Virus record (IMG/VR): IMGVR_UViG_2778261569_000015 | Coordinates: 1 to 4,714 of that record | Length of the DNA stretch: 4,714 nucleotides | From: a virus | Lineage: Duplodnaviria > Heunggongvirae > Uroviricota > Caudoviricetes | Direction: 5' to 3' (one strand) | Shown: piece after piece, positions 1 to 4,714 of the stretch | Layout of the letters: each line of letters opens with the position of its first letter | How positions within the stretch are numbered: position 1 is the stretch's first letter | Program-made: the position numbers and the translations under genes | The notes under the pieces: generated by a model | What the model was told of the DNA's origin: nothing | Databases searched by the model: none | What the model saw: the letters and a program-made list of their open reading frames with translations, nothing else

Positions 1-38
1 TGACGGACTTCGGGGGAAAAACGAGTATTTTTAGTCAT
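1..38 (-). CDS. IS3-family transposase OrfA, N-terminal 12 codons only (gene runs off the window)
   Basis: ATG at 38-36 on the minus strand, preceded by GAGGT with 7-nt spacing. Translation is MTKNTRFSPEVR, the N-terminus I recall for IS629/IS1203-type OrfA. Confidence 0.7.
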   Translation of the reverse strand, partial: MTKNTRFSPEVR

Positions 39-92
39 CCTGTTTACCTCTTTCTCAGGGAGTTTAGTCTCCAGGATTTCCGGGGCGGTTCA
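1..92 (-). mobile_element. Left end of an IS3-family insertion sequence (IS629/IS1203-like), continuing beyond the window edge
   Basis: The minus strand from 92 downward reads TGAACCGCCCCGGAAATCCTGGAGACTAAACTCCCTGAGAAAGAGGTAAACAGG-ATG. This is a TG-initiated terminal inverted repeat followed by SD GAGGT and the orfA start, and it matches my recollection of the IS629-group left end. The family call is from memory, not a search. Confidence 0.75.
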
Positions 93-1738
93 CTCCTCTG
101 ACCGCAGGCGGTGCAGATCTTTTCCGGTTCCTGTTGCACTACTGGTTCAGGTTGTTTCGTTTCTGGCTCGTTTTGTTGCGTATTTGGGCTGTTCTGTTCC
201 GCTTTCTGGTCGTTCTGTTCCGTTTCTGGCTGATTCTGGTACACAGAATCGCGGGTCTGGATCCCCTTAATCCATTTCGGATCATTCGGGTCGCTAATCC
301 CTTCAACAAATTCTCCGCGAGAGGCAGCCAGTAATTTGTCTGCATCGACAGGATTTTGGGGCGGAATGTTTTTCCGGGCTTCATGGAGTTCTGCCCGCAG
401 TTTCTGATATTTCGCATCAACAGAATTTATCTGTGGCTGAGCATCCATCGACTGCGTGTCCTGATTATGTTCAGTTGTATCCGGTTCCACTGCTTCAGTC
501 GTTGCCTGTTCATCTGCCATTGCGCCAGATGGCTGCGGTTTTTCTTCATCATCCTGTTTTCCTTCTTTTGTTACACGCTGCGGCATTGGAGCAGAGGAGC
601 GACCGCAGGCAATATCCACGATTTCTGGATCAGGGTTGGCATGGTCGGTTTCGGTCAGTACTTTGTTCAGATATTCGGTAACACGGTGGGGAGTAGCCTC
701 GATACCAATTGGTGCTTCTTTCACGGATGCAACCACTATCGCGCGGGAATAATCCAGGTGACCAGGCATGGCGATGAATTTGTCACGAAAAACAGAAAAG
801 GGCGGCTTATTCTCTGAAACGATTTCTTCAATGCGTTTGGCGTGTGCCGGATGTGGATTGTAAATATCGATGTCCATTGAACGGGCCAGAACGCCAGCGG
901 CAACGTCACGTTCCACTGACGCATCATCGTGGACAAAACCTTCACCGCGATCGGTAAGAATTCCTCCGCCAGCATTAGCGCCGGATGGCGTGCGGCTGAT
1001 GCGTAAAACACGATTTCCTTTCATCCACTCTTTTGTCAGCAGACCTCGATCGGTATAGTCAGCGTCCAGGTATGCTTCGAAAAAAGCAGTCATTAACCCC
1101 AGACTGGAATTAACGGGATTAGGGAAAACTTTGTCTGTGTCGCGTACCAGTTTGTGAAGGTCGCGAATCTCCAGCGGGTCGAGCAGCTTTGTGTTGTGGG
1201 AAATAGCCAGGGCAGTAACAGCAGGCAGTTCTTCAGCTCGTGCGATATGTAATGCCTGAAGTTCTTCCCGTGAAACGTGCGTTACCGGTTTTTCGCTGCC
1301 ATGTTGCGCAAGCCAGCGAATGGGCAGTTCCTGACCGGAAATCGGCAGGAGCATATTATCCTCAATCTCAGCCATGTCTTCGCCATTGACGTTGGTATTG
1401 TCAGTGCTGGCTGGTTTGTCCTGAACTGAGGGGGAAGGCGCTATAAATATCATTGTGATGCCATCTTCTCCGCCTTTTTCATAGCGGTTGCAGAATTCAG
1501 TATCGAACACACCTTCAGGCGGCAGGTCATTAACAATGGGCAAATTCACGCGAACAGGTTTTTTGAAATCCTCTTCGTCAAATCCAGCATCGTCCATTGC
1601 GACAACACCCCGTGATATTGCAACCGATAATTTTTTTGCTGTGCGCCAGTAAAAACCGCCTTTAATCCCAAGGCGTTTTCTGACTTTGTCATTTTTGGCT
1701 TCGTAATACAGTGCAATTTCTTCTTTATCAGTGCTCAT
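44..1738 (-). CDS. Prophage protein of unknown function (564 codons as read), 3' end interrupted by the IS; occupies the position of ydfE in Qin-type prophages
   Basis: Long ORF with SD GAGGT 6 nt upstream of ATG 1738 and about 50% G+C by eye. The last 15 codons ([15 protein letters not shown]) are encoded by the IS terminal repeat (92-47), so the native C-terminus is lost. The native C-terminal ~110 residues are Q/E/P/T/N-rich low complexity. No Walker A or other catalytic motif recognised. Confidence 0.8.
134..250 (-). repeat. Degenerate tandem repeats (~21 bp units such as GTTCTGTTCCG(C)TTTCTGG) inside the 564-codon gene
   Basis: Visible near-repeats at 192-212 and 213-233 with further degenerate copies at 150-190. 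They encode the Q/E/P-rich tail ([32 protein letters not shown]). Confidence 0.6.
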
Positions 1739-1830
1739 TGATAAACCTCATAACTATTTTAAGGTTGTACGAATCCCTGCTATTGCTGGCATGCTTAATC
1801 AACGGGTATGGCGTTAATACGGCTGGCGGG

Positions 1831-2019
1831 TTATCCAGCCGGTATTTCGTTATTCAGGTACAGCGATACTTTGTTTAACGGGAGACATTCACCGGAAATT
1901 TTTTGCTCGTCTCTTGCCTGATGGCAGGATTCTTTACTGGCATAAATTCCGGTAATCACATTCTGTGGCTCACCTGTTATAAGAAAAACCGTCATCATCA
2001 GTGCAAACGCTGAACTCAC
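1831..2019 (-). CDS. ydfD: YdfD-like small lysis protein (62 aa)
   Basis: GTG start at 2019-2017 overlaps the dicB stop (GTGA). The product MSSAFALMMTVFLITGEPQ...EQKISGECLPLNKV...EIPAG resembles my recollection of E. coli Qin YdfD in length, hydrophobic N-terminus and EIPAG end, and it sits in the same position immediately after dicB. Confidence 0.6.
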   Translation of the reverse strand: MSSAFALMMTVFLITGEPQNVITGIYASKESCHQARDEQKISGECLPLNKVSLYLNNEIPAG

Positions 2020-2204
2020 TGCTGCCCTCCGAAAATGCCAAGTTCAAGAAGGGCAATTCTGGAGAGTATGGAATTATCATTGAGAAGATAAGGCTCATAT
2101 TTTCTCATCCTGATGGCGTCTTCAGTAAACTCCCGGTTACTGAGCAGAATACCAATATTAAAACACCCTTCAGACGTATTAACGTTTGGTAGTGACGTTT
2201 CCAT
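2016..2204 (-). CDS. dicB: DicB-family cell division inhibitor (62 aa)
   Basis: Internal start of the 97-aa track ORF: ATG at 2204-2202 with SD GAGGA 7 nt upstream (TTGTTGAGGACGCGATA-ATG). The N-terminal half METSLPNVNTSEGCFNIGILLSNREFTEDAI closely matches recalled K-12 DicB (METLLPNVNTSEGCFEIGVTISNPVFTEDAI); the C-terminal half is divergent. Confidence 0.85.
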   Translation of the reverse strand: METSLPNVNTSEGCFNIGILLSNREFTEDAIRMRKYEPYLLNDNSILSRIALLELGIFGGQQ

Positions 2205-2373
2205 TATCGCGTCCTCAACAATGAATTTTGTGATGCGGTGCCTGGTGCCTCCAGGTGACGTTAACCAGTTAACAATTAACGCCGGATACAGAGAATCCAC
2301 CCATAACACTGTTTTTGGTTTTAACTGTTCCGCGTGCGCTGAGCCGCATTCACCGCATCACAAAATTCACTTT

Positions 2374-2431
2374 AAAAAGGGCGGCAGAGCAGCCACGGAG
2401 TAAAACTGATACCGCCAAACGTCACCAGAAA
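2374..2431 (-). ncRNA. dicF: DicF small regulatory RNA
   Basis: Minus strand reads TTTCTGGTGACGTTTGGCGGTATCAGTTTTACTCCGTGGCTGCTCTGCCGCCCTTTTT, nearly identical to the recalled E. coli DicF sequence, including the 3' GC-rich stem and U-run. It lies between the upstream ORFs and dicB as in Qin. Confidence 0.8.
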
Positions 2432-2767
2432 ACTGATAACAGAGGGCGTTGCAGTGGGGTTGTCACTTAAGCGTATGGTCAACCTGACAACCCGGCGTCC
2501 TCAAGGGGGAACAGAATAACCCCGCCACACTTACCGCCGCGCCATTTCGCGGATTGCCACAACCGGAAGCGCACGGTCGAACTAAATTTAACGACACCGT
2601 ACAGAGAGACCAATTTCGCCGTGCGCTTTCGTGTTATGCCCTGACTTTTCAGGGAAAGAGCCTTTCAGTAAACTGTCAGTACCGGATTCTTATCCGTGTC
2701 CGGCGCACGACCACACGTGACAGCGTGTTGGTCTCCATTTTTAACCCAGCCCTTAATGGAGGATAAA

Positions 2768-3073
2768 ATGCACTCTAAATCAATCAATCGATATTATGTC
2801 CATGTGCAGTTATTTGAAGCAACAATGGAACAGGAGAAAAAGTTCGAGACTCTGATGCCAAATTTTAAATACTCCAGGATGATTAATGAAGGTGACATTG
2901 AATATAAATTATTGCCAGGGGCATACGTTATTCAGTCAACGCTTAATGCGAATCAAATACTTGAACAAACCTTTTCTATTGCTAATTCAGTTGGTGCTAA
3001 TGCTCACATTTTTGTTTGCCCTTATGATGAAAGTGCAACCCTTTTGCCTTGTGCTGATTTTAGCACTTACTAA
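2768..3073 (+). CDS. Hypothetical protein (101 aa), low-GC gene antisense to the operon
   Basis: ATG at 2768 preceded by a strong SD GGAGG (2758-2762, 5-nt spacing). The track ORF 2696-3073 is trimmed to this start. A sampled stretch is about one-third G+C, against roughly half in flanking genes. The 3' end overlaps the convergent ORF 3060-3365 by 14 bp. No recognisable motif or TM segment. Confidence 0.6.
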   Translation: MHSKSINRYYVHVQLFEATMEQEKKFETLMPNFKYSRMINEGDIEYKLLPGAYVIQSTLNANQILEQTFSIANSVGANAHIFVCPYDESATLLPCADFSTY

Positions 3074-3365
3074 CTAAATTTAATTTATGTTCAAGTTCGG
3101 CTATTTGCATACGTAGTGCTTTAACCATTGTTTCATGATAAATCTCACTCACTCCACCTGGGTGTGGGGTGAATTTAGGTGAATCATCTTTGTTTTCAGA
3201 ACTCAGATTCTCTTCGTACAGCTTAATAAAGGAATTACGCACATTATGGGATATATTGTCGATGGTTTCTTTTTCTACGGTACTCAGGTCAAGAGTCGCC
3301 AGTTGGGAACGAACTATATTCGCTGCCATTTCCTGGAATTGCATTGGTAAATCTTTAAATTCCAT
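3060..3365 (-). CDS. Hypothetical protein (101 aa) in the pL-like operon, AT-rich, C-terminal predicted helix
   Basis: Preferred start is ATG 3365-3363 with SD GAGGT 5 nt upstream; the track start at 3377 lacks an SD. It follows the ydfA-like gene with an 11-nt gap. Product begins MEFKDLPMQFQEMAANIVRSQ. Whether it corresponds to ydfB/ydfC of Qin cannot be judged from memory. Confidence 0.6.
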   Translation of the reverse strand: MEFKDLPMQFQEMAANIVRSQLATLDLSTVEKETIDNISHNVRNSFIKLYEENLSSENKDDSPKFTPHPGGVSEIYHETMVKALRMQIAELEHKLNLVSKC

Positions 3366-3376
3366 CGTCAACCTCA

Positions 3377-3529
3377 TCAGTCAGTGTTTCTGGCTAACCA
3401 GCGACGCGCGCCAGCTTCAGTTTTAAACGTTTTGCTTCTGGTATACGTCATCGCGGTAAACGTGCCGTCCAGGTTGGGGAATACTCCGTATACCAGAGAT
3501 TCGTTGTTGCCAAGATTGAGCGTATCCAT
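3377..3529 (-). CDS. ydfA: YdfA-like small protein (DUF1391-type, 50 aa)
   Basis: Internal start of the 82-aa track ORF: ATG 3529-3527 with SD GAGGT 4 nt upstream. Product MDTLNLGNNESLVYGVFPNLDGTFTAMTYTRSKTFKTEAGARRWLARNTD matches my recollection of Qin YdfA and is the first gene after the repressor, as in Qin. Confidence 0.65.
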   Translation of the reverse strand: MDTLNLGNNESLVYGVFPNLDGTFTAMTYTRSKTFKTEAGARRWLARNTD

Positions 3530-3600
3530 GTTGACCTCATTTGCCCTTAACGCCGGGGGGGCGGAACTAAGACCTGTCGCACCGTTGTGCTTTGATGGGA

Positions 3601-3640
3601 TATATTGTTCTCTTAAGATGAACATATGTCAACATTGTGA
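3601..3640 (-). promoter_or_regulatory. pL-like promoter with operator palindrome, driving the ydfA-dicF-dicB operon
   Basis: Minus strand has TTGACA (3632-3627), a 17-nt spacer, then AACAAT (3609-3604). An inverted repeat TGTTC-N9-GAACA (3606-3624) overlaps the spacer and -10. The segment is about 80% identical to the pR-like element at 4126-4165 in inverted orientation. Confidence 0.5.
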
Positions 3641-3653
3641 ATGCGCAAGAGGC

Positions 3654-3675
3654 AAAAAAAACCGCCTTCCGGCGG
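3654..3675 (-). terminator. Rho-independent terminator of the repressor gene (bidirectional in form)
   Basis: Hairpin CCGCC-TTCC-GGCGG (3662-3675). On the minus strand it is followed by an 8-nt U-run (complement of A-run 3654-3661), 22 nt downstream of the repressor stop. The plus strand has a T-rich tract after the stem (tattgttttgt). Confidence 0.7.
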
Positions 3676-3697
3676 TATTGTTTTGTAAAATAAAGAA

Positions 3698-4087
3698 TTA
3701 TTTTTGTCGCGTTATTGGGTCAACGTATTCTGAGTAAAATTCGGTCAGTTTTTGAAGGCGCATTTGAAAAGCTGCCAGCATATTTCTACGCTCTACAGGT
3801 GGCAGGTTTCTGTAAACATCAAGCAGGGCTTTCTCATCATCATCAAGCGCCTCTCTGTTTGTATCTTCTTTTCCTGTCAGTAGCCAGGAAAGGGAAACAT
3901 TTGTCGCTTCTGCAATTTTGGCTGCGGAATCTTTACTGATTGTCCCTCTTTTTTTCCAGGCGTTGACTGATGAGCGTCCTACACCAGCGATGCGCGCTAA
4001 ATCTGAACCGCTTAAATGATGCTGTTGCGAGATCGTATCTAACCTTTCTGCCAGCGGGGTGTCGTATTGCTTTTTTCTCATGTCCAT
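3698..4087 (-). CDS. cI/DicA-like phage repressor, XRE-family HTH (129 aa)
   Basis: HTH segment LSGSDLARIAGVGRSSVNAWKK near the N-terminus, with a C-terminal helical region (ALLDVYRNLPPVERRNMLAAFQMRLQKL) arranged like DicA. Divergent from a Cro-like gene and followed by its own terminator. No SD; a -10 hexamer abuts the ATG. Confidence 0.85.
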   Translation of the reverse strand: MDMRKKQYDTPLAERLDTISQQHHLSGSDLARIAGVGRSSVNAWKKRGTISKDSAAKIAEATNVSLSWLLTGKEDTNREALDDDEKALLDVYRNLPPVERRNMLAAFQMRLQKLTEFYSEYVDPITRQK

Positions 4088-4189
4088 TTAGCAATTATAA
4101 CCGTTCAGTGAACACTAACAATTCCTCGTAGTGTTGACTTATGTTCTCTTTAAGTGAACAATGTTGTGGCTGATTGAATTGGAGGTTGT
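4088..4189. promoter_or_regulatory. Divergent immunity promoter/operator region (pRM-like leftward, pR-like rightward)
   Basis: Minus-strand TATAAT at 4099-4094 ends 6 nt before the repressor ATG. Plus-strand TTGACT (4134-4139), 17-nt spacer, AACAAT (4157-4162). Operator-like palindromes TGTTC-N9-GAACA (4142-4160) and GTTCagtGAAC (4103-4113). SD GGAGG 4181-4185. Confidence 0.6.
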
Positions 4190-4465
4190 ATGACAGCATT
4201 GGACAAGGCAATAAAGATTGCTGGTGGTATTCGTCCGCTAGGGCGTGCAATAGGGGCTTGGCCGTCTCAAATACACAAATGGGCAAATGAATACAATGGT
4301 CGAGTGCCGACAGGGGAGCGGGTTCGTCAAATTTATATTGCAACTGGGGTGACTCCTCATGAATTGCGACCAGATTTATATCCGAATCCAACCGACGGGT
4401 TGCCTGCTGGAGATAAGGCTAACACACAAAATACACCGGAGTTGATTCATGAAAATCAAGCATGA
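4190..4465 (+). CDS. Cro-like HTH regulator (DicC/YdaS family, 91 aa)
   Basis: SD GGAGG 4 nt upstream of ATG 4190. N-terminal AIKIAGGIRPLGRAIGAWPSQIHKW and ...GVTPHELRPDLY fit the Cro/YdaS pattern. It is divergent from the repressor. Confidence 0.8.
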   Translation: MTALDKAIKIAGGIRPLGRAIGAWPSQIHKWANEYNGRVPTGERVRQIYIATGVTPHELRPDLYPNPTDGLPAGDKANTQNTPELIHENQA

Positions 4466-4714
4466 ACACATCCGCATGGCGATGAATGCCTGGGCGCGTC
4501 CTGATGGCGAAAAAGTTCCAGCAGCTGGAATAACCCAGGCTTATTTTGAGTTGGGTATGACGTTTCCTGAACTGTATGACGACAGCCATCCGGAAGCCCT
4601 GGCTCGCAATACCCAGAAAATTTTCCGCTGGGTAGAGAAAGACACCCCTGATGCTGTTGAAAAAATGCAGGCTCTGTTACCGGCGATCGAAAAGGCGATG
4701 CCGCCTTTGCTGGT
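4449..4714 (+). CDS. YdaT-like protein in the cII position, N-terminal 88 codons (no stop within window)
   Basis: ATG 4449 with GGAG 7 nt upstream; overlaps the cro-like gene's last 17 nt. Translation MKIKHEHIRMAMNAWARPDGEKVPAAGITQAYFELGMTFPELYDDSHPEALARNTQKIFRWVEKDTPDAVEKMQALLPAIEKAMPPLL. The MKIKHEHI start and position downstream of cro resemble the Rac YdaT family as I recall it. Confidence 0.65.
   Translation, partial: MKIKHEHIRMAMNAWARPDGEKVPAAGITQAYFELGMTFPELYDDSHPEALARNTQKIFRWVEKDTPDAVEKMQALLPAIEKAMPPLL

Follow-up and report, generated by a model that had tools for sequence, protein, structure and literature searches.

The stretch analyzed here, referred to as the window, comprises 4,714 nucleotides of a Caudoviricetes record (IMGVR_UViG_2778261569_000015, positions 1 to 4,714) and carries at its left end an open reading frame (ORF) of 564 codons on the minus strand (44..1738). 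This locus raises the question of whether the frame is a prophage gene with its native 3' end or a gene cut short by an insertion sequence (IS), and, in the latter case, whether the IS marks a simple insertion or the edge of a deletion. A preliminary description, made from the sequence alone, had favored truncation by an IS3-family element and proposed that the site may belong to a recurrent hotspot.

The window is identical, base for base, to the complete draft contig NJZZ01000085.1 of 4,714 bp (assembly GCA_002462085.1); locus L003 of the comparison is its reverse complement. Window positions 91-4714 are matched with 100% identity by a prophage of strain E32511 (E. coli O157:H7; L002), and nine further genomes, mostly labelled O157:H7, show 99.8-99.9% identity over the same part. 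On the minus strand, the genes are arranged as in an early-left operon of the Qin/lambdoid type. A YdaS-like gene on the plus strand (4190-4465) is divergent from the gene of a CI-type repressor (3698-4087, minus), and a DUF1391 gene lies between the repressor gene and two ORFs of unknown function. The leftward operon contains the small RNA DicF (2379-2430, minus; Rfam RF00039, 75 bits compared with a gathering score of 48), dicB (2016..2204, minus; Pfam PF05358, E=7e-34), and, in the same operon as dicB, a ydfD-like DUF1482 gene (1831..2019, minus; Pfam PF07358), which is the upstream neighbor of the 564-codon ORF.

Some features of the remaining window are of separate interest. The spacer between dicF and dicB (2172-2381, minus) contains a sub-threshold match to STnc100, with 37 bits compared with the required 47. 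The two ORFs of unknown function are convergent frames of 101 codons each (2768-3073, plus, and 3060-3365, minus), overlapping by 14 nt and forming a cassette of ∼0.7 kb; neither shows a match in Pfam or PADLOC. The cassette is found in the E32511 prophage (L002 8678-9275) and is missing from the paralogous prophage in L001 as well as from many genomes that cover just 83% of the window. The right end of the contig (4449-4714, plus) falls within a YdaT-like gene and presumably represents another prophage-repeat boundary common to paralogous prophages. If so, both contig ends are breaks of the assembly and not of biological origin.

The IS end and the chimeric reading frame

Read on the minus strand, window positions 92-1 match the first 92 nt of a complete IS of 1,310 bp in strain NZRM4169 (L001) with 92/92 identity; this copy is annotated as 'IS3-like element IS1203 family transposase'. 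Positions 1..92 (minus) constitute the left end of an IS629/IS1203-type element of the IS3 family, cut by the contig end, with the terminus TG at 92-91. This agrees with the preliminary description, which had the IS repeat beginning at position 92 within the reading frame. The second IS copy of NZRM4169 shows one mismatch to the window over the 92 nt. Along their full length, the two copies (L001 3506-4815 and 6544-7853) differ at 64 of 1,310 positions (∼5%), which indicates that two subtypes of the IS629/IS1203 group coexist in that strain. IS629 is described as a 1.31-kb member of the IS51 subgroup of the IS3 family and as the commonest IS in O157:H7 (PMC10758439).

The left terminal inverted repeat (IRL, ∼25 bp) occupies 68..92 (minus) and agrees at 22 of 25 positions with the right end of the L001 copy; the right end of the IS reads ...CTCTCCAGGAAACCCGGGGCGGTTCA. 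The IRL shows the family-typical terminal organization, 5'-TG...CA-3' with imperfect repeats of ∼25 bp; the right end lies outside the window. The ATG of orfA, IS position 55, corresponds to window positions 38-36, and the window includes 12 codons of orfA (MTKNTRFSPEVR) and 2 further nucleotides (1..38, minus), with a translation that agrees with the full L001 copy. A GAGG sequence, read as the Shine-Dalgarno sequence of orfA, is located at 47..50 (minus) with the spacing GAGG-N8-ATG. In elements of this type, orfA precedes orfB and the two are expressed by means of a programmed -1 frameshift; the identical full-length copies in L001 and L005 carry annotations for such a frameshift and for an AL1L pseudoknot.

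Upstream of the IS terminus, the ORF is identical to the intact gene of E32511 over nucleotides 1-1648, equivalent to 549 amino acids and reaching down to window position 91. The retained 5' part of the exonuclease gene, the RecE-like N-terminal region, is placed at 93..1738 (minus) with 100% nucleotide identity to L002. The dinucleotide TG at 91-92 (minus strand) is common to the IS terminus and the intact gene, leaving the junction ambiguous by 2 nt. Beyond it, the interrupted frame runs 46 nt into the left end of the IS, where residues 550-564 are encoded by 15 IS codons and followed by a TAA at 46-44, just ahead of orfA. The chimeric, 3'-truncated allele of the preliminary description, with its 549 exonuclease codons and 15 IS-encoded codons, is thereby recovered. 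A chance match is excluded, as the homology breaks exactly at the terminal nucleotide of the IS and the ORF matches NCBIfam NF007259 with E=2e-297. The stop codon had also been described as overlapping the Shine-Dalgarno sequence of orfA; the TAA is located there but abuts the GAGG at 50-47 without overlap, 5 nt upstream of the ATG. A stop codon precedes orfA in all three frames entering the IS end. Folding of the junction and IS leader RNA gave a stability no greater than that of shuffled sequence (z=0.02), so that nothing points to a structure that would occlude the ribosome-binding site of orfA in read-through transcripts.

The intact protein comprises 814 residues, so that the truncated allele lacks the last 265, the extent of the missing C terminus for which an alignment to intact homologues had been suggested. 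In the conserved motif CTACGQRS-GGNCPDCG (the hyphen marks the junction), the cut separates one CxxC pair from the other. The continuation of the gene is GAG-TGGCGGCAACTGCCCTGATTG, also given as GAG-TGGCGGCAACTGCCCTGATTGTGG.

Identity of the interrupted gene

The intact allele is the prophage "exonuclease" WP_000102179.1 of E32511, encoded by a gene of 2,445 nt (L002 5204-7648) and followed in that strain by excisionase and integrase genes beside an ompW fragment. Its protein contains two domains, Exonuc_VIII (Pfam PF06630, residues 56-189) and a DEDDh Rv2179c-like 3'-5' exonuclease domain (PF16473, residues 633-804, E=8e-66). In the 564-residue product, PF06630 is retained at residues 56-189 (E=4.5e-34), which is the N-terminal feature expected of RecE. 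PF16473 is absent, the whole domain lying in the part removed by the IS. Among solved structures, the sequence of the intact protein matches just one, and weakly: an 'exodeoxyribonuclease' (8kel) aligned to residues 634-767 with E=1e-5. A PADLOC scan of the truncated protein, together with the two neighboring ORFs, gave no match.

Comparison with RecE of the K-12 Rac prophage (exodeoxyribonuclease VIII) shows a close relationship restricted to the N-terminal part. K-12 RecE residues 50-593 align with residues 58-618 of the intact protein at 69% identity, a region that includes both the PF06630 domain and the CxxC...CxxC motif split here by the IS. The similarity stops near residue 618 of the intact protein. 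The C terminus of RecE is a PD-(D/E)XK 5'-3' nuclease, as also annotated in L005, whereas that of the intact form described here is a DEDDh 3'-5' exonuclease. In addition, the recT gene found downstream of recE is absent for the intact form, which has xis in this position. The equivalog model for exodeoxyribonuclease VIII (NF007259) scores the ORF with 989 bits, below its cutoff of 1,269, and the match spans only profile positions 1-534 of 877. An orthologue of RecE is ruled out by the sub-cutoff score, the PF16473 C terminus, and the downstream xis in place of recT. Judged by its domain composition, the gene is a modular relative of recE in which a RecE-like N-terminal region is combined with a DEDDh nuclease instead of the PD-(D/E)XK nuclease.

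Four loci of the exonuclease slot were compared (L002 5204-7648, L005 1882-5867, L007 3787-6387, and L004 6079-6999). The RecE-like N-terminal region of ∼560 amino acids occurs with a PD-(D/E)XK nuclease and recT in Rac-type prophages, and the same region occurs with a DEDDh Rv2179c-like nuclease in Qin-type O157 prophages. In K-12 YdfE, which belongs to the DEDDh-type family (phrog_2082), the N-terminal module is of a third, unrelated kind. At the level of sequence, the exonuclease slot of these prophages is modular.

Origin of the junction

The window is very probably explained by insertion of an IS629/IS1203-type element (IS3 family, 1,310 bp) into the prophage exonuclease gene with truncation of its product, an assignment drawn from the identity of both sides of the junction. 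The IS would have transposed into codon 549/550 of the 814-codon gene, within a Qin/lambdoid-type prophage of an O157:H7-like E. coli strain. The leftward early operon to which the gene belongs comprises DicF, dicB, the DUF1482 gene, and the exonuclease gene, with xis and int following in intact relatives, and the IS has the orientation of the gene. Of the protein, the RecE-like N-terminal 549 residues are retained, and the loss of the whole DEDDh domain suggests a null allele with respect to nuclease activity. The insertion is probably neutral, as the target is a dispensable, multicopy prophage gene. Since the IS points in the direction of the operon and lies upstream of the position of xis and int in relatives, it may be polar on these two genes. 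The end of the sequence within the IS is most likely due to short-read assembly, which would have interrupted the contig at a repeat.

The exact junction is found in none of 5,426 complete E. coli genomes. In the same set, F3113 is the only genome with coverage of at least 80% of window positions 1-220, and its IS occupies a different site, in a true recE gene. The chimeric protein is recorded on two contigs in the protein collection, and its 15-residue tail appears in 1 of 248 related proteins retrieved, namely, the query itself. P0124, the second 564-residue member of the protein cluster, was considered as a further instance of the same insertion and rejected, because it is the incomplete copy of another allele at a contig end. 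The sequence beyond the IS was sought with nine guessed 3'-remnant proteins, built from internal ATG or GTG starts and from edge-partial forms carrying the 92-nt right end of the IS (in two variants) and a 3-bp duplication. As exact sequences, all nine are absent from the protein collection, from which short contigs may be dropped and in which cluster members are hidden. A homology search with a predicted protein in which the right end of the IS runs into the gene gave no match covering the IS-derived part together with this gene; it did match the same IS end joined to unrelated flanks (P0245 and P0248). Draft E. coli assemblies contain very many contigs of 250-800 bp that are pieces of the exonuclease gene alone (proteins P0138-P0248), which indicates that the gene is a collapsed multicopy repeat in such assemblies. 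Database proteins of this family labelled 'partial' mostly reflect contig ends and not truncation.

Three alternatives to a plain insertion have to be weighed. The reading of the 564-residue protein as a natural full-length form, with a coincidental likeness of the last 92 nt to an IS, has nothing in its favor beyond the open frame itself and is refuted by the 92/92 identity to the IS end, by an 814-residue allele that is identical up to the junction, and by homologues, including K-12 RecE, that read through the site as ...GQTGGDNCPDCG.... Intact homologues end otherwise, and the native C terminus against which the preliminary description had asked for a comparison fails on this account as well as on the confinement of the tail to the query. 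An assembly chimera of an IS end and an intact gene is hardly more credible: the contig does end in a repeat with just 92 nt of the IS present, but the break falls exactly at the terminal nucleotide of the IS, for which the random odds are ∼1 in 1,310, and the same chimeric protein occurs on two contigs. At a true repeat boundary, a de Bruijn graph assembler would in any case be expected to run on into the repeat for a fixed length.

The third alternative, proposed in the preliminary description, regards the IS as a deletion or rearrangement boundary. The 3' part of the gene, and possibly xis and int, would have been lost after the insertion through IS-IS recombination or an IS-mediated adjacent deletion. 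The prophage would then be locked or eroded by the loss of these genes. This reading is a real possibility, if a doubtful one. Matching duplications are present at only 21 of 47 IS629 sites in four published O157:H7 genomes (PMC3271280), Qin of K-12 is eroded in this way, as an IS2 fragment separates its pseudogenes ydfE and intQ, and the failure to find guessed 3' remnants or IS-right-end fusions speaks weakly against a plain insertion. However, the 3' part is a collapsed repeat, and a partner contig of very small size may have been discarded or be hidden in a protein cluster; nothing within the window bears on a deletion. Each of three complete IS copies located within related genes or next to them is a simple insertion with a duplication of 3 bp, ATG+CTG in L001, CAA in L005, and CGA in L006. 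Those in the related exonuclease genes (L001 copy B and L005) involve the same IS in the same orientation. IS629 is known to generate duplications of 3-4 bp (PMC3271280; PMC10758439). From these relatives, the GAG at window positions 93..95 (gene orientation) is predicted to be a 3-bp target-site duplication, its partner lying at the other IS end outside the window. On balance, simple insertion accompanied by a 3-bp duplication is the favored origin, somewhat likelier than an adjacent deletion.

The IS is oriented with the leftward operon and the host ORF ends 5 nt before the ATG of orfA, an arrangement through which orfA could conceivably be driven by prophage induction via read-through transcription and termination-reinitiation translation. 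Separately, the RecE-like N-terminal fragment might still be functional despite its missing nuclease. Both ideas are very unlikely. If the coupling existed, transposition of IS629 or IS-mediated deletion would be linked to the SOS response and prophage induction.

The event is real but ordinary, as this kind of insertion is thoroughly known and only the exact site is rare. IS629 insertion sites serve as epidemiological markers in O157:H7, and the rarity of this one means that it could mark a small clade and serve as a possible typing marker. Beyond strain typing, the insertion is of little importance. The case also illustrates that a decaying gene fused to an IS can yield an artefactual ORF where a draft contig stops, and the end of such a frame should not be taken as the native end of a protein. 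A mildly useful by-product of the comparison is the modularity of the exonuclease slot, in which one RecE-like N-terminal region is found with a PD-(D/E)XK nuclease in some prophages and with a DEDDh nuclease in others.

Comparison with IS insertions in related exonuclease genes

The analogy with K-12 ydfE drawn in the preliminary description applies to the position of the gene and not to its sequence. Qin of K-12 shows the order dicF, dicB, ydfD, ydfE (pseudogene), IS2E fragment, and intQ (pseudogene). In this order, ydfE occupies the same slot as the present ORF, and its annotated 3' end overlaps IS2E, at which it is truncated. The interrupting element is an IS2 fragment there, in contrast to the IS629 type here. 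YdfE (306 residues) was rejected as a homologue of the retained part, as the best BLASTP match between the two has E=9.7, equivalent to no similarity. A PHROG scan assigns YdfE to positions 1-257 of phrog_2082 ('exonuclease', 823 positions) and the intact form of the present gene to positions 439-823. The matches to different parts of one family explain how the two genes share a slot without similarity, as mosaic relatives with distinct N-terminal modules.

Two further insertions show the same IS type in related genes. In the paralogous gene of NZRM4169, an IS629/IS1203 element is inserted in gene orientation near codon 369, with both sides present and a 3-bp duplication. In the true recE gene of the Rac-type prophage of F3113 (O157:H7), an IS1203 element is found in gene orientation at approximately codon 592, again with both sides present and a 3-bp duplication. 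In these cases, the gene is split either inside the RecE-like region or past it, ahead of the nuclease domain, at sites that differ from the present one.

Truncation by IS recurs in the exonuclease slot, but neither the site nor the IS type is constant. The proposed hotspot is not established, as the other insertion sites in the family differ, and published work on IS629 reports no sequence-specific hotspot (PMC3271280). Relaxed selection and neutral decay are a simpler reading, since the target is a dispensable, multicopy gene of 2.4-2.6 kb in prophage regions, which hold ∼62% of IS629 copies (PMC3271280; PMC10758439). The closest known counterparts of the element are the IS629/IS1203 copies of O157:H7 prophages, with which it shares an identical left end, inverted repeat, and orfA start, as well as the location in a prophage.

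Follow-up and report, generated by a model that had tools for sequence, protein, structure and literature searches.

A large reading frame downstream of dicB as the 5' part of a RecE-family prophage exonuclease gene very probably interrupted by an IS629/IS1203-type element

The locus considered here raises the question of what a large and apparently orphan protein, with a disordered tail, would be doing behind dicB in a prophage. The stretch of DNA that we analyzed (the window, 4,714 bp) is an entire draft contig (NJZZ01000085.1, GCA_002462085.1) and ends inside an insertion sequence (IS). Its genes follow one another in the order cI-like repressor (3698-4087), DUF1391, two orphan ORFs, DicF (2379-2430, upstream of dicB; Rfam, 75 bits), dicB (2016..2204, minus strand; Pfam DicB, E 7.4e-34), a ydfD-like DUF1482 gene (1831..2019, minus strand; Pfam DUF1482, E 1.8e-14) that overlaps dicB by 4 nt, and finally a 564-codon ORF running from ATG to TAA (44..1738, minus strand). 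A Shine-Dalgarno-like GAGG, read from the sequence, lies 7 nt 5' of this ATG (1746..1749, minus strand). The 564-aa ORF, which no other in the window approaches in length, lies downstream of dicB and the ydfD-like gene in the same orientation. The initial annotation was right on its size and its orientation, and the two Pfam matches confirm the identities that it had given to the neighboring genes.

RecE-family matches and the recombination slot

Profile searches readily place the ORF in a family, although the initial annotation had found no motif in it that could be assigned. Pfam Exonuc_VIII (PF06630) matches residues 56-189 (1172..1573, minus strand) with an E value of 4.5e-34 and 118.5 bits (cutoff 25), PHROG 607 (exonuclease) matches with an E value of 4.5e-223, and residues 1-548 of the ORF align with positions 1-534 of the 877 in NCBIfam NF007259 (exodeoxyribonuclease VIII) at 989 bits. 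The last of these scores misses the NF007259 equivalog cutoff of 1269 bits, as does that of the intact 814-aa allele described below (1094 bits, profile positions 1-603 of 877), because in both cases the C-terminal third of the profile is left unmatched. On the strength of these sequence matches, the 564-aa ORF is the N-terminal 548 residues of a prophage exonuclease of the RecE (exonuclease VIII) family. The assignment is a confident one, and the family is already well characterized.

The annotation of other copies points the same way. In a megablast search of 5,426 complete E. coli genomes, window positions 91-1800 occur at 99.9-100% identity in many O157:H7 genomes, where the matched genes carry the annotation "exonuclease" or "RecE family exodeoxyribonuclease". 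The region is also present in 51 phage records, and the annotated matches among the 30 rows listed are all named exodeoxyribonuclease VIII, RecE or exonuclease. A search with the PADLOC defence models returns no match to the ORF itself, the sole match being a weak DEDDh at the C-terminus of the intact allele.

The position of the gene is likewise that of an exonuclease. The order in an intact O157:H7 locus (L002) is dicB-ydfD-exonuclease-xis-int, to be compared with kilR-ydaE-racC-recE-recT-ralR-rcbA-xisR-intR in the Rac prophage. In intact prophages the early-left operon is repressor-controlled and carries the exonuclease gene at its distal end, just upstream of xis and int. Judged by this gene order, the window gene stands where a lambdoid early-left operon has its recombination module, between the kil-type gene and xis/int. 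The earlier proposal of an unknown protein belonging to a kil-type operon for division inhibition and lysis thus gives way to a RecE-family gene in its customary place.

Comparison with RecE of Rac (866 aa, b1350) delimits what the two proteins share. Residues 112-617 of the intact O157 allele are ~88% identical to RecE 101-595, and both proteins carry within this span the Exonuc_VIII region, two low-complexity stretches, the SDPNDPKW motif and a CxxC-x8-CxxC motif; both genes also have a kil-type gene before them and xis/int after them. In contrast, the first ~100 residues of Rac RecE are a different cassette from those of the O157 allele, whose Q/E/P linker is moreover 14 aa (two heptads) longer, and past approximately residue 617 the two have no similarity at all: the C-terminus of Rac RecE (~600-866) is a PD-(D/E)XK 5'-3' nuclease, whereas that of the O157 allele is a DEDDh 3'-5' nuclease (PF16473). 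The downstream neighbors differ as well. In Rac this stretch is occupied by recE and recT, and ralR and rcbA come between recT and xisR, whereas in L002 the exonuclease gene is directly followed by the excisionase and integrase genes and recT is missing. Since the O157 alleles carry a DEDDh 3'-5' nuclease and have no recT, labels such as "exonuclease VIII" should not be taken to imply a RecE-like activity.

In K-12, the Qin gene ydfE (b1577) occupies the same position, directly downstream of dicB-ydfD, and is also an IS-cut pseudogene (IS2E). Homology between the window gene and ydfE was considered and rejected, the best BLASTP match having an E value of 9.7; ydfE has no sequence similarity to the window gene and is a positional analogue only.

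The intact allele and the junction with the insertion sequence

An intact counterpart of the gene reveals what the window copy has retained and what it has lost. By BLASTP, ORF residues 1-549 are identical at 549 of 549 positions to WP_000102179.1, an 814-aa protein of E. coli O157:H7 lambdoid prophages that goes under the names "exonuclease" and "3'-5' exoribonuclease domain-containing protein" and which in strain E32511 is encoded by a gene of 2,445 nt with the excisionase and integrase genes directly next to it. Nucleotides 1-1648 of the gene match the intact locus (L002:5063-7507) without a difference and the two then diverge completely. The source record of that locus (H2) is 100% identical to window positions 91-1800, including the sequence 5' of the gene as far as the 3' end of ydfD, and the upstream order of dicB and a ydfD-like gene is shared. 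This nucleotide and BLASTP identity defines the native part of the window gene as codons 1-548 (93..1738, minus strand). The 814-aa form is present in many O157:H7 genomes and the gene is intact in most relatives, so it is not the case, as the initial annotation had allowed it might be, that the ORF is a pseudogene wherever it occurs.

The intact protein opens with a variable alpha/beta domain (~100 residues), which is followed by a conserved helical core (113-390) and an acidic disordered stretch; a short helical part then leads into the linker of Q/E/P heptad repeats and the conserved CxxC-x8-CxxC motif, and beyond another acidic linker the protein ends in a DEDDh 3'-5' exonuclease domain (PF16473, residues 633-804). 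Pfam recognizes in it Exonuc_VIII, the Rv2179c-like PF16473 (E 8.4e-66) and, weakly, RNase_T, and the DxE, D and H-x4-D motifs can be read directly in its sequence. Relative to WP_000102179.1, the copy in the window breaks off after codon 548/549 and is missing residues 550-814. Gone with these residues are one CxxC of the Cys motif, the acidic linker that follows and the DEDDh domain, which is not encoded anywhere in the window. The PD-(D/E)XK 5'-3' domain (DUF3799) is absent from the window ORF too, the intact allele having PF16473 Rv2179c-like/RNase_T in its stead. Of the zinc-ribbon-like CxxC-x8-CxxC, which reads CNACGQTGGDNCPDC in RecE, follows the heptad linker in the intact allele as well, and gives weak matches to Pfam DZR (double zinc ribbon) and DUF2256, the window retains the first CxxC (C542-C545; 104..115, minus strand), the second having been lost to the IS. 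From a product that is left with no nuclease domain of any kind we infer a loss of exonuclease function; the window gene would be a pseudogene, and its product presumably incapable of exonuclease action.

The match to the intact allele stops at window position 91/92, precisely at the terminal TGAACC of an IS3-family inverted repeat. Read on the minus strand from the point of divergence, the sequence is TGAACCGCCCCGGAAATCCTGGAGACTAAACTCCCTGAGAAAGAGGTAAACAGG and then the start of orfA, MTKNTRFSPEVR, with the orfA ATG at 37..35 (minus strand; ATG ACT AAA AAT ACT CGT…); the IS terminus itself begins with TG (TGAACCGCCCCGGAAATCCTGGAGAC...) and leads on to this ATG. Because TG is common to the gene and to the IS terminus, the boundary between them is ambiguous by two bases, and the 5' 1,646-1,648 nt of the gene are kept. 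A 32-nt stretch of the IS end in the window is found exactly in both IS copies of another locus, L001, whose transposase genes are annotated in RefSeq as IS3 family / IS1203 with a programmed frameshift, and the flanks of those copies, as printed, match the IS terminus of the window through the start of orfA. Since the L001 copies share both the 32-nt stretch and the terminus, window positions 1-92 (minus strand) are the left end of an IS629/IS1203-type element (IS3 family), comprising the terminal inverted repeat TGAACCGCCCCGGAAATCC... and the beginning of orfA. It follows that the last 15 codons of the ORF and its stop (44..92, minus strand) are IS sequence: BLASTP identity ends at S549, the third base of which falls at the junction. 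What looks like a C-terminus is an artefact that arises where the reading frame runs on into the IS. With the element lying between the two CxxC halves, translation would run 15 codons into its inverted repeat and then stop.

We conclude that the ORF is very probably the 5' 1,646-1,648 nt of a lambdoid-prophage RecE-family exonuclease gene interrupted by an IS629/IS1203-type element of the IS3 family. The junction bears directly on the contrary reading of the ORF as a complete stand-alone protein with a native disordered tail, one that would work alongside DicB and YdfD as part of a kil-type module. A clean ORF from ATG to stop, a plausible ribosome-binding site and the shared orientation with dicB and ydfD are what such a protein would display. 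However, identity to the 814-aa protein persists through residue 549 and is succeeded by an IS inverted repeat, the RecE-family matches are strong, similarly interrupted copies are pseudogenes in PGAP, and the positional analogue in K-12, ydfE, is unrelated in sequence. The junction analysis rules the stand-alone protein out, and it retains next to no probability.

Short-read contigs stop at repeats, and it is conceivable that a contig of this sort was wrongly extended into a repeated IS while the gene is really intact. The junction rests on draft contigs only, the window being a 4.7-kb contig that ends 92 nt into a multi-copy IS, and the exact gene-IS junction is found neither in the 5,426 complete E. 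coli genomes nor in the GTDB representative genomes. An artefact of assembly nevertheless strikes us as very unlikely. The sequence changes over precisely at the TG that ends the IS inverted repeat, which is what transposition produces and would not be expected of a random chimera, two contigs carry the identical 564-aa product, and closed genomes contain independent IS3-family insertions elsewhere in the same gene (in L001 at gene nt 1107, and in H26-H30). The L001 copy interrupted at nt 1107 is annotated as a pseudogene, as are similarly interrupted copies by PGAP. The restriction of the window junction, which is absent from the complete E. coli genomes and GTDB representatives, argues for a strain-specific event within the interruption that we favor.

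Such events have precedent in O157:H7. One study documents that IS629 is highly prevalent there and drives the diversification of this serotype (PMC3271280), and another describes a further STEC pair that differs mainly in the position of a prophage IS629 (PMC10810198). Compared with the known IS629/IS1203 insertions in O157:H7 prophages, the window has the same inverted repeat and the same orfA start; it differs in that its site occurs in no complete genome searched and in that it contains only 92 nt of the element. Because the window ends at this depth inside the IS, a simple insertion and an IS-mediated deletion of the downstream part of the gene look alike here, and the latter may be what took place. 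In either event the locus belongs to an already-known kind, a routinely annotated prophage exonuclease gene in an ordinary IS-disrupted copy, and the supposed large orphan and its disordered tail turn out to be a RecE-family gene broken by one of many IS629/IS1203 insertions. The insertion would probably block read-through from the early-left promoter to the genes that lie downstream in intact prophages, xis and int, and a block on xis/int transcription might help to lock the prophage in place.

Linkers and the N-terminal module

The initial annotation described a Q/E/P-rich tail encoded by degenerate tandem repeats. The repeats and the composition are borne out: TRF reports a degenerate tandem repeat at 153..238 with a period of 21, 4.1 copies, 75% matches and a score of 91 (105 when the same repeat is taken at period 42), and the 21-bp repeats encode heptads of 7 aa in frame. 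The terminal location is not, since 44..92 is IS sequence and the segment is an internal linker. This Q/E/P-rich heptad-repeat linker (residues 491-540; 119..268, minus strand) is 58% Q/E/P/T and 12% hydrophobic, with pLDDT below 50, and it is preceded by an acidic disordered segment (residues 391-437; 428..568, minus strand) that is 49% Q/E/P/T and has a net charge of -10.

An AlphaFold2 model of residues 1-548, computed with 149 diverse relatives in the alignment, has a mean pLDDT of 79.9. Over residues 391-440 its block-mean pLDDT is 38-55, and runs below 50 occupy residues 401-404, 411-414 and 418-437 in the acidic segment and residues 491-515, 519-531, 533-536 and 541-548 on the side of the linker. 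The model thus predicts a disordered linker in each of the two polar segments, which upholds the earlier suggestion of a disordered linker and discards the accompanying one of a terminal tail.

That the repeats could vary in copy number, as the initial annotation anticipated, is confirmed by the relatives, in which 32, 38, 46, 52 or 54 aa separate the conserved SDPxDPxW motif from the first CxxC, and by E. coli genomes, in which matches to the linker DNA differ in length by -18 and +21 nt. The linker DNA is found in 4,189 of the 5,426 E. coli genomes, and each of the O157:H7 records listed has 4-5 matches to it, reflecting several copies of the region per genome. In distant relatives the Cys motif is absent, and an acidic, polar low-complexity stretch is kept at the position of the linker. 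The Q/E/P segment may accordingly be pictured as a flexible tether of variable length that would join the N-terminal module to the nuclease, rather than as a tail for interactions.

The folded portion of the model is not the single globular block of ~440 residues that had been supposed. Residues 1-100, the variable N-terminal cassette (1439..1738, minus strand), are predicted to form a small alpha/beta domain, and residues 113-390 (569..1402, minus strand), which are ~88% identical to K-12 Rac RecE, a mainly helical core with pLDDT mostly between 85 and 98; short helices are predicted at 439-456 and 466-473. Of the two kinds of homology search that the initial annotation recommended, profiles give the RecE family and structure comparison gives no fold relative: with Foldseek, the best E value for the model is 1.5 against the PDB and 0.12 against the viral structures of BFVD. 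Sequence searches of PDB chains find nothing below E 0.3 with the single sequence and nothing below E 0.48 with a profile of 150 relatives. Conservation among 90 divergent relatives, in a MAFFT alignment made noisy by mosaics, falls on scattered positions (F219, W238, T250, R264 and others) with no active-site pattern.

Mosaic partners and the fate of the truncated product

With HMMER, 1.84 billion cluster representatives (50% clusters) were searched exhaustively and yielded only 218 relatives at E ≤ 1e-3. Of these, 61 are long; 42 of the long ones have Exonuc_VIII, 17 have DUF3799 (PD-(D/E)XK), 10 have an Rv2179c-like (DEDDh) domain and 3 have a RecT domain, and either type of N-terminal cassette is found with either type of nuclease.

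This mosaic architecture is one reason to consider that the truncated product might keep a function of its own, whether as an autonomous N-terminal module (for example in DNA-end tethering or partner binding) or as a dominant negative acting on intact paralogues in O157. The module is found paired with different nucleases (the 17 DUF3799 and 10 Rv2179c-like domains among the 61 long representatives), it has a confidently predicted fold with pLDDT above 90 for 269 residues, and O157 genomes contain several copies of the region (4-5 linker matches in the listed records). Full-length RecE, furthermore, is reported to enhance linear-linear recombination beyond what the nuclease domain achieves alone (PMC11611040, PMC11610958). 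Against this, neither the fold nor any motif suggests an activity, and the rarity of the allele fits a neutral or recent IS event rather than selection. We therefore consider a retained function unlikely.

A broader proposal goes further, namely that RecE begins with a self-contained module of novel structure (~390 folded residues together with their linkers) which prophages shuffle between unrelated nucleases, and that the IS-truncated allele expresses this module alone with residual activity. Such activity could consist in DNA-end tethering or in the recruitment of partners, and could modulate the intact paralogous exonucleases of the same genome. We allow this proposal only a small chance of being correct; were it so, natural truncations would offer a handle on the role of the RecE N-terminus in linear-linear recombination. 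The earlier statement that the function of the ORF is unknown is accordingly overtaken in one respect, its family now being assigned, and holds in another, since the literature still describes as unclear what the N-terminal part of RecE does biochemically (PMC11611040, PMC11610958). That question is already recognized there, and the present locus does not make it newly testable.

A different kind of joining is encountered in one of the three relatives with a RecT domain, P0122, an in-frame fusion of RecE(1-519) to RecT(84-269) that is probably the product of a deletion.

Nuclease domain of the intact O157:H7 allele

The intact exonuclease allele of E. coli O157:H7, labelled "RecE family" and lying outside the window (L002:5063-7507, the locus of strain E32511), ends in a DEDDh 3'-5' exonuclease domain (PF16473), whereas the RecE of Rac carries a PD-(D/E)XK 5'-3' nuclease. 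A second difference from Rac is that recT is absent downstream of the O157:H7 gene. Among cluster representatives, moreover, both types of N-terminal cassette are each found with both nuclease types. "Exonuclease VIII" labels on O157:H7-type genes may therefore misrepresent the encoded activity.

One cluster representative among the long RecE-N relatives (P0122, 703 aa) consists of RecE residues 1-519 joined in-frame to RecT residues 84-269. Neither the nuclease domain nor the N-terminus of RecT is retained in this fusion, which is probably a deletion product from a Rac-like prophage.

Insertion sequences, the operon slot and the contig ends

The same exonuclease gene is split by IS3-family elements at other sites in other E. 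coli strains (L001:5063-8820, and matches H26-H30 in complete genomes). These insertions suggest that the gene has been inactivated repeatedly by IS629/IS1203.

At the K-12 Qin locus, the slot after dicB-ydfD that the exonuclease ORF occupies in the window is held by ydfE (b1577, L003:3579-4499). Like the window ORF, ydfE is a pseudogene cut by an insertion sequence, in its case IS2E. The two share no sequence similarity, and on this comparison the slot is seen to be filled by different genes in different prophages.

The window comprises the entire contig NJZZ01000085.1 of the draft assembly GCA_002462085.1. It stops at one end inside the insertion sequence, a multi-copy repeat of the kind at which short-read contigs break; the other end falls in a plus-strand YdaS/YdaT-like gene pair (4190-4465 and 4449-4714) adjoining a cI-like repressor gene on the minus strand (3698-4087).

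Convergent ORFs, DicF and terminator-like hairpins

Between the DUF1391 gene and DicF lie two convergent ORFs, of 101 aa (2768-3073, plus strand) and 105 aa (3060-3377, minus strand), which share 14 nt at their 3' ends. Neither matches Pfam or PADLOC, and both are labelled hypothetical in RefSeq O157 genomes. The 101-aa ORF opposes the direction of the operon in a moron-like manner.

The DicF small RNA (2379-2430, minus strand; Rfam RF00039, 75 bits versus a gathering score of 48) lies upstream of dicB and contains a terminator-like hairpin at 2396-2381. The gap that separates the ydfD-like gene from the exonuclease gene holds a G+C-rich hairpin (1820-1841) that reaches into the 3' end of the former; only on the plus strand, antisense to the operon, does this hairpin have a terminator-like score. 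Across positions 1-2500 of the window, nine terminator-like sites were observed, against 3.6 expected from shuffles.

Follow-up and report, generated by a model that had tools for sequence, protein, structure and literature searches.

An untranslated leader of the small RNA DicF in a lambdoid prophage, and a three-hairpin core that also occurs apart from DicF

In Escherichia coli K-12, a 190-nt and a 53-nt species of the small RNA DicF both accumulate in stationary phase (PMC10448788, Ragunathan et al. 2023), results that confirm those of Faubladier et al. 1990. The 190-nt species is lost in the absence of RNase III and builds up once RNase E is inactivated, while the 53-nt species requires RNase E; primer extension and Northern blots revealed no promoter within the operon, and the predominant transcript stops at the DicF terminator, with read-through appearing only upon inactivation of RNase E (PMC10448788). 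DicF is comparable to CpxQ, SroC and MicL, small RNAs that RNase E frees by cutting a longer mRNA 5' of a terminator hairpin (PMC9438474); for MicL, upstream stem-loops are reported to guide the precise processing. DicF goes beyond these three in having an RNase III step at what appears to be a dedicated long hairpin, together with an unusually long, sequence-invariant structured leader.

The put RNAs of phage HK022 are cis-acting antiterminator stem-loops downstream of early promoters. We take their likeness to the DicF leader to be positional only, both being structured RNAs close to the beginning of an early lambdoid operon, just before terminators. The leader has three hairpins whereas put has two, and, unlike in put antitermination, the DicF terminator is efficient in K-12 (PMC10448788).

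The operon and the extent of the leader

The window, by which we mean the whole 4714-base stretch analyzed here, is 100% identical to prophage DNA in several E. coli O157:H7 genomes and carries a dicBF-type early operon on its minus strand (Table 1), which also has a ydfD-like gene and an exonuclease gene. DicF matches Rfam RF00039 at 2379-2430 on the minus strand (75 bits, E 7e-16, gathering score 48), its 53-nt extent being taken from the K-12 annotation, and a terminator-like site lies at its 3' end, at 2396-2381. Despite the 75-bit Rfam score, the RefSeq annotation of O157:H7 NZ_CP038428.1 (1513705-1520505) has no DicF ncRNA at the equivalent of 2379-2431.

Table 1. Features of the window discussed in the text (positions as in the window)
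Feature	Positions	Strand	Basis or remark
dicB	2016-2204	-	
DicF small RNA, 53 nt, with intrinsic terminator	2379-2431	-	Rfam RF00039 and K-12 annotation
Putative RNase E cleavage site (UCAGU↓UUUCUGG)	2431/2432	-	homology with K-12 dicF annotation
Leader segment of 137 nt, retained in the 190-nt DicF precursor	2432-2568	-	190-nt count back
Hairpin 3, 9-bp inverted repeat with 19-nt loop	2457-2493	-	inverted-repeat search, folding
Hairpin 2	2493-2536	-	outer helix CGGU/GCCG, 2533-2536 with 2493-2496; inner G-run/C-run, 2520-2523 with 2507-2510
Hairpin 1, CCGCG-AAAUGG-CGCGG, 5 bp	2537-2552	-	read from sequence
Long irregular hairpin, ~22 bp, 91 nt	2553-2643	-	putative RNase III substrate
Distal 'type A' leader, shared with K-12	2641-2708	-	alignment
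Cassette-specific sequence	2709-2767	.	no K-12 homology; upstream region of plus-strand ORF 2768-3073
101-aa ORF	3060-3365	-	
DUF1391/YdfA-like gene	3377-3625	-	
DicA-like repressor gene	3698-4087		dicBF-type operon

Upstream of DicF, the preliminary description had marked about 340 nt as a GC-rich, untranslated spacer. The interval 2432-2767 indeed has no annotated gene in the identical O157:H7 genomes, and GC content is 0.51-0.57 across 2375-2750 vs. 0.35-0.37 in the adjoining cassette, but only 2432-2708 is leader, the remainder (2709-2767) being cassette. The alignment with the Qin ydfC-dicF sequence that had been proposed as a check bears this out: homology to the ydfC-dicF intergenic leader of K-12 prophage Qin (positions 2604-2882 of our K-12 locus, L002) begins at ~2708 and continues to DicF, the proximal 170 nt being almost identical. 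The two leaders are alike in having a long hairpin at the RNase III position, three small hairpins, a U-rich RNase E site and a terminator. They differ in the upstream partner, which is ydfC in K-12 and an AT-rich cassette of two convergent ORFs in the window, in the apical part of the RNase III hairpin, and in a few substitutions, e.g., an A at 2455 of the window that weakens the closing helix. We consider it very probable that 2432-2708 (minus strand) is the conserved untranslated dicF leader of a lambdoid prophage dicBF operon, cut by RNase III and then by RNase E; the spacer as it was stated is thus an already described element and ordinary.

Window positions 2709-3376 replace K-12 ydfB, ydfC and the first ~60 nt of the K-12 leader, with homology resuming at the 3' end of the ydfA-like gene. 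Since K-12 homology ends at ~2708 and the cassette replaces ydfB-ydfC, positions 2709-2767 (59 nt) are part of the cassette; they include a GGAGG at 2758-2762 and a 7-bp inverted repeat (2733-2739/2755-2761) that covers this ribosome-binding site. Cassette exchange between prophages therefore stops at a defined point (~2708) and leaves the processing module intact. The AT-rich ORF bordering the spacer (2768-3073) is on the plus strand and not in operon orientation.

Several observations concern the cassette itself. Its 35-37% GC sequence (2709-3376) encodes two convergent 101-aa ORFs, 2768-3073 (plus) and 3060-3365 (minus), which overlap by 14 nt; the plus-strand one runs antisense to the transcript of the operon. 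ORF 2768-3073 belongs to phrog_8894 (E 1.5e-35); the other ORF belongs to phrog_6937 and phrog_1363, all three being phage families with function unassigned, and searches of the two ORFs with Pfam and PADLOC gave no matches. The minus-strand ORF matched YdfC at E 1.1 and did not match YdfB. The sole plus-strand promoter match (2741-2769) overlaps the ATG of the plus-strand ORF, so that it is unable to serve that ORF and was rejected.

Two further readings of the spacer had been raised, that it is the decayed remnant of a ydfC-type gene or that dicF-dicB has a promoter of its own within it. In K-12 Qin the same untranslated stretch, ~340 nt long, separates an intact ydfC from dicF, so the spacer is not a ydfC remnant; it aligns with this intergenic DNA rather than with ydfC, and the neighboring 101-aa ORF is without similarity to YdfB or YdfC. 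A small translated ORF is a related possibility: the statement that no minus-strand ORF exceeds about 20 codons holds for ATG starts, but GTG/TTG ORFs of 36-44 codons are present at 2463-2597, 2479-2613, 2665-2787 and 2372-2482, and some phage records mark a 'hypothetical protein' over the homologous stretch. Against translation, these frames lack an ATG start and shift via 1-nt indels in a C-run among near-identical copies, and across 96 homologous sequences we found no conserved coding frame, the 'peptides' being of 70 distinct kinds. We therefore give a decayed gene or a translated ORF almost no credence. An internal promoter is favored by one older study suggesting a promoter upstream of dicB (cited in PMC10448788), yet a scan of the minus strand from 2150 to 3150, crude enough to miss weak or non-sigma-70 promoters, returned no sigma-70-like site, the 5' end of the 190-nt species is lost without RNase III in K-12, and the K-12 primer extension and Northern blot results are negative (PMC10448788), all of which makes such a promoter highly improbable. 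No Rfam 15 covariance model matched inside 2432-2767 at E values up to 1.

Putative processing sites and the course of processing

RNA structure prediction, which had also been proposed as a check, singles out the 91-nt hairpin at 2553-2643 (MFE -34.4 kcal/mol, z -3.45, matched by 0 of 200 shuffles). At its core is a 13-nt repeat (2564-2576/2619-2631), the longest inverted repeat of the region, which is missing from the preliminary description. No other hairpin of the region is predicted to be exceptionally stable. Measured from the 3' end of DicF (2379), a length of 190 nt reaches to 2568, in the 3' arm of this hairpin (GCGC↓UUCCGG), where the cut may be a few nt off given that '190 nt' is a gel estimate. 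By homology with K-12 we infer that the 2553-2643 hairpin is the RNase III substrate and is cut at ~2568. Among prophages the hairpin tip (~2585-2612) is hypervariable, occurring in at least 6 unrelated versions of 18-25 nt above a stem that hardly varies.

The two stems named in the preliminary description had been offered as possible processing or attenuation structures. [quoted passage not shown] The sequence of the putative RNase E site, UCAGU↓UUUCUGG, agrees with the motif of that enzyme, RN↓WUU, and the consensus fold derived from 83 loci places the site within the loop of a predicted weak hairpin, UGUUAUCA/UGGUGACG (2424-2445). The distal part of the leader, 2641-2708, is predicted to fold into a hairpin of three parts at 2641-2679 and into a CCGGA/UCCGG stem whose loop varies, and in other DicF loci it is replaced by an unrelated 'type B' sequence.

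These elements suggest the following course. The operon transcript would start at a DicA-repressed promoter upstream of the ydfA-like gene and traverse the leader. RNase III would cut the 2553-2643 hairpin near 2568, the precise position in the window being a putative one, and yield a 190-nt RNA made up of the 137-nt three-hairpin leader, DicF and the terminator; RNase E would then cut the U-rich single-stranded stretch at 2431/2432 to give 53-nt DicF. The three hairpins, including the 9-bp stem, may fold into a scaffold that shields the intermediate and leaves the RNase E site, ~25 nt downstream, accessible, and pairing of UGUUAUCA with UGGUGACG may mask part of the DicF 5' seed until the RNase E cut. 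It is in K-12 that the dependence on both nucleases, the two RNA species and the lack of an internal promoter were observed; by homology they should carry over to the O157:H7 prophage.

Conservation and structure of the three-hairpin segment

A DicF pattern scan of IMG/VR and species-representative genomes gave 105 distinct loci; pattern matches outside Escherichia/Shigella were mostly chance, and L124-L130 and L134 were left out. The hairpin stem, leader and DicF are kept at every locus (83-105 distinct), while genes 300-400 nt upstream vary widely and at least two unrelated sequence types are found upstream of the long hairpin. Mean pairwise identity among the 105 loci is 0.91-0.997 from 2585 through DicF to the dicB start, a plateau that may partly reflect linkage and recent spread, the loci having been ascertained through a 21-nt DicF pattern; it is 0.65-0.8 inside dicB and 0.4-0.7 upstream of 2640. 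The leader is at least as conserved as DicF, and more so than dicB.

The spacer between dicF and dicB is itself mostly 0.95-0.99 identical among the 105 loci (one 25-nt stretch, 0.88), which exceeds the conservation of dicB. This spacer and the start of dicB (2172-2381, minus strand) match Rfam STnc100 below threshold (37.4 bits against a gathering score of 47, E 1e-5), and similar sub-threshold matches occur in phiSTEC1589 (L138 1410-1617), P1 (L140 2842-2961) and P7 (L141 2910-3025).

Within the 137-nt segment, the inverted repeat previously given as 8 bp exists but has 9-bp arms, GGGTTGTCA/TGACAACCC, at 2457-2465 and 2485-2493 with 19 nt between them; by our own estimate, ~0.1 perfect 9-bp inverted repeats within 80 nt are expected per 340 random bases, so that such a repeat is not improbable by chance. 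The small CGCG-N6-CGCG stem is also present, as a 5-bp CCGCG-N6-CGCGG (2537-2541/2548-2552). Neither stem is stabler than shuffled sequence (z -0.79 and -0.05), nor is the 137-nt leader as a whole (z +0.64). RNAalifold of the 83 close DicF loci found compensatory changes at 0 of 63 pairs; stem substitutions there are mostly wobble-compatible, with 24 G-U cells vs. 6 broken cells. The 83 loci are too similar to one another to test structure, and diverse homologues were therefore sought.

Eighteen diverse copies were scored against a hand-set structure, in which, for the lambdoid copies, a long-range helix (2556-2563 with 2448-2455) closes the set of three hairpins. With the structure derived from the same 18 sequences on which it was scored, 93.4% of cells pair vs. 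36-54% in slid controls, 7 pairs have changes on both sides vs. 0-3 in slid controls, and the covariation score lies above all 500 shuffles. Hairpin 3 shows a double change from U-A to C-G in the P1/P7 clade, while the same 5'-arm change is uncompensated in three lambdoid lineages. Double changes in hairpin 2 affect the outer helix (U-A to C-G in P7) and the inner helix (G-C to U-A in P1, G-C to A-U in the lambdoid contig L184). Hairpin 1 shows no covariation and is 97.8% paired in the 18 copies. Covariation support for the three-hairpin structure is modest, coming from few independent events. The leader loops are conserved as much as the stems, so that structure alone fails to explain the conservation; the loop of hairpin 3 in particular, CAGGUUGACCAUACGCUUAAG (GGUUGACCAUACGC), is almost invariant, P1/P7 included.

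Two motif-based readings of the segment were rejected. The sequence GGCGGTAAG resembles the RfaH ops sequence, GGCGGTAG, but differs at G8; P7 has GGCGGCAAG, whose T-to-C change covaries with the RNA pairing partner. A lambda/P22 boxB-like reading of CCCUGAAAAGUCAGGG and of hairpin 1, judged by inspection, fails in that the stem is not kept in K-12, the loop is unlike boxB, and no N-type gene was recognized among the scanned ORFs.

The three-hairpin domain in other phages and its possible roles

In the cdtI and Stx2c phages the three-hairpin domain is present at 88.7% identity with a terminator directly after it and without the DicF seed. A long hairpin of different sequence occupies the same upstream position in cdtI (z -2.05), where a strong PL-like promoter lies ~290 nt upstream. 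In two lambdoid IMG/VR contigs, L184 (7169-7406) and L167 (4248-4485), the RNase III 3' arm and the leader are followed by other seed/terminator units. The converse arrangement is seen in phiSTEC1589-Stx1c, in which a DicF-type long hairpin leads directly into a DicF-like RNA without the three-hairpin domain. P1 and P7 have the domain at 74-81% identity over ~95 nt, ~40 nt downstream of the C1-controlled Pban promoter and followed by its own terminator. In both the window and the P1/P7 'dicF-like region', the domain and an intrinsic terminator stand where an early operon under repressor control begins. Unlike the window, the P1/P7 region has no DicF seed (by Rfam) and no long upstream hairpin, the latter because the promoter is only ~40 nt away; it also has a different closing helix and a different terminator, and it leads into tRNA genes and the ban operon instead of dicB. 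Rfam searches with the domain of cdtI, Stx2c, P1 and P7 gave no family match. The independent distribution of the three-hairpin core, absent from Rfam and from the literature examined, appears to be new here.

Some details of these loci deserve mention. The sRNA-like seeds of L184 and L167 are unlike DicF (e.g., ...CCCAUGUUGAUUACC... and ...CCAUGUUGAGUAUUGACC...) and are followed by DicF-like terminators. Predicted pairing of the alternative seeds with the ftsZ 5' region (RNAduplex) was uninformative and was set aside, genuine DicF itself giving z 0.01 vs. shuffles. The DicF-like RNA of phiSTEC1589-Stx1c (L138, 1370-1420) is divergent and scores 35.6 bits, under the gathering score; a Kil-type septation inhibitor (phrog_294) is encoded at 1585-1824 in place of DicB, and its label in the record, 'cell division protein FtsZ', looks like a mis-annotation. 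The ban-operon leader of P1 (68739-68892; L140 1501-1654) and of P7 (L141) comprises the domain homologue and an intrinsic terminator (GCCCAUCUUCGGGUGGGCGUUUUUU), and the P1 record flags only part of the domain, as a 'dicF-like region' (NC_005856 68791-68892).

Two roles beyond that of a processing leader can be considered for the domain. One is cis-acting termination control, with the leader as an attenuator or a put-like antiterminator that sets passage past the DicF terminator into dicB. Wherever the domain was found, an intrinsic terminator directly follows it close to where a repressor-controlled early operon begins, some read-through is required by the position of dicB beyond the DicF terminator, and in one MFE fold the upstream GGCGGUAAG... 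is paired to the terminator's 3' half. Yet the 83-locus consensus fold lacks that alternative pairing, a cognate factor is not apparent, and the terminated transcript predominates in K-12, where read-through is confined to RNase E inactivation (PMC10448788). Nor is there sequence similarity to the HK022 immunity region holding putL: a blastn comparison (word size 7) with HK022 22000-33500 yielded no match above chance level, and the Northern blots from K-12 speak against strong antitermination (PMC10448788). Termination control is accordingly an unlikely role for the leader.

The other reading is that the leader at ~2448-2563 is an autonomous RNA domain of ~150-190-nt early-operon phage RNAs with interchangeable 3' seed/terminator units, the 190-nt 'precursor' being itself functional. 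This would be compatible with a processing leader, the two not being mutually exclusive, and we regard it as possible though not probable. The domain stands without the DicF seed in the cdtI and Stx2c phages, precedes two other seed/terminator units in L184 and L167, and has a copy near Pban in P1/P7; a DicF-like RNA without the domain is found in phiSTEC1589, the hairpin-3 loop is invariant across all contexts, and the 190-nt and 53-nt species accumulate together in K-12 stationary phase (PMC10448788). On the other hand, the long form is without a known function, a matching Rfam family is absent, the independent events behind the covariation are few, and mosaic phages, by recombining, would yield the same modular distribution for a purely cis-acting processing element. 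A more specific form of the autonomous-domain reading, which we put forward tentatively and judge somewhat unlikely, is that the ~115-nt core (2448-2563) is an uncurated autonomous phage RNA module serving as the 5' body of ~150-190-nt RNAs in lambdoid and P1-like early operons, with DicF as one of several 3' units and the hairpin-3 loop binding a host RNA or protein. The 5' end of such a module would be freed by a dedicated long RNase III hairpin (of variable sequence, as in cdtI) or set by a nearby promoter (as in P1).

For annotation, these results mean that the stretch should be labeled as a dicF leader/precursor with RNase III and RNase E sites, and not as a spacer or pseudogene. Work on DicF has so far centered on the 53-nt form, and the leader travels apart from the DicF seed, in cdtI/Stx2c, in P1/P7 and ahead of alternative seeds. 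Should the long form or its 5' domain prove active, the interpretation of DicF-type regulators in EHEC and other E. coli would change.

Follow-up and report, generated by a model that had tools for sequence, protein, structure and literature searches.

The window, a 4,714-nucleotide stretch of viral DNA, holds two small convergent genes located in the early (DicF/DicB) operon of a lambdoid prophage of the O157:H7 type, which is the host element of the pair. The features considered in this study are the following:

1831-2019, minus strand: DUF1482/YdfD-like gene.
2016-2204, minus strand: DicB.
2379-2430, minus strand: DicF small RNA (Rfam RF00039, 75 bits, E 7e-16), downstream in the early transcript; left anchor of the cargo position.
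2431-2709: conserved non-coding flank from DicF to the cargo position, present in all DicF-type prophages including Qin.
2710-2767, plus strand: leader of the plus gene, specific to the cassette ('type 1'), with a hairpin at 2711-2731 and an anti-SD at 2732-2739 facing the SD at 2755-2762.
2768-3073, plus strand: 101-aa member of the YmfI family, encoded antisense to the DicB-type early operon; predicted fold beta-alpha-beta-beta-beta-alpha-beta, GhoS-like.
3060-3073: 3' overlap of both genes, 14 bp (14-90 bp in relatives).
3060-3365, minus strand: mosaic early-operon gene, 101 aa, with module A at the N-terminus and module C, a YmfJ-type helix, at the C-terminus, joined by a linker that is predicted to be disordered.
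3081-3173, minus strand: module C, aa 65-95 (FTPHPGGVSEIYHETMVKALRMQIAELEHKL), the YmfJ-type C-terminal helix.
3204-3365, minus strand: module A, aa 1-54 (MEFKDLP...NVRNSFIKLYEE), the conserved N-terminal part common to DicB-type prophages.
Between the minus ORF and the repressor gene: DUF1391/YdfA-like gene.
3604-3632, minus strand: sigma-70-like promoter (TTGACA-17-AACAAT) of the early operon, whose transcript crosses the minus gene and runs antisense across the plus gene.
3661-3676: bidirectional terminator hairpin past the repressor gene, with the promoter at 3604-3632 just downstream.
3698-4087, minus strand: repressor gene.

The original prediction described two 101-codon open reading frames (ORFs) with good ribosome-binding sites (RBSs) that converge and overlap by 14 bp, and both the ORF listing and the PGAP annotation confirm this description. 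The plus-strand frame ends at 3073 and comprises 101 codons from ATG 2768; as listed it opens upstream at GTG 2696, a start adopted in no annotation. On the minus strand, the frame closes at 3060; it has 101 codons from ATG 3365, or 105 from the alternative ATG 3377. ATG 2768 is preceded by GGAGG (2758-2762) at a spacing of 5 nt, and ATG 3365, located 9 nt past the stop of the preceding DUF1391 gene, by GAGG at a spacing of 6 nt. In O157:H7 chromosomes that are 100% identical, PGAP calls both coding sequences exactly, each as 'hypothetical protein' (WP_000555741.1 and WP_001302871.1). An exonuclease gene is also among the neighbours of the pair.

Long ORFs are common in AT-rich DNA, and an unrelated nested frame of 63 codons is open here too, as would be expected if one or both ORFs were chance open frames and not genes. 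This explanation is refuted by sequence comparisons. The plus protein is 55% identical over 92 aa to YmfI of the Escherichia coli K-12 prophage e14 (BLASTP E 2e-37) despite saturated synonymous sites (pS 0.84, pN 0.31), and the minus protein has 233 database relatives, which share only the N-terminal ~60 aa and carry tails of several kinds; both ORFs are real genes. Moreover, the frame remains open after a 3-nt deletion in the O22:H8 relative, homologues are present in several genera, both genes have a strong RBS and the YmfJ protein has been detected in K-12 (PMC11002266), leaving a negligible probability for chance ORFs. The nested +1-frame ORF itself (2886-3077, 63 aa, hydrophobic, with an AGGA RBS) was considered as a GhoT-like toxin within ymfI and rejected as an AT-rich artefact: it is open in the window and in O22:H8, but an internal stop interrupts it in locus L009, and e14, Scandinavium and Edwardsiella lack it.

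As had been noted earlier, both genes are AT-rich: the GC fraction of the plus ORF is 0.356 and that of the minus ORF 0.373, compared with about 0.50 in the flanks (0.513 for 2201-2709, 0.494 for the DUF1391 gene and 0.493 for the exonuclease gene). The insert that had been proposed to span 2768-3365 does exist as an accessory cassette, and K-12 Qin lacks both genes, but its extent had to be revised: alignments with relatives place the mobile cassette at about 2710-3185. On the left, homology with Qin and with loci L007 and L008 stops at 2709, and the flank 2431-2709 is 86-92% identical to Qin, L006, L007 and L008. On the right, 3186-3365 is excluded: this stretch, the opening ~60 codons of the minus gene, belongs to the conserved operon and occurs in ~1,360 E. 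coli genomes (module A matches 1,358 of 5,426). DNA homology over module A, starting at 3186, 3192 or 3228 and reaching 3365, amounts to 88-89% in L006, L007 and L008. The type 1 leader is common only to the other YmfI-type loci, L002 and L009. Its SD-sequestering hairpin, although it is the minimum-energy fold, was discarded as a feature, as its stability resembles that of shuffled sequences (z -0.5 here; -0.5 to 0.0 across YmfI-type leaders); a wider leader of 151 nt is more stable than shuffled (z -2.8).

The suggestion that this site near the repressor is a variable accessory position proved correct. In DicB-type prophages elsewhere, unrelated small plus-strand genes are found between the same conserved flanks, with at least four unrelated cargo families or none; the other families include genes of 92, 73 and 77 aa, and these other cargo genes also bring their own types of minus-gene tail. 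In Rac, sieB occupies the same antisense position and orientation, converging on the DUF1391 gene ydaF. On the basis of these alignments, the locus is a cassette of two convergent genes, of the type seen in e14 (ymfI/ymfJ), and the antisense cargo position that it fills in its DicB/Qin-type prophage is hypervariable. The pair, which also occurs as ymfI/ymfJ in the e14 prophage of K-12, is mobile. relBE lies near the locus of the O22:H8 relative.

Neither protein had been assigned to a known family, a view that profile searches overturned. The plus protein matches NCBIfam NF051477 (E 4.9e-31, residues 7-94 aligned to positions 2-89 of the 89-position profile) and PHROG 8894 (E 1.5e-35, positions 1-93 of 94) and has the K-12 homologue described above; the minus protein matches PHROGs 6937 and 1363. 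With 107.1 bits, the NF051477 match is under the curated NCBI equivalog cut-off of 140 bits. The plus protein belongs to a diverged subfamily with 39-59% identity to e14-type members, and because this subfamily is below the equivalog cut-off, PGAP still names it 'hypothetical protein'.

Structure prediction yields a soluble alpha/beta protein with a GhoS/Cas2-like ferredoxin fold. On comparison of a YmfI-type model, built on five sequences, with known folds, GhoS (PDB 2llz) was the closest, and Cas2 matched much more weakly. On the conserved face of the sheet lie H12, Y53, S57 and C84. The ferredoxin-like fold is common and diverse in function. At the sequence level, homology to GhoS could not be demonstrated: hhalign was negative against GhoS alone and against a GhoS alignment, and HMM signals were marginal only. 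The plus protein of the window has no match to the Pfam GhoS family (PF11080, gathering score 21 bits) or to any other Pfam family, and a relative (P0003) scored 14.3 bits (E 0.041) against GhoS, below the gathering score. In the sole consistent register, which is one of sequence alignment, R28 of GhoS aligns with the nearly invariant (at least 90%) Glu27 of the YmfI family, with a conserved Lys25 nearby. R28 has been reported to be the most important catalytic residue for the RNase activity of GhoS (PMC4010927). Owing to the Glu at this position, chemistry identical to that of GhoS is unlikely, and YmfI may bind RNA rather than cut it, or may have no RNA-directed activity at all. The RNase activity that a GhoS-type fold can carry may be specific or broad: with two substitutions, GhoS becomes a toxin and cleaves another 50 transcripts (PMC4010927).

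Other searches returned no further candidates. The PADLOC search for defence and toxin-antitoxin systems gave sub-threshold matches only (best E 0.053), the 50,697 GenBank phage records contain no match, the BFVD viral structures no match at E<=1e-3, and solved structures no match by sequence. The plus protein matches neither HEPN nor any SieB entry of Pfam, NCBIfam or PHROG, and the sequence of Rac SieB is unrelated. Matches of the representative search to the long repeat proteins P0009 and P0010 were dismissed as chance hits driven by repeats.

The minus protein is a mosaic. Its AF2 model is of low confidence (pLDDT 59) and too poor for a fold search; it contains helices at residues 8-24, 32-53 and 72-99, with residues 55-71 unstructured. 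Module C is 47% identical to the C-terminus of e14 YmfJ, and residues 65-95 fit the motif TP.P..G..V..[IV]YH[ED]TM[VI]K.L, the invariant residues of the module being T66, P67, G71, Y76, H77, T79, M80, K82 and L84. Orthology to ydfB or ydfC had been named beforehand as a refutation of the original prediction; no similarity of the minus ORF to YdfB or YdfC of Qin was found.

Module C is strictly linked to YmfI. In 42 of 42 loci from E. coli, Scandinavium, Edwardsiella and IMG/VR, a convergent overlapping gene ending in module C lies opposite YmfI, and a reverse search with the module C motif found YmfI opposite in all 33 loci retrieved, while the N-termini upstream of module C are of at least four kinds. 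Comparison of the window with L009 gives a pS of 0.11 for the plus gene and of 0.42 for the whole minus gene, with the divergence mostly in module A, and ymfI and module C closely similar. As judged from these alignments, the last ~35 residues of the minus gene are inherited together with YmfI whatever N-terminal domain precedes them, and YmfI and the product of its partner gene probably work together.

Physical overlap of the 3' ends could account for part of the strict linkage. As passive cargo, YmfI would be a moron whose function is unrelated, for instance in host physiology or against the host, with module C kept only by the 3' overlap and by frame-preserving junctions at the domain boundary, and with no coupling at the protein or RNA level. 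Junctions in phage mosaics are indeed frequent at domain boundaries, an overlap of 14-90 bp ties both gene ends physically, and the tail types of the other cargo genes indicate that tail plus cargo may be the unit of exchange. Yet the overlap does not include the conserved core of module C (3081-3173), which is nevertheless kept across genera in every locus of both searches. Its retention spans 39-59% YmfI identity, saturated synonymous sites and at least four N-terminal partners, whereas a non-functional tail of 35 residues would be expected to decay or to be replaced. We consider passive carriage possible, though on balance unlikely.

The early operon that includes the minus gene is under repressor control, and the pair is situated near the repressor gene with YmfI on the opposite strand, as in e14. 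Interference between the convergent genes, part of the original prediction, gains support, as no intrinsic terminator is predicted between them and both the K-12 homologues ymfI-ymfJ and sieB-ydaF are among the convergent 'excludons' of MG1655 derived from RNA-seq (PMC12288877). In the K-12 SOS response, ymfJ is induced late (log2 fold change 4.8, protein detected) together with intE and ymfM, whereas ymfI rises to about 2 only (PMC11002266). For the plus gene, the promoter scan found no convincing promoter. The only sigma-70-like match on its strand (2741-2769) overlaps the start codon and was rejected as unusable for this ORF; a promoter, if any, must sit in the conserved flank 2431-2709. 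A weak candidate, TTTTCA (2646-2651) and TAAACT (2669-2674) with a spacing of 17, has 8 of 12 matches, which is below the scan threshold, and is conserved in relatives.

We tentatively favour, at somewhat less than even probability, a model in which YmfI is a lysogen-expressed protein of GhoS fold that acts on RNA and is inactivated at induction by convergent transcription and module C. In the lysogen, the early operon would be repressed and YmfI made from its own weak promoter. Its target would be RNA, and its most likely role would be to exclude incoming phage or defend against it; the prophage's own leaky early transcripts are a less likely target. On inactivation of the repressor, early transcription would proceed head-on through ymfI, resulting in transcriptional interference and antisense pairing. 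Induction would also yield the partner protein, whose C-terminal helix might neutralize pre-made YmfI and so spare the prophage's own lytic growth.

The fold also invites a comparison with type V toxin-antitoxin systems, in which case YmfI would be an antitoxin that cleaves leaky mRNA of toxic early genes (encoding DicB and the YdfD-like lysis protein, or YmfH in e14), thereby stabilizing lysogeny, and that is overridden at induction. GhoS is the closest fold, the toxic early genes DicB and DUF1482/YdfD-like lie downstream in the same operon, and a plus transcript would meet no terminator before 3661-3676 and would lie antisense both to the early-operon promoter and to the 5' portion of that operon. 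However, no GhoT-like gene follows ymfI, the nested hydrophobic ORF at 2886-3077 is not conserved, and neither are the candidate toxins, with dicB and ydfD missing in e14, Scandinavium and Edwardsiella; in addition, R28 of GhoS appears not to be conserved. We regard such an antitoxin role as improbable.

A classical protein toxin-antitoxin pair, with YmfI as the toxin and the minus product as the antitoxin or the reverse, is very improbable. It would agree with two small, strictly linked genes and an RNase-type fold, and relBE close by in the O22:H8 relative illustrates that the region accepts toxin-antitoxin cargo. The genes are nevertheless convergent and have different promoters instead of the co-directional bicistronic layout of type II systems. 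Being repressor-controlled, the minus gene is silent in the lysogen, where an antitoxin encoded by it could not protect the cell. Furthermore, Pfam, NCBIfam and PADLOC give no matches to toxin-antitoxin families, and GhoS itself is non-toxic (PMC4010927).

Extending the model of a lysogen-made RNA effector silenced at induction, YmfI and the YmfJ-type C-helix might constitute an unrecognized two-component prophage system, a proposal that is speculative and, taken as a whole, rather unlikely. The effector, of GhoS fold and made in the lysogen, would exclude superinfecting phage or silence early transcripts. Its dedicated inhibitor would be a portable helix of ~35 residues, attached to varied early-operon proteins and made only once the prophage is induced; head-on transcription would provide a second off-switch. 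The antisense position between DUF1391 and DicF in DicB-type prophages would then be a hotspot for defence cargo, each cargo having a matching tail on the facing gene.

Both ymfI and ymfJ are uncharacterized y-genes of K-12 with relatives in prophages of pathogenic O157:H7, O111 and O22 strains. The literature searched contains no functional study of either gene, mentions being confined to deletion lists and expression tables, and no publication naming ymfI and GhoS together. A GhoS-like fold combined with an obligate antisense-encoded partner module provides a concrete hypothesis, one that K-12 allows to be tested quickly. If true, GhoST would no longer be the single example of type V-like, RNA-directed control, and the avoidance of prophage autoimmunity by Tha/Ith would have a Gram-negative counterpart. 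The DicB/Qin-type prophages, which are very common, would moreover contain a compact cargo hotspot, in which four more uncharacterized small gene families reside. If not, the locus is still a clean case of mosaic exchange with a junction inside a gene.

The e14 pair ymfI/ymfJ (b1143/b1144, uncharacterized) displays the same convergent overlap beside a repressor gene (ymfK/cohE), a homologous plus protein and a partner with the same C-module. The N-terminal module of e14 YmfJ is B, whereas that of the minus protein in the window is A; e14 YmfI has a C-terminal extension of ~20 residues, encoded in an overlap of 63 bp, and a different leader sequence, and e14 lacks the downstream dicF and dicB that are present in the window. 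GhoS (YjdK), the type V antitoxin endoribonuclease of GhoT/GhoS, resembles the YmfI model in fold but shows no significant sequence similarity. It is chromosomal, not prophage-borne, has no convergent partner gene and is co-transcribed with the membrane toxin gene ghoT; in contrast, YmfI of the window is prophage-borne, faces a convergent partner and is followed by no co-directional ORF. Cas2, a CRISPR adaptation protein and endoribonuclease, is a much weaker match than GhoS, and neither cas1 nor a CRISPR array lies near the pair in the window.

In position and orientation, the plus gene of the window equals sieB of Rac, a plus-strand gene in the early-left operon that overlaps and converges on ydaF (DUF1391), upstream of a small-RNA gene and kilR. 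Rac SieB, however, has 162 aa, is hydrophobic and presumably a membrane protein, in contrast to the predicted soluble protein of the YmfI type; the two are related neither in sequence nor in fold. P22 and lambda escape from their own SieB by means of the Esc product and the antisense RNA of early transcription. In Tha/Ith of S. aureus prophages, an RNase is made in lysogeny and a small overlapping gene in antisense orientation encodes the product that inhibits it at induction (Rostol et al. 2024, PMC11087260), with antisense transcription rendering the two states mutually exclusive (PMC11087260). The overlapping antisense layout recurs in the window, where the partner might likewise be inhibitory, and the logic of our model would be that of Tha/Ith, where it has been demonstrated experimentally. 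Tha, a HEPN-domain protein, is expressed from the cI promoter, and Ith from a constitutive promoter of its own (PMC11087260). The two systems are not homologous, and the arrangement is reversed in the window, where the putative effector would have its own promoter and the putative inhibitor lies in the repressor-controlled operon.

The window is 100% identical to E. coli O157:H7 chromosomes and to some O111:H8 strains, in which it lies within a lambdoid prophage whose boundary is an integrase adjoining an ompW remnant. The exonuclease, a DUF1482/YdfD-like gene, DicB, DicF and the repressor are all on the minus strand. The label 'DicB-type operon' in the original prediction is correct. A Cro/YdaS-like gene is transcribed divergently from the repressor. 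The region is laid out as follows.

3698-4087, minus strand: CI-type repressor gene
3661-3676: bidirectional terminator hairpin, after the repressor gene and before the operon promoter
3632-3604, minus strand: predicted sigma-70-like promoter, TTGACA-17-AACAAT
Minus strand, in order after the promoter: DUF1391/YdfA-like gene, minus ORF, ~340 nt of non-coding DNA, DicF, DicB, DUF1482/YdfD-like gene, exonuclease
2379-2430, minus strand: full-length DicF sRNA (Rfam RF00039, 75 bits), downstream of the gene pair in the early transcript
2396-2381, minus strand: DicF terminator

The predicted promoter at 3632-3604 is probably that of the DUF1391-to-dicB operon, and its position places the start of the DUF1391 gene at 3529 (51 aa, as called by the NCBI pipeline PGAP) and not at 3625 (82 aa). 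A sub-threshold STnc100-like match at 2172-2381 (37 bits versus a gathering score of 47) spans from just 3' of DicF to the first codons of dicB. In the 94%-identical O22:H8 relative, an inserted relBE toxin-antitoxin pair (L002 5391-5870) separates the DUF1391 gene from the repressor and marks a second variable position of the same immunity region.

As originally predicted, the two ORFs at 2768-3073 (+) and 3060-3365 (-) have 101 codons each, share 14 bp at their 3' ends, carry good Shine-Dalgarno sequences and are low in GC (0.356 and 0.373 versus ~0.50 in the flanks). PGAP calls two CDS at the same coordinates, both as 'hypothetical protein'. The minus ORF starts 9 nt past the stop of the preceding gene and therefore belongs to the early operon. 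The plus protein shares 55% identity with YmfI of the K-12 prophage e14 (E 2e-37), with synonymous sites saturated between the two genes (pS 0.84, pN 0.31); the frame is retained across a 3-nt deletion in a 94%-identical relative, and the minus protein has 233 relatives. These comparisons refute the explanation that the ORFs arose by chance; both are genuine genes. A single A-to-G change (window 3062; L002 4587-4955), a common allele represented by the database protein P0012, removes the minus-gene stop codon, extending the product from 101 to 122 aa; for the plus gene the change means Ser99Gly. Where the G allele is present, PGAP keeps the longer minus gene alone and omits the intact plus gene.

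The claim that neither protein matches a known family was wrong: the plus protein belongs to the YmfI family, matching NCBIfam NF051477 (E 4.9e-31, under the equivalog cut-off) and PHROG 8894. This family has very few members: 1.84 billion cluster representatives, searched exhaustively with HMMER, yielded 8 proteins, 2 of them spurious repeat proteins, and 50,697 deposited phage genomes gave no match. Its invariant polar residues are Y10, H12, Q22, Y53, S57, Q67 and C84. A nested 63-codon ORF at 2886-3077 (+), in frame +1 of ymfI, has an AGGA ribosome-binding site, and its predicted peptide, PFLLLIQLVLMLTFLFALMM..., is very hydrophobic. The frame is open in the closest relatives only and probably results from T-rich codons. 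The frameshifted database protein P0004 runs into it.

DNA homology to Qin of K-12 and to other DicF-bearing prophages extends from dicB through DicF up to 2709. It restarts within the minus gene, at 3186-3228, for the other DicF-bearing prophages. For Qin, which has ydfB and ydfC and neither gene of the pair, it does not restart until 3386, inside the DUF1391 gene. These limits define a YmfI-specific cassette at ~2710-3185, which holds ymfI with its private leader and the final 40% of the minus gene. Other DicB-type prophages have, between these flanks, small plus-strand genes unrelated to YmfI: one of 73 aa, one of 77 aa and a family of 91/92 aa. The four genes in this cargo position, all of unknown function, are:

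L006 2095-2316: 73 aa
L008 2020-2253: 77 aa
L012 ~3299-3574 (-): 91 aa
L019 2862-3140 (-): 92 aa

The 91-aa and 92-aa proteins share 28% identity. Each alternative cargo gene is convergent and overlapping with a gene that begins with the same N-terminal module as the minus gene (module A) and bears its own tail type, and these cargo genes share a second leader type, ACCAACCCTCAGGAGGGTGAAATG, reaching up to the ATG. In Rac, sieB occupies the equivalent position, convergent on the DUF1391 gene ydaF. This supports the predicted accessory slot comparable to that of sieB. The original interpretation therefore holds in part: the slot is real, its boundaries needed correction, and the claim of no known family was wrong. 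In Edwardsiella anguillarum, a 156-aa protein containing extended hydrophobic segments precedes ymfI on the same strand (L018 3387-3857, +) and a 557-aa ORF of unknown function follows the pair (L018 5068-6741, +); both may be further accessory cargo.

The minus gene itself is a mosaic. Module A (residues 1-60, MEFKDLP...) is common to ~1,360 E. coli genomes at 84-89% DNA identity and is followed there by several unrelated tails. Module C (residues 65-95) is 47% identical to the C terminus of e14 YmfJ, which joins C to a different N-terminal module, B, also found in A+B proteins of other prophages. In a low-confidence AlphaFold model of the minus protein, a disordered linker separates a helical hairpin from a single long helix at the C terminus. 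YmfI loci were retrieved from the window, O22:H8, a further relative (L009), e14, Scandinavium, Edwardsiella and 40 IMG/VR viral contigs, and 42 loci were scored by script. All retrieved loci have a convergent, overlapping gene ending in module C; the strict motif is present in 39/42, and the remaining three have IYHETLVK or IFHETMVK. Conversely, a search with YH[ED]TM[VI]K found YmfI immediately downstream on the opposite strand in 33/33 viral contigs, including five missed by the YmfI scan. The N-terminal part of the partner is of at least four kinds. Between L009 and the window, pS is 0.42 for the minus gene as a whole versus 0.11 for ymfI; the minus-gene divergence lies mostly in module A, with module C almost unchanged, and the conserved core of module C is outside the 14-bp overlap. 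This linkage is the strongest evidence that ymfI and the minus gene form a functional pair and are not accidental neighbours; a rival explanation is passive linkage, with YmfI a moron of unrelated function. The pair belongs with the uncharacterised ymfI/ymfJ of e14, as a diverged member of that kind, and the obligate association of YmfI with a portable helix at the partner's C terminus appears to be new.

GhoS is a type V antitoxin, an endoribonuclease that cuts ghoT mRNA and that two substitutions convert into a broad-specificity toxin (PMC4010927). Pfam GhoS is the best match of an 82%-identical relative, sub-threshold (E 0.041) and colinear over 75 residues; the YmfI HMM aligns with GhoS in the same register at ~5 bits, and profile-profile comparison returned nothing for this homology. 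Sequence support for the relationship is marginal, and in this register the key catalytic residue R28 of GhoS stands opposite the nearly invariant (at least 90%) Glu27 of YmfI. We therefore describe the plus protein as GhoS-like in fold and not as a member of the GhoS family; RNase activity is a hypothesis. The finding of a predicted GhoS-like fold for YmfI appears to be new, and our literature search found no paper naming both ymfI and GhoS. A GhoS-like antitoxin could damp leaky toxic early transcripts (DicB, YdfD-like), an explanation weakened by the absence of DicB and YdfD-like toxins from e14-type loci.

In K-12, ymfJ behaves like an early gene under repressor control (see also PMC2634741): late in the SOS response it is switched on, as are intE and ymfM, with a log2 fold change of 4-4.8 and its protein detected, against a rise to only ~2 for ymfI (PMC11002266). 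Both ymfI-ymfJ and sieB-ydaF belong to the MG1655 core set of transcription units that converge and overlap (PMC12288877). No terminator was predicted between the two genes of the window, and the next on the plus strand is at 3661-3676; the ymfI transcript would thus run antisense across the 5' part of the early operon and across the operon promoter. Early transcription would in turn traverse ymfI. A classical toxin-antitoxin pair is unlikely, as the layout is convergent and separately regulated. The ymfI leader contains a 21-nt hairpin, CCACACGTGACAGCGTGTTGG (2711-2731), and L009 (~3600-3650) holds its reverse complement, CAACACGCTGTCACGTGTGG, matching 20/21 nt; retention of the stem in flipped orientation suggests that the structure is important on at least one strand. 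The e14-type leader of ~75 nt (L003 5424-5490 in e14, L015 3927-4000, L018 3927-4005) is almost invariant across E. coli, Scandinavium and Edwardsiella, at loci whose YmfI proteins are only ~44-55% identical. In one hairpin of this leader, GCUGG/CCAGC, a G-C pair is replaced by A-U in a compensatory change. The leader also contains a candidate extended -10 promoter (TTTTCA-18-TGgTATGCT) and has no Rfam match.

We favour a role of YmfI against superinfecting phage because it occupies the sieB position and because this position, like known hotspots of prophage defence, has hypervariable cargo; such hotspots are described in PMC9122126. In the lysogen, YmfI would be made at a low level and act on RNA. 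On induction, head-on early transcription would shut off ymfI, and the C-terminal helix of the early protein would neutralise pre-existing YmfI protein. Both the predicted GhoS-like fold and the obligate association with the helix are open to direct testing in K-12. The proposed mechanism resembles the SieB/Esc/antisense-RNA circuit of P22. The logic of the proposed mechanism has been shown for Tha/Ith of S. aureus prophages (PMC11087260).

What the first reader, a model, noticed from the sequence alone, without database searches (positions are those of the whole stretch)
3601..4165. Inverted duplicate promoter-operator modules flank the repressor gene (OL/OR-like), each with a TGTTC-N9-GAACA palindrome
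The minus-strand segment 3640-3601 (tcacaatgTTGACAtatgttcatcttaagagAACAATata) and the plus-strand segment 4126-4165 (tcgtagtgTTGACTtatgttctctttaagtgAACAATgtt) are near-identical. Each has the same -35/17-nt/-10 geometry and the same 19-bp inverted repeat overlapping the spacer and -10. This is the arrangement expected for a repressor that shuts off both leftward (ydfA-dicF-dicB) and rightward (cro) early promoters. It predicts the operator half-site for this repressor directly from sequence.
Basis: seen in the sequence. Interest (0 to 1): 0.55.

Follow-up and report, generated by a model that had tools for sequence, protein, structure and literature searches.

The report
Prophage repressor's paired promoter-operator sites
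Two mirror-image promoter-plus-operator copies flank the repressor gene of a lambda-like prophage of E. coli O157:H7; this is the ordinary left/right immunity switch of such phages, here with an operator sequence (TGTTC-N9-GAACA) specific to this immunity type that I found described nowhere.

Summary
A 31-nt inverted repeat (84%) links 3604-3634 and 4132-4162. Each copy is TTGAC(A/T)-17 nt-AACAAT with a 19-bp TGTTC-N9-GAACA palindrome over the spacer and -10. No shuffle came near it.

The window is the immunity/early-left region of an ompW-integrated lambdoid prophage of E. coli O157:H7. It holds a DicA-family short repressor, a YdaS-type Cro, YdaT, and a leftward DUF1391-dicF-dicB-exonuclease operon.

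The OL/OR-like reading is supported by comparison:
- The 29-nt motif occurs almost only beside homologues of this repressor, usually as a divergent pair about 530 bp apart.
- The arms are invariant and the centre varies across 42 distinct copies.
- More distant relatives keep the layout but change both palindromes together.
- The left promoter is positionally homologous to Qin dicBp, which DicA represses.
- CP-933P has the same PRM/PR/PL logic, shown experimentally.

- Each promoter has one full operator, not three.
- A third, PRM-like promoter with a conserved lone half-site probably gives a leaderless repressor mRNA.
- Sequence cannot separate repressor binding from Cro binding.
- No binding or transcription start has been measured for this module.

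It is a new heteroimmune member of a known kind, of modest interest.

The parts
3601..3640 (-). PL-like promoter-operator module. -35 TTGACA at 3632-3627, 17-nt spacer, -10 AACAAT at 3609-3604.
   Evidence: Promoter scan, 10/12 matches. Arm of inverted repeat I1. Aligns with the -35 of Qin dicBp. Lies 64-68 nt after the repressor stop in all 35 related loci where it was found.
3606..3624 (.). OL-like operator. Plus strand TGTTCTCTTAAGATGAACA; in promoter orientation TGTTCATCTTAAGAGAACA.
   Evidence: Exact TGTTC-N9-GAACA. Weight-matrix score 28.1 bits. Positions 2-5 and 14-16, 18-19 are invariant in 23 distinct PL regions, and the centre varies.
3654..3683 (-). Intrinsic terminator after the repressor gene. 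Hairpin 3661-3676, with a T-run on the minus strand.
   Evidence: Terminator scan: ACCGCCGGAAGGCGGT followed by TTTTTTTT. The stem and T-run are invariant in 23 distinct PL regions.
3698..4087 (-). Immunity repressor, 129 aa. N-terminal Cro/C1-type HTH and a C-terminal two-helix hairpin; no S24 peptidase domain.
   Evidence: Pfam PF07022 1.8e-12 and PF01381 2.6e-8. 26% identity to DicA across both domains, E 5e-7. AlphaFold model pLDDT 81.5, helices 11-71 and 83-121. Fold matches: 434 and P22 c2 DNA-binding domains and SinR. RefSeq WP_001380402.1, annotated from the second ATG.
4094..4121 (-). PRM-like promoter for the repressor. -35 TTGTTA at 4121-4116, 16-nt spacer, -10 TATAAT at 4099-4094. 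The predicted +1 falls on the A of ATG 4087, giving a leaderless mRNA.
   Evidence: Promoter scan, 10/12 matches. GCAATTATAACC is invariant in 19 distinct PR regions from four genera. There is no room for a ribosome-binding site. A leaderless repressor from PRM was shown experimentally for PaaR2 in CP-933P (PMC8630535). The start site here is inferred.
4107..4115 (.). Lone conserved half-site AGTGAACAC in the spacer of the PRM-like promoter. In E. coli copies it is part of the palindrome GTTCAGTGAAC, 4103-4113.
   Evidence: Invariant in 19 distinct PR regions, whereas the left half of the small palindrome is not conserved outside E. coli. It is identical to the right arm of OR. Its function is unexplained.
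4126..4165 (+). PR-like promoter-operator module. -35 TTGACT at 4134-4139, 17-nt spacer, -10 AACAAT at 4157-4162.
   Evidence: Promoter scan. Arm of inverted repeat I1. Always 46 nt from the repressor ATG in 36 related loci.
4142..4160 (.). OR-like operator TGTTCTCTTTAAGTGAACA. 8 of 9 positions are palindromic.
   Evidence: Exact TGTTC-N9-GAACA. Weight-matrix score 30.1 bits. Positions 2-5, 8-9 and 13-19 are invariant in 19 distinct PR regions.
4190..4465 (+). Cro-like regulator of the YdaS type, 91 aa.
   Evidence: Pfam PF15943, 39 bits against a cut-off of 30. phrog_35 transcriptional repressor, 1.6e-25. Weak sequence matches to solved Cro proteins 5w8y and 3bd1. Not related to DicC.
4442..4459 (.). 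Exact copy of the YdaT (CII-analogue) operator OM, TTGATTCATGAAAATCAA, at the cro/ydaT junction.
   Evidence: The only zero-mismatch hit to TTGATT-N6-AATCAA in the window. This motif and its position were footprinted in CP-933P (PMC9986795).
4449..4714 (+). ydaT (CII analogue), 5' part; it runs off the window.
   Evidence: Pfam PF06254 1.5e-8. Annotated as a YdaT family protein. The first 21 nt are identical to the CP-933P ydaT cloning primer.
3377..3529 (-). First gene of the leftward operon: DUF1391 (ydfA-like), 50 aa.
   Evidence: Pfam PF07151 3.9e-28. RefSeq annotation. The leader is conserved with the Qin ydfA leader.
2379..2430 (-). dicF small RNA in the leftward operon.
   Evidence: Rfam RF00039, 75 bits against a gathering score of 48.
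2016..2204 (-). dicB cell-division inhibitor in the leftward operon.
   Evidence: Pfam PF05358 7.4e-34. Annotated dicB.

Best explanation
The two modules are the leftward (PL/OL) and rightward (PR/OR) early promoters of a lambdoid prophage immunity region. Each carries one 19-bp operator, TGTTC-N9-GAACA, covering 15 nt of the promoter spacer and 4 nt of the -10.

Inferred mechanism, none of it measured here:
- A dimer, or a higher oligomer formed through the C-terminal helical hairpin, of the 129-aa DicA-family repressor binds both operators and excludes RNA polymerase.
- At OR this silences the YdaS-type cro, ydaT and the replication genes.
- At OL it silences the DUF1391-dicF-dicB-exonuclease-xis-int operon.
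- The repressor is made from a third, PRM-like promoter (4121..4094, minus) as a leaderless mRNA. OR lies about 64 bp upstream of that start, so bound repressor could also activate its own gene, as reported for DicA at Oc.
- The Cro-type protein probably reads the same or overlapping sites, as in CP-933P.
- The repressor has no autocleavage domain, so release would need an antirepressor or a Cro-driven bistable flip.

What is shown: the sequence anatomy, homology, motif-repressor association, conservation pattern and co-variation. What is inferred: binding, promoter activity, the leaderless start, activation and the induction route.
For: Anatomy:
- Inverted 31-nt repeat.
- Both promoters have the same geometry.
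- The motif occurs twice only.
- No shuffle approaches the observed match.

Gene context: HTH repressor, YdaS, YdaT, DUF1391 and DicB, dicF, and a complete lambdoid prophage at ompW.

Association: among 2.9 million viral contigs, the 29-nt motif hits 31 contigs. Of these, 25 carry a repressor homologue of at least 81% identity next to the motif, and 20 carry both copies on opposite strands about 530 bp apart.

Conservation: 3 of 20 arm positions vary against 12 of 18 centre positions across 19 and 23 distinct regions, Fisher p = 0.002. 56-60% of the surrounding non-coding columns vary.

Co-variation: 15 family members down to 38% repressor identity keep the layout but carry different palindromes. 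PR-PL identity is 12.2/19 within a locus and 8.2/19 between loci; 0 of 20000 permutations reach the observed sum.

Homology to characterised systems:
- The -35 and leader align with Qin dicBp, while the operator segment is swapped.
- Qin has Oc and a dicBp copy 546 bp apart in the same arrangement.
- DicA represses dicBp, represses dicC and binds Oc (PMC10448788; PMC3441716).
- CP-933P has a leaderless PRM, a PR, and a PL with -35/-10 elements identical to those of PR; both PaaR2 and YdaS repress PL (PMC8630535).
Against: - No binding, footprint, start-site or reporter data exist for this immunity type, and I found no paper on this protein.
- The -10 AACAAT matches the consensus at only 4 of 6 positions. 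The right arm overlaps it, so its invariance could partly reflect promoter function.
- The arm centres are 14 bp apart, wider than in the 434, P22 or lambda operators.
- There is only one full site per promoter, so lambda-style cooperative occupancy of adjacent sites cannot be assumed.
- The repressor recognition helix (SRSSVNAW) is identical in relatives whose operators are TGTTAGC-N5-GCTAACA. The bases that distinguish the two types track the Cro HTH instead.
- Operators, repressor and cro are inherited as one module, so co-variation cannot say which protein reads them.
Confidence: 0.85

Rival explanations
1. The palindromes are operators of the YdaS-type Cro only. The 129-aa repressor would act elsewhere or recognise a different element.
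For: Operator positions 5-7 (TTC against TAGC) follow the Cro HTH type (PSQIHKW against PSSLNKW). The repressors of the two types share the recognition helix SRSSVNAW and are up to 84% identical. In CP-933P, YdaS binds the intergenic region and represses PL about 100-fold (PMC8630535).
Against: - In CP-933P, lambda and Qin the repressor binds the same regions as Cro (PMC8630535, PMC3441716).
- The outer operator triplets TGT...ACA go with repressor helix 'SRS...' in 11 loci. In five loci with 'SP(T/Q)SV' the right arm ends in AAT.
- A repressor that did not cover PR and PL could not maintain lysogeny.
Confidence: 0.08
2. The similarity is only a relic of promoter duplication or recombination between two early promoters. 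The palindromes have no operator function.
For: Both copies include a shared -35 and -10, so common ancestry of the promoters is likely.
Against: - The left arm TGTTC lies in the spacer, where promoters are not sequence-constrained, yet GTTC is invariant in 42 distinct copies while the centre and flanks vary.
- It is the reverse complement of the right arm.
- In heteroimmune relatives both copies change to the same new palindrome.
Confidence: 0.03
3. The inverted repeats act as RNA hairpins, for example as attenuators or processing sites.
For: Each site can form a short hairpin. One of four strand orientations reaches -9.6 kcal/mol with z = -3.0.
Against: - The sites lie upstream of the predicted starts of the promoters they sit in.
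- On the promoter strands the fold energy is -4.7 kcal/mol with z about -1.
- The variable centre shows no compensatory pattern.
Confidence: 0.01
4. The sites bind a host transcription factor rather than a phage protein.
For: None specific. Host factors (H-NS/Cnu, Fis, Hfq) do influence the Qin dicA/dicB region (PMC3441716, PMC10448788).
Against: The motif changes with the immunity module within the same host species, and it is found almost only beside this repressor. It does not fit a LexA box.
Confidence: 0.02

Closest known systems
Qin cryptic prophage immunity locus of E. coli K-12 (dicA-dicC, operator Oc, dicBp driving ydfA-ydfB-ydfC-dicF-dicB)
   Same: - The repressor is homologous over both domains (26% identity).
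- The repressor gene is followed by a leftward-type promoter that aligns at the -35 and in the leader.
- The cargo matches: DUF1391, dicF, dicB, DUF1482, exonuclease.
- One operator overlaps the cro-side promoter and a second copy overlaps dicBp; they are 546 bp apart in Qin and 536 bp apart here.
- The repressor has no cleavage domain (PMC10448788).
   Different: - The operator sequence differs: TTGTTAGTCATAACTAACAA (20 bp) against TGTTC-N9-GAACA (19 bp).
- Cro is DicC in Qin and YdaS-type here.
- ydfB/ydfC are replaced by an unrelated ORF.
- No Rem homologue sits at the syntenic position.
CP-933P immunity region of E. coli O157:H7 EDL933 (PaaR2 / YdaS / YdaT; PRM933P, PR933P, PL933P, PRE933P)
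   Same: - Divergent repressor and ydaS genes with a short intergenic region (97 bp against 102 bp).
- PL has the same -35/-10 as PR.
- The repressor is short and not cleavable.
- The PRM geometry fits a leaderless repressor mRNA.
- The YdaT operator TTGATT-N6-AATCAA is identical and sits at the ydaS/ydaT junction, and the 5' end of ydaT is identical.
   Different: - The repressor differs: PaaR2 starts MQKKEIRRL.
- No paaA2-parE2 toxin-antitoxin genes follow the repressor.
- The operators differ: GTTTAGTAA-type repeats, four inverted repeats plus three pseudo-symmetric sites, against one strong palindrome per promoter here.
- The 5' part of ydaS differs.
Bacteriophage lambda CI/Cro with OL and OR
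   Same: - Divergent repressor and cro genes.
- The repressor gene is co-oriented with PL.
- Operators overlap PR and PL.
- PRM probably gives a leaderless mRNA.
- A CII-type activator site lies at the cro/cII junction.
   Different: - Lambda has three 17-bp operators on each side with cooperative binding and looping. Here there is one full site on each side plus a lone half-site.
- Lambda CI has an S24 autocleavage domain; this repressor has none.
Antirepressor-controlled short repressors (Gifsy GfoR/GfhR; DicA/Rem)
   Same: A short HTH repressor without a cleavage domain, which implies induction by an antirepressor (PMC10448788).
   Different: No antirepressor gene or LexA box could be identified in this prophage.

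Membership tests
Lambdoid immunity region (lambda CI/Cro, OL/OR paradigm) | Divergent repressor and cro genes separated by a short region that holds PR and PRM. | tested here: met
   Repressor 3698-4087 (minus) and cro 4190-4465 (plus), with a 102-bp gap. PR-like and PRM-like promoters were found.
Lambdoid immunity region (lambda CI/Cro, OL/OR paradigm) | Related operators overlap both PR and a distant PL on the far side of the repressor gene. | tested here: met
   The same 19-bp palindrome lies in the spacer and -10 of both promoters, 536 bp apart. This is sequence-level evidence only.
Lambdoid immunity region (lambda CI/Cro, OL/OR paradigm) | Three tandem operators at each side. | tested here: not met
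   The weight-matrix scan gives two sites (30.1 and 28.1 bits), and the next site scores 0.0. Only a lone half-site lies near PRM.
Lambdoid immunity region (lambda CI/Cro, OL/OR paradigm) | Repressor with a C-terminal S24 autocleavage domain (RecA-dependent induction). | tested here: not met
   The protein has 129 aa, matches HTH families only, and its C-terminus is modelled as a helical hairpin.
Lambdoid immunity region (lambda CI/Cro, OL/OR paradigm) | The repressor binds the operators and represses both promoters. | not testable with these tools
   This needs EMSA or footprinting and reporter assays.
DicA-type (Qin) immunity module | A repressor homologous to DicA: HTH plus a short helical C-terminal domain. 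| tested here: met
   BLASTP E 5e-7, 26% identity, spanning residues 30-129.
DicA-type (Qin) immunity module | A dicBp-type promoter downstream of the repressor gene that drives ydfA...dicF-dicB. | tested here: met
   Alignment with Qin dicBp and the ydfA leader. DUF1391 and DicB. dicF.
DicA-type (Qin) immunity module | Operator of the Oc type (TTGTTAGTCATAACTAACAA). | tested here: not met
   The operators here are TGTTC-N9-GAACA. Only the fragment ACTAACAA occurs, at 4114-4121, inside the PRM-like -35.
DicA-type (Qin) immunity module | A DicC-type Cro. | tested here: not met
   No similarity to DicC. The Cro here belongs to the YdaS family.
DicA-type (Qin) immunity module | The Rem antirepressor. 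| tested here: not met
   The syntenic ORF between hokD and the DUF968 gene has no similarity to Rem. Only that ORF was compared; the rest of the prophage was checked through its annotation only.
CP-933P-type switch (PaaR2/YdaS/YdaT) | A YdaS-type Cro and YdaT, with the YdaT operator TTGATT-N6-AATCAA at their junction. | tested here: met
   PF15943 and PF06254. Exact motif at 4442-4459, in the same position as footprinted in CP-933P.
CP-933P-type switch (PaaR2/YdaS/YdaT) | PL with the same -35/-10 as PR. | tested here: met
   TTGACA-17-AACAAT and TTGACT-17-AACAAT. Compare PMC8630535.
CP-933P-type switch (PaaR2/YdaS/YdaT) | Leaderless repressor mRNA from PRM. | tested here: inconclusive
   The TATAAT ends 6 nt before ATG 4087 and there is no ribosome-binding site. 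No start-site data are available.
CP-933P-type switch (PaaR2/YdaS/YdaT) | A PaaR2 repressor followed by the paaA2-parE2 toxin-antitoxin genes. | tested here: not met
   The repressor gene is followed by a terminator and then PL. The N-terminus differs from the MQKKE start of PaaR2.

The most novel reading that the evidence does not exclude
The 19-bp operator may carry two overlaid recognition codes. The outer triplets (TGT...ACA) would be read by the repressor recognition helix: they are kept wherever the helix is SRSSVN or SRSAAN, and the right-arm ACA becomes AAT where it is SP(T/Q)SV. The inner bases (TTC against TAGC against TGA) would be read by the YdaS-type Cro, whose HTH changes in step with them. 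If so, immunity specificity in this large enterobacterial family would evolve mainly through Cro and the inner bases, plus one or two repressor residues outside the recognition helix (K/R against H/Y/F after the conserved Trp). The conserved lone half-sites near PRM would then be Cro sites.
Probability: 0.2. Interest if true: 0.5.

Novelty: new member of a known kind. Interest (0 to 1): 0.3.

Why it matters
The result gives a testable operator, TGTTC-N9-GAACA, and a promoter map for an immunity type present in about 1.5% of complete E. coli genomes (81 of 5426). Many of these are O157:H7 strains. In them the module controls dicF and dicB, which affect cell division and phage resistance.

The family also offers a graded natural series of repressor, Cro and operator variants with a fixed layout. 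That series could be used to study how phage immunity specificities diverge, or as a source of orthogonal repressor-operator pairs.

It does not change the understanding of how lambdoid switches work.

Tried and rejected
- **Extra operators (OL2/3, OR2/3).** The weight-matrix scan found none above chance. Candidate 19-mers at 4096-4114 and 4102-4120 score -5.6 and -0.5, and their left or right arms are not conserved outside E. coli.
- **Further copies in the prophage.** There are none in the 20.6 kb searched.
- **Gly or Ser at the start of the recognition helix as the specificity determinant.** Rejected: locus L031, with VSRSSVN, still has TGTTC operators.
- **RNA hairpin reading.** The folds are weak.
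- **Antirepressor search.** The syntenic ORF is not related to Rem. CTG(T/A)-N8-(A/T)CAG matches lie in the CDSs checked, or beside IS and effector genes outside the prophage's early region. Nothing is annotated as an antirepressor.
- **Solved structures.** No close relative was found; the best sequence match is the phage 186 CI N-terminal domain at E 0.004. Fold matches are generic Cro/C1 HTH domains and SinR.
- **Defence-system models.** Only weak HTH-level hits (CapH, RmrA) appeared.
- **Literature.** The RefSeq accession gave nothing.
- **Direct comparison with PaaR2.** This was not possible; only primer sequences were available.
- **Helical phasing of the 536-bp separation.** About 51 helical turns here and about 52 in Qin. 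I give this no weight, because loops of that length are torsionally flexible.

Full report
**Observation.** They match at 30 of 40 positions by my count. The core is a 31-nt inverted repeat, 3604-3634 / 4132-4162, at 84%, and it is by far the best inverted repeat in the region.

A consensus scan independently reports TTGACA-17-AACAAT on the minus strand (3632..3604) and TTGACT-17-AACAAT on the plus strand (4134..4162). TGTTC-N9-GAACA occurs only at 3606-3624 and 4142-4160, with 0.18 expected. It occurs nowhere else in 20.6 kb of the same prophage.

Between the two non-coding stretches the best inverted 31-mer match is 26/31. In 1000 dinucleotide shuffles the mean was 17.0, the sd 1.0 and the maximum 21. 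The palindromes are perfect only in the 5-bp arms, with 8 of 9 positions pairing at the right site and 6 of 9 at the left.

**What the window is.** It is 100% identical to part of an ompW-integrated, apparently complete lambdoid prophage of E. coli O157:H7 strain E32511. From right to left the genes are:
- ydaT, a CII analogue (PF06254);
- a YdaS-type cro (PF15943);
- the 129-aa repressor (PF07022/PF01381), on the minus strand;
- an intrinsic terminator;
- the leftward operon: a DUF1391 (ydfA-like) gene, a 105-aa ORF, dicF (Rfam, 75 bits), dicB, a DUF1482 gene and a RecE-like exonuclease.

The repressor has no peptidase domain. Its model is a five-helix Cro/C1 HTH domain plus a C-terminal helical hairpin. 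The HTH domain resembles the 434 and P22 c2 DNA-binding domains, and the overall architecture resembles SinR. The protein is 26% identical to Qin DicA across both domains. The Cro is unrelated to DicC.

**Test 1: association.** I scanned 2.9 million viral contigs for TTGACNNNTGTTC-N9-GAACAAT and found 31 contigs. Of these, 25 carry a homologue of this repressor (at least 81% identity) next to the motif. In 20 the motif is present twice, on opposite strands about 530 bp apart and flanking the gene. The remaining 6 are isolated, unrelated hits. In 36 loci of this type the right module always begins 46 nt from the repressor ATG. The left module begins 64-68 nt after the stop in the 35 loci where it was found.

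**Test 2: pattern of conservation.** I made unbiased alignments of 19 distinct right regions and 23 distinct left regions, from E. coli, Salmonella, Lelliottia and Klebsiella. Only 3 of 20 arm positions vary, against 12 of 18 centre positions (Fisher p = 0.002). Of the surrounding non-coding columns, 56-60% vary. The left arm lies in the promoter spacer, where promoter function does not constrain sequence. Its invariance and its complementarity to the right arm therefore argue for a dimeric DNA-binding protein.

**Test 3: co-variation.** Fifteen family members, down to 38% repressor identity, keep the same layout: TTGAC at -35, then the palindrome starting about 3 nt later, on both sides of the gene. 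The palindromes differ between them, for example:
- TGTTAGC-N5-GCTAACA;
- TGTCAG-N7-CTGACA;
- TTAGCC-N3-AGCTCAA;
- TAAGC-N5-GCTTA;
- TAAACA-N3-TGTTTA;
- TGTTGA-N7-TCAACA.

The right and left copies within a locus match each other at 12.2 of 19 positions, against 8.2 of 19 between loci. None of 20000 permutations reached the observed sum.

**Test 4: homology to characterised systems.** The left module aligns with Qin dicBp at the -35 and throughout the ydfA leader, while the roughly 23 bp holding the operator is replaced. Qin has its Oc operator on the cro side and a second copy in dicBp, 546 bp apart. DicA is reported to repress dicBp and dicC, to bind Oc and to activate its own gene (PMC10448788; PMC3441716).

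In CP-933P of O157:H7 the following were shown by RACE, footprinting and reporters (PMC8630535):
- PRM gives a leaderless repressor mRNA;
- PR and PL share identical -35/-10 elements;
- both PaaR2 and YdaS bind the intergenic region and repress PL.

1. There is one full operator per promoter. A weight matrix scores the two sites 30.1 and 28.1 bits, and the next site in the window scores 0.0.
2. A third promoter, TTGTTA-16-TATAAT (4121..4094, minus), places +1 on the A of ATG 4087. There is no room for a ribosome-binding site, and its -10 block GCAATTATAACC is invariant across genera. This fits a leaderless repressor mRNA, as in lambda cI and PaaR2, but it is inferred.
3. A lone half-site, AGTGAACAC (4107-4115), is identical to the right arm of OR. 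It sits in that promoter's spacer and is invariant. It may be a weak autoregulatory site or a Cro site. It remains unexplained.
4. The same sites may be read by Cro. The repressors of the TGTTC type and the TGTTAGC type share the recognition helix SRSSVNAW and are up to 84% identical, whereas their Cro HTH motifs differ sharply (PSQIHKW against PSSLNKW). The outer TGT...ACA triplets track the repressor helix (SRS... against SP...).

**Mechanism.** This is the best-supported account, and its binding and transcription steps are inferred. The repressor occupies OL and OR and occludes the spacer and -10 of PL and PR. That silences dicF, dicB, the recombination genes on the left, and cro, ydaT and replication on the right. 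The repressor gene is transcribed from the PRM-like promoter, possibly stimulated by repressor bound about 64 bp upstream, as proposed for DicA. Cro counteracts it at the same region.

The induction route is unknown:
- there is no cleavage domain;
- there is no Rem homologue at the syntenic position;
- no LexA-box-like match sits where an SOS-controlled antirepressor gene would be expected.

**Verdict.** The finding is correct and well supported at the sequence level, but it describes the standard architecture of a lambdoid immunity region. It is a new heteroimmune member of the DicA-family and YdaS/YdaT modules. Its operator sequence is one I found described nowhere. Interest is modest. The comparative series of specificity variants is the most useful by-product.

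Noticed in passing
window 4442-4459: An exact copy of the footprinted YdaT (CII-analogue) operator of CP-933P, TTGATT-N6-AATCAA, lies at the cro/ydaT junction. CP-933P primer sequences for the ydaT 5' end and the 3'-terminal part of ydaS match the window exactly at 4449-4483, but the ydaS 5' end and the repressor differ. This prophage is therefore a heteroimmune mosaic relative of CP-933P, with a breakpoint inside ydaS.
   Followed up: partly
window 4094-4121 (minus) and ATG 4087: A PRM-like promoter, TTGTTA-16-TATAAT, ends 6 nt before the repressor ATG with no ribosome-binding site. This predicts a leaderless repressor mRNA. RefSeq annotates the start at the second ATG, 4081.
   Followed up: partly
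window 4107-4115: A lone half-site, AGTGAACAC, is invariant across four genera in the spacer of the PRM-like promoter. TTAGC-type relatives carry a matching half-palindrome (TAAGCC-N3-GGCTAA) at the same place, and many relatives carry another half-site just upstream of the cro ribosome-binding site. The function is unknown.
   Followed up: partly
relatives L009, L010, L017, L026-L034, L068-L070: The outer operator triplets co-vary with the repressor recognition helix and the inner bases co-vary with the Cro HTH type. The residue after the conserved Trp (K/R against H/Y/F) is the only difference within the recognition-helix segment that separates TGTTC-type from TTAGC-type repressors.
   Followed up: partly
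window 2768-3377: An AT-rich cassette (34-39% GC) holds a plus-strand ORF (101 aa, phrog_8894) that converges on a minus-strand 105-aa ORF (phrog_6937) inside the leftward operon. It replaces the ydfB/ydfC genes of other variants. It looks like a moron or variable slot. There were no matches to defence-system models.
   Followed up: partly
window 3530-3600 (minus strand leader): The leader of the leftward transcript is strongly conserved: CATCAAAGCACA...GGTGCGACAGG...GTTCCGC...CGGCGTTAAGGG. It is shared with the Qin ydfA leader and includes a short GC hairpin. It could be a nut-like or translational control element.
   Followed up: no
L001 17780-18570; L066: No antirepressor could be identified. 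The ORF at the position of Qin rem, between hokD and the DUF968 gene, is unrelated to Rem. No LexA-box-like match lies upstream of a candidate gene.
   Followed up: partly
window 1-90: The first 90 bases of the window do not align with the otherwise 100% identical O157:H7 records, which match from position 91 on. A few strains match from base 1. This suggests a variable segment inside the exonuclease gene's 3' part.
   Followed up: no

Follow-up and report, generated by a model that had tools for sequence, protein, structure and literature searches.

The cI gene of phage lambda, expressed from its maintenance promoter PRM, is the established case of a repressor made from a leaderless mRNA, and in this mRNA the 5'-terminal AUG is the preferred start of translation. 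Work by Krishnan and colleagues in 2010 is said to have found that even 1-2 extra 5' nucleotides lower leaderless translation. The prophages Rac and CP-933P share a three-gene immunity architecture, in which a repressor gene is divergent from ydaS and ydaT and the three proteins were shown to be analogues of CI, Cro and CII (PMC8630535). Jurenas and colleagues (2021, PMC8630535) demonstrated leaderless expression of PaaR2, the repressor of CP-933P in E. coli O157:H7, with 5' RACE, mass spectrometry and N-terminal sequencing, which gave MQKKE. We rebuilt the 5' sequence of paaR2 from the primers and then retrieved the locus from the genome, where PRM933P reads GATAAT, 6 nt, ATG. For RacR, the repressor of Rac in E. 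coli K-12, primer extension and mutagenesis of the -10 hexamer established that PracR3, the strongest racR promoter, is leaderless (Wisniewska et al. 2022, PMC9638921). Leaderless translation is summarised in PMC10491246 and PMC8630535; of the papers found in literature searches on leaderless transcripts and transcription starts in O157, only those on CP-933P and Rac proved relevant.

We compared with these systems a stretch of viral DNA of 4714 nt, which we call the window and which always means the whole stretch. It matches, at 99.9-100% identity, a lambdoid prophage that some E. coli O157:H7 and other STEC genomes carry at ompW; this prophage resembles Rac and CP-933P, and the window is its immunity region. 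The repressor module is present in 81 of 5426 complete E. coli genomes, and the modules of O157:H7 FRIK944, FRIK2455 and E32511 are 100% identical to that of the window, strain 611 being another carrier of the identical module; the O157 strains Sakai and EDL933 do not appear among 63 of the 81 genome records with the module. From left to right, the window contains the 5' part of the exonuclease VIII gene, DUF1482, dicB, the DicF sRNA gene (upstream of dicB, which lies at about 2016-2204 on the minus strand, an arrangement as in the Qin prophage) and small early-left ORFs, including DUF1391, which precede the immunity region. The latter consists of three genes, a 129-aa HTH repressor on the minus strand, a divergent YdaS-family gene and a YdaT-family gene:

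2379-2430, minus strand: DicF sRNA gene (Rfam RF00039, 75 bits against a gathering score of 48)
3698-4087, minus strand: repressor coding sequence, 129 aa (MDMRKK...), CI-type HTH, PF07022 (Phage_CI_repr)
4181-4185, plus strand: Shine-Dalgarno sequence GGAGG of ydaS, 4 nt from its ATG, an internal contrast to the repressor gene, which has none
4190-4465, plus strand: ydaS, cro-like (PF15943, 39 bits against a cut-off of 30)
from 4449, plus strand: ydaT, cII-like (PF06254, 35.4 against a cut-off of 21; PHROG "CII-like transcriptional activator")

The window and CP-933P have the same order of repressor, ydaS and ydaT, and the 5' end of ydaT is identical to the CP-933P primers. When the two are aligned (CP-933P locus L021; window 4438-4714), ydaT and the operator of YdaT are near-identical and the similarity stops at about 4438, beyond which ydaS, the operators and the repressor are unrelated to those of CP-933P (whose inverted repeats have the consensus GTTTAGTAA). 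As the similarity ends at the YdaT operator, a recombination joint appears to lie exactly at this site, where a PRE-type promoter is also expected (see below). Moreover, paaR2 is the first of three genes in an operon, the other two being the toxin-antitoxin pair paaA2-parE2, whereas the repressor gene of the window stands alone and is followed by a terminator. In Rac, racR has two more promoters upstream of the leaderless one, while we found only one promoter-like site in the intergenic region of the window.

The HTH of the repressor protein matches PF07022 with 47.8 bits (cut-off 22), HTH_3 is also matched, and the protein matches PHROG families of transcriptional repressors or regulators. 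The profile search found HTH families only in its 129 aa and no S24 peptidase domain, which rules out the LexA/lambda-CI class of autocleaving S24 repressors; given a repressor without peptidase, induction of the prophage may proceed via an antirepressor. The C-terminal 45 aa (3698-3830, minus strand) carry a nearly invariant motif, LPPxERRNMLAAFQMRLxxL...DPxTRxK, which may form an oligomerisation or antirepressor-binding surface. A homology to PaaR2 was considered and rejected, as no pairwise alignment exists, and the marginal similarity to RacR (158 aa) is limited to a 28-residue match in the HTH (12/28 residues, pairwise E = 3e-4). By these comparisons the repressor is of a different family placed in the same slot, not homologous to PaaR2 and barely to RacR. 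This means that the experimental precedents, which come from non-homologous repressors, argue by analogy. Among the Gifsy and other well-studied phages we found no close homologue, the best phage match (59% identical) being in Klebsiella prophages; the idea that the Salmonella homologue might be a Gifsy repressor was dropped for the same reason, and a literature search on that homologue gave nothing. A sequence search of the PDB gave one weak match, to the N-terminal domain of 186 CI (2FJR), a protein of 189 aa with a different C-terminal oligomerisation domain. The 186 switch is built on face-to-face pR and pL promoters, and we know of no leaderless precedent for 186 CI.

The start region of the repressor gene can be described on the minus strand, which reads ...GGAA TTGTTA gtgttcactgaacggt TATAAT tgctaa ATG GAC ATG AGA AAA AAG..., by the following elements:

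4116-4121, minus strand: -35-like hexamer TTGTTA of the maintenance (PRM-like) promoter, with a 16-nt spacer to the -10
4094-4099, minus strand: -10 hexamer TATAAT, perfect consensus, from direct reading and a consensus scan
4088-4093, minus strand: 6-nt stretch tgcTAA between the -10 and the ATG, without Shine-Dalgarno sequence and with an in-frame stop TAA at 4090-4088
4085-4087, minus strand: first ATG, predicted start codon and predicted transcription start (A at 4087), from the geometry and the family-wide distance between -10 and ATG
4079-4081, minus strand: second in-frame ATG, the start in RefSeq/PGAP for most genomes (127 aa), probably not the main start
3654-3676, minus strand: intrinsic terminator ACCGCCGGAAGGCGGT followed by T7, predicted to end a monocistronic repressor transcript

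The original prediction had placed a perfect TATAAT 6 nt before the repressor ATG, and direct reading shows that its coordinates are exact; a consensus scan independently finds TTGTTA-16-TATAAT, with 10/12 matches. It had also noticed a poor -35, and we agree with this description, as TTGTTA has 4/6 matches and the spacer is suboptimal, but the promoter as a whole is closer to the consensus than lambda PRM (TAGATA/TAGATT). The absence of a Shine-Dalgarno sequence is borne out by the best anti-Shine-Dalgarno pairing of the 18 upstream nucleotides, -2.4 kcal/mol against -10.0 kcal/mol for ydaS. Because the in-frame TAA stands directly before the ATG, the reading frame cannot extend upstream. With the -10 hexamer at -12 to -7 and 6 nt behind it, the canonical +1 is the A of the ATG at 4087, and each of the three A residues at 4089-4087 could serve as +1. 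Transcription starting at or beside the AUG, as originally proposed, is thus supported by the geometry, by the conserved spacing of 6-7 nt described below and by the lack of an alternative start. From these sequence features we consider it very probable that the leader of the maintenance transcript is 0-2 nt long and, if so, rather likely that the ATG at 4087 is the start codon.

The mechanism that we propose is the following. RNA polymerase bound at TTGTTA-16-TATAAT would start on the A of the ATG at 4087, or no more than 1-2 nt away from it, and would produce a monocistronic mRNA of ~430 nt that has AUG at its 5' end and runs to the terminator at 3676-3654. From this mRNA the 129-aa repressor would be translated without any Shine-Dalgarno sequence by the leaderless route established for lambda cI, that is, by direct recognition of the 5' AUG helped by an A-rich, unstructured 5' coding region. 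The predicted mRNA starts with AUGGACAUGAGAAAAAAG; its first 60 nt fold weakly (-5.1 kcal/mol, z = +0.97 against shuffled sequences) and its first 8 nt are unpaired.

The likeness to lambda goes further than the absence of a Shine-Dalgarno sequence and an A-rich 5' coding region, which both repressor genes have. The lambda PRM reads TAGATT-taacgt-ATG, the same layout of -10, 6 nt and ATG as TATAAT-tgctaa-ATG here; in both cases ~100 bp of operator DNA separate the repressor gene from a divergent cro-type gene, the far side of the repressor gene is occupied by a PL/OL module, and a gene for a cII-type activator lies downstream of cro. However, the repressor of the window, with its 129 aa and no S24 domain, shows no recognisable homology with lambda CI except for the shared HTH class, its operators are of the form TGTTC-N9-GAACA, its -10 is perfect, and its predicted transcript is monocistronic with a terminator of its own and no rexAB.

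We gathered relatives of the repressor (31% to 82% identity) from contigs representing one genome per species and from metagenome and genome assemblies; their sources are Lelliottia, Raoultella, Erwinia, Phlomobacter, Sodalis, Chimaeribacter, Serratia, Xenorhabdus, Salmonella, Enterobacter, Cronobacter and one metagenome. Nearly all are divergent from genes of the ydaS/ydaT type, with about 101-107 nt from ATG to ATG. We then recorded every hexamer of the form TAnnnT with at least 4/6 matches to the consensus. Such a -10 ends 6 or 7 nt before the first ATG in 23/23 loci where the gene occupies the CI position, in at least 12 genera; these are 20 genome or metagenome loci, including the window, and three sequenced phages. 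In the 20 loci the hexamer mostly has 5-6/6 matches and the spacing is 6 nt in 16 and 7 nt in 4, each of the other offsets within 60 nt being used by at most 4 loci. All loci of the family have ATG as the start codon. The phages have TATTCT + 6 (SEN34), TACAAT + 6 (PHB10) and TACAAT + 7 (Kp4882-1). As controls we took from the same loci the other ORFs of at least 80 aa, read from their first ATG: such a hexamer is present at that offset in 1/103. The 60-nt upstream sequences of the 20 loci form 8 clusters at 70% identity. This means that the layout is not one inherited sequence, and the probability of its arising by chance is negligible even if only clusters are counted. Across the family the -35 hexamers are weak (3-5/6) and the -10 hexamers strong, the TTG of the -35 being kept in close relatives. 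The E. coli variants of the module (89-94% identical overall) tell the same at a shorter distance: from the -35 through ATGGAYATG, the block ATTGTTAGTGTTCACTGAACGGTTATAATTGC(T/C)AAATGGA(C/T)ATG is essentially invariant, and substitutions and an indel gather in the leader of ydaS and in the stretch that separates the two -35 hexamers.

The homologue of phage mEp237 (L033) was left out of the count, since it is not in the CI slot: gp38 is the second of the tandem HTH genes gp39-gp38. It is preceded by GATACT + 7 nt + ATG, and this GATACT, directly after the stop of the upstream gene, may be an internal leaderless promoter.

The surroundings of the promoter contain several further elements, on which its control, and a second way of supplying the repressor, may depend:

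3604-3632, minus strand: PL-like promoter TTGACA-17-AACAAT, from the scan, beyond the repressor terminator
3606-3624: OL operator TGTTCTCTTAAGATGAACA, a perfect 19-bp palindrome in the PL-like promoter
4103-4113: palindrome GTTCAGTGAAC in the PRM spacer, centred at about -21, candidate site for repression of PRM
4134-4162, plus strand: PR-like promoter TTGACT-17-AACAAT for ydaS/ydaT, from the scan, carrying an operator palindrome
4142-4160: OR operator TGTTCTCTTTAAGTGAACA, a perfect 19-bp palindrome TGTTC-N9-GAACA in the PR-like promoter
4442-4459: YdaT operator TTGATT-N6-AATCAA, perfect, at the ydaS/ydaT junction, 0.03 expected by chance
4455-4450 (-35) and 4433-4428 (-10), minus strand: candidate PRE-like promoter TTTTCA-16-TATTTT, its -35 inside the YdaT operator

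The whole promoter-operator module is duplicated and flanks the repressor gene in the form of a 31-nt inverted repeat (3604-3634 against 4132-4162, 84% complementary), and the two operators, about 530 bp apart, could be joined by looping. Because the PRM-like promoter is packed into the same stretch of about 100 bp as the divergent PR-like promoter of ydaS/ydaT and the operator palindromes, the repressor, the Cro-like YdaS or both could control it, via the palindrome at -21 and the OR operator centred at -64. It is plausible that the repressor or YdaS represses PRM at the palindrome at -21, and also plausible that PRM is activated via the OR site or the half-site at 4132-4139. The maintenance promoter is likewise plausibly an activated or autoregulated one, considering the weak -35 hexamers of the family and the conserved palindrome of the spacer. 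This palindrome, GTTCAGTGAAC, includes the half-site AGTGAACA which is common to the OR and OL operators, and it is conserved in Lelliottia and in the E. coli variants; its spacing, however, does not fit that of the 19-bp palindromes. Six relatives (L022, L025, L026, L011, L029 and L003) have TAGCC-N3/4-GGCTTA in the PRM spacer instead of GTTCAGTGAAC, 6-20 nt upstream of the -10. The HTH of relatives with this differing palindrome (AGCC-N3-GGCT at the same place) is near-identical to that of the repressor of the window: either specificity can be switched by a few residues, or it is the Cro-like protein to which these sites belong.

At the other end of ydaS, the perfect YdaT operator is a repeat of the type that YdaT binds (PMC9986795), and YdaT activates the PRE-type promoter PRE933P in CP-933P (PMC8630535). 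During establishment this prophage therefore probably makes a YdaT-dependent transcript which runs antisense to ydaS and has a leader of ~330 nt, and such a long-leader transcript from the PRE-like promoter would then also supply the repressor. It is compatible with a leaderless maintenance transcript. Since the two probably coexist, a 5' end mapped upstream of the gene would not by itself refute the leaderless transcript from PRM.

The arrangement at 4087 could be explained away by supposing that an AT-rich intergenic region happens to have TATAAT near an ATG. The hexamer is found once in the window (either strand) and the promoter scan gave 3 sites in 1.4 kb, against 1.9 in shuffles; because 1.88 occurrences of TATAAT are expected by chance in the window, the hexamer is unremarkable by itself, and it is its exact position which carries the information. 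This position recurs in every independent relative but in only 1% of the control ORFs, and diverged E. coli variants keep the block unchanged, so that a chance origin can be regarded as effectively refuted by these comparisons and deserves hardly any credence. It could also be that the repressor comes mainly from promoters further upstream, YdaT-activated and PRE-like or intergenic, by internal initiation independent of a Shine-Dalgarno sequence, TATAAT being part of an operator or fortuitous. The YdaT operator with its candidate promoter on the repressor strand and the activation of PRE933P both speak for this, and so do the three mapped promoters of racR (PMC9638921), which suggest that leadered transcripts may contribute here too. 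However, a promoter of the PRE type is silent without YdaT, and YdaT is repressed in the lysogen, so that maintenance needs PRM, and in Rac the leaderless promoter is the strongest and is essential for promoter strength (PMC9638921). An overlapping operator could be partly responsible for the conserved -10 beside the ATG, but operators alone do not explain a spacing of 6-7 nt: they vary with the immunity type, and TAnnnT persists. We consider it quite unlikely that upstream promoters are the main source.

There is finally the second in-frame ATG (4081-4079), absent from the original prediction. Transcription might well adjoin the gene and the true start be at 4081, behind a 6-nt leader AUGGAC. 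PGAP annotates this start in most genomes, and the homologues P0058, P0060 and P0062 begin with MKKK or MKKT, aligning with the second Met. Yet PGAP is not consistent, as it gives 127 aa in most genomes and itself picks the first ATG, for 129 aa, in KS-NP019 (WP_001380402.1 against WP_061336543.1). Neither ATG has a Shine-Dalgarno sequence, and a 6-nt leader would be too short to hold one. The MDM start is kept in E. coli, Lelliottia, Salmonella and Klebsiella, where the hexamer lies 6 nt before the first ATG, and P0054, a homologue that begins MNTKKK, lacks the second ATG. In the loci L026 and L027, whose proteins are two residues shorter (MKKK/MKKT), the -10 has shifted and is again 6-7 nt from their own ATG; what is conserved is a -10 next to the first ATG. 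As the -10 follows the first ATG across homologues, 4087 is favoured as the start and 4081 appears an unlikely one, and the RefSeq model of 127 aa probably lacks the first two codons.

With a leaderless maintenance transcript beginning at or next to 4087 as the preferred reading, the repressor of the window would be, by all sequence criteria, a further predicted case of the known arrangement of leaderless maintenance repressors, from a different family in the same slot. Our understanding of these switches is not changed by it and its novelty is modest, consisting of the family-wide layout and the corrected starts. It adds a whole repressor family with a conserved leaderless layout, present in E. 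coli O157, Salmonella, Klebsiella, Enterobacter, Cronobacter, Serratia, Erwinia, Xenorhabdus and others. It also suggests a rule for new prophages: a TAnnnT located 6-7 nt before the first ATG of a gene in the CI slot would point to both PRM and the true start. We may go one step further and propose, tentatively and with slightly less than even confidence, that leaderless expression has been selected for, and is nearly obligatory, in the maintenance repressor slot of immunity modules of the lambdoid and Rac types. The layout, with a -10 hexamer 6-7 nt from a 5'-terminal AUG, recurs in no fewer than four families that are unrelated or barely related (lambda CI, PaaR2, RacR and the family of the window), and within the latter family the spacing persists in at least 12 genera while its surroundings, including operator specificity, change. 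If the proposal is true, this points to a functional requirement, for which there are several candidates: translation by 70S ribosomes independent of a Shine-Dalgarno sequence and of initiation factors, which would keep the repressor made under stress; small translational bursts, which would stabilise bistability; or the fitting of two promoters and their operators into about 100 bp.

For annotation, the consequence would be a correction of gene starts, from the 127 aa of RefSeq to 129 aa; several database entries of the family are over-extended or frameshifted (P0043, 172 aa; P0057, 157 aa; P0064, 164 aa; P0075, 151 aa). On the other side of the repressor gene, the DUF1391 ORF (3377-3625, minus strand) could encode 82 aa from the ATG at 3625, and PGAP gives 50 aa (3377-3529). 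The short form is the more plausible one, because the longer form would begin inside the PL-like promoter and its operator.
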